DNA from: Scenedesmus sp. PABB004
Taxonomy: Eukaryota
NCBI GenBank assembly: GCA_014905635.1
Contig: JABVCE010000015.1
Coordinates: 248,001-312,000 of the forward strand
DNA length: 64,000 nt
Reading direction: 5' to 3'
The notes beneath the pieces were generated by a model. It did not search any database, was not told the origin of the DNA, and saw nothing but the letters and a program-made list of their open reading frames with translations. Below, one piece after another: positions 1-64,000 of this stretch; the first letter of the stretch is position 1, and every line of letters starts with the position of its first letter. A program made the position numbers and the translations under genes.

Positions 1-202
1 GCCGGCGGCGTTGCTGCGCCAACGGCGCAGACCAATTGGGAGCTCCCCAGCATCGCCCACGCGCTGATCGCCAAGTAACACAGCAGCGCGGGGGTCGCTC
101 GCGCGCGTGCGCAAGCTCGCGCGCGCGCGCCCGCCCCACTCTCCCCGTCGCGACCCCGGCGGCGTCCCCCGCGCGTGCGCCGCGCAGACCCGGCAGAGCA
201 CC

Positions 203-8129
<7,927 letters not shown>

Positions 8130-8777
8130 GCGGCGCGGCACGCCGGCGCGGCGCGCGCGCGATGTTTGCGGCCGGCGGGCCGGCGGCAGGAGGTGTGAGC
8201 GGGCGCGGCCGCCGCGCGGCAAGCAGCAGCGGCAGGCGTGCGTGCTCTGTGGCGGGGGGTGCTAGTAGCGAGCGAGCAACGAGCAACGAGCAAGGGACGA
8301 CCGGCTGCGCCGCCAGCTGCGCCCGGTCAGCCGCCCGAGGTTTGGCATTCTCCCACGTCGTCGCCCCCAGCAAAAGCGGCCCCGCTGTCGTCCCGTTCGC
8401 ACAGCCCGCTCGCCCGCCAGCCCACGCGCGCTCGAGCCCTCCCGGAGCGCGAGCAACCGACCCCCGCCCCCCGCCGCGATCTCGGCCCGCCGCGCCGCCC
8501 CGCCCGCTCCCGCGCTTCCGGTGAGCGATTGACGGGCACACGCGCGCGCTCGGGGCGGCGCGCTGCGCCTGCGCGCGGCGCGGGGCGTGCCGGGCGCGCG
8601 GATCCCCCGACGCCCCACATTGCAGCCTCGCCGCGCGCCCCCGCGCCGTCCGAGCTGGCCCGTCGGGGCCTAAGCATGCCAAGCGGCCGCTCCACGTGCC
8701 CCCCTGACGCCGCGCGTGCCGGGCCGGGGCGGTGGTCGCGTGCATCTCACCGCCGCGACCGCCGCGCCGCAGGCGCC

Positions 8778-9126
8778 ATGGACCGCAAGCGCTCCATCCC
8801 GCACGTGCCCTCCTTCAACGACTTCTGCTCCTTCGTCGAGCCGATGGAGCTGCCGGTGCGCTGATGCTCTCGCGCCGCCGCGCACGCGCCCCCATGCCCC
8901 GCCGCACCCCACGCCCACGCCCCCTCTCACTCCGCCCCGCCCCGCCCGGCAGCCCCTGAAGCTCGCCGCGCCGGGCTCCGCGCCCAAGCTGGCGCGCTCC
9001 TGGTCGGTCGAGAGCGACGAGTACACGCCGCGCTCGGGGCCGCCCGCCGACGCTCCCACGCCGCGGCGCGCGTCGTTCGCGGAGACGCTCTCACGTGCCC
9101 TCTACGAGAACATGCGCACCAACTGA
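8778..9126 (+). CDS. Small uncharacterised protein, 83 aa, 2 coding exons (8778-8855, 8953-9126)
   Basis: gccATGg context, GT-AG intron keeping frame and coding-like codon use: MDRKRSIPHVPSFNDFCSFVEPMELP/PLKLAAPGSAPKLARSWSVESDEYTPRSGPPADAPTPRRASFAETLSRALYENMRTN*. Confidence 0.7.
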
Positions 9127-9654
9127 CCGTCAATTGTGTGATGCATCGTGTGTATGAGGCCGCGCGCCGTGGCGATGAGGCCGTGGCGATGATGAGGCCG
9201 TGACGCGGCGCCGTGCGGCGGCGGGCCCCGCGCCCGCCGCCCACGCGCGCCGCGCGCGGCTGATGATGATGATGGTGGGTGGGGCCCCCCCTGCTTTTCA
9301 CGCGCCGAGCTGCCTTTGTGGGCTGCCGCTGCTGCTGCTTCGTTTTGCTTTGTCGTGTGTGCGTCGACTGCACTGGTGGTGTGTGCGTGCGTGCCACCGT
9401 GGGGGCCGGCGCGCCGAGCATGCGCCGCGCGCCGGCCGGTGTCCCTCAACTCTGTCTGCCTCGCCCGCCTGTGGCGTGCCGCCTCCTGCTTCCTGCCTCC
9501 GTCCGAGCGCCTGCGCTGTCACCACCTGTCACCCTGTTTTGGCCGCGTGAGCGACTGCTGCTGCTGCGTGTGCGCGCGTGTTTGAGCGTGTTTGAGCTGC
9601 TGTGCCCGAGCGAGTTGAGCGAGTAAGTGCGTTGCAATGTCTCACCGCGCCGGG

Positions 9655-12600
9655 TCAGGTTGCCGCGGCCGCCGCGGCGTCGGGCGGCGGGAACGGCACG
9701 TCCGGCCGCGACTCCGGCGGCGCGGCGCTGCTCGCGAAGCTCAGGCCCTCGTACTTGGGCCAGGCCGGCAGCCGCGGGCGCTCGTCATCGCCCGGCGCCT
9801 CGCCGCCGTCGCCCGCCGCGTCGTCGTCGGCCGCGTCGGCCGCCTCGGCGGCGCCTGCGCGCCGCCGCTGGCGGCGTGAGCGCGTGGTGTCTCCGCCCCG
9901 TGCGCTGCAGGCGGCCAGCGCCCTGCCCGCGCGCACACACACACACGCGCTCACCCGGCGGCAGCGCGTACGCGCCCTCGCCGCGCAGCGTGGGCCCGTG
10001 CGGCGCGACGATGTGCGCGGCCGCCGCGGGCGGCAGCCCGGCCACGCGGAACGCCGCCAGCGTGAAGCTGCATGGCCCTGCGCGCGCGCGGGCAGCGTCG
10101 CGCGGCGTCCTCCGCAGCCGATGCCGCTGCCGCGCGCAGCGCAGCACGCGCAGCGCGCGGCCCGCGCGGGCTTTGCTGCGCACCCGCGGGCAGGCCGGCG
10201 GCAAAGGTCCCCTCAAAGAGGTAGTCCGGCCGGTCGTAGCTCCCCTGCCCGCGCAGCGCGCCGCGCTCCCACCGCCCGCGCAGGACGCCGCCGCCGGCAT
10301 CCCAGTGCGCGCCGTCGCCGTGCTTGCGCCCGCCGCGCCAGCCGCCGGTGTGGCAGGAGGCGTCGGGGTAGATGTACACCCCCTGGCCGGCGCGGGGCCG
10401 GCGGGGCGGCGGGCGCGCGTGCGCGGCGGGTTTAGATGTGTGAGGCAGGACGGGCGCCCGCCGCCGGGGCAGCGCGGGGCTTGCTGCGGCGCCGCAACGC
10501 GGGCGGCAGGCGCCCACGCGCGCGGTCGCGGGCCGCGCGGCGCACGGGGCACGCGCCTCGCCGTCGAAGCGGTCGGCCGCAAAGCTGCCGGCGTAGAGGG
10601 CGCCGTCGGGGAGCAGCAGCAGCCCCGGCCCGTCGCGGCGCCCGCCGGCGTAGCGCCCGAGGTGCGCCGCGCCGCTGGCAAAGAGGTACAGCCCCAGGCC
10701 TGCGCGCGCGGGCGGGCGGGCCGTCGCGGCCGCGGGCGGGGCACGCGAAGCTGGCCAGCCCACCATGGCCGCGCGTGAGCGGGGCTGCCGCAGGCTGGTC
10801 GAACCCCCGGTCAACGCGCCGGCGCACCCGACTTGGCGTCAGCGTCGTAGCCGCCAAAGTAGGTGTCGCGGTTGCCGTACGCCACCTTGGCCGCGGCCGA
10901 GCACCGCCGCCCCGCCGCGTCGAGCTCGCCTGCGCGCGGCGCGCGCCGCGCGGCGCTCGGCCGCCCGCCCGCGGCGCTGCGTGCGCTGGGTGCGGCGCGG
11001 CGCGAGCGACGGCGCAGTCGCCACGCGCGCGCGTGCGCGCACCATCATAGGCCAGCAGCGTCGCCACTGTGCCGGCGAGGTCCTCGGGCCCCGCGCCGCC
11101 GCCCGCCGCGCCCAGCACACGCAGCCGCCACTCGCCGCGCGCCTGCACAGGGGCCGCGCGCGTGCGTACGCCGCCTCGGCGCGGCTCGCTGCGCGAACGG
11201 CACGCGCGCCGCCAGGGGGCCCAGCCGCCGCCGCGCCGCGCCGCGCGGCGTCGCACCAGCCGCAGGTCGGGCCCGCCCTCCTCCTCCTCCTCGTCCAGGC
11301 CCTCCTCCTCGGCCTTGGCGCGCGCGGCCGCGAGCTCAGCCTCCAGCTGCGGCGGCGGGCCGCGGCGCGCGCGTGAGCGGGGCTGCCCCCGCGGCGGCCG
11401 CCGCGCGCGCGCCACGCGCCGCGCCGCGCCGCGCGCGCCTGCTTGCGCGCCGCGAGCGCCGCGCGCAGCAGCTCCTTGCCGCGCTCAGGGTCTGCGGCCG
11501 GCGCAGACGGGAGGTCGCGCGGCGCGCCGCGGCCAGCCGCCCGCGCGCGCGCGCGCGCCGCGCCGCCCTGCGTAACCGCGCCCCGCCGCGCGCACCCGCC
11601 ACGAGCGCGCCGACGTCGGCCGCGCCGCTGCCCGCCCAGGCGGCCCACGCGGAGTCGCGGTACTCCCGGTACAGCTTGAGCGCCACCACCTGGCTCAGGT
11701 GGCCGTCCGCGCCGTGCGCGCTGTCCCAGCGATAGTGCGCAAGCACCCTGCGGGGGGCCCCGGCGCAGGCGCGCGCGCGCGGCGGACGGCGGGCTCGGCC
11801 CAGCGCGCGGGCCGGCGGCGGCGCGGGCGGGGCGCGGCGGGCGCGGCCGCGCTCGCGCGCACCTGGGCGTCGCGCCCGGCGCGGCGCGGCGCGGCCGCGG
11901 CGGCTCGCCGTCCGCGCCCTCGCCGTCGCGGCCCGGCGGCGGCGGCTGCTCCCCGCCCGGCGGGCTCGGCTCCTCCAGCACCAGCCGCGCCTGGCGTGCG
12001 GCGTCCGGAAGCCCGCGCGGTCAGCACCTCGCCCGCTACGCAGCGCGCGGCAGCTGGCGCGGCTGCTGACAGGCGCCACCACCCAACCCACCTGCAGGCT
12101 CTTGACGTTCTTGAGGCCGCTGCCGCCAAACGTGGCCATGCTCAGCAGCGCCGCACGCGTGCCGGGCGGCAGCTCCGCCAGCGAGAGGTGCAGCTGCGCG
12201 GCGCGGCGCGCGGTCAGCGGGCCGCGCGCGCGGCTGCCGGCGGCGACCTGCCCCCCCCCCCCCCCCCCCCCCGGCCGCCGCGCCCGAGCGGCACCGCACC
12301 CTGCGCTTCAGGGGGAAGCGCTCCGCCAGGGGCCGCTGGTTGGCCGCCGCGCGCGCCGCCGCGGCCGCCGCCGCCTCGGCCTTGGCCGCCGCGCGCGCCG
12401 CAGCTGCCGCCTCGCTCTCCTCCTTCGGCTCCGCCGCCGGCCCCTCCTCGCCGTCGCCCTCCTCGCCGTCGCCGCCGTGCTCACTGCCGCCGGCGCTGCC
12501 CGGCCCAGGCGCGGCCTCCTCACCCTCCGCCGGCTCCTCCTCCTCCTCCTCCTCCTCCTCCTCCTCCTCCTCCTCGTCCAGCACGACGCCCTCGCACTCG

Positions 12601-14335
12601 CCCGCGTCGGCGCTGACCGTGGCCAGCTCCTCGCCCTGCGCGCGGCGGCGCGCGGCGACACTCACCGCGGCGCGCGCGGGCCGCGCCCTGCTGCTGTGTC
12701 CGCCTCCTCCCCCGCTGCGCGGCCGCTGCTAGCTGTGCCTGGAGGTTGTAGAGCGTCAGGGCAAACTCCACCGCCGGCGGGTCCTCCTCGTCCTCCTCCT
12801 CGCCCCCGGCGCGCGGCGGAAATACCTCCCAGCCCAGCTCAAGCACCATGCGGTCCGGCGGCGCGGCCGCGGGGGCGCGGCGGCCGCCGCGCCGGCCTCC
12901 GTGCCGCCCTCGCCACCTGGCTTGGCCTCCGCGCCGCCGTCCTCGCCCGCTGCCTCGGCCTCCGCGCTGCCCGCCGCGCCCGCCACCGCCGGCGGCGCGT
13001 CCGACTGCTGCAGGCGCGCCGCGAGCTCGGCGAGCGACGCGTCCTCGCCGGGCCGGCTGCACACGACGCGCTCGCGCGGCAGCCGCCGCGCGCCATCGGC
13101 GGCGGAGAGGCCCGGCCAGCGCTGCAGCAGCGCGCGCAGCTCCGGCAGCACCAGGCCCCACGCGTCCGCCGGGTAGCTGGTGCAGTCGAAGCTGAGCGTC
13201 CAGCCCGCGGGCGTCTGCGGCGCCGCGGGCGCGCCGCGCGGTCAGCGGGGCACCGCGTCGCGCGCGCACGCCAGAGGGCGCCGGCCAGCCAGCCCGCGCG
13301 CGGGCGGGCGCCCGCATATGCGTCTGACGTCGCCGCCCTGCCCCTGTGAGAGCCAGAGCCGCGCGCCGCACCGTGTAGACGGCGCCAATGACCATGGTCT
13401 GGTGCCCGTTGCTGAGCGGCCCCGCGCCGCGCGGCGCGGGCGCGCCGACAAAGGACGAGAGGTCCACGTCCAGCAGCTGCGCCTGCGCCTTGCCCAGCTC
13501 GCGCGCGTGGACCCTGTGGCGGGCGGCGGCGGCCGCGAGCGGCTCGGCCGGGCGCGGCGCGCAGCCGGGCCTGCGCGGCCGCCCGCCTGCCCGCGGCGCG
13601 GCGCGTGGCGCGGCGCACCCAAACTGCAGCCGCCCGCTGAGGCCCAGGTCGTTGCGGCGCAGCGCGCTCCGCGGCGCCGACGCGAGCAGCAGCAGCACCT
13701 GCGCCGCGGAGGGGGAGGGCGCGCGCGGCGCGGCCCGCCGAGCTCGGGCGCGCGCCGGCCGGCGCGCCGCCCGCCGCCGCGCACGCAGCACGCGGTCGGC
13801 AGGCGCCGGCCGGCGCGCGCCACGCGGCCCCGCACCTCGCACTGGGGCGAAAAGTCAAACGGATACATGTGCAGCGCCTCGTCGCCGGGCACGGCGTCGG
13901 CGGGCGCCAGGAAGGAGCACGCGGCGTGGCGCAGCGCGCCGTTGAGCGCGGCGCGGCGGTTGGACTGGACGTAGTCCAGCACGCCGCCCTCGCGGTCTGC
14001 GCGGCGGCGCCGCGGAGCGCGTCGTGCCGGCGCCGCACCGCAGGTGGCGCCGGCGGCGCGCCGCGCGCGCAAGGGGCACCCGCTGCCCCCGCCCCATGCC
14101 GTGGCGCCACGGCCAAGCGCCACCGCTCGCACCGAAGCAGAGGCATGCGAGCTCCACCGCCGCGCTCGGCGCGGCGTCGGAGCGGTAGCTCAGCGCGAAG
14201 CTGCGGCGCGCGGAGCAGCGCGCGTGAGCGCCGGCGCCGTGCCAAGCGGCGGGACCCTGCGCCCGCCCCTGCGACGCACCTGAGCTTCTCCGACTTGAAC
14301 GGCAGCACGGTGGGGCCGCCGGGCAGGCCCGCCAT
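9655..14335 (-). CDS. RSP1: MORN-repeat protein, probable flagellar radial spoke head protein RSP1-like; multi-exon
   Basis: ATG 14335 (MAGLPGGPTVLPFKSEKLR) and acidic Glu tracts. C-terminal MORN repeats YFGGYDADAKSGLGLYLFASG, LYAGSFAADRFDGEGVYIYPD, HTGGWRGGRKHGDGAHWD and YLFEGTFAAGLPAG. Tail PRLPAWPKYEGLSF resembles the Chlamydomonas RSP1 C-terminus as I recall it (not verified by search). Confidence 0.72.
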
Positions 14336-14673
14336 CGCAGCAGCTGTTGGGCGCGGGCGCGCGTTCGGTTGACCGGCCGCGTCGGGGCCGGCTCGGGGCC
14401 AGACCGCCCGCACAGGTCTGCCCGTGGCGTGCTGCAGCCTGTCGCGAGCGCGGGAGGCCGGGCGGCGCGGCGGCGGCTCAGCGCTCAACCCTTCGCAGCG
14501 ACGTCTGCTGCAATCACCACCAGCCCACCAGCCTCCGGCCGCCCTGCCCCCTCCGCGAATGCGACGCCGTCCGCCCTCCTCCGCCCGTGCTGTCAGCGTG
14601 AAGGCCGCTGCTCGCCGCGCGGCGCCGGCGCCGCCGCTGCTGCTGCACCCGCCGCGCTCGCCGCCGGCGCGCT

Positions 14674-15250
14674 ATGGGGGCGTCGCCGCCGCCGCCGCTG
14701 TCGGTGCCGGTGCGCTGGCCGCGGGGTCCCGTCGCGTGGGTGATCGTCGCGACCTACTTGCCCTCGCTCGCCGTCGCGTTCCTCCCGGCGGCGCGCGGCG
14801 TGCCGGGGCTGGCGCAGCTCTGGGCGCTCTCGCTCGCGCTGCTGCGGTGCGCGCTCACGCCGCCGCCGCTGGCTGGGCCGGCGCCGCCGCGGGCGCGCCG
14901 CCGCCGGCGGCGCGGGGCCGGCCACCCACGGCCCCCGCGGCGCGGCCCGCAGGACCGAGCACGCCGTGCGCCTGGTCATGACCGCGGCGGTCGGGGCGCA
15001 CACGCTGGAGGGGCTGGCAGCGCTCGTGGTCTGCCGGCGCGCGGGCCTCGCGGGCGCGCAGGCCATGTGCGGCGCGGCGCGCGACCGGCCGGCGCCCGGC
15101 CGCCGCCGGGAGCCCGCGCCGCTCACCGCCGCCCCCCGCCGGCGCCGGCGCAGGGGTTGGGTGTCGCTGACGCTGCTGCTGGGGTGCGGCGCGCTGCTGC
15201 CGCTGCGGCGCGGCATCGCGGCGGCGCGGCGGCGGCGCAAGGCCGGGTGA
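14674..15250 (+). CDS. Small membrane protein, TMEM254/DUF4499-like, 3 exons
   Basis: Hydrophobic segments [42 protein letters not shown] (H-x-x-E motif) and [17 protein letters not shown], joined across GT-AG introns; TGA ends 15250. Confidence 0.6.
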
Positions 15251-15595
15251 TCGGCGGTGCTGGAGCTCGCTGCCGGTGCGCGCTCTGCTGCTGTGCGATT
15301 GGGCTCTGGGTCCAGGGCTGGGCTCGGGCGAGCAACTCTCTGTTTCTCGCTCGCGCGCGCCGCGCGCCCAGCGCGCGCTGCGCGCCTGCGCACCTGCGGT
15401 GGCGCGCCGACCGCGCCGAGCGGCGGCGGCGGCCCAGCAGGAAGCGGGCGCGGCCGGCAGGCCGCTGCCCGCCGGGCGCTCAGCGCCGAGCGGCGCGGCG
15501 CCGGCGCGGCGCCGCCGCGCAGCGCACCGGCGCGGCCCGCGCGGGCGGCGGCGACGCCGGCAGCCGCTCGGGGGCGCGGCGCGCGCAGGGCGTGC

Positions 15596-15670
15596 GGGGT
15601 CGCTGGCGTCGTTGCGCCGTGATGACGACGGGGGTCGCTGGCGTCGTTGCGCCGTGATGACGACGGGGGT
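15596..15670. repeat. Perfect 35-bp tandem duplication upstream of petC
   Basis: ggggtcgctggcgtcgttgcgccgtgatgacgacg at 15596-15630 and 15631-15665, followed by ggggt. Confidence 0.95.
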
Positions 15671-15764
15671 ATTAGCACGATCAACCGCGCGCTGCTGCTG
15701 CCCCGCCGCGGTGTGCCGGCCATTGCGCGCGCGCGGCACACCTTCCCACCCCCAGACCTCCACC

Positions 15765-17296
15765 ATGGCCCTCGCCTGCAGCACCAGCCGCGTGAGCGCC
15801 CTCCGGGCGCCCGCCCCCGCGCGGGCCAGCAGGGCCCTGCGCCTGCCCGTGCGCGCCGCTGCTGCCGCTGCGGAGGTGCCGGGTGCGTGGAATGGGGGAG
15901 GATCTCGCGCTACCCCCAGCGCAGGGCGGGCGCTGGCCGCGTTGGAGGGGGCGGCATCTCGCCTGCCCTTGCGCTGCTGCTGCCCGCGCGCGTCGCACAG
16001 GGCCGTCCCCCGCCCGCGCCGCCTCGCAGACATGAACAAGCGCAACATCATGAACCTCATCCTGCTCGGTGAGGCGCCGCGGCGGGGCGCCGCGGCGGGG
16101 CGGGCAGCAATCGCGCGGCGCCGACGCGCCCTGCCGGCGGGCGCGCCTCGCACGGGCCGTGCGCGCTGCCGGGGAGGGCGCACTGACGCGCTCGCGCCCT
16201 CACGCGCGTCGCAGGCGGCATCTCGCTGCCCGTGGCGGGCCTCGCGGGCCCCTACGCGCTCTTCTTCGTGCCCAAGGGCTCCGGCGGCGCGGGCGGCGGC
16301 CAGGCCGCCAAGGACGCGCTCGGCAACGACGTCAAGAGCAACGCCTGGCTCGCCTCGCACCCCAAGGGCGACCGCCAGCTCACGCAGGGCCTCAAGGTGC
16401 GGGCGAGCACTCCCGCCCGCCCGCGCCCCCTGCGCCCGCGATCGCGGCGCCCCGGGCGCGCAGGGAGGCCCGCGGGCGCGCCGACGTCGCAGCGGGGGCG
16501 CGCCGCGGCGCGGCGCCGGCCGCGGCGCCGCCGGCGCCGGCGCGCCATCACGCTGCGCCGCGCCCGCCCGCGCGGCCCGTGCGCAGGGCGACCCCACCTA
16601 CCTGATCGTGACCAACGACGGCACGATCGAGAAGTACGGCCTCAACGCCGTCTGCACGCACCTGGGCTGCGTCGTGCCCTGGGTCGGGGTGAGCCGCTGC
16701 GCGGCGCCGCGGCGCGGGCGACCAGCTGCTTGCGCCCGCCGGCCGCCGCAGCAGCGCTCCGCCGGCGGCGCGCGGCCGGCTGAGCGCTGCCCCGTCCCGC
16801 GCGCCGCGCGCGCCAGGCCGAGAACAAGTTCAAGTGCCCCTGCCACGGCAGCCAGTACGACTCCACCGGCAAGAAGATCCGCGGCCCCGCGCCCCTGGTG
16901 AGCCCGCAGCCGCGGCGGCGCGGAGCGGACTGACGGAGCGGCGGCAGCTGCGGCAGCGGTTTGGGGCGGCGCGCGGCGGCGGCCCGCGCGCGGCGTGCCG
17001 CTGCCTGCTGCTGCTCACCCGGCTGCGCCCCGCCGCGCCCGCGCAGTCCCTGGCGCTGGCGCACGTGGACATCGCCGAGGACGACACCGTGCTGTTCAGC
17101 AGCTGGTGCGCGGCCGCGCGCCGGGCGCCGCGGGCCGCGGCCGGCAGCGGCGGCGGGCGACGGGCGGCGGGCGGCGGGCGGCAGCGGCGCGCGCGCCCCC
17201 CCCCCCCCCCCCCCCGCCCTGACCCGCCCGCGCGCCTGTCCCGCTTGCAGGACCGAGACCGACTTCCGCACCAACGAGGCGCCCTGGTGGAAGTAG
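15765..17296 (+). CDS. petC: Cytochrome b6f Rieske iron-sulfur subunit, chloroplast precursor; 7 exons
   Basis: Transit peptide [14 protein letters not shown], then [28 protein letters not shown], Rieske boxes [13 protein letters not shown] and [22 protein letters not shown] and [15 protein letters not shown]. Confidence 0.98.
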
Positions 17297-17798
17297 GCGC
17301 GACGCCGCACACGGCGTGGCGGCGAGCGGCCACGGCAGCTGGCGGCGCGGCGGCCCGCAGCAGCAGCGGCGGCTGCGGCGCCCGCGGCGGCGGCGCCGGC
17401 GGCTGGGGCGCGCCCCCGCAGCTGCGCCCGGCGGCCGCCGTGCGCGCCAGCGCGCGCGGCGGCGGCCCGGGCGGAGGGTTGGCGGTGCAGGAGGAGGGAG
17501 CCGCGGCCGGCGCCGGCGCGCGGCGCTGCGCGGCGCAGCGCCGCGGCGCCGGCCGGCGGGCGGCGGCGGGCGGTGCGGCAGCAGCGCGCGCGGCACCCGC
17601 GCGCGGCGCGCCTGCGTGCGCGCAGAGAGGGCGAGCGGCGGCCGGCGGGCGCGCCCGCCGGCCGGGCGTGGAGGAGGAGCGTGTTTCTTTCCGGGCCGCG
17701 CCCCGCGGCGCCGCGCTCGCGCCCAACGCGGCTGCGGCGCGGGCTGGCGCGGGGCCGCGCCCTTCTTCTCGTGTGTGTGCGTGCGCGCGCGCCGCGTG

Positions 17799-17803
17799 TG
17801 TAA
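17799..17803 (+). terminator. TGTAA polyadenylation signal, probable for petC
   Basis: UGUAA is the established chlorophyte poly(A) signal. It also occurs after the bZIP (30647), RAF1 (37921) and the protease (42158). Confidence 0.5.
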
Positions 17804-18278
17804 CAGCGCGCACCTTGCCGCCGCCGCCGTCGCCTGTCGCCCGCCTGTCGCCCGCCGGCGGCGGGTCAACGGTCAGCGCCGAGCGTCACGCCGCCGCCAG
17901 CCTTCCCCTCCCCGCTCTCCAGCGAGCCCAGTGCTGTTGATCCCAGAGAGCGAAGGGAACCGCGGAGCGAGAGGAGGGACGCAGCGCGCGGCTGAGGCTG
18001 CTGCTCCAAGAGAGAATAGCCCCAGCGCGCCCGAACGACGGTGCGCACGCGCCCCTGAGCTGTTGCGGGCCCGAGGCGCCGCCCCGGCCGAGCGGCCCGC
18101 AGCGCGGAGCTCCCAGTGCGCCGCAGAGCAGAGCTCGCGGCGCGTAGCCCGCCAGCGCGCGCCACAGGCGTCGCGCGGCCAATCGCGCGCGCCTGTGAGC
18201 TCACAGGCTTAGGGTCGACCGCGGGCGCGCAGGGCGCCTGGAGCCGAGCCGGCAGCAGGCGCACCCAGCTCCACCAAG

Positions 18279-20106
18279 ATGGCGCCTTCTCAGGTGGAGC
18301 GGCCTGAGCGCCCCGAGCGCGCGCGCGCGGAGGCCGACCAGGTCCTGTGCGACCACACGCTGCGCACGGTGCGGCCGGCCGAGGCAGCGGCGCCGGCGGC
18401 GGCGGCGGTGGGCGCGGCGCCGCCGCTGCCCGCGTGGCGCGGGGCCGTCGCCGACCCCCCCCCCCCGTCTGCGCCGCGCCAGGTGCTCTCCTTCCTGGAC
18501 GCCGGCGACCTGCTCGGCGCGGCGGCGCTCGTGTCGCGGCGCTGGGGCGAGGCGAGCGAGTGCAAGGAGGTCTGGCGACGGTGCGCGCGCCCGCGCGCCC
18601 GCGCTCGCCGCCGCCCGCCCGCCCAGTCCTCGCCGCGGCTCACCCGCGCCGCGGCCCGCCCGCGCTGCCGCCGCCAGGCGCATGCACGCGCCGCTGCTGT
18701 CGCTCTATGCTGCCGCGGGCCCGGCGCCGGGCGGTGCGGCGACGCGCGGCCTGCCGCCGCCGGCGCGGCTCTTTACTGCCGTCTACGCCGCCGAGCTGCT
18801 CGCCAACCCGGCCTTCCTGGAGCGCGACAACGCGGCCAAGGCCGCCGACGCCGCCGCGCCGCGCGGCGGGCGCGCGTGGGTGAGAGCGCCCCGGGCGCGC
18901 GCCGCCGCGGCCCGCGCCCGCCCGCCCGCGCCCGCGCGGGCGGGCGGCCGGCGGCGGGGCGGCCCTTCGCGCGACGGCGCGCCTCACCCGCGCGCCGGCC
19001 CGCAGGAGGCGACGCACAACGCGCGCGCGCTGACGTGGGCGCACCCCTTTGACTTCTTCCCCGAGCTCGGCCCCCTGCCCGCGCCGCGCGGCGGCGGCGC
19101 TGCGCCCAAGCCCTTCAGCGTCGGCTGCATCGCCGCCGCGCCGTGCGCGGGCTGGACCGAGATGGCGCAGGCACGCCGCGCCGCGCGCGCCGCGGCGCGG
19201 GGTCGCCGGCCCCGGGCCACGCGCGCGCGCGGCGGCGCCGCCGCCTGCGCTGGGCGCTGAGGGCGCCGCGCCCGCTCCTGCGCCCGCGCGCAGGTGGTAG
19301 ACCTCGCCGCAGTGCTCGAGCGCCGTGGCGTGCCGGCGGAGGTCACGCCCACGGTGCTCGCCGCGGGGCTCACGCTCGATTTCGAGGTCATGGTCGCCGG
19401 CGGGTGCGGCGGCGCTCCGCGGCGGGGTCCAGCAGCAGGCGCCGCGCGCCCTCGCCTCGCCGGCGCCGCGCGCGCGTCGCCCGCGGCCCCGCGTCACCGC
19501 CCGCGCCGACCGCGCCGACCGCGCCGACCGCGCGCGCAGCGCCATCGCGGGCGGCGAGTACCAGGTGGCCCTGCTGCTCCTCACGGCGGACGATGTGGAC
19601 GCGGCGACGGCGGCGGCGGCGGCGGAGGCGGCGGAGGCGGCCGGCGGCGGCGGCGCGGCGCTGCCGCTCGCGGCGCTGCCGCTCGCGGCGCTGCCCCGGA
19701 GCGTGCTGCCGTTTGGCCACCCGCCGGCGGGCGGCCCCGGCCCCGCGGCCGCGGCGCGCGCCAACCTCGCGGCGCTGGGGTTCAGTCGCGGCAGCATCGC
19801 GTTCGCGCGCGCGCCGCTGCAGCCCACGCCCGGCGACTGGTCGCGCTGCGCGTACAGGTGCGCCGGCCGTGGCGCGGCGGCGGCAGCCCCGCCGCGCGCG
19901 CACGCGCCCGCGCCCGCGCGGCGCGCCCCGACCGGCGCGCCGCCGCCGCCGCCGCGGCCGCGTGCAGGGTCGAGCTGCCGCGCGGGCGGGCCGTGAGCCA
20001 CGTCGTCGTCGCGCTGCGGGGCCGCGCGACGCGCAGCCGGCGTGGACACTACGCGACCAAGTTTGCGGCCGCGTGCCTGCGCTTTGTCCCCGCCGACCAG
20101 TGCTGA
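18279..20106 (+). CDS. F-box protein with C-terminal FBA (Fbs/FBXO2/6-type) domain; multi-exon
   Basis: F-box LCDHTLRTVLSFLDAGDLLGAAALVSRRWGEASECKEVWRR; FBA-like landmarks ELLANPAF, EMAQVVDL, GDWSRCAYRVEL and VVVALRGR...GHYATKFAAACLRF. Confidence 0.72.
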
Positions 20107-21577
20107 GCTGAGGGAGCGGGCGGGCGGCGCGGGGGAGCCACCCGGGCTCGCGACGCGGCGCCTGCAGCTAGCTGCTGCCCGCGGCACCCCGCCAGCGCGG
20201 GGCCGCGGCGCCGGCGCCGGCGCCCGGGGGGGGGGATCTTCTGCAGGTGCAGGGGGAAGGCCTCTCAGAGGCCGGGCGCAGATGGAGAGGGAGGGGCCCT
20301 GGCGCGCGTTGCTTTGCTGCTCTCTCAGGCCGGAGTGACGCGTGCCGTCGCGGGAGCTTGAGTCTCTTGACTGGTGGGTTGCCTGAGTCTGTGCCACATC
20401 GCGCCCCAAGAAAGCGAGCGCCGCACGCCTGTGCGCGTGCGTGCGGCCGCGCGCGGCCGGGCCGGCCGCGCCCGCGCGGGCGCGGGGGCCGGCGCCGCGC
20501 CCGCGCGGGCGCTGTACCATCACACACATTGCGCAGCCATTGCACGCCTGTATGCCTGTACACCAACAACCACCAACAACCACCCGCCGCGGAGCACATG
20601 GCACGCGGTCAGGGGCGGACGAGCGAGGACGGGGACGGGGACGGGGACCGACCGGCGCGCGCCGGCCTCGGCGCGCGCGCCGCGGCCGCGGGGCGAGGGC
20701 GCGCTGGCTGGCGGCGCGGCTGCTGACGTGAGACGGCGGCGCGGGATGCCGCGCGCCCCCACAGCGGGGCGCTGCTGGCGCGTGCGTGGGCGGGCCGCCT
20801 GCGTGCGGCCTCGTCTGGCCCCGCGCGGCACAGTGACGAGCGCCCCAGGGGGCGCCCCGACCGGCCAGCGGCTGGCACGGCGTGTGTACATCAGCAGCGA
20901 CGACAGGGGAGCCGCCGCCGCCGCGCGCGCGCCGCCGGTCCATTGCCGCGGCGGCGCGCGCGCGGCGCGCGTGCGCGGCGCGGCCTCGATGTGCGGCGGT
21001 GATGCGGCGAGAGAAGAGCGGGCACCGGGGCATTCTTGGTTGGCGACCACGGCGACAGAGGGCATCGGTCCCTTATCTCTGGCGGCCTCGCAGCGCAAGC
21101 GAATAATCAGGCGAGCGCAGCGTGGAGCGACGCGCCAGCGCGCGCCGCGCGCGGGGCTGTTTGCGTTTGTGTTTGTGTTTGTGGGTGCGTGTGCACGAGC
21201 TGGACGGCGTGGTGCAACACGTGAACATGCGCGCCGGCCGGCCGGTGCGGGAGCAGCGGCGCGCGTCACCCGACGGCCGCGCCGCGGGGCGGCGGCGTGG
21301 CGCCGCCTCAGGCAAGCGGCTCGCCTGATCAGCGACGTCGTGGCTCGCAACGCGCGCGTCGCCGGGGCGCCCCCTCGGCGCGCCCCGCGGCTCACCGCCC
21401 GCGCCCGCTCGCCCGCCCGGTGCGTCGCGCCCACGTCGGCGCTGTTCGCGGTCCCAGAGTGCCCCCGCCCACGGGCCACCGCGCGGGCCCGACCCACGCA
21501 CGCGCGCGCGCCGAGCACGCCGAGCAGAGCCGCGGCGCCGAGCCCGCGGGTCCGCAGGCGCCGCGGACGCGCGCGCC

Positions 21578-24500
21578 ATGGCGGGCGTCGGGCCTATGCC
21601 CGGCGTGCTGCCGCCGGAGCCGTCGAGGGAGAGCCACACCATGGCGCTGGCCAAGGACAAGGCCAAGCTGGCCGTGGCCGCGGTGAAGGGCGAGGACACG
21701 CAGGTGCGGCGCCCCGACGACGCCTCGCGGCAGCCCCGGCGCTCAGCCAGGCGGCGGGCGCCGCTGGCGGGCGCGCAGGGGTGCTGCAGCCGGGTGCTGC
21801 TGCATGGCCCTCCCGCCCGCGCCCGGCCCCCGCGGACCCGCCCGCCGCGCGGGCGCGGGCCGGGCCGACGCGCCGCGGCTCGTGGGCGCTCTCGCCGCCG
21901 CCTGGGCCCCGCCTGAGCGATCCGGCCGGCGGTTGCGCGCCGTCGCTGCTGCGCTGCGCGCGGCGCCCGCCAGGACCTCTACGTCGCCGTCACCAAGGCC
22001 ACGCTGCCGGACGAGGTCGTGCCCAAGGAGAAGCACGTCCGCAGTGAGCGCCCCCGCCGCGCTGGGCGGCGCGCCGCGGAGGTGCCGCCGCCGGCGCCGA
22101 GCCCGCGCCGCGCCGCCGCGCGCCGCGCCGCCCGCGCGCAGCGCTGCGCATCGCGTGCAGCGCGCACTCGCCGCGCCCCGCGGTCGACTACGTGATCTAC
22201 AAGCTCGCCAAGCGCCTCGCGAGCCCGTCGTGGCTCGTGGCGCTCAAGGCGCTGATGACCTTCCACCGCCTCCTGCGAGAGTGCGACGCGAGCTTCCAGG
22301 AGCAGGTGCGCCGCGCCGCCGCCGCGCCGCGCGCCGGCCGCGCCGCCGCGCCGCCGCGCCGCTGCGCCGCCGCGCCGCCACGCCGCCGCCGCCGCGCACC
22401 GCGCCGCCGCGCGGCCCGCCGGCCAAACCCGCCGCCGCCGCCGCGGCCGGCCCGCGCCCGCGCGCGCGCAGCTGCTGCGCTTTGCGGACCGCACGGGGCG
22501 GCACCACCTGCTCGCGCTCGACCGCTTCGCCGACCACTCGAGCCGCGAGGCCTGGGACTACTCCGCGTGGGTGCGGGCATACTCGGCCTACCTCGACGAG
22601 CGCCTCGAGGTCTACAGGCGCGCGCGGGGCGGGGCGGCAGGGCGCGGCGCGGCGGCGCGCGGCGCGGCGGCGCGCACCAGGGCGCGGCGGCGGCGCGGCG
22701 CGGAGTGCGGGCAGCCGCGCGGGGTGCGGGCAGCCGCTGGCCGCGCGGGCGCGCGCGGCCCGGGCGTGAGCCCGCCGCCGCCGTCCGGCGGTCGCAGGAC
22801 GATTCGGTTCGACCCCGAGGGCAACGTCGCGACGCCGCAGCAGCAGCAGCAGGTCGCCGCGGCGGGCGGCGGCTACGCCAACGGCGCGGGGCCGTACGGG
22901 GGGCCCACCGGCGCCTATGGCGGCCCGACCGGCGGCTATGGCGGGCCCACGGGCGGCTACGGGGGGCCGACCGGCGGCTATGGCGGCCCCACCGGCGCCT
23001 ATGGCGGCCCGACCGGCGCGCCCTATGGTGGCCCCACCGGCGGCTACGGCGCCGGCCCCACCGGCGCGCCCTATGGCGGCCCCACGGGTGAGGCGGGCGG
23101 CGGCGCAGGGAGGGGCAGGGGCGCAGCGGCTGCGCGGGCGGCGCCCAGGCGGCAGCCCACCACGCGCGCGCCGCACGCCCCCAGGCGCCAACGGCTACGG
23201 CGGCGGCGGCTACGGCGCGCCCGCGGGCGGCGCGGCGGCCGGCTCGCCGCCGGCGCCTCCGGGCGGCGTCAAGCTCAAGGACTGCGCCGCGCCGGAGCTG
23301 CTGGCGCACCTGCCGCGCGTGCAGCGCCTCATGGCGCGCCTGCTGCTCTGCGTGCCGGAGGGCGCGTCGGCGCACCACCCCATCGTGCTGGTGCGCGGCG
23401 GCGGCGCGGCGCGGGAGGGGGCCTGCTGCGCGGCGGCAGCAGGCGCGCGAGGCGCCGCCGCGCGTCCTGCTGCCGCCGCCAACCCCGCCGACCCCGCGCC
23501 GCGGGCTCCGCGCCTCCCTCCCGCGCGCGCGCGCAGACGTCGTGCTCGTGGGTGCTCAAGGAGAGCCGCGCGGTGTACAAGGCGGCGAGCGAGGGCGTGA
23601 TGAACCTGGCGGACAAGTTCTTCGAGATGGAGCGCGCCCAGGCGCTGCAGGCGCGGCGGCGGCGCGCGCGACGCGCGCTTGGCACGCGCGGCGCGCGGCC
23701 TCGGCCCCCGCGCCCCGCCGCCGCCCCTCTCCCTCTCACCGCACCCCGTCCCCCGCCCCCGTCCCTGTGCGTCACCCGGCCGACCCGGTGTCGCCCCTCC
23801 TTTAACCCTGAACCCTTCAAACCTCAGGGCATTGAGCTGTACAAGGAGAACCTCGCGCTGTGCGAGCGCCTCAACGCCTACTACGCGGCGATGCAGGGCC
23901 TGCCCGCGCTGCGGTGCGTGCGTGCGTGCGTGTGTGCGTGTGTGCGCGGGAAGCCGGGCGGGCGCCCGCGGCGGCGGCGGCGCGCGCGGCCTCGGACGGG
24001 GCGCTTCCTCCGCGCCCACGCCCCGCCGCCCGCCCGTGCGTGCCGCGCCGCTGCCGTCCCACAGGAGCGCGATACAGTACCCCCACCTCGCGCCGCTGCC
24101 GGCCGACTTCCTCACCGCGATGGAGGAGTATGTGGCAGAGGCGCCGGCGGACCGCGGCGGCGGCGGCGGCGGTGGGGCGCACAGCCCGCGCCGCGGCGGC
24201 CCGCCCGCGGGCAACCGGTGCGGCGCCGCGGGGCGCGGGGACGCGCGGGGAGCGCGGGGAGTGCGGGGCGCGCGGGGCGCAGAGAGTGCGGGAGGGGCGC
24301 GAGAGCCGAACCGGCCCCGCCGCGCGTCGCGCAGGGTGAGCAGCATGGCCGCGCGCGGCGGCACGACGAGCAGCGCGTTTGCGGGCGGCGACGTCGCGCT
24401 CAGCCCGCCGCCGGGCGAGCTGCGCGCGCCGGGCGCGGCGGAGGAGGAGGCGGCGGCCGCGGCGGCCGCGGCGGCGGCCGCCGCGGAGGAGGAGGAGGCG

Positions 24501-25836
24501 GCGCGCCGGCGCTCGGCGGCGGCCGAGGCGGCGCGGCAGCAGGCGGCGGCGCAGATTGACCTGCTTTCGTTTGACGACGACGACGAGCCCGGTGAGCGGC
24601 GCGCCGGCGCTGTGCAGCGGGCGGGCGGCGGCGGGCGCCGGCCGCTGCGGCGGGCGGGGCGCGGCCCGCAGCGCCGACGCCCGCTCGCGCGCCGCTCGCG
24701 CGCCGCCGCCGCGCAGCGCCGTCCACGTCCGCGCCGGCGCCGGCGCCGGCGCCGGGGGAGCTGGACTTTCTGGCCGAGGGCATGGGCAACGGCGCGGCGG
24801 CGGGGGCACAGCAGCAGCCGGGCGCGGCCGACGGCTTTGGCGAGCCGCCGGCGTTCGGCCCCAACGGCGGCGCCGCGTACGGGCAGCAGCCGGGTGCGGC
24901 GGCGGCGGCGGTGCCGGCGCCGGCGGCGGCGGCGCGCCCCCGCGGCCCGCGCGCGCGCGCCGCGCGCCCGCCCACGCCTCCCGCCCGCCCGCCCCGCCGC
25001 CGCCCGCCCGCGCGTCCAGGCCCGCCCGCGTACCCGGGCGCGCCGTGGGGCGGCGCGCCGCCGCCGCCGGGGCCGTACGGCCCCGCGTATGCGGCGGGCC
25101 CCACCGGCTACGCCCACGACCCGTACGGTGCGCCCTACGGCGCCCCGGGGCCCTACGGCGCGCCAAGCCCGTATGGCCCCTACGCCGCGGGGCCCACGGG
25201 CATGGGCCCGCAGAGCATGGCGATCGTGCCAGTCGGTGCGTGCGCGCGCGGCGGACGGGCGCCGCTCCTCCGCGCCGCGCGCCCGCGCCGCGCGCCCGCG
25301 CCGCGCGCCCGCGCCGCGCCCGCACCGCGCGGGCGCCGCGCCGCGCCGCGACGCCGCCGCGCGTCCGCGCCCGCCGGCGCAGGCATGCACCCGATGGCGA
25401 TGGTGCCCTACGGCATGGGCGGGCCCTTTGGCGGCCCCACCGGCGCGCTCGGCCCGCCTGCGGGCGCGGCGGCAAACCCGTTCAACCCCTTCCTCGCGGT
25501 GCCGCCGCCCGGCGCGGCCGGCGGCGCCGCGCCGGCCGGCCCCGTGCGCCTGGCCGGCGACCCGCTCAACGCGCTCACCGACGAGCTGCTCGGCCCGCCC
25601 AAGTGCGCCGCTGGCGGCCGCGCGCGGCGCGCGCGTGTGCACGCCGGGCGGGCGGGCGAGACGGCGCGCGGCGGCGCTGGCGCCAGGGCGCTGACGGCGC
25701 CGCGCCGCGCCGCGCCGCGCCGCGCTGCTGCAGGTCGAAGCAGATCGAGGCGCACCAGCCGTCGCTGAACGAGATCAAGCAGGCCCGCCTCGCGCCGCCA
25801 CCCGGCGAGCAGCAGCAGCAGCAGCAGCAGCAGTGA
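21578..25836 (+). CDS. ANTH-domain clathrin assembly protein (AP180/PICALM-like); multi-exon
   Basis: DLYVAVTKATLPDEVVPKEKHVR, WLVALKALMTFHRLLRE, WDYSAWVRAYSAYLDERLE, VLKESRAVYKAASEGVMNLADKFFEM and LAPLPADFLTAMEEYV; clathrin-box-like DLLSFD, NPFNPF and a poly-Q end. Confidence 0.93.
22890..23088 (+). repeat. Coding 21-24 bp tandem repeat (YGGPTGG/YGGPTGA) x about 9 inside the ANTH gene
   Basis: GPYGGPTGAYGGPTGGYGGPTGGYGGPTGGYGGPTGAYGGPTGAPYGGPTGGYGAGPTGAPYGGPT. Confidence 0.9.
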
Positions 25837-26542
25837 TGATGGCGCCAGGCGCGGTGCAGAGAGGGCGCGGGCCGACGCGGCAACGCAGGCTGGCTGTGGG
25901 GAGGCAGCAGCGGCAGCGCGCCGGCTGGCGGCGCGTCGTCTATGGGGGCCACGCAGCGATGGCGGGGAGGGGGGATGGATGCATCTGGCTGTGCAGGCCG
26001 GCGCGGCGCACGCGCCGGCGGCGGCTGCGCTTTTGCGAGTCGCCGAGTAACACGGCGGCGATGTTGCTGCCCGCCGCCGCCCGGCCTGCGCCGCCAGAGC
26101 GAGAGGGAGAGCACAACGAGGGGCCGCACTAGGAGCGCGCGCGGACGCACCAACAGGGCAGTGAATCATCACAGGGGCCGCCGCCCGGCATCGACGAGGC
26201 CGAGCGTGAGCGGCGCGAGCCGGCGGGGGGCCAGTTTTCCTTCGGCGGGTGGTGCAGGTGATTGGCTTCCCTGAGAGCGCGCGGGCGGCGCGCGGCAACG
26301 GCCAGCGGCGCAGCGGGCGGTGTCGGATGCTCAGCGCCGTGGGAGCTTTGCGCGCCCGGTCCCGGCACGGCGCCGCGTGGCGCGAGGGACCCTCTGGCGG
26401 TGTCGGACGCGCGCCGAGACGGCCCGCGCGCGCCGCCGCCGACCGCAGGCCGGCGGGGCGCAGCTGTTTGCCCGGCCAGCCCGGGCTCTCGCCCGCCCAG
26501 CCCGGGCTCTCGCGCGCGCATGGGCGCGGCCCGCCGCCCGGC

Positions 26543-29500
26543 ATGAGCCTGGAGGGCGACGACTTCAGCGACTCGTCCAGCGATGGTGAGGCCGACGGCC
26601 CCGCCGCGGCGCGGGGCGGTGGCGGCGGCGCGCCGGCCGCGAGCGGCTCGGCCGCGACCTCCGGCGGCCGCAAGCGCAAGGGCCGGCTCACCGAGGAGGA
26701 GCGGCGCAGCCGGCGGCGCGCGGCCAACCGCGAGAGCGCGCGGCGCATGCGCGCGAAGCGCAGCGAGGAGGTGACCGCGCTCGTCGCGGAGAAGCAGCGG
26801 GTCGAGGGCCGCAACGCGGAGCTGCTCGCGGCCAACCGCGACTACGCGGCCGCGCTCGCGGCGGTGCAGGCCGAGGTGGCGCAGCTGCGCGAGGCGCTCA
26901 GCGGCGGCAGCCGCGGCGTCAGCGGCGCGGGCGCGGGCGCGGCGCCCGGCGCGCCGCCGTGGGCGGCGGCGGCCGCGCCGTCGTCGGGCGGCGGGCGCTC
27001 GGGCCTGCTCAGCACCGGCGCGTTCGAGGGCCACGGCGGCGGCGCGGGGCCGCACTGCGCGAGCCCCGCGCTCGGAGGCCCGGCGCTGCCGGGGGGGCTG
27101 CCGCCGGGCTTTGCCGCACCCGGGCTCCCCCTGCAGCCGGGCCACCACCACATGCTGGCGCTGGCGGGCCTGGGCGGCGGCGGCTTCGCGCCGTACGGCG
27201 CACCCGCCGCGCCGCAGCAGCAGCAGCACGCGGCGGGCCTGGCGGGCCTGGCCGCGCTGCACGCCGGCGCCCTCCGCGCCGGCTCTGGCGTGCTGCCCGA
27301 CACGCCGCTCGCGCAGTGCGCGCCGCCGCTCCGCTTCCCCAGCAACGCCAGCCACCACAGCGAGGGCGAGCACCTCGCCGCGCGCGCGCGGTCCTCGCTC
27401 GGGCGCACCGGCGGCGGCAGCGGCGGCGCGCTCGCGGCGGCGGCCGCGGCCGCCAACAACGGCGGCAGCGCGCACGGCAGCGGCAGCGCCGCGGCCGCTG
27501 CCAACGACAGCAGCGGCGCGCAGGCCATGGACGGCAGCGGCGCGGCGCCGCGCTGCGGCAAGGATGGCGGCGGCGCCGCGCCGCAGGCGCCGGAGGGCCC
27601 CTGCGACGGCGCAGGCGCGGCGCAGGAGCACGTGGACCGGCTTGCCCGGCACGGCCAGCTCGCCACCGCGGCGGCCGCCGCGGGCGCCATCCCTGGCTGG
27701 CCCGCGGCGCGCTGGCCGCCGCCGGGCGCGGCGGCGCGGCCGGAGCCGGCGGCGGCGCCGGGCGGCTTCCTGCTGCCCGGCTCCGACCCGGACCTGTGCG
27801 CCGCGGGGCGGCGGCTGGCCGGCTCCGCGGACGATCTGCTCGAGGTGATGCTGCAGGCGATGCCCGGCCCCGCCAGCCCGGCCAGGGCCGGCGGCGCCGG
27901 CGCGGGCGAGCCCGCGCGCGCCGCGGCCCCGGGCGCGCAGGAGCCGGAGGGCGGCACGGGCGCCGCCGCCGCCGCCGCTGCCGCCGCGCTGGCGGCGCGC
28001 GGCAGCGCGTTCGCGGGCCTCGGCCTGGGCCCCGCGGTGCCGGCGCCGGCGCCCCGAGCTGCCGCGGCGGCCACGCCCGGCGCGCCTCTGCCCGCGCTGG
28101 GCGGCGCGGCCGTGGGCCTGCTGGCGGGCTCGGCGCTCGACCCGTTTGAGCAGTGGGCCAGCCGGCACGGCGCGGCAGACGGCGGCGGCCGGGAGCTGCT
28201 GGCGCAGCTGGGCTCGGCGCTGCACGCCGACGTGCCGCCGGCGCCGGTGGGGTTGTACGATGGCGGCGCCAATCGCAGCGGCTCTGGCAGCCAGCGGCGC
28301 AGCGGGACGCACAGCGGGCAGCACCGGCCGCGCCACAAGCAGGGGCGCGAGGCCGCGGGCAGCCGGCGCGACAGCGACAGCTGGCAGCGCGGCAGCGGCG
28401 GCACGGCGCAGCACCACCTGGGCCGCGCGGCGAGCCCGCAGGCGGCGCCCAGCGGCGCCTGGCAGCAGGAGCAGCCGCCGGGGGAGGCGTGGGACGCCGG
28501 CGCCGCGTCGACCACCTGCCACGGCTCCTCTGGCCCCGCGCTCGCGGCGACGGCCGCTGCGGCGGCGGCGGCGCGGCTGCCGCGCCCCGCGCCGAGCGCG
28601 CAGACGAGCCTGCTGCAGTCAACCTGTATCAGCTGCACCGGCGAGCAGCACGGCTGGGGCTCGCCCACCGTGGCGGCGGCGGCGGCCTGCGAGGAGGCGC
28701 TGGGGGCAGACCTGGCCGAGACGGCGGCGGCGCCGCCGCGGCAGGAGCCGGCGCCGCTGGCGGAGCGGGCGGCCTCTGCGCCCTCGCCGCCGCAGGCCGA
28801 CCGCGCCGCGTGCAGCCGCCCCGCCGCGTCGGCGGTGCCGCACGCGGCGTCGCCGCTGTCCGGCGTGGCAGACGGCTGCCGCAGCTATGCCTCCGACCCG
28901 GTCTGCGGCTGGGGCGCGGCGCCGATGCACAGCGCCGGGGACGGCGGCTGGATGGACGCATGGGATGGCGGCGCCGCCCTCGGCGTGCGCGGCGAGCGCC
29001 ACCCCCTCGACGAGCCGCCGCGCGGCGCGCCCGCGCCTGCGCTGGCGCCCGCGCAGGGCGGCGGGCTGGGCATCAGCCCGCAGCTGGGCATCAGCCCGCA
29101 GCTGCAGGCGCTGCAGACGCAGCTGCGGGACGCGATTCAGCGCAACCGGCAGCAGCAGCAGCTCCTGCACTGGCAGCTGTACGACGGGACGCCCCCGCTG
29201 GGCGCGGGCCAGCACCCGGGCGGCGGGGAGCCGGTCGGCGTCGCTGGCGGCGCCGTGCCCGACGCGCCCGACTCGCCGCCCCAGCTGGACGCGCTGCTGT
29301 GGGCGATGCAGGCGCAGGAGCAGCAGCGCCGCCGCGAGCAGCCGCCGCCTGCGGCGGGCTGGGCGGCGCAGGCCGCGCAGCACGCGGCGTGGCTGCAGCA
29401 GGCGCAGCTCGCGCAGGGCCAGCCGGCGCTCGCGCTGCAGTGGGACGCGGCCGGCTGCGCCCTGCCGCTGCCGCTCGCCGGCTCCCCTGTCGCGCCCCTG

Positions 29501-29668
29501 CCCGGGCTCGGCGGCGGCGCGGCCGGGCAGCAGCTGCAGCGCCACGCGCTGCTGGCGCCTGGGTGGGTGCCGCAGCCCGCCGACAGCAGCGTGGCGGCCC
29601 GGGCGGGCAGCGCGCCGGTGGCGCTGGACAGCGCGAGCGGCTGGGGGCCGGGCGAGGGTGCCTCCTAG
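26543..29668 (+). CDS. bZIP transcription factor with long Ala/Gly/Pro/Gln-rich disordered C-terminus, apparently intronless (about 1041 aa)
   Basis: RKRKGRLTEEERRSRRRAANRESARRMRAKR (N-x7-R basic region) followed by a heptad zipper; one open frame to TAG 29668. Confidence 0.88.
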   Translation: MSLEGDDFSDSSSDGEADGPAAARGGGGGAPAASGSAATSGGRKRKGRLTEEERRSRRRAANRESARRMRAKRSEEVTALVAEKQRVEGRNAELLAANRDYAAALAAVQAEVAQLREALSGGSRGVSGAGAGAAPGAPPWAAAAAPSSGGGRSGLLSTGAFEGHGGGAGPHCASPALGGPALPGGLPPGFAAPGLPLQPGHHHMLALAGLGGGGFAPYGAPAAPQQQQHAAGLAGLAALHAGALRAGSGVLPDTPLAQCAPPLRFPSNASHHSEGEHLAARARSSLGRTGGGSGGALAAAAAAANNGGSAHGSGSAAAAANDSSGAQAMDGSGAAPRCGKDGGGAAPQAPEGPCDGAGAAQEHVDRLARHGQLATAAAAAGAIPGWPAARWPPPGAAARPEPAAAPGGFLLPGSDPDLCAAGRRLAGSADDLLEVMLQAMPGPASPARAGGAGAGEPARAAAPGAQEPEGGTGAAAAAAAAALAARGSAFAGLGLGPAVPAPAPRAAAAATPGAPLPALGGAAVGLLAGSALDPFEQWASRHGAADGGGRELLAQLGSALHADVPPAPVGLYDGGANRSGSGSQRRSGTHSGQHRPRHKQGREAAGSRRDSDSWQRGSGGTAQHHLGRAASPQAAPSGAWQQEQPPGEAWDAGAASTTCHGSSGPALAATAAAAAAARLPRPAPSAQTSLLQSTCISCTGEQHGWGSPTVAAAAACEEALGADLAETAAAPPRQEPAPLAERAASAPSPPQADRAACSRPAASAVPHAASPLSGVADGCRSYASDPVCGWGAAPMHSAGDGGWMDAWDGGAALGVRGERHPLDEPPRGAPAPALAPAQGGGLGISPQLGISPQLQALQTQLRDAIQRNRQQQQLLHWQLYDGTPPLGAGQHPGGGEPVGVAGGAVPDAPDSPPQLDALLWAMQAQEQQRRREQPPPAAGWAAQAAQHAAWLQQAQLAQGQPALALQWDAAGCALPLPLAGSPVAPLPGLGGGAAGQQLQRHALLAPGWVPQPADSSVAARAGSAPVALDSASGWGPGEGAS

Positions 29669-32600
29669 GTTCACTTGGCTGTGCTGAGTTGGAAGGCCCG
29701 GGGCGTTGAGTGGGCCGGAGGGGTGCGCTTGGCGGCATTCGCTCAGAGGCGAGGGCCCGGGGGGCACTGCCTGCGTATGTGCGTGGCCCGCGACGCCCAG
29801 CGGGCGCTCGCACCACGCGTGCCAGCTGGCACCTAGCAGCTACGGGGGCAGCACTGACCAGCGCGCTCCTGCGCGCCATGCGCCGGCCGCCGGCAGCGGC
29901 GCCGCTCCCACACCCCAGCGCGGCGTGGCCCCGCCCGGGGCCGCGTCCGCTGGCCCACCCTTGCATTCTTGTTTGCAGCCACCCCGTCACGCACGCGCCT
30001 GTGCCCCCCGTCGATTTTGCTGCCGCCGCGTTGTCTCGAGGTTGTGTGAGGTCGACGCGTCCCCTCCCGCCGCGCGGCGCGCCCGCTGGGGCCGCCGCCG
30101 GCGCCAGCACCACCTCGCGCGCGGCGCTGAGCTGCCGCGCGCGTCCACGAACGCATGCCTCCCCCGGCTGGAGCGCCGCGGCGCCTTTTTGCACTGCGGT
30201 ATGCGTTATGTTTGTGGGTCGCGGCGGGGCTCGCCCGGGTGCGCAACGGCGCCGCCCCGCCGCGCCCTCGCCGCGCGCGCTGGCGCCGGCGCCCCGCGCT
30301 GCACTGCTTTGGGGCGGGGCGGCTCGGAGGGAGGCTGTGTGGGGGAGGGGAGGGGTTTGGCGGCATCGCTTGGCCCACGGGATGCAAGCTTTTCAAAATT
30401 GCCAGCGTGCAGGGGCGTGCCGCCCCCCGTGCGCCCGGCCTCGCGTGTGCTCCTCGCTCTCCCCAGTGTCTGCCACGCCTCGCACTTGCCTGGTCTCCTC
30501 CCACGCGCGTGCCCCACGCAGCGCGCATGCGGTATCGCCCTGATCCGTCGCTTGGCCTGGGAACTCGAGCGCGCCGGCTGATCAGACAATGCACGCCGCC
30601 CCCGATGCGCACACCAGCTTGACCTGCTCCAGCTCCGCCCCCCGCGTGTAACCCCGAACGATCGATCGATCGATCGCCGGTCGAGGCGCTGGCCAGCGCC
30701 TCGCAGCGGCCATGGCCGCTGCGCGCGCGGGGGGGGGGGGGGGGGGGGGGGGGGGCTGGGCCGCAGCGCGCGGGCTCCGAGGCGCGCTGGCAACGCGCGG
30801 GGCGGCTGGCTGGAGGGGCAGCCACCTGGTTTACTCCGTGCCCCCCCCCCCCTCTCGCGCGCGTGGAGAGAGACACAGGTGCCTGCTGCTGCGCTTGCTC
30901 GCGCCGCGATCGCGACGGGCGCGTGCTGCACAGCAACGGCGCCGCCGGGCGGGTCGGGCATCATATTGACACTGGCATGCCAGTGCCAATGTGCACTCGC
31001 GGCCAGCCAAGGCCGCCGCAAGGCCGCCGCAAGGGGCGCGCGCGGAGAGAGGAGACAGGGGAAGGGGGCCGGCCGCGGGCCGCCGCACGGCAGGCCGGGC
31101 AGGTGCAGCCCCCTCCCCACACGCGCACACACGCACACACACGCTTTGTTTGTTGACGTGACCTCACTCCGCGCGGCAGGCCAGGGTACCCTGGCGCGGG
31201 GCGCCCGCGCAGCGGCCCCCTCGTATTGGGGGCGCCGCGGCGGCGGGGCTTGGTTCTTGCTGTCTCGCGCCTCGCAATGGAGCGCTCCAGGCCGTGTGTC
31301 CGGGCAATCGCGCAGAGGAATGGAATATGGGGTGACAAGCTGCCGCGCACGCGCGCCGCACACGTTGTTCCGCTCCAGTCCGGGACTGCCCGCACGCGCA
31401 CACGCAGGCAGGCACGCGACGCGCGCGCGCGTCGCGGGGCAGCAGGCGGCGGCGCGCGCCCGCTGGGGGCGCGCCTGCGGCGCAAGCGGGCAAGTGCTGT
31501 AGGGGCGCGCCGCCGCGCCCCCTGCAAGGCAGTGCATGATGGAAACAACGACAACAAGGCTGCCTGTACAGGCCTCCCGCCAGCCAGCGCACGCACAGTC
31601 CCCCGCCCGCGCGCCACGGGCGTGAGCAGCGCGCAAAAACCGCCGCAGGGGGGACTGACTGATCGTACACAGGGCGCTGCAAGCAAGCAAAGAAAAGGGA
31701 AGGAGAAGGCGCCGCCAGCCTGCGCCGCGCTCCAGCTAGCTCGCCGTGGGCGAGTGAGTTCAGTGCACCGTGGAAGGGGCCCGGGTGATTGTGTGTGTGT
31801 GAGTGAGTGTGTGGAAAGCTTTGCCCGCCGCCGTGGCAGGCAAGCAAGGCATGAGGCGGGGCGGTGAGCTGCACAATGGAGCAGCAGGGCGCGAGGCGCA
31901 GGCGGGCCAACACGACGAAGCAGCGTCCGCACGCGGCGGTGGGCAGTGTGTGTGTGTGTGTGTGTGCAGCCGAGCCACCCGCGGGGCAGCTGCGGCCTTG
32001 TGGGCACGCGCGGCGGCCAAACCGACACGCGCACACCCCCACCAGCCCGCGTGCCGGTGATCCATCCGATCACCGGCGGTGGTTTTCCATCCAATCCATC
32101 CGATCCGCTCCGAGCCGTCGCCGACCAACAACACACAAACCATGCTATGAGGCCGCGACCGCCGGGCGGCGCCTCGCTCAAGCGCCCGTGCGGACAGAGC
32201 GCGGCCGCCAACGCCACCATCCCGGTGCTGGTGCTAGCAGTGACGCGCACGCCATCCCGCCCCGTCTTGAGCACACCAGCGTCATCGCAACACAGGCCAC
32301 ACTGTGCCCCGTCAGTCTGTGAGTTAGGCACAGGCGAGCGAGCATGCTGTCGAGCGCGGGATGCAGTCCACCACCGGCCATGGGGGAGGGGGCGTCGCCG
32401 CCGCCACTCCCCGGGGGGGCCGGCAACTGGGCCCGCTTTTTCTTCGACGGGCCCACAATAGTGGTTGCGTTCTCGCCCCCCCCCCCCCCCCCCCATCTTG
32501 CTTCAGCAGCACGCCCATTTGGGGCCGCCTGCCTGCCGCTGACACAAACCGCGCGGCCCGTTGTTCGGGGCCGCCCAGCACACGCCGGCCCGCCGCCTTT

Positions 32601-32778
32601 TTGTCGGCCCGCCGCCTTTTTGTTGAGGCGGCAGCCGGCCGCGGAGCACACACACTCTGACGAGCTTGGGGCGCGCGGGCGGCGCCCAAGGTGGGCGCGG
32701 CCCGCGCTCGCTGCAATCCAGACCAATGTGAGGCCAGCGTGCGTTCCTTGCCGCTCCTCACCGCGCAGCCGCGGCCGC

Positions 32779-34143
32779 TCACTGCACGGGCAGCAGCTGC
32801 AGGAGCTGGTCGTGCAGCACCGCCTGCATCTGCTGCACGCGCACGAGCTGCTGCAGCCGGCCCTGCGCCGCCGCGCTCAGCGGACCGCTCGGTGAGCGGC
32901 GCACGCGGCCGGCCGGCGCCTGGTGCTGCAGTGAGCCGAAGGTCATGCTTCGACTCACCGCCCGGTGCTGGCGCGCCGCGGCCGCGTGCTGCGCCAGCGC
33001 CCACGCGGGGCGCTCGGGCGCGGGCGCCGCCCAGGCAAACGCGCCGGCCGCGGCGGGGCCGTGCAGCAGCGCCGCCGCCTCGGCGGTGGCGAGCTCCTGC
33101 TGCAGCGAGGCCTTGGCCGCCAGCGCGCGGCGCATCGCTGCGCCGTGGTTGCACCGCGCCGCGTCGCACGCCGCCGCCGCGGCGCTGCCGGGCGACGCGG
33201 CGCACGCCGCCGCCTCGAGCTGCTTGCCGAGGTGCAGCAGCTGCTGCAGCTCGCTCTCGAGCAGGCACAGCGCTGCGCGCTGCTGCTGCATGGCCGCCTG
33301 GCTCGCCGTGGCCTTGAGCTGCACCGCCGCGGCGCCGTGCCCGAGCGGCGGGCGCGGGAGCGGGCAGCTGGCGGGCGGCAGCCCCGGCTGGGGCGACCGC
33401 GCGCCGGCGCCGAAGCTGCCCGTGCCCGCCACGCCGCGGCCGGCCGCCAGCTGGAGCAGGGAGCAGCCGCGCGCCAGCAGCGAGGCCAGCGGCGGCGAGT
33501 GCTCAGGCGAGCCCGACGGCAGCGCCAGGCAGGGGAGCGGCATGCTGTGGGCCGGCGCGCGGCCGGCGCAGCCGCTCGCGGCGCGCGCGGCGCCGGCGCC
33601 GCCGGCGCTGGGCGCCGGCAGCCACCAGTCGTCCGACAGCGCGCTCGCCTGGCTGTCCTCCGCGGCGCTGCAGCTGGTGGCGCTCTCAAAGTCCGCCACC
33701 GCCATGGCCGCGTCGACGCTGCCCTGGCTGAACACGGGCTCCAGCTGCATGCTCGCGCTGCGCTCGGCGGGGCGGCGGCGCTCGCCGGCGGCGCCGCCGT
33801 GGTGGTGCCCCCAGGTGCTGAAGCTTGCCAGGCTGGGCGCCGGCGCGGCGCCCGCGTCCTCCAGCAGCGCCTGCAGCGACAGCGCGTGCGCCGCGTGCGC
33901 GGCGAACGGGCCGAGCTCGGCGGCGCGCGCCGCGCGCGACGCCCCGCCGCTCGCGCCGCGCTCCAGCGGCGATCGCGCCCGCGAGCCGGGCGGGCTGCGC
34001 GGCGGCGAGCGCGGCGGGGCCGAGGCGCCCGGCCAGGCGCCGGCTTCGCTGCCCGCGGAGGAGGAGCCTCCGCTCATGCCACTGCTCGTGCGCGCCAGCG
34101 GCGGGCGCGAGCCCGCCAAGATGGAGCCGCACAGCTCCGGCAT
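32779..34143 (-). CDS. Hypothetical low-complexity Ser/Ala-rich protein with Gln/Leu coiled-coil segments (454 aa, single exon)
   Basis: Open frame with coding-like composition (SLASFSTWG, LEPVFSQGSVD, LSDDWWLP, LCLLESELQQLLHLGKQL); no recognisable domain, start uncertain. Confidence 0.5.
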   Translation of the reverse strand: MPELCGSILAGSRPPLARTSSGMSGGSSSAGSEAGAWPGASAPPRSPPRSPPGSRARSPLERGASGGASRAARAAELGPFAAHAAHALSLQALLEDAGAAPAPSLASFSTWGHHHGGAAGERRRPAERSASMQLEPVFSQGSVDAAMAVADFESATSCSAAEDSQASALSDDWWLPAPSAGGAGAARAASGCAGRAPAHSMPLPCLALPSGSPEHSPPLASLLARGCSLLQLAAGRGVAGTGSFGAGARSPQPGLPPASCPLPRPPLGHGAAAVQLKATASQAAMQQQRAALCLLESELQQLLHLGKQLEAAACAASPGSAAAAACDAARCNHGAAMRRALAAKASLQQELATAEAAALLHGPAAAGAFAWAAPAPERPAWALAQHAAAARQHRAVSRSMTFGSLQHQAPAGRVRRSPSGPLSAAAQGRLQQLVRVQQMQAVLHDQLLQLLPVQ

Positions 34144-35308
34144 TCAGTGGATCGGGACCTCACGCGCGACCGCGCGGGCGGCGGCCGGCTGGGTGAGCCG
34201 GGCCACGCGCCGTCTGGTCGCGAGCCCCTGCGAGCGCGCACCGCGGCGCGTGAGGCTCGCGCCTCCCCGCGACGGACGTCCCACGCCGCTAGCGAAGGCC
34301 GGGGAGGGCCGCGCGAGCCTTCCGGAAGCCCGCGTCGCGCGTGAGGCCACGCGCCCCCGGCGCATCCCGCGGGCCTACCTGGAGAAGCGACGCCGGCGGT
34401 CCTAGCGCGCCGCGACGGGTGGTGCGCTCGTGGCCGGTGGCTTGTGCCGGATCAGCGCCCCGCTACGGTGCCCCAAAGCTGTCACGTCTACTTCGCGCGG
34501 CGTGTCTGAGCGTGCTCGCAGACGTGGAGCATGCTCGGAGGGCTTCTACAGTCGCGACGCATTGCTGTGGCGAGCGCGCCGGGCCGGGCAGGGCTGCACC
34601 GAGCGGCGCGGAGGCTCTCAGCCCTGTCACCTGAGAGAACCTCACTATGAATTGGTCGTGCGCCGCGCCCGGGCTTCGCCTGGCCGCCTCGCTCCGTCCA
34701 AGCTGTCGGACGAGCGCCAGACGCACGTTGCGCGGCCGGCCGGGGCGCTTTCGAGCCACTGGACGCTGATCGAGGCTCGATTTGAGAGCCAAGTCGCGTG
34801 CGTGCGGCGCTCACCTGCCGCCCACGGGGCCACCGGGGCGCGACATTAGCGCCGCCGCAGACCTGGTGGCGGTGAGCGGGGGCTGGGCAGGCGCGGCGGC
34901 GGCGCGCGCGCTGCGGTGGCGGGGCGGCGCAGCGCGGCGGCGCCTGGAGCCATGTCCTGCTGTGCAGCTGTGCGCGGTGTGCGCAAGAGCAGCGCACCAG
35001 GCGCAGCCACCACAGCGCTGGCATCCACACCACCGCACCGCGACGCGGCGCGCGGCGGGCTGGCTGCAGCAAGCGCGCCCGCCGAGCCAGCCCGCAAGGG
35101 AGCTGGCCCCGTCCGTCAAACAATCACCAGCCGCCAGCTGGTGGCTGGCGGCTGGCCGCAGGCTGCTGCCGGGCGTACCGCGATGAGGCGGCAGGCGGGC
35201 GGGCAGCAGAACGCGGCGGCCGCTGCTGCGCCGCCCCGCGGCTTCTGGCCGCCCGCGGCGCCTCCCCGCCAGTCGCACTGCTCGAGTTGGTTGCGAACAC
35301 GGGACAGG

Positions 35309-37896
35309 ATGCTGCAGCTCCCCGCGCAGGCCGCGCCGTGCGCCGCGCGGGGGCCGGCGCGGCGTGCGCGCGTCGCGGCCGGCGCCACCAGCGGGCGCGG
35401 CGGCTATGGCGACTCTGGACTCATTCTGGGGCCCAACTCCGGCAACACCGGACCGCCGGGCGGGGCTGCGGGGCGCCCCAGGGGCCTCATACTGCCGGGT
35501 GGCTCCGGGCAATTCGGCGCCAGCCCCGGGCGGCCGCGGCCGGGCATTGGCCTGTCCGAGGACGGCCCAGGGGGTGCCGGCGGCGGCGCGGTGCCCAACA
35601 AGTACCGCCCGCCGCCGGGCTTCATGAACGCCGACGCGCAAGACCCGGCGGCGAGCGCGCTCGACCCGCAAGAGATGCTGTCGAAGCTCCGCGCCGGCGC
35701 GGGCCACTGGCACGCCCTGGCCAAGTTCCTGCCCGTGCTCTACGCCAAGGGGCTCGACACCAACGCCGTCGCGGAGCTCACCGGCATCAACCCGGTCGAC
35801 CAGAACCGCTGGGTCGTCGCAGGCACCGTGTACGACTCCATCGCCGCCACGGGTGCGCGCGCCGCAGCAGCAGGGCCGCGCGGGCCGCGCCGCGCGCGTG
35901 GCCGGCGCCACGACGACCGCGGCAGCAGGGCGGCGGGGGCCCGCCTCACGCGCCGCCGCGCCGCCGTCGCCGCCGCAGGCCAGGTGCCGGAGCCGGTGCT
36001 GCGCTTCTTTGACGCCGGCGGCGACGAGCTGCTCTATCACTTCAGGTGCGCGCGCCGCCCTGCAAGCGCCGTCCCGCGGGCCCCGCAGCGCCTGCCCGCG
36101 GGCGGCCCGCGCGCGGCCTGCAGGCTGCTGCCAGCAGCGCGGAGCCGCGCGGAGCCTCGTGCCCCGCGGCGCCGACGCGCGGGCCGCGACACGCCCGCGC
36201 CCGCCCGCGGCACGCGCCGCAGGTTCCTCGCGGCCGAGCGGCGCGCGGCGGCGGCGCAGTATGTCGTGGCCAACGGCCTCGACGACCAGGTGCGGGCGCG
36301 CGCGCCCACAGTGGGCCGGCGCCGCGTCAGCACGGCGCGCCGCCGCCGCCGCCGCCGCGCCCTCGGCCCGGCGCGCGCTCACGGCCGGCCGGCCGGCCGC
36401 CGCCCGCCCGCCGCCGCGACCGCCGCTTTCGCCGCGCCCGCGCGCGCGCAGCAAAGCGAGGTGCTCGCGCGGGCGATGAAGGAGTGGGACCGGCGGCCGG
36501 GCGAGCGCGCGGGGTTCAGCGAGTCGCCGGGGGACTGCATGGCCTTCAAGTTCCTCCGCGACGTGAGCGAGCGAGCTCCTGCGCGCGCGCGCGCGCGCGC
36601 AGCGGGGCGGCCAGGCGGCGCGACGGCGCCCCACACGCGCGCGGCGCCGCGGCGGCGGGGGGGCTCGGCGCCGGGCGCGCGCCCGCTCGGGGCGGGGCTG
36701 GCGGGGCGGGCGCGTGCTTGTGCCGACTGCTGCGCCGACCGCCGCGCCGCGGCGCGCGCGCAGGCGGTTGAGTGCCGCTTCCCCGAGGACGCGGCGGAGA
36801 GGGTGCAGCTGGCGCTCGCGGCGGCAGACACCGACGGCGCGCGCGCGCGGCTGGAGGAGTGGCAGGCCTCGGAGCTCGCGCAGCGCGCCGAGGCCGCGGC
36901 GGCGCCGCTCGCGAGCCGCGCGGTGCTGATGGTGCTGCGGCTGTCGCAGGACGAGCTGGGCTTCAGGTGCGGCGGGCGGGCGGCGCTGCGCGGCGCTGCG
37001 CGGCGCGGCGCGGCGGCGGGCCCGTGAGCGGCAGCGCGCGCGGCCGCCGCCCGCGCGCCCACCCGTGCCCGCCCGCCCCCCGCATCCTCGCGCGCGCCGC
37101 AGGCCGCTGCCGCAGGTCAGCCCGCTGCAGTCGCTGGGCGCGGAGGAGCTGCTGGCCGCGCCGGGCACGACGCAGGAGGGCGCGTTTGGAGCGTTCAACA
37201 TGCCGGTGCGCGCGGTGGCGGGCCCGCCGAGGGTGGCAGCCCTCCGCCCGCGCGCCCCGCGCGCCGCCGCCGCTGAGCCGGCGCGCCGCTGAACGAACCG
37301 CCCCGTTGCTCGACTGCCCCGCGGGCCCGCCAGGCGACCGACCGCGGCCAGAAGTGGGTCGCGCTGCCGCAGTGGAAGGCGCTCGCGCTCGCGCGGCACC
37401 CGGTCGCCATCCCGCTCGCCGACTGCGCGGCGGAGCCGTCGGTGCTCGCGGCGAGCCGCGCCAAGGTGTGCGCGCGCGCGGGGCCTCTCGACGCGAGGCC
37501 GGCGCCGCCGCCCCCGCCTGCCCGCGCGCCCGGCGGGCCCCGCCTCTCAAACTCTCGCGCGCGCGCCTGGGCTCACCTGCACACACACGCACGCACTCAC
37601 ACCCGCCCCCTGCCCGCGCGGCGCAGAGCGAGGAGGAGAAGAAGCGCCTGACCGGCGCGGGGCTGCTGGTCGTCGACACCGCGCCGCCGCCAGGGCCGCT
37701 CGACCCGGCGGGCTTCTACCTGGTGGCCGCGCCGCCCGGCGGCGGCGGCGGCGGGCCGTCGCTCGCGCTCGTGGAGGGCGCGCGGCTGCTCGCCGAGCCC
37801 GGCGGCGGCGGCGCGCCGGTCGCGGCCGCGCTCTTCCTCTGCCGGCCGCCCAACCGCGAGAGCTCGATCACGAGCGCGGAGCTGCTGCAGCTCTGA
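35309..37896 (+). CDS. RAF1: Rubisco accumulation factor 1, chloroplast precursor; multi-exon
   Basis: KYRPPPGF, LRAGAGHWHALAKFLPVL, AELTGINPVDQNRWVVAGTVYDSI, GDELLYHFRFL, LARAMKEW, GFSESPGDCMAF, KWVALPQW, GLLVVD and ALFLCRPP. Confidence 0.92.
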
Positions 37897-38283
37897 GCGC
37901 GCGGCGGCGCGCGCGCGGTGTGTAACGAGAGCACGCGGCGGCGGCGCGAGCCTCGCGGTGGCGCGGCCAGGCGGCGGCCAGGGCCTCGGAGCTGCCGGGG
38001 GAGGGCAGCCTGTGCCTGCCGGCGGCGCGCCGCGCGACCGCCCGCCTCCCTGCTGGCGCGGCGGCGGCCCGTTCGGGGCGCCCTGTGCATGCGCGCAGAG
38101 CTCCCGGCAGAGCGGCCACACTCTAGGGCAGCCTGAGCGACCTGCAGCGCGCTCCGCGTCTGGTGGCGCGGCTAGCGTGAGTGCGCCGGCTCCGGGCGCC
38201 CCCTGCCGTGCCCGCGCCGGCTCCCTCATGGCCCCGCGACAGCCGTAGATCGCGGCAGCTGTGGCCGGCCGGCCAGCGGCGCC

Positions 38284-41200
38284 ATGCGGCGCGCGGGGGC
38301 GCTGGTGCTGCTCGCGGCCCTGCTGCTGCGCCTGGCGGGCGCGGCGGCCCACGGCCACTACTACGCGCTGCCGCTGGAGGTCGAGCATGGAGCCATCGTG
38401 CGCCGGGGACGGTCGCTGCTGGAGGCGGGCAAGCTGGACATGGACGGCAGGTGCGGGTGCCGCCGCTGCTGCCGCTGGCGCGCGCCCGGCCGCCGCCGCC
38501 GACCGCCGACCGCGCCGCCGCCCGCCCCCACAGCGTGCGCGTGGGCTACTTCTACGCCACGCTGCAGCTGGGCACGCCGGGCAAGCCCTTCCACGTGATC
38601 GTCGACACCGGCAGCACGGTCACGTACGTGCCCTGCGCCGACTGCGGGCCGCGCTGCGGGCGCCACGACGGCGACCCGTTCGACCCCGCCGCGTCCGCCA
38701 CGGCGGCGTGGGTGGCCTGCGGCGAGCCTGTGTGCCACAGCCGCGGCGGCGTGTTCTTCTGCGACCGCGACGGCGGCAGCGGCGGCGACGAGGGCGAGGG
38801 CGACGGCGACGCATACGGCGACGACAGCGACGGCGAGGACGACAGCAGCGGCGGCGGCGGCGGCGGCAGCAGGGGCGAGGCGGCGGCGACGTGCGCGTAC
38901 CGAATCTCGTACGCGGAGCGCAGCAGCAGGTAGGCCATGGGTGTGGCGCCGGCGCCGGCGCGCCCGCGCCGCGCCGAGCAGCCGCGCCGAGCAGCCGCCG
39001 CCGCCGCCGCCGCCGCCGCGCGCAGCGAGGGCCGGCTCGTGCGCGACGTCTTCGCCTTCCCCGGCGGCGGGACGCGCGTGCCGGTCACGTTTGGCTGCGA
39101 GCGCGGCGAGACGGGCGAGATCTTCAAGCAGCGCCCCGACGGCATCGCCGGAATGGGGTTCAACCCGGGCGCGCTGCACGCGCAGGCGCGGACGCGGACG
39201 CCCCGGCGCCCGCGCGGCGGTGGCGGACGCGGCGGCGGCGGCGCGGACGCGCCACGCGGTGCGCGGCCCTGTCCTGCGCGCGCCGACGCCCGCCGACGCC
39301 TGCCCGCCTGCCGCGCGCGCAGCTCGCGGCCGCGGGCGCGATCCGGCACGTGTTCAGCCTCTGCTTTGGCTTCCCCTCGGGCGGCGCGATGCTGCTCGGT
39401 GCGCCGCGGCCGCCGCCGCCGCCACCTCGCCACGCGCCGCGCTGCGCCGGGGGCCGCCGCTGCCGCGCCGCGCTGCCTGCGGCACCGTGCCCAGCGCGCG
39501 CCGCCACACGGTCGCGCCCGCGCCGCAGGCGACGCGCCGCTGCCGGGCAACCCCACGCTCTCGTGGACGCCGCTCACCGCGAGCGGCTGGGGCGACTTTT
39601 TCTCGGTCGGCGTGCAGGTGCGCGCGCGCGCGGGCACGGGCAGCTCGCCCCGCTCCTTTCTCAACGCCCGCACGCCCCCCGTCCCCCTCCCCCCCCCCCC
39701 CCCAACCACCACCACCGCCACCGCCACCGCCACCGCCGCCGCCGCCGCGCCAGGCGCTGTCGTTTGGTGGCGCGGCCCTGCCCGTGCCGGCGGCCGCGTG
39801 GGGCCGCGGCTACCGGACCGTGCTGGACAGCGGGACGACCTTCACATACCTGGTGACCCCCGCGTACGCCGCGTTTGCGGCCGCCGTGCGGCGCGCCGCC
39901 GCGGCGGCGGGGCTGGCGCCGGCGACGGACGCGTACGGCGACGCGTGCTGGTCGGGCGCGCCGCCCGACTGGGGCGGCGGGCTGCGCGCCGCGTTCCCCG
40001 ACGCGGCGCTGTTGCTCGACGGCGGCGCCGTGCTGTCGATGCCGCCGCACCGCTACCTCTTCCAGGTGGGCTTGGGGGGCCGAGGGTGTAGGGGGTCTGA
40101 GGGTTCAGCGCGGGCGTGGACCGAGGGGCGGGAGGGGGTCCCGCCAGGGGCGCGTGGCGCTGCGTGGTGCCTGACCCGCCCCCGCCCCGCTGCCGCCGCC
40201 GGCGCTGGCGCCGGCACCGCCCGCGCAGCTGTCGCGCAAGGGCACGTACTGCCTGGCCGTCTTTGACAACGGCGAGGCGGGCAGCCTCATCGGCGGCGTC
40301 GCGACGCGCAACGTGCTCGTGCAGGCGCGCCGGCCCGCGCCGGCCCGCGCCGCACCGGCGCGCGCGTCGGCGCGCGCGCGCTCGTGCGCGGGGCAGCACA
40401 GCGCGGCCGTCCGCCGCCGCCGCCGCCGCTGCGTTGACCCCGCGTGCGTCGACCGCCGTTCACTCGCCCTCTGCCCCACACAGTACGATGTGGAGCGGCG
40501 GCGTGTGGGCTTTGCCGACGTGGACTGCCACGCGCTGGGCAAGCTGCCGGCCAGCACGGTGCGCCGCGCGCGGCGCGCTGCCGCTGCTGCGGGGCCAGCG
40601 CCCGCGCGCGCGCGCGGCGCGCCGCCCACCCGCCGCCGCGGCCGCCGCCGCCGCCGCAGTTTGCCCTGCCGCACGTGGCCAACGCCTCTGCGGCGGCCGC
40701 CGCGCCGCCGCAGCGCGAGCAGCAGCAGCTGCCGCCCGCGGCGGCCGCGGCCGCGGTCGCGGCCGGCGCGCTGCCGCTGTGGCCGGCGGGCGAGGGCGAG
40801 GCGGCCGGGCGGGCGACCGACGGCGCGCCCGACGCTGCGGCGGTCGACGTCAGGGCCAAGGCGGCGGCCACGGCGGCAGCAGTGATGTCGGCCGGCGCGA
40901 AGAGCGGCGCCGGCGCGGAGCAGCTGCCAGCGTCGCCACCACCCGGCGACGATACAGCGGCAGTCGCAGCGGCGGCGGCTGGGACGGCCGCAGAGCCAGC
41001 AGCGGCGGCTGCTGGCGAGCCTGCCGCGCCCGCGGCGCCGGCGGCGGGCGAGCCGCCGGCGGCGGCAGCCGCCGCAGAGGGGCCCGCGGCGCCTGCTGCG
41101 AGCGGCGACGCGGCCCCGGCGGGCGAGCCCGGCGCCGGCGAGCATGTGACGAGCGCGGCAGTCGCTGAGAGCCTGCTCGTGCCCAGCGAGGCCGGCCCCG

Positions 41201-42135
41201 CGGCGGCGGGGGCGGCCAACGCCTCGGACGCGGCCCCCGCGCCCTCGCCCTCGCCTTTGCCGGCGCCCTCGCCGGCGCCGGCGCCGGCGGCCGCGGAGCC
41301 GCTCCCCCTCAAGGTGCACTGGGGCACCGGCAGCGGGCAGATCCTGGCCGGTGGCGCCGCGGACGGCCGCGTCGGCAACGCCTCGGGCGCCGCGCCCGGC
41401 GGCAGCGGCATGATCGGCGGGCCCGCCGCGGGGGCCGGCGGCGGGGCGCCGGCGCTGGCGCTTGCGGGGTTCGTCCTGCTCGGCCTGCTGGCACTCGCGG
41501 GCGCGGGCGCGCTCGCGGTCGCGCTGCGGCGGCGGCAGATCAGGGCGGCCGGGTTCAGCCAGGTCGCAGGCACCGAGGCCGACTGCGAGCTCGCCGGCAT
41601 CGTCAGCCGCTCTCGGCCGGCGGTCTACAGCAGCAGCAGCAGGCCCGGCAGCGGCGACGGCTCCAACGGCGGCGGGGCGGGCGGCGGCGGCGCGGCCGCG
41701 GTCGCGGCCGCGGCCGCGGCGCAGGCGTCCTACAGCTACAACAGCCGCTCGGGGGCGGTGCCCGGCGGCGCCGCCAAGGCGCGGCCGCTGCTCGCGCCGG
41801 CGGGGCCCGGCAGGGGCGCCGCCGCCGGCGACGGCGCGGGGGCCGCGCCGCGCGACGCGGTCAAGTCGCCGGGCGACGGCCGCGACCAGGCGCCGGGCGG
41901 CGCGGGCGGCGCCGCCGCCGCGCCGGTGCTGGCGCTGGCGCCGCCGCCGGGGCCGGCGCGCGCGCAGCAGCCGCAGCCGCAGCCGCCGCCGCACGCGGCT
42001 GTGTTCAGCCTGGACCACGACGAGGACGGCAGCGCGGGGGACCAGGCGGGGGCGCAGCCGCCCGGCGGCGGCGCGGGCAGCAGCCGGCTCGCGCCGGCGC
42101 CCTCCTCGGACAGCATGGAGCTCATCTCCTTGTAG
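38284..42135 (+). CDS. Secretory-pathway A1 (pepsin-like, A1B/plasmepsin V-type) aspartic protease with Ala/Pro-rich stalk, C-terminal TM helix and cytosolic tail
   Basis: Signal peptide MRRAGALVLLAALLLRLAGAAA; GYFYATLQLGTP, catalytic IVDTGST and VLDSGTTFTYL, CADCGPRCGRH insert, SYAERSS flap, YDVERRRVGFA; TM LALAGFVLLGLLALAGAGALAVAL followed by RRR. Confidence 0.93.
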
Positions 42136-42866
42136 CGCCAAGGGCAGGCGAGCTGTGTGTAAGCGTGTGGCCCCCGCGCGTTTGTTTCGCAGCCGGCTGC
42201 CCGCCCGCCGCGCGGCTCGCCTGCGCGGCAGCGGCAACGCCGCGCGCCGCCCCCGCTGCCGGCTGCGCCGCCAGCCTGCGCCGCGCACGGGCTGCAGCGC
42301 ACCTGCCAGCGTCGCTCCCAGGCGCCCCCGCGCCCGGCTGAGCCTCCGCGGTGGCGCGCACGGCGCAGAGTCAGACCCGGCCGCGCCGCTGCTTCGGAGG
42401 TCCGAACCAGCCCGACCTGCGGCGCCGCGGCGCGTGAGACCGGCGCAGCGAGTGCCGCGGCGCCCACCCGTGCTGGCCGCGCGGAGCGGGGCGGCCAGGC
42501 GCGGCCGGGGCGGCCGCGCGGCGCCGACAGACTGGCGCGCCGACAGCCCAGTCCGCCTGGCGGCCCGCCCGACCCGCAGGTGGGCCATAAGATGGTCCGT
42601 GCGCGCGCTCTCTCCAGGCGCCGCGCGCCTTCATCACCCCCCGCGGCCCAGATTGCCGCCGCCTGCACACAGCGCATCGCGAGCAGCCCTCACCGCGCCC
42701 CCTGCAGCGTCAGCCCCCGCCGCACCCGCCCGCTGCGCCCGCTCCCGCCTCGATCCGCGCCTCGCCGAGCTCCCTGCGCCCCCCATCCCGCCGGCAGGGG
42801 CCCGCGCGCAGCGCAGCGCTCGCGGCCCAGCCCCCTCTCTCAGCGCACCACGCCAGCCGCCCCAGC

Positions 42867-45265
42867 ATGGCCCCCAGCCAGCGTGGGGCGCGCGCCGGCG
42901 GCGGCCCGGGCCGCGCCCGCCGCCTCGCGGCGGCGCTCGCGGCCGTGGGGTCGGTGCTGCTGGCCTGCGCGCCCTCCGTGGGCGCCCAGGGCGGCTTCAC
43001 CTACGGCCAGGCGACGTGGTATGAAGGCATACAGCAGTGAGCGCCGCTCGCGCGTCACCGGGGCACCGCGCCCCGCCACGTGCTGCGCGCGGTGCTGGAG
43101 CGCGTAGCCGGCCGCGCGCCGAGCGCGCTGACCCCGCGCCGCCCAACGGCGCCCGGCCCCCGCCCGCAGAGGCTACTGCGGGTGCGCGCGCGCCGCCTCG
43201 AGCCGCAAGCGGGCACTGCTCGCGCGCGCTCGCACGCGGCGCCGCGCGCCGCGGCGCCCTGACGACCCGCACCTCCCCCGTCTCCCCCTCGTCCTCCCTC
43301 CTGCCCGCCCAGCTTCTTCGATGACATCCCAGACAACGGCTTCGTGGGTGCGCGCCGGTGGCCAGGCAGCACCGGCCAGGCAGCGCGGCCCGCGCGAGCC
43401 CAGGCCTGGGCCCCCGGGCCGCCACGCCGCCGGACCCGCGCGCCGCCGTGCCTGACCCCCGCGCCGCCCTGCCGCCCGCAGCCGCCTGGCCCTACGTCGA
43501 GACCGGCCCGCCCGGGACCGGCGAGGGCTTCTGGCAGCCGGGCGCGGCCGGCGACAGCCCCTGCGGGTGCGGGAAGGCGGTGCGCGCGCGCGCGCGCCGG
43601 GGCTCGCTCTGAGCCCGGGCGCGACGCGCCGAGCCGCGGCGGCGGCGCGCGCGACCCGCTGCCACCCGCCCCCGCCTGCCCGCCCCGCCACACTGCCACG
43701 CGCGCGCAGGCAGTGCTTCGTCGTGTCGTGCGTGCCGCGCTGGGTCGAGTCAGCCGATGGTTCGGTCTACCTGGACCGCCGCGACGCCTGCAGGGACACC
43801 AGCCTCGGCATCGTCGTCCAGGTCGTCGGTGCGCGCGCGGCGTGCAGCACGGCGCCGCGGGCAAGTCGGCGCCGCGCCGCGGCCTGGCGGCGCGCCCGGC
43901 CCACGCCGCGCCCGCGACCGCGCCGCCCGCGCGCAGACGAGTGCCGCTGCAGCAACGCCGACCGGAAGCTCAGCGAGCGCGGCAACTTCAAGTGAGCGGC
44001 CCGCCGCGCCGCGCCTGGGCCAGCACTGCGCGGCGCTGCTGACCTCACGCCGCCCCGCGCTGCCGCCGTTGCCGCCTGCTGCGGCCGCCTGGCGCACCGC
44101 AGCTGGTGCTGCAACGTCCGCACGCCGCGGCTCGGCGTGCAGCGCCACATTGACCTCTCCAAACAGGCCATGGCCCAGGTGCGGCGTGCGCTTGAGACTG
44201 CCCAACGACCTGCGCAGAGCGCGCGCCGCACGCTCACCCACGCGCGCGCGCCGCGCCGCGCCGCCGCCAACGCGCCGCCCGCCCGCCCGCCCGCCCGCCC
44301 GCCGCGCATGCGCACGCACCTGGCAGCTCGTGCGCGGCGGCGACGTCGGCCTCGGAATTCTGGGCATCCGCTGGCGCCGCGCGCCGTGCGACCACATCGG
44401 CCTCGTGCGGCTCGCCGCCGACGGCTCCACCACCCCGGTCGGCCGCGGCACCGCGCCCGGCGGCCGCCGCGGCGGCGGCCGCGGCGGCGGCGCCCGCAGC
44501 GGCGGAGGCCACGCCGCCGGTGGCGACGACACAACAGCGCCTGCGCGCGCGAGCCCTCCTCCCGCGCGCTCGCCGGCCCCGCGCCCCGAGCCCGCCAACC
44601 CGCCGCCTGCGGCGCGGCCCGCCGAGCTCACGGTGGCGGCGCAGGCGGCCAGGCCGCAGCAGCCGGCTGCAAAGCCGCCGCAGCAGCCAGCCACCAGGCC
44701 GCAGCAGCCGGCGGCCAAGCGGCCACAGCAGCCACCTGCCAGGCCGCAGCAGCCGGCGGCCAAGCCGCCACAGCAGCCAGCCGGCAGGCCGCAGCAGCCG
44801 GCGGCAAAGCCGCTGCAGCAGCCGGCGGGGGCCCTGCCCGCGCCCCAGCGCGAGGTGGCGGCGGCCGCCGGCGCTGGCGCCGCCGTGGCGGACCTGCCCG
44901 AGCGCGCGCAGTGCGGCGGCGCCGCCGGCGACTGCGGCGCGTTTGGCGCCGGCGCGTGCGCCGACGCGCCCTTCCCCGGCCGCGCCTGCGCGGCCGGCCT
45001 CGTGTGCGCGCGGCAGTCGGTCTACTACTACCAGTGCTGGAGCCCCGCCGTCGTCGCCACGCTGGGCCCCAACTGGAGCCTCGCCCCGCCCGCGGCGCCG
45101 CGGCCGGGCTGCGCCGCCACGCTGGAGCTCAACGCGCAGTGCGGCGGCGCCGGCGGCGCCTGCGCCGGCGCCGACTGCGCCGCCGCGCCCGTGCGCGGCG
45201 CGTGCTGCGCGCCGGGGCTCACGTGCACGCGCTTCGACCGCTGGTACTGGGAGTGCCGGGGGTAG
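42867..45265 (+). CDS. Secreted expansin-like (DPBB/GH45-like) protein with Pro/Gln repeat linker and two CBM1-like modules; multi-exon
   Basis: Signal peptide; GQATWY..GYCG, SPCGQCFVVSC, IVVQVVDECRC, NWCC, RHIDLS, GILGIRWRRAPC. C-terminal AQCGG..C..GLVCARQSVYYYQC and AQCGG..CCAPGLTCTRFDRWYWEC. Confidence 0.85.
44648..44830 (+). repeat. Coding 45-bp repeat (RPQQPAAKPPQQPAx) x4
   Basis: ARPQQPAAKPPQQPATRPQQPAAKRPQQPPARPQQPAAKPPQQPAGRPQQPAAKPLQQPAG. Confidence 0.9.
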
Positions 45266-46092
45266 TCTGCTGATGCTGCTGGTGGTGTTGGTGTTGGGCT
45301 GCTGCTGCCGCTGGCGACGCTGGTGCCGCCGCCGCAAGGCGTGTGCTGCTGTGCTGCTGCGCTCGGGTGGCGGCCGCACGAAAAGATCTGTGTCGGGGAG
45401 TTGACCGGGGGTGACCCGCGCGAGTAAACTATCGGCGGCGCGGCGAGCAACAGCAGATGACGCGACGCCGCCGCCGCGGCGGCAGCCATCGAGTCGTGCG
45501 GGCGCCTGCCTGGCGAGCTGCCGTGTCATCCAGCTCCCTCATTAGCTGCTGGCGCCGCCGCACCGCTGCCGTCGCTGGGGCAGCGGGGCGCAGCGGCCGG
45601 GATCGCACGCGGGACAGCCCGGATTACACAGAGGCGCGTTCGTGCGTTCGTGCACCTTCATGTGGTGTGAGAGGTGCGGGAGGTCAGCTGCGCGCCCGGT
45701 CGTCAGGCATGCAGCGCCCCGGCGGGCGCGGGGCGACTCGGAACTTGGGGCAGGCCACGTGCTGCTCGCGGACGGCTTGCCCGGCCCCATCGGCTGCGGT
45801 TTTCGGCAACCCAGAGCATCAGAACCTACCTCACGCGCTGCCGTGCGAAAACGAGTCGTGGTCGTCGCTGGAAGTGATCGCCGCTCGCCCCGACCAGCGC
45901 TGGCCCAGCGCCGCCCGCCTTCCCTTCCCGCTACGCCGCCTTCCAGTCCACCGCCTCTTCGTTCCCCGCACTTAGCCACTCCGCCCAGCGTCACAGGCCA
46001 CGCAAACCGCCCCAACCAGCCCCACGCGCCCAACCAGACCTGCCCGACGGCACGCCGTCGCACCGGCGCCACGCCCGCGCGGACGTAGAGCC

Positions 46093-49000
46093 ATGACTCG
46101 CGCCAAGCGCGGCAGCGCCCGTGAGCGGCGCGGCGCGCGCGGGCAGGGCCGCCAGCAGCCCCGCATGGGCGCGCCTGGAAGCCGGCCTCCATGGGCGCGG
46201 GCAGCCATGCCCCCGCCCCGCGCCCGCCGCGGTCGGTGCGCAACACCTCATGCCGCTTCTCACCGCCACCGCAGGGCCGCTGCTGCTGGCGGCGGCGCTG
46301 GCGCTCCTGGCCGGCGGCGCGGCCGCCGCGCGCTTTGCGCCCGCCGGCGCCGCCGACCCCTTCGGCGGCCTGCTGGGCGGCGGCGGCTCCATGCGCCGCC
46401 TGCTGGTACGTGGTAGCGGCGCGCGCCCCGGCGGCGCAGCGGGGGCCGCCCACGCGCACCTCGGCCCGCCCGCGCCCAACGCCCGGCTGTCCCGCGCCCG
46501 GCCGCCCGCCGCTCCTTCAGGGCAACTGGGGAGATGCAGGCACGTGCAGTGGCCGGAACATCAGCAGCAGGGGGGCGGTGCCCGTGCCGGCCGGCGACAG
46601 CGTCGCTTGGACTGATCTGAAGACTAGCCTGGGATGGGACGTGGCCAGCACGCGCCCGAGCCTCGCCCAATGGTCGGCCAACAACGGCTCCCTCCCCGCT
46701 GGCAGCCAGGACCTGTTCAGCATCCTGTGCGAGGGGCAAAGCAAAATGGCGGGCACCTTCCCCAGCCTGTTCTGCGACCAGAACGGCCGCGACGACACCA
46801 AGCTTGCGGGCCAGGTGCACGTGCGCTGGGACTGCGCCAACGGCGCGCTGTGGGTGCTCGCGTACGTGCTCGGCGGCCGCGGCCTCGACGTCACCAGCGC
46901 TGGCTTTGGCGCGATGTATGCCCTCTGGGAGTGCGCCGGCACCGATCCCGCCGGCCGGTGCTACAACGGCGCCGGGGGCGACAAGTTCCTGTTTTACGGT
47001 GGCAGCTCCACGACGGCCAGCTTCTGCCCTGGCGGCAGCGGCAACGGCAACGTCCCGTGCCCCAACCCGACCATTCCGACCGCCACGGCTGCATCCTCGG
47101 GTTACCCCTGCTGCCGCGACATGTGGCCCGTCCATGACGGGACCGACGGCATGATCGGCTGGCTGGGCGTCGCCTACCTCAACCGGCCCACCTCGACGCC
47201 CGCCGCGCTGCGCGTGAACGGCCTCTTTGCCCACCTGAACTACCGCTCCACCGAGGCGGGCACTGGCGGCACGACTGCCTCCACGGGCTCGTCCGCCATC
47301 AGCGCCCGCGCCTGCCTGACCTGCCCTGCTTGCGACTCCGATTGCTGCGGCAACGACTGCAATGGTGCGCGCGAGCCCGCAGCGCGCCCGGCGCGCGCGC
47401 GCCGCGGCCGGCCTCTCGCCGCGCGCGCGCGGGCTCCCGCTGCGCTCACCCCCCCCCCCCCCTGCCCCCGCCGCCCTCTGCCCTGCTGCCGCCGCGGCCC
47501 GTCAGAGCCCAGTTCTTTCACCGTGAGCCGCCGCCGCTGGCTGCGCCGCGCTGCCCTCCAGAGCCGCGTGCTGCAGCGCGCGCCCCCGCCTGCCCGCTGC
47601 CGGCGGCCCCTCACACGCCGCCGCCCGCCGCCCCTATGTGTCACGCGGCCTCGCAGTGCTTCCTGGAGGCCACGGACTCCCAGTGCGCGGGGACGAGCGG
47701 CGCCGACGCGAGCTCCCTGGTCTTCACCATCAAGGACGTGCCAACCACCACCGCCTCGTCCGGTGTCAGTGCCGCGCTCGTCGTTGCGGACACGACGGCT
47801 TCTGGGTGCAGCGCCTCGACCCCTGGTGGGCACAGCGGCGCGCTCGCGGGCCGTGCTGCACGGGGGCCACACACGCGGGCGCGCGCGCGCGCTGCCCTCC
47901 CCCTGCTCCTCCAACGCTCGCCCGCGGCCGTGCCCGCCGCCGCCGCCGCGCGCTCGCAGTGAGGCAGGTCAACGGCGACTACGTGGTGACCGTCTCCGGC
48001 TGCACCGTGCCCTCGGGCGCCGCGTCCGCGGCCGTCACGGTGTCCGCGAGCGTGGCCGGGGGCGTCAGCCCCACGCCCTGCACCGCCGCGACCGCGACGC
48101 TCAACCGCAAGCCGACCGTGGCCGTCGCCGCGCCCAGCTCGAGCGTGCCCAGCTTTTGCAGCAACGACACGACCCCCAAGGACTTCACCTTCACAGTCAG
48201 CAGCAACGTCGCCGGCAGCGCCGCCCTCTCGGTGACCAGCGGGGCCGGCTGCACCCTGACTGGTGCGCGACGCGGGCGCGTGGCGCAGCGCTGCCGCGCG
48301 TGCGCCTGGCGGCCCTGCGCCGCGCCGCACGCGCTGCGGCCGGCGCGCGGGCCCCACGCCCTGCGCCCCGCGCCCGCGCCCGCGCGCGCGGCCCACGCCG
48401 CCGCTGCTCTGCGCGCCGCGCGCAGCCGGCAGCCCCGTCACCCTGACGGCGGGGGACAACCCTTTCACCGTCTCCTGCAACACCTCGACGTGGACCACCG
48501 GCACGGCGCAGACCGTCACGCTCACGGCCACCCAGACTGTGAGCCCCTGCACCGCCTCCACCGCGACCGCGTCCGTGAGCGTCACCAAGGTCCTGCAGCC
48601 CGTCATCACCGTGACCGCGGGCTCCGCCGCCGACTTCTGCAGCGCGGACGCCGCCAGCACCAAGAACTTCACCTTCACCGTCACCAACAACACCGCCGTC
48701 ATCCTCACCCCCTCTGACAACGGGGACCTGGGCTGCTATGTCAGCAACGGTGCGTGCGGCGGGCGCGCAGCGGTCGGCGCGCCCGCCGCTGGCCGCCAGC
48801 GCCCTCTCTACACCCCCCCCCTCTCCCGTCCCCAACCATCCCCACACCTTTGCTCGCTTGCTCACCCGCACGCCGCCGCTGCCCTGCCGCGTTGCTGTTG
48901 CCACGCAGGGGTTGTGGACGAGACCGGCAGCCTCATCGTGACCGTCACCTGCAACCAGCCCACGGGCGGCTGGACGGCCGGCGCGCTGGGCGTCACGCTG

Positions 49001-50844
49001 ACGGCGTCCGCGACCAACACCGACGGCAACACAGTCGACACCGTGAGCTGCACGGACAGCGCGTCAGCCACCGCGTCGCTCACGATCAAGCCCACGCCCG
49101 CGCCGGCCCTCACCGCGCCGACGACCGCGCCGAGCGTGTGCAGCGGCACCAGCGGCAATGTGACCTTCACCTTTGGCCTGTCCAGCTCGCTGACCGGCGG
49201 CTCGTTCACCTACGGCGTGACGCCTGCTGCCGGCCCTGCCTGCTCCGCCGAGGCCATCGACGGTGCGGCTTGTCGCGCCCGCACGCGTGCTGCTGCTGGT
49301 GCACCCCCGCCCCCCGCCCCTCCTCTCACACACGCGCCCACGCACACGTGCGCTGCAGGTGGCGTGAACGTGACCTGCAGCCCGACAGGCAACTGGGCAA
49401 CCGGCACTACCACCGTCAACCTCACCGCCAGCCAGACGGTCAACGGCTGCACCGGCGAAGACAGCAAGGCCACGACGCTCACGGTCAAGTCTACGCCCAC
49501 GCTCACCGCGTCGGTCGGCGCCGCGCCCTTCATCTGCGCTGGCTTCAACGACCCCAAGAACTTCACCGTGACCGTGAACAGCGACAAGACTGGGGCCATC
49601 AGCGTCGTGCCGACCGCCCCCTCGGGCGTGACCTGCGACAACGCCACGGGTGCGTGGGGGAGGGGGCGGGGGGACAGCAGCGCTCCGCACGCACGCACCT
49701 GGCCCGCCCGGCCCGCGCTGCGCTGCGCCGCGCCGTGCCGCTTGCCCGGCGGCTGACCTGCGCCCCCCCCCCCCCCCCCCCGCCCGCCCCCGCCCCCGCC
49801 CCGGCACACCCCGCGCGCCCGCAGTGCCCTACACCACGCCCGGCGTTGACGCCACCGCTGTCGTGACCTGCAGGCCCACCAGCACGTGGGGCGTCGTTGG
49901 CTGCTTCACTTTGGGCGTGACGGCCAGCCAGACCGCCGACAACGGCTGCACCGGCACTAAGACCGCAGATCAGTCGGCGACTGTGTCGACCTGCACGAGC
50001 GCGAGCGGCACCGCCTACGCCTACAGCGACGCCACCAGCTTTACCGCGGCGACCTCCAGGAACTCCAGCAGTGCCATGTGCTTCAAGAGCACGCCCATCG
50101 GCTGCAGCAACTGGTGCGCAGCCGCGCGGCCGCGCCGCAAAAGCCGCCCCGCGCGAGCGCAGCGACGCGCCCCGCGGCACGCCCGCGGCTGCGCAGCGCA
50201 GCCGCTCACCCGCGTGCCGCACGCCGCGCCGCAGGGGCTGGCGCAACCTCTGGAAGGAGGGTCAGACCACCAAGGAGTATGTGCTCATCACCGGCGCGGG
50301 CAACAACCTGTGCGGTGGCGGTGCCAACGCTGGCACGCTCAAGGTTTCGTGCGCCAACACCGGCACTGGCTCCACGTTCACATTTGTGGGCATCGGCGGC
50401 GGCCAGACCACCACGGGCGCGGTCGACATGCACTTTTATGCCGGCTGCGCGGCGCCGCCCAAGACCAACACCAAGCGCTGCACGCCCGGCACCAACGCGT
50501 TTGGCGCCGCGTCCAACGGCTCGCCCGGCTACGGCGGCAACGTCGCGCCGCAGCTGCCACAGCTCCTGGCGCCGACCGACGCGAGCAAGCAGGCGTACAG
50601 CGTGTCGCTCGGCTGCACCTGCAGCGCTGTGCACTGGGTCTTCCACGAGAGTGGCAACTACGTAATCGTCGGCGGCGACGTGCCCGAGTGCGCAGCCAGC
50701 CAGCAGACGACGCTGGCGACGTTCCAGTCGAGCCGGCGCGCGCCCGCCCAGCCCGCCACGGGCGGCGCGAAGGCTGGCAAGGGCAAGCCCGGCAGGAAGC
50801 CCGGCAAGCCCGGCAAGAGGCCCGGCAAGTCGCCCGCGCCCTGA
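46093..50844 (+). CDS. Large secreted Cys/Thr/Ser-rich repeat protein, paralog A: Cys-rich head, 5 Ig/PKD-like repeats, C-terminal domain, Lys-rich tail
   Basis: Exon 1 46093-46120 splices to 46275, giving MTRAKRGSARPLLLAAALALLAGGAAA. Repeats of about 100 aa (FTFTVSSN..C..VTVTC..W..V.LTA..GC..ATLTV..P); tail KPGRKPGKPGKRPGKSPAP*. Exon structure conserved with paralog B. Confidence 0.85.
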
Positions 50845-51873
50845 GCCCGCGCCGACGGGGTTGTGTGCTGCTCTGCAACGGCGCTCGGCGGGGCTCGGGA
50901 ATAAGCCGGGCCGCACGCGCCGCGCGCCGGGCGGCTGGCGCGGCGCGGGGCAGTCCGCGGGTCGATCCAGCGTGTTGTTGGCTGTGCCGGCGGCGCGCGT
51001 CAGCCGCGGCACAGCAGCACTGCAGGCGGTTTGCGCACGGGCGGGCGGGCGGCGGGCTGCTGCACCTGCACAGGTTGGGGCGGCAGGCTTTGGCTTTGGA
51101 CAGCTTTTGCACACGCGGCCTGCTGGCTGGGCACGGTGCCAATAACCACACGCGCGAGCGGCGCGCCGCCGCTGACAGCGGCGTGGCCGCGCCGCGCTGG
51201 GCCCGGCTGCGCCGGCTGCGCGCGGCTGCCCTGCAACGACGGACGGGTGCGCAGGGGTGTGCGACCAAACCAAACACACAACGCTGTAGTTGAAGCGAGA
51301 CCGAGCTTTGCATGCGCCAGCACCGGCGCGGCGCTGGTCGGCGCCGGGCCGGGGGCCGGTCGAGGACTCGGCCAGGCGGCGGCGGTGCTGCGGCAGCACC
51401 ACCAGCCAGACAACCAACGCACGCGCTGGACTGAAACTGCCGGTGGGTGGGCCGGCAGCGGCTGCGCAACTTTGTGGGGTGGGGTAGCGAGGCTGGCTTG
51501 CCTGCCACTGCCGCTTCCAGTGCGGCTGCACTGCTTTTTGGGGGGGCTGGGCCGGCTGGCTGGTCGCGAGCGTGGGCTGGGCCCGAGCTCGAGGCCCCTG
51601 CTAGGCTTTCCTGCCCAGGCTTGGGCTAGGCTTTCGAGCCCAGGCTTGGGCGCGGCGTCGACTGGCTGTTGTTGTTGCTCACCAAAGCATCAAAGCACAC
51701 AGGACCGCAATCAAACGCGCGCGGGGGCTTGTCCTTGCGATTGTGGCGTGGCGCCGCCGCTGGGACAAGAAGATAACGATGGCGCCTTGAGCTGCCTCGG
51801 GCTGCAGTGCAGTCGGCGCTGCGGCCGCGCTGCGCGCCTGGTGCGGCACCCTCCTCCTCATGCCCTCCGTAGG

Positions 51874-51890
51874 CCCTAAACCCTAAACCC
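51874..51890. repeat. Interstitial plant-type telomere repeat (CCCTAAA)2CCC
   Basis: ccctaaaccctaaaccc seen directly. Confidence 0.65.
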
Positions 51891-52200
51891 CAGCAGGAGC
51901 GGGGCGCCCCCGCTTCGCTCTGATGATGATGATGATGCACGGCCTCAGAACTGCGACCACGCCCCCACGCACTCACACGCCCGCCCCGGACCCTGCGCGC
52001 GACCACCTACTTGAGGCAGCACTTGAGGCCGCGCACGGCCGACTCGGAACCTCTGCGTGTGTGCGTGTGTGCGCGCTGGTGTGTGTGCGTCTGCGGGCGC
52101 ACCCGGGGGCCAGGCCTCCCCGGCCCCCCGGGCCCCCCGATCCAATAACCACGCAACCCCAACAAAGTCCACCAGGAAAAGTCGCGTTGTAGCAGCCTTG

Positions 52201-52247
52201 GTCTTGGTTCTATCCATGTGGCGTCTTGGTTCTATCCATGTGGCGTC
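52201..52247. repeat. Perfect 22-bp tandem duplication
   Basis: gtcttggttctatccatgtggc x2 plus gtc. Confidence 0.95.
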
Positions 52248-52434
52248 CGGCCAAAGAAAGGGGCTGAGCCCCGCCCAGCGGGGGTGCTGGTGTGCGCGCC
52301 CCGCGTCCGGTTGATGACCAGGTTTCAGGCTTGAGGCGCGGGCACTCGTCAAACGCACGCATGCACACTGTCAACAAACAACGAGGTAACGCCTTCGCAG
52401 ACCGCTTTGCTTCGCGCGTCCAAGGCCGCTCCGC

Positions 52435-53012
52435 TGACCCTCTGCTGGCAGCGCCGGGGCAGCCCGCTGCGGGTGCGCGCGCCGCCGCGGGGGCTCAGCC
52501 GGGCACGGGGGCGCCTGGGCGAGACGCTGGCAGGTGCGCTGTAGCCAGCGCGCGGCGCAGGCCAGCGGCGCAGCCGGCAGCGGGGGCGGCGCGCGGAGTT
52601 GCCGCTGCCGCGCAGGCCGCAGCGAGCTGCGCGGCGGAGGCGGCCGGCTGCGAAACAAACGCGCGGGGGCACGATCACACAGCTCGCCTGCCCTTGGCGC
52701 TACAAGGAGATGAGCTCCATGCTGTCCGAGGAGGGCGCTGGCGCGAGCCGGCCGCTGCCCGCGGCGCCGCCGGGCGGCTGCGCCCCCGCCTGGTCCCCCG
52801 CGCTGCCGTCCTCGTCGTGGTCCCGGCTTAACACGGCCGCGTGCGGCGGCGGCAGCTGCTGCGGCTGCAGCGCGCGCGCCTGCCCCGGCGGCGGCGCCAG
52901 CACCAGCACCGGCGCGGCGCCCGGCGCCTGGTCGCGGCCGTCGCCCGGCGACTTGACCGCGTCGCGCGGCGCCGCCCCCGCGCCGCCGCCGGCGGCGGCG
53001 CCCCTGCCGGGC
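52435..53012 (-). pseudogene. Inverted, diverged duplicate of the last about 110 codons and 3' flank of the aspartic protease gene (source about 41805-42375)
   Basis: Minus strand reads PGRGAAAGGGAGAAPRDAVKSPGDGRDQAPG..DHDEDGSAGDQAGAQPPGG..RLAPAPSSDSMELISL*, matching the protease C-terminus. Nucleotide similarity continues about 240 bp past the stop. Confidence 0.92.
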
Positions 53013-53979
53013 CTGAGCAGAAGGCCAGGCTCGGGGGCGCCGCGAGCGTCGCCAAGCGACAGGCCGCGACGAGTGCTCGTTGCGCCCGTCGGCGCGCCAC
53101 GACTGTGGACGCGCGCGCGCCGTGAGGGCCGCGCCACACCCTCCAAAATGAGATGGCGCTCCAAAAAGATGAGCGGGACCACTGGCGGCTGCCCGGCTGG
53201 GTGCGAGCGCTGCCGGCGGGCGGCGAGCGACGCGCCGTGCGCGCCGGCCGCCCGCCAGCGCGCTTGCGACGCCGCCGCCCTGCGTGTGCCCTGTTGCCCG
53301 AGGAGGAGGTCGGTTGGCCCCGCTCGCCGAAAACAGGCCGGCCAGGGCAGCGCACCCGCGCTCGTCCGCACGTCGCTGCCGCCGCCGCCGCCGCCGCCGC
53401 AGGGGCAGCCCACCGACGCCGTGTGCTCAGGCAACCAGCGGATCACCCGACTGGCCGCCCAGCGACCCGCGCGAGCGAGTGAGCGACTGGCGGCGGTGCG
53501 CGTGCAGCAGCAGATGGCACGACGCCGCCGCTGCGCCAGCCCTTTGAGCAGTGCGGGCTCCGACCGGGCGAGAGCTTCGAGGACAGCACAGGCGATCTGC
53601 TGTCGCTGCCGTGGCGTCGCCGGGCAGCCGGGCAGGGGACAGCGCGGTCGCCGGCCGCATGCGCGGGCAGCCTGGTCTGCGTAGCGGCGCCTGCGGCGTT
53701 CGTGCGCCGCAAGGTGATCTTGTAGGTGCAGAACGAGAGATCTGAGCCGTGACATCGGGCATGCATGGACACGGGCGGGCGCAGCCCGGCGTCAAAGTTC
53801 GGCGACTCGCCGCGCTGCTCGCGCGCGGCCCGCCAGGCCCTGGCAGCCGCTGTGGTACCATATCTCGACTCTCCAAAGCTTTATCACAGGCTGCCGGGCC
53901 AAGTAGAGGCATCAGCGCACGCCGGGTCGGCATTCTCGCCTCCTTCCGGCGACCGGTCGACCGGTGCCCAAGCCGGCGA

Positions 53980-54013
53980 CTGCCCAAGCCGGCGACGTCG
54001 CCGGCTTGGGCAG
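53980..54013. repeat. Perfect 34-bp palindrome upstream of paralog B
   Basis: ctgcccaagccggcgacgtcgccggcttgggcag equals its own reverse complement. Confidence 0.95.
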
Positions 54014-54196
54014 GAGCTGGGCGCCCAGCAGCCTCCGCGCCGCTCAAATCGCTCGCGTCCGGGGCGCTGGAAAGACTGATCACTTTCCCAGCTCCATACG
54101 CTGCGCAAACCGCCGCACCGGGCCGCCCAACCCGGCGCCGGCTTCTTCGCACCACCGGCCTCGCGCCGCGGCCCGCGCACGCGCGCACGTAGAGCC

Positions 54197-57100
54197 ATGA
54201 GTGTCGTCAAGCGCGGCAGCGCCCGTGAGCGCGCGGCGCGCGCGGGCTGGGCCGCCAGCGGCCCCGCATGGGCGCCGGCGCCTGGAAGCCGGCTTCCATG
54301 GCCCGCCGCCCCGCCCGCGCCCCGCGACCGCCGCGCTCGGTGCGCCCCGCCTCATGCCGCCGCCTGCCCGCCGCGCAGGGCCGCTGCTGCTGGCGGCGGC
54401 GCTGGCGCTCCTGGCCGGCGGCGCGGCCGCCGCGCGCTTCGCGCCCGCCGGCGCCGCCGACCCCTTTGGCGGCCTGCTGGGCGGCGGCTCCATGCGCCGC
54501 CTGCTGGTGCGTGGCGGCGGCGCGCGCCCCGGCGGCGCAGCAGGCCGCCCACGCGCGCCTCGGCGCGCCCGCGCCCAACGCCCGGCCGCCCGCCGCTCCT
54601 CCAGGGCAACTGGGGAGCTGCAGGCTCGTGCACTGACCGGCCCATCACCAGCAGGGGGGCGGTGCCCGTGCCGGCCGGCGACAGCGTCGCTTGGACTGAT
54701 CTGAAGACTAGCCTGGGATGGGACGTGGCCAGCACGCGCCCGAGCCTCGCCCAATGGTCGGCCAACAACGGCTCCCTCCCCGCTGGCAGCCAGGACCTGT
54801 TCAGCATTCTGTGCGAGGGGCAAAGCCGCGTGGCGGGCACCTTCCCCAGCCTGTTCTGCGACCAGAACGGCCGCGACGACACCAAGCTTGCGGGCCAGGT
54901 GCACGTGCGCTGGGACTGCGCCAACGGCGCGCTGTGGGTGCTCGCGTACGTGCTCGGCGGCCGCGGCCTCGACGTCACCAGCGCTGGCTTTGGCGCGATG
55001 TATGCCACGTGGGAGTGCGCCGACGGCAGCGGCCAGTGCGCCACCGGCTCTGGGGGCTTCCCGAAATTTCTCAAGTACGGCGGCAGCTCCACGACGGCCG
55101 GCTCCTGCGACGACGGCGGCACCTCGACCGGCGGCGGCAACGGCAACTACGCGTGCCCCAGCCCGTTTGCGATTCCGACCGCCACGGCCGCCGCCTCGGG
55201 CTACCCCTGCTGCCGCGACATGTGGCCGGTCCTTAATGGGACGACCATGGTCGGCTGGCTGGGCGTCGCGTACCTCAACCGGCCCACCTCGACGCCCGCC
55301 GCGCTGCCCGTGAACGGCCTCTACGCCCACCTGAACTACCGCTCCACCGAGGCGGGCAGCGGCGGCACGACTGCCTCCACGGGCTCGACCGCCATCAGCG
55401 CCCGCGCCTGCCTGACCTGCCCCGTGCCGCCTCCCCCGCCTCCGCCGTGTGTGTCCAACGCGACCTACTGCTGCCCCGGCGACAACTGCGGCGGTGCGCG
55501 CGGGCCCGCAGCAGCGCACACGCCGCGCGCGCTGCGGCAGGCCTCGGCGCGCGCGGGCCCTCCTCCTGCACTCACGCCCCTCCTCCTGCCTCCCTCCCCC
55601 CGCCGCCGCCCTCCGCCCTGCTGCCGCCGCGGCCCGTCAGCCGGCGATTTCACCGTGAGCGCCGCCGCTGGCTGCGCTGTGCTGCATCACGCGCACCCGC
55701 GGCCCCGCCTGCCGGCCGCCCCTCACGCGCCGCCGCACGCCGCTCCAACGTGACACGCCGCCGCAGTGCGACGTGGGTGTCACCAGCCCGCAGTGCGCGG
55801 GGACGAGCGGCGCCGACGCGGACCCCCTGGTCTTCACCATCACCGGCGTGCCAACCACCACCGCCTCGTCCGGTGTCAGTGCCGCGCTCGTCGTTGCGGA
55901 CACGACGGCTTCTGGGTGCAGCGCCTCGACCCCTGGTGGGCACAGCGGCGCGCGCGTGGGCCGTGCTGCACGAGGGCCACACGCGCGCGCACTGACTGCC
56001 CTCCCCTGCTCCAATGCGTGTCTGAGCCTGCGGCGCCCGCCGCCGCCGCCGCGCGCTCTTGCAGTGAAGCAGGGCAATGACTACGTGGTGACCGTCTCCG
56101 GCTGCACCGTGCCTTCGGGTGCCGCGTCCGCGGCCGTCACGGTGTCCGCGAGCGTGGCCGGGGGCGTCAGCGCCACGCCCTGCACCGCCGCAACCGCAAC
56201 GCTCAACCGCAAGCCGACCGTGGCCGTGGCCGTGGCCGCGCTGGGCGCCAGCCTGAGTGTGCCCAACTTTTGCAGCAACGACACGAGCGCCAAGGTGTTC
56301 AGCTTTGCAGTCAGCAGCAACGTCGCCGGCAGCGCCGCCCTCTCGGTGACGAGCGGGGCCGGCTGCACCCTCACGGGTGCGCCCGCACGCCCTCGGCCCT
56401 GCGCCGCGCCGCACGTGCTGCGGCCGGCACGGGGCCCCGCGCCCTGCGCCCCGCGCCTGCGCCGCGTGCGCGGCCCACGCCGCCACTGCTCTGCGCGCCG
56501 CGCGCAGCCGGCAGCAGCGTCACCCTGACGGCGGGGGTCAACTCTACTGTCGCCGTCTCCTGCAACACCTCGACGTGGAACACCGGCACGGCGCAGACCG
56601 TCACACTCACGGCCACCCAGACCGCGAGCCCCTGCTCGGACGCGACCGCGACCGCGTCCGTGAGCGTCACCAAGGTCCTGCAGCCCGCCGTCTCCGTCGT
56701 GGCCGGCACCGCCCCCGCCGACTTCTGCAGCGCGTCCACCGACGCCACCAAGGCCTTCACCTTCACCGTCACCAGCAACACCGCCACCGTCGACCTCGCC
56801 GTCTCCGACAACAGCACGGCCGTGGCCTGCACGCTCAGCGGCGGTGGGTTGGGCGGGCGCTCTCGCCGCCAGCACCCCTGCCCTCCCGCTCCCTGCTGGG
56901 ACCCCCGGCGCCTTGCTCGCTTGCTCACCCGCACGCCGCCGCTGCCGCTGCCACGCGGCTGCTGCCACGAAGGGGGCACGACTGCGGCCGGCGTCGCGCC
57001 CGGCAGCGTGACCGTCACCTGCACCCAGCTCGCGGGCGGCTGGCCGGCCGGCGGGTTGGGCGTCACGCTGACGGCGTCCGCGACCAACACCGCCGGCTCC

Positions 57101-59326
57101 GTGAGCTGCACAGACAGCGCGTCAGCCACCGCGGCGCTCACGATCAAGCCCACGCCCGCGCCGGCCCTCACCGCGCCGGTGACCGCGCCGAGCGTGTGCA
57201 GCGGCACTAGCGGCAGCGTGGTCTTCACCTTTGGCCTGTCCAGCTCGCTGACCGGCGGCTCTTTCACCTACGGCGTGACGCCTGCTGCCGGCCCTGCCTG
57301 CTCCGCCGAGGCCATCGACGGTGCGGCTTGTCGCGCCCGCACGCGTGCTGCTGCTGGTGCACCCCCGCCCCCCGCCCCTCCTCTCACACACGCGCCCACG
57401 CACACGTGCGCTGCAGGTGGCGTGAACGTGACCTGCAGCCCGACAGGCAACTGGGCAACCGGCACTACCACCGTCAACCTCACCGCCAGCCAGACGGTCA
57501 ACGGCTGCACCGGCGAAGACAGCAAGGCCACGACGCTCACAGTCAACCCCACGCCGGGCGTGACCGTGGCCCCGGTCAGCGCGCCGACCGTGTGCGCCAA
57601 CGTCGCCGACGGCGCGACCGCGGACTTCACGTTTGCGGTCAGCAGCGACCTGGCCGGCGGCACCCTCACCTACACGCTCCAGGAGACCACCCCGGCCATC
57701 TGCGCAATCAGCAGCCCCTCGCCGGCAACCACCAGTGAGCGGCTGCGCGCTGGGCGCGTGCTGCGCGCGCCGGCGCCGGCGCGCGGGGCGCGCCCGCGGC
57801 AGGCCGTCGCGGCCGCCTGCTGACGCCCCCGCCCGCCCGCCTGCCGCGCGCCTGCGCGCCGCCAGGCGCTGTGGCGGCGGGCACCAACTACACGGTCACT
57901 GTCACGTGCACCAAGAGCGGCGGCACATGGCCTACGGCGCCCTTCACCGTCGCGCTCAAGGCCGAGCACGCCAGCGCTGCCGGCTGCTCCGCCGACGCGA
58001 CGGCGACGTCCGCCGCGGCCACGGTCAACCAGCCGCCCACGCTCACCACGTCGGTCGGTGCCGCGCCCCTCATCTGCGCCAGCGACGCCGCCGCCAAGAC
58101 CTTCACCGTGACTGTGCGCAGCAGCAAGGCCGGGACCATCAACGTCGTGCCGACCGCCCCCGCGAGCGCGGGCTGCGGCAGTGTCACGGGTGCGGCGCGG
58201 AGAGGCAGCAGCGCTCGGCACGCGCACCTGGCCTGCCCCGCACGCGCGCGGCGCGCCGGCTGCCGCCAGCGGCTAACCCGCGGCCCCGCCCCTGCACACC
58301 CGCGCGCCCCGCAGTGACTGGCACGGCGAATGTCGACGCCACCGCTGTCGTGACCTGCACGCCCACCAGCAACTGGGGCGCCGTGGGCTGCTTCACCTTG
58401 GGCGTGACGGCCAGCCAGACCGACACCAACGGCTGCACCGGCACGGCCACCGCAACGCGGCCGGCTACCGTGTCCACCTGCACGAGCGCGAGCGGCACTG
58501 CCTATGCCTTCAGCGACGCCACCAGCTTTGTGCCGGCGACATCCAGGACCTCCAGCAATGCCACGTGCTTCAAGAGCACGGACATTGGCTGCAGCAACTG
58601 GTGCGCGGCCGCGCCGCGAAGCCGCCCCGCCCGCGGGCAGCGACGCGCCCTGCGGCCGCCGCGCAGCGCAGCCGCTCACCCGCGCGCCGCGCGCCGCGCC
58701 GCAGGGGCTGGCGCAACCTCTGGAAGGAGGGTCCGGCCAGCAAGGAGTATGTGCTCATCACCGGCGCGGGCAACAACATGTGCGGCGGCGGCGCCAACGC
58801 TGGCACGCTCAAGGTGTCGTGCGCCAACACCGTCGCCAGCGGCTCTGTCTTCACGTTTGAGGGCATCGGCGGCGGCCAGACCACCACAGGCGCGGTCGAC
58901 ATGCACTTTTATGCCGGCTGCGCGCCGGCACCCAAGACCAACTCCAAGCGCTGCACGCCCGGCGCCGGCGCGTTTGGCGGCGCGTCCAACGGCTCACCCG
59001 GTTTCGGCGGCAACGTCGTGCCGCAGCTGCAGCAGTTCAAGGCCCCGACCGCCGGGCGCGCGCCGTACAGCGTGACGCTGACCGGCTGCAACTGCAACAG
59101 TGTCTACTGGGTCTTCCATGAGAGCGGCAACTACGTGATCTACGGCGACGACGTGCCCTCGTGCTCAGCCAGCCAGGCGACGACGCTGGCGGCGTTCCAG
59201 GCCCTCCAGTCGAGCCGGCGCGCGCCCGCCCAGCCGACCACGGGCGGCGCCAAGCCCGGCAAGGGCAGGCCCGGCAGGAAGCCCGGCAAGCCCGGCAAGA
59301 GGCCGGGCAAGTCGCCCGCGCCCTGA
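54197..59326 (+). CDS. Large secreted Cys/Thr/Ser-rich repeat protein, paralog B (6 Ig/PKD-like repeats)
   Basis: MSVVKRGSARPLLLAAALALLAGGAAA; colinear with paralog A, same intron positions, one extra repeat (about 57545-58030) and same KPGKRPGKSPAP* end. Confidence 0.85.
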
Positions 59327-60469
59327 GCCTGCCGCTTGGGGCATCACCCCAGGTGAGCCCCTTGCGCGGCCACTTGTGCATCACCACAACACCGCACGCC
59401 GCGCACGCGCACCCTCGGCACTGCCGGCAGTAGAAGCTTTGCTGGACAGTAGCGTTGCTAGCATTGCCGGGCCGGCGCAATGGGGAGTTTACGGGCTTTC
59501 TTCGACGACCTGCCTCGCTTGCATTGCTTGCATCGCGGCGCCATGGAGGGCGGGGAATAAGCTGGGCTGCACACACACCGTGCGCCAGGCTGGCGTGCCG
59601 GGCGGGGCAGCCCACAAACGTTGGAGTGCGCGGCGTCGTTTGAGTACGCCGCGCGGGCGAGTGCCGGCCGGGCCTCGCACACCCCGCACGCCCGCTCGCA
59701 CGCGCGAGGATTCGCGTGCCTGCCGGAGTGCAGTGCATCGTCAGGGTTTCACTTGCAGAGCGCCGTGCACGCCCCGCTGGTGGTGCGACGGCGCAGCACC
59801 CCTGCCAGCTCTCTCTCTCTCTCTCGCTCATAATCGCGTGCGGCCGCCCCCCTCCCCACCGCGGCGGCCGCGCCGGGGCGGCGCGCCGGTTCCGAGGTTC
59901 TGGCTCCGGCCTGCCTGCTGGCTTGCTTGGCGAGCAGGCCCGCACCCGCTCAGGGAGTCTGATTGTTGTGGCTCGGAAAGCCAAGGGGCATGCACGCCGC
60001 TGCCTTGGCAATCATGCGGCATGCTCGTGCAGGCACGGCCCGGCCCGGCGTGGTTGCCGAGGGCCCGGCGCGCTGGTGGTGGTCGGAGGAATGTGGCTGG
60101 GGAACAAATCGAGCATCAAAGCATAAACTCTGGACTGCGGGACGTCCAGCAGAGGCGGGACGGTGCAATGTGGCGGTTCTCGGTTGGCCAAACCGGTGTG
60201 CGATGATGTGGCGCAGCTGCAGGGACGCGCCCCTGGCCGGCAGCACGGGGAGGGAGGCAAGCGGAGGGGAACAAGGCAGGGAGGGAGGGAGGATGCACTG
60301 GGAATTCAGTGCGCAGTTTGGCTGGCCAGCACCCCGGGCGTGCCCCACTATGCACGTGCGCATTGCCCTGCCAGCGCGCAGTGCACGCGGCCAGGCCTAG
60401 GTGTCCGCGCCCGTCTCACGCGCCTCACCACATAAACGACGTTAATACACCGTATGACGTTCATAATGC

Positions 60470-60531
60470 GCGGTGAACGCGGCATCATGCCACGTTCACC
60501 GCTGCCTATCTATCTACCTATCTATCTATCT
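60470..60531 (+). other. Stem-loop followed by (CTAT)n tail in an AT-richer island; possible 3' remnant of a non-LTR retroelement
   Basis: gcggtgaacg-c-ggca-tca-tgcc-a-cgttcaccgc, then ctatctatctacctatctatctatct. Confidence 0.4.
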
Positions 60532-61465
60532 CAACGCAACGCAGCGCAGCTGCAGACCGGCTGCAGTGCCTGGCCTGCGCGCACACCCGGCGTGCTCACA
60601 ATAAGGCGTGAATTCAATAACCCAACGTGCGGCCCGCCCGCCCCAGCCTGCTGCGCGACACTGAGCGCCGCGCGCTTCCACCAAGCCCAGGGCAGCTGCG
60701 CCGTGGGGGCGTGGCGGTGGGAAGGACGTGTCCAGCCCTGGCTGGTGCCCGGCGGGCGCTGGCAGCGTACGGCGGGTGGCTCGCTGCGAGGCCGGGCGGC
60801 AGGTCAGCCTGCAGCCGCGCGTGCTGGTGCCGCTGGCTGGCTGTAAGCGTCATCGATCGCGCCGCGGCAGCTCGCCAGCACCGCGCACAGCGCTGGCAGC
60901 AGCTGACCGCAGCCGCCATGCCGGTCGCCGCTCAGGGTCCCTCTCCGTCCAACAAAAACAGCATTACCGCAATGCGTGTGCAGTGTGTGTATGGGTGCGC
61001 TCGACGCCGACCACAGCGTGGGCGCGCGAGCGCTGCCAGGGCGCGCCCCTGATGGCCAGGGGTGCGGGCGTGCGTTGCTCGGCTGCGCGCCGCCGCCGCG
61101 GGCGCTGCGGGGCGCGGCGCCTCCCATGCGCCATGCGTGGCGCCCGTCTGCCGCGCTGGCCCCGGACGCTGCCCCCTCCTGCGTCCAACCACACGCGCGC
61201 GTTCACGCGCATGGCACCATGCACGCCCGCGCAAACAGCTTGAAACCAGGACCACGGAGCGCTGCTGTCGCAGTGCTGTCAGAGCGCGCACAGCGGGCAG
61301 CGCGGAATCACAGCAGCCGCTGCCGCCGCCGGCGCGCAGGCCCCAGCCGGGCGCCGCGGCGCCTTTTGCCCCCCCCCCCCGGTCAGCCAGGCGTGGGCGC
61401 AGTGCTGACGCGCACGGCGCGCCGGCAGCCGGGCCACACGCGCGCGCGCCCTCGCGCTGGCCCGC

Positions 61466-61913
61466 TCACGCCTTGTGCTGCGCCAGGCGCGCGAGCAGCT
61501 CCCTGCGCTGGCCCTTCACGCTCAGGCCGCGCGCCTTGCACAGCTCCTTGAGCTGAGCTGTCGGCAGCGCCGCCACGTCGGCCGCGCCCGGCTCCGCCCC
61601 CGCAGCCGCCGCGACGGTGCGCTTGGCGTCGGCCTTGGACACCTGCGCGGCGGCCGCGGCGCGGGCGCGGCGGCGGGGCGCGCCGGAGCACGCTCAGCGC
61701 GCGGCCGACCGTGCCGGCCGCGTGCGCCGCCGCGCGACGCGCCAGCTGCGCCCGCCGCGCCTGCTTCTGCTTGAGCCAGCCCGGCGTCTCCGCCTCGGTG
61801 TGGGCGCGCTTGATCTTGGACGCAATCGCCTCGTCCTCAGAGTCCAGCGCGCGCGGCGCCGCGGCGCCGCGCGACACAGTGCGGCTGCGCGAGCGGCCGT
61901 TGCCGCCGCGCGG

Positions 61914-61944
<31 letters not shown>

Positions 61945-62894
61945 TCCGCGAGCGCGGGCGCGGCGGTGGCGGACGCGATCTCCTCGGCCTTCAGCACCGC
62001 CGCGTCGGCCGCGGGCGGCGCGGCGGCCGCGACGGCGGCCTCCGCCGCGGGGGCCGCCGCCGCCTCGCCGTCCTCGACCTCCGCCGGCGCGGGCGGCGCC
62101 GGCACCGGCAGCGTGCCCGGCAGCACCTCGTGCGCGCCGCCCTCCCAGCCGTCGCGGACAGTCAGCTCGACTGCGCCCGCAGCGGCGGGCGCGCACAGCT
62201 CCAGGTTGTCGGTCGGCTGCCACGCCCGCACCTGCGCGCGGCGCGCGGCGCCCGCTCGACGGCGCGCTCGCCGCCAAAGCCGCGGCTCGCCTTGGCCGCG
62301 GCGCGCTGCCGGTGCGTGGCTCGCTGCCCGCGCCGCCGCTGAGCCGCCCACCTCCTTGACCTCAGCCTCGCCGGCGCGCACGATGTACTTGTACTCGAAG
62401 CGCGCCCTGGCGGCGGCGGCGGCGGCGGCGCGGCGACGGCGGCGGCGGCGGCGGCAGCGGCGGCGCGGGGCGAGGCGGCGCGGCGCGGCGCGGCGTGGGC
62501 TCGGCCCGCAGGACGCGCGCGCGCGCCGCGCGCACGGACGCGTGTGACACGCGCGCGCCGCGCACCCCGCGGGCAGCTCCGCCTCGGCGGTCCAGACGTC
62601 GCCCTCGTTCCACGCCATCGGCACGCAGGCGTCGACGTTCCAGCTGCCGAGCGCGTCGGCCTCGCCCACGAGGCAGACGTCCTCGCCCCACTCGACGTGC
62701 TTGGGCAGCTGGAAGGTCACCTTGGCCTTGGCGGCGGGCGGCGCGTCGCCGGCGTCGAGGGACGGCTCCGCGTCGGGGCGCTCCTCGGGCTGGAAGCGCG
62801 CCGGCGGCGCCAGCCGCGCCGGCGCGCGCCGCGCCGGGCGCGGGCCGAGCAGCGCGGCGGCGCCGCCCGAGCGGGCGAGGAGCAGGTTGGCCAT
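61466..62894 (-). CDS. Predicted plastid protein with CBM20 starch-binding domain and C-terminal SAP domain; 4 exons
   Basis: Transit-like MANLLLARSGGAAALLGPRPARRAPAR; CBM20 KVTFQLPKHVEWGEDVCLVGEADALGSWN..MAWNEGDVWTAE..FEYKYIV..WQPTDN; SAP LPTAQLKELCKARGLSVKGQRRELLARL; TGA at 61466-61468. Confidence 0.85.
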
Positions 62895-63391
62895 GGCTGC
62901 TGGGAGGGCCTGGCGGTGGCGGGCGGTGGCGGGCGGTGGGCCCCCAGATGCGTGCGCCCCGCAGCAACGCGGCGCCTGATCGGGCCCGCGGCAATCGCCG
63001 TGACCGCCCGACACCGCACTGGAGAGCCCCAGCGGGCAGCGGTCGGCGCCGGCGGCCCCAGCGCGCTGCGCCGGTGCGGCCGGGGCGAGCTGCCCGGCGC
63101 TCCGGGGCCCAGTGGCCTTGCGGCCGCCGCGCGGCGGCTGTCCCGGCGTCCCACGATTGCCGGGAGCACGACCGTAGCGAGCCGCAGGCAGCCGAGTGCG
63201 CACCTGCGAAAGGGCCAACTTGCTGTTGTCGGGCCGGGCGATCGACGCGTCCGACCTGCGTGGGCGAGGTGAGCTGGCCTGCTGCGGTCTGGACGTCGCG
63301 GGCCGCGCAGCAGCCGGCGGGCGGCGCGGCGGCGCTGGTTGACGAGCGGCGGTTGAGCCGCTCAGCAGCCGGCGGGCGGCGCCGCGACGGC

Positions 63392-64000
63392 TCACGCGGC
63401 GCCGCCGCCGCCGACGCCGCCGCCGCCCAGCAGCAGCACGTCCGGGCCGCCGCCGCCGCCGCCGCCCCACGCGGCCGCGAGCACGCCGCCCGCGCCCTCG
63501 GCGCCCGCCGCGCACGCGGGCTCGTCGCCCGCGTCCCGCGGCGGCAGCAGGCCGGCGGTGCACACGAGCAGCTGCGGCCGCGCCGGCGCGCCCACGCACT
63601 CGGCCGCGAGCCGCGCGGCCTGGCGCGGCTCGCCGGGCGCCCAGCGGCGCAGCCGCACGCGCTCGCACACGATGCCCGGCTCGGCCGCCGCCAGCGCGGC
63701 GGCAAAGCCGGCCTCGTACGCGGCGCCGCCGCCGGCGGGGCCCGGCATGACCGCGGTCGCCCGTGCCGCGCCGCGCCACACCGCCACGGCCGCGAGCAGC
63801 GCGGCCGCGGCGCCGGCCGCGGCGAGCGCGCCCGCGCCCGTGCCGCCCGCTCCGCCGAGGCCGCGCGCCGCGGCGGCGGGCGGCGCGGCCGGCGCCGGCA
63901 GCAGCAGCGCCGCGCGGCCGCGGCGCTCGCCGCCCAGCGCGAGCCAGGGCGGCAGCAGCAGCGCGCGCCGCCCCAGCAGCTGCAGCGGTGCGGCGCCCGC
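63392..64000 (-). CDS. 3' part of an Ala/Gly-rich hypothetical protein running off the window edge
   Basis: Open frame from the edge to TGA 63392 (LQLLGRRALLLPPWLAL..PGIVCERVRLRRW..PQLLVCTAGLLP); no family recognised with confidence. Confidence 0.5.
   Translation of the reverse strand, partial: AGAAPLQLLGRRALLLPPWLALGGERRGRAALLLPAPAAPPAAAARGLGGAGGTGAGALAAAGAAAALLAAVAVWRGAARATAVMPGPAGGGAAYEAGFAAALAAAEPGIVCERVRLRRWAPGEPRQAARLAAECVGAPARPQLLVCTAGLLPPRDAGDEPACAAGAEGAGGVLAAAWGGGGGGGPDVLLLGGGGVGGGGAA

Follow-up and report, generated by a model that had tools for sequence, protein, structure and literature searches.

A CBM20–SAP gene of Scenedesmus sp. PABB004 and its possible role as an adaptor between starch and nucleic acid in the chloroplast

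A gene near one end of the DNA studied here raises the question of what a protein that is likely to be plastidic might do with a predicted starch-binding domain (CBM20), a terminal SAP motif and no enzyme. The window, by which we mean the whole stretch of 64,000 nt that was analysed, covers positions 248,001–312,000 of the forward strand of contig JABVCE010000015.1 of Scenedesmus sp. PABB004 and has a G+C content of ~72–84%; the host assembly that was searched is eukaryotic and comprises 40 Mb in 80 contigs. An earlier note, made from the letters of this DNA, had proposed a starch–nucleoid tether.

Gene structure and the last splice junction

The coding sequence is assembled from four exons on the minus strand (Table 1) and has 1032 nt, giving 343 residues and a stop codon. 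The public gene model P0001 (1316 aa) agrees in all four exons and in the GC donor, and joins them to upstream methyltransferase sequence. The unspliced 378-aa frame gave no match when used as a protein query, and a search of longer proteins gave three.

Table 1. Features of the CBM20–SAP gene in window coordinates, listed in the direction of transcription
Feature	Coordinates	Strand	Remarks
Probable 5' UTR	62895..63255	-	With intron 62910-63203; read by eye against P0001, which takes the region as coding; A+T content raised at 63200-63300
Exon 1	62566..62894	-	Start codon, presequence, first half of CBM20 (residues 1-110); Pfam and orthologue starts
Transit-peptide-like stretch, residues 1-34	62793..62894	-	Rich in Ala/Arg/Pro/Leu; first acidic residue not before position 37
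CBM20, residues 57-160	62136..62726	-	PF00686; interrupted by introns 1 and 2
Intron 1	62407..62565	-	GT-AG, 159 nt, phase 2; position common to L032; used by P0001
Exon 2	62352..62406	-	CBM20 part with K116; same in P0001
Intron 2	62232..62351	-	GT-AG, 120 nt, phase 0; in P0001; absent from L032
Exon 3	61761..62231	-	CBM20 end and most of the Ala/Pro linker; no Pfam match
Conserved linker motif	61761..61841	-	Ends P/S-x-W(280)-L/F, directly before intron 3; query, P0010, P0012, P0184, L032
Intron 3	61643..61760	-	GC-AG, 118 nt, phase 0; SAP readable only if spliced
Exon 4	61466..61642	-	Short spacer, SAP motif, stop codon
SAP motif, residues 309-341	61475..61573	-	PF02037, C-terminal

Exon 3 and the SAP motif lie in different frames, so that the motif requires removal of intron 3; retention of this intron gives a 410-aa reading without SAP. 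The third-position G+C of exon 4 is 0.93 in the SAP frame versus 0.56 in the intron-retained frame. SAP would also stay in frame with either of two GT donors, at 61709 and 61691, that lie downstream of the GC donor (61760); they were rejected on the grounds that orthologues splice at the position equivalent to 61760 and that P0001 also uses the GC donor there. Two transcript-derived proteins of Flechtneria rotunda, P0013 and P0184, each flagged as complete, share one sequence as far as the residue equivalent to Gln285 of the query. Past this point P0184 continues into a SAP motif above the cut-off (35.4 bits) and P0013 continues with a Val and has no SAP, which, judged from the protein alone, would fit read-through of a GT donor. 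The genomic orthologue L032 has a GT–AG phase-0 intron (1330–1568) five residues past the shared linker Trp; beyond it, a short stretch reads like the beginning of SAP before the contig ends. Because the Flechtneria isoforms and the L032 intron share the site, we take the position of intron 3 to be conserved and the GC donor to be a local variant. The junction 61761/61642 of the earlier note is thus backed by the orthologues as well as by P0001.

At the other end of the gene, the orthologues P0010 and P0184 have the same N-terminus as the query (M-A-x-L-L), and all 15 family members examined carry a net positive charge over their first 30 residues. Cz09g19100, the Chromochloris relative, appears in a supplement table of PMC7896298 as predicted to be chloroplast-targeted, with a score of 2.88. 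The N-terminus is thus transit-peptide-like, as described before, and a plastid location of the protein is likely.

A class I methyltransferase gene in the same orientation (63392–64000 on the minus strand, together with L031) ends ~500 nt upstream. In Monoraphidium the model P0031 (882 aa) likewise joins a methyltransferase to the CBM20 orthologue, its two parts being 57% and 52% identical to those of P0001, and the presequence in its middle matches the stand-alone protein P0185. If such fusions were genuine, the segment studied here would be the C-terminal part of a longer methyltransferase protein, and hence neither non-catalytic nor necessarily plastidic; that two models join the same methyltransferase to CBM20, and that a strong GT donor overlaps the upstream stop codon at 63395, would agree with this. 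We nevertheless regard a true fusion as extremely unlikely: the complete, transcript-derived orthologues P0184 and P0185 open with a basic presequence at the corresponding Met, an intact presequence sits in mid-chain in both fused models, and a common gene order with a short gap accounts for both predictions. The tight order of the methyltransferase and CBM20–SAP genes is conserved, and the fusions in P0001 and P0031 are read as prediction errors across it.

A bicistronic transcript with the upstream methyltransferase, although possible, was set aside as unsupported; in the available supplements of the polycistron paper Cz09g19100 occurs only in the targeting table. The TGTAA signal is missing, which is uninformative since the whole window holds only six. 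Further upstream, ~260 nt occur twice in L031 (window-equivalent 66086–66349 and 67997–68260) and match the start and residues 299–381 of P0001; this looks like a local duplication of the start of a DNA-methylase-like gene. On the plus strand, at 57564–59326, a convergent gene with Thr/Ser/Cys-rich frames and a Lys/Pro/Gly repeat tail resembles a secreted or wall protein.

The two domains and their spread

The CBM20 profile matches exon 1 with E = 1.5e-11 (44.4 bits against a Pfam cut-off of 23.3) and the spliced form in P0001 over profile positions 2–89 of 97 (E = 5.4e-18, 65 bits). Mapped to the glucoamylase starch-binding domain 1ac0 through P0002 (40% identity to the query over the whole length), Trp85, Lys116 and Trp132 align with starch site 1, the residues of which we take to be Trp543, Lys578 and Trp590 in the A. 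niger glucoamylase numbering; Asn137 (site 1), Trp69, Trp101 and Trp157 are also in place. The site-1 residues are invariant in all 20 aligned relatives, an alignment that has 13 invariant columns and does not include the query. Of the aromatics that presumably form site 2 (Tyr527 and Tyr556), the first position is taken by Trp69; the Tyr556 loop is shortened and Trp95 lies nearby. An AlphaFold2 model of the orthologue P0184, built from 20 sequences, has a pLDDT of 94–97 over CBM20 (the modelled chain is not the query itself). All 46 fold matches listed for it are CBM20-bearing chains, and the best small-domain match is the CBM20 of human STBD1 (8x8k; rmsd 1.2, E = 1.6e-9). No catalytic Pfam family was found in the four exons of the query or in nine SAP-positive relatives. 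The domain is therefore predicted to be a complete, starch-binding CBM20, and both the presence of its starch-binding Trp/Lys residues and the lack of a catalytic domain are as the earlier note had them. Among the relatives, P0094 (609 aa) has two CBM20 domains and an endonuclease/exonuclease/phosphatase domain, pairing starch binding with a possible nucleic-acid enzyme.

The linker had been called acidic and Ala/Pro-rich. The second part of this description holds; the first does so only weakly here (net charge −4 over residues 161–290), the linkers of orthologues being more acidic (e.g. −13). In the P0184 model it is disordered (pLDDT ~40–60). The P/S-x-W-L/F motif at its end is absent from P0002 and P0019. 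A basic Arg/Ser patch (61880–61905 on the minus strand, residues 239–249) recurs in L032 and P0002 and is possibly a site of control by phosphorylation.

The SAP motif in exon 4 scores 36 bits (E = 5.1e-9) against a cut-off of 23.9, and 37.6 bits (E = 1.6e-9) on the spliced form in P0001. A sequence search of the PDB matched it to the SAP structures of Ku70, Hcc-1 and Tho1. In the P0184 model it forms two helices (354–363 and 372–385; pLDDT 96) and, where SAP is present, the alignment retains the fold-defining Leu and Gly across four classes. The last 35 residues of the query have a net charge of +6. The terminal SAP is thus real at the level of Pfam, conserved residues and the orthologue model, and is predicted to be a nucleic-acid-type module with its basic surface kept.

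How common is this pair? In the host genome, which returned at least 20 CBM20 and at least ten SAP matches, a SAP match was found within ~1.5 kb flanks at one of 20 CBM20 loci, that of the query. A phmmer search with the part of CBM20 encoded in exon 1 returned 1034 matches at E ≤ 0.001, of which 150 were listed. The Pfam scan covered 90 of 155 proteins (P0001, 61 proteins of under 150 aa and three cluster mates of P0003 were left out): SAP scored above the cut-off in nine, was present in decayed form in Scenedesmus P0010 and, at a sub-threshold 17.2 bits, in Chromochloris P0019, and was absent from 79, including the near orthologues P0017, Monoraphidium P0031 and P0034. A family profile picks up the decayed motif of P0010 (E = 6e-6). 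Some SAP-less rows are truncated or reflect intron read-through: P0070 ends inside SAP, and P0013 is the isoform described above.

Names were looked up for 23 proteins. The closest named relatives are sphaeroplealean green algae, and SAP carriers include Scenedesmus sp. NREL 46B-D3, Chromochloris zofingiensis Cz09g19100, Flechtneria, Trebouxia sp. C0006, two Tetraselmis species (two CBM20 domains and SAP) and two Chloropicon species. Many of the named carriers come from transcriptomes (MMETSP), so that CBM20 and SAP are expressed on one mRNA in several lineages. We take the classes concerned to be Chlorophyceae, Trebouxiophyceae and Chlorodendrophyceae, to which Chloropicon adds Chloropicophyceae. 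Chloropicon contains a starch grain and lacks a pyrenoid (PMC5656628); the pair is therefore not pyrenoid-specific, which weakens the option, raised before, of a link to the pyrenoid sheath. A scan of metagenomes with P0184 confirmed none of 57 stretches, and a further scan gave seven loci from 308 stretches, of which L032 was the one examined. In the ESM Atlas (clusters of at least 50 members) only CBM20 clusters were found, none of which lists SAP; the top lead was a Streptophyta cluster (score 0.88). With nine carriers among the 90 relatives scanned, and named carriers in four chlorophyte classes, the check on distribution shows a family, and by sequence we consider CBM20+SAP to be a real, conserved chlorophyte architecture.

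A shared architecture need not mean a shared role, and SAP could be a dispensable passenger, of a kind that green algae add to many plastid proteins, gained and lost on an otherwise ordinary CBM20-only starch factor. On a CBM20 tree made by a quick method (128 rows, 104 columns; cluster mates, P0007, proteins of under 150 aa and domains of under 75 aa excluded) the query groups with P0010, P0012, P0013 and P0002 (support 94). The 15 SAP-bearing rows need 11 label changes, at least two of them forced by well-supported branches; the tree is otherwise poorly resolved and does not separate a single origin with losses from repeated gains. These changes, the SAP-less Flechtneria isoform and the occurrence of SAP on PP2C7 phosphatases of Mamiellophyceae (PMC4524716, where CBM20 and SAP sit on different PP2C7 proteins) would suit a passenger. 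However, besides the poor resolution of the tree, several of the rows without SAP are incomplete or continue into the intron, SAP is more similar to the query than the linker is in six of seven relatives, and repeated independent gains would themselves suggest selection. We therefore think a passenger SAP very unlikely.

The basic end appears to be kept in relatives even without SAP. The last 25 residues of 13 SAP-less relatives sum to +54 versus −29 for shuffles (0 of 5000), although the 13 were picked by eye after the pattern had been seen and the comparison has no outside control. Protein C-termini are generally basic.

Possible function

Our preferred reading is that the gene encodes a non-catalytic chloroplast adaptor, nucleus-encoded, that would join starch to nucleic acid. 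We put its probability at about 0.45. It is favoured by Pfam-level matches to both CBM20 and SAP, the lack of a catalytic family, the site-1 residues, the conservation of the pair and the greater identity of SAP than of the linker. On this reading the protein would be imported into the chloroplast and CBM20 would dock on the surface of the starch granule, with the long flexible linker holding the basic SAP out towards the stroma. There SAP would bind nucleic acids of the plastid irrespective of their sequence; nucleoid DNA is the most likely target, and RNA a possible one. A lone SAP is expected to bind weakly, and we therefore propose that many copies arrayed on one granule would supply avidity. 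The SAP peptide of SAF-A is reportedly surface-dependent in its binding, gaining avidity by the display of many copies. The outcome would be nucleoids held at, or spaced around, starch grains, and retention of intron 3 could yield a form without SAP.

Published work on relatives of either half gives further support. The SAP domains of Chlamydomonas CNS bind DNA and, with a transit peptide, suffice for localization to nucleoids (PMC4758235). The Chromochloris protein Cz09g19100 reached its highest levels in the two wild-type conditions with glucose (log2FC 0.91, p = 1.6e-4; PMC11258321), and Chromochloris cultures with glucose contain more starch than those without. Nucleoid targeting by the CNS SAP domains, a chloroplast-predicted Chromochloris relative that rises with glucose and the retention of basic ends thus favour an adaptor. 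It is weakened by the restriction of SAP to a minority of relatives, and by DNA binding in CNS/PEPS1 being known for four SAPs together. Also against it, SAGA1 localizes without starch (PMC11649565), so that CBM20 need not decide location, and no member of the orthogroup of Cz09g19100 is among the rows listed of a Chlamydomonas nucleoid table.

The same basic ends could instead belong to a scaffold on the starch surface, with SAP or a Lys/Arg tail attaching to something other than nucleic acid, for example a partner protein, phosphorylated glucan or the anionic lipids of thylakoids. SAP is swapped for a plain basic tail among close orthologues, the linker carries a conserved Trp motif, and the second modules of SAGA1, LCI9 and BSG1 bind partners other than nucleic acid. 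In PMC11258321 Cz09g19100 is grouped with BSG1, Cre09.g415600, Cre06.g269650, Cre10.g450500 and AT5G01260; of these, Cre09.g415600 is at the starch sheath (PMC10473226), Cre06.g269650 is near the pyrenoid matrix (PMC10473203) and Cre10.g450500 co-migrates with PSII intermediates (PMC12164590), locations that would suit a scaffold. This orthogroup is, however, an automated grouping by CBM20; moreover, SAP keeps its fold-defining Leu and Gly in four classes and folds confidently, which would be needless for a patch of charge. We consider a scaffold of this kind unlikely, but still worth keeping in mind.

The polarity could also be reversed: SAP would hold the protein at the nucleoid, and CBM20 would catch malto-oligosaccharides in solution. 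This could serve to initiate granules next to nucleoids, in the manner of MFP1 with PTST2 in plants, or to signal carbon status to gene expression in the plastid. The nucleoid targeting by CNS would agree with this, as would the presence of SAPs in PEPS1 (Cre15.g635650), where they are part of a subunit of the Chlamydomonas plastid RNA polymerase (bioRxiv 10.64898/2026.06.23.732312), the rise of the Chromochloris protein with glucose and the precedent of MFP1 (with PTST2) as a nucleoid-associated factor of starch initiation. Against this, the strong conservation of CBM20, set beside one SAP that is at times decayed, points to starch as the main anchor, and the query has neither a coiled coil nor an enzyme-binding domain; a reversed polarity seems to us distinctly unlikely.

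Returning to the adaptor, a bolder form of the proposal would have a single-chain tether, kept in the various chlorophyte classes, that fastens nucleoids to starch and whose DNA-binding end is turned on or off through splicing of the last intron. We rate this as improbable; were it true, starch would position the plastid genome, and the genome would be shared out with starch at chloroplast division. The question bears on the positioning and partition of nucleoids in algal plastids and on a structural role for starch beyond storage and the pyrenoid sheath. The family has been concealed by fused gene models and a missed last intron. The protein is small, single-copy in this genome and present in the tractable Chromochloris, where its SAP is weak.

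Relation to known systems

CNS/PEPS1 and pTAC3 are plastid-targeted, nucleoid-localized SAP proteins that bind DNA non-specifically, and the SAP motif is the feature that they share with the query. CNS/PEPS1 is a 280-kDa polymerase subunit with four N-terminal SAPs and no CBM, whereas the query has 343 residues and one C-terminal SAP. In this genome a separate gene (G000:C1:1477629-1479148; L022, L023, L027) encodes four SAPs after a presequence-like stretch and is probably the counterpart of CNS/PEPS1; the query is therefore not that gene.

Arabidopsis MFP1, which we take to work in partnership with the CBM48 protein PTST2 and which to our knowledge has neither CBM20 nor SAP, also ties a reported nucleoid-binding protein to the site of granule initiation. 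It is a thylakoid-anchored coiled coil that relies on a separate CBM48 partner for glucan binding, and differs in this from the single chain of the query. In PMC10801857 MFP1 is a site marker of granule initiation and a 2003 paper is cited for its binding to nucleoids. The view in the earlier note that a link between starch and nucleoid had not been described was thus too strong, MFP1 being a partial precedent, although a fusion in a single chain still appears to be undescribed.

Among CBM20 proteins, DPE2, PWD, glucoamylase and the laforin/SEX4-like proteins combine CBM20 with a catalytic domain in one chain, which the query does not. Human STBD1 has a non-catalytic CBM20 like that of the query, but has no SAP and is not plastidic; its ligand is glycogen, which it connects with membranes and autophagy. 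Proteins of the AT5G01260 type, which have CBM20 only, resemble the query in their presequence, CBM20 and low-complexity tail; the Streptophyta cluster lists no SAP. AT5G01260 is the Arabidopsis orthologue listed for Cz09g19100 (PMC11258321) and is mentioned in a paper with chromatin in its title. In the literature searched, which covered few subscription papers, we found no description of CBM20 and SAP in one protein or of a starch-binding SAP nucleoid protein of algal chloroplasts; Cz09g19100 was not mentioned in the main texts, and the term SAP does not occur in the LCI9 and Ulva preprints. The CBM20+SAP architecture is apparently undescribed.

The closest likeness is to SAGA1/SAGA2, LCI9, BSG1 (Cre02.g091750) and Cre09.g394510, which as described likewise have a transit peptide, an N-terminal CBM20, a flexible linker, a second module and no enzyme. 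Their second module is a coiled coil, a Rubisco-binding motif or a t-SNARE (Cre09.g394510), where the query has SAP; coiled coils accompany CBM20 in BSG1 (PMC6374437) and in LCI9 (preprint). Downstream of its CBM20 the query has, judged from its composition and the P0184 model, no coiled coil but an Ala/Pro-rich, disordered linker. None of the seven Trp residues of the query fits, by eye, the Rubisco-binding motif, for which we assume the consensus D/N-W-R/K, and no CSLinker Pfam match was found in it. In Chlorella ohadii the CBM20 protein P0141 has repeats (residues 258–291) that match CSLinker (E = 4.6e-8), and may tie starch to Rubisco in the pyrenoids of Chlorella. The Chlamydomonas-type adaptors are known from pyrenoid-bearing algae, whereas CBM20+SAP also occurs in the pyrenoid-less Chloropicon. 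We would place the query with the non-catalytic CBM20 adaptors, its second module being of a predicted nucleic-acid type: the known members join starch to Rubisco, membranes or enzymes, and the CBM20+SAP protein points to nucleic acid.
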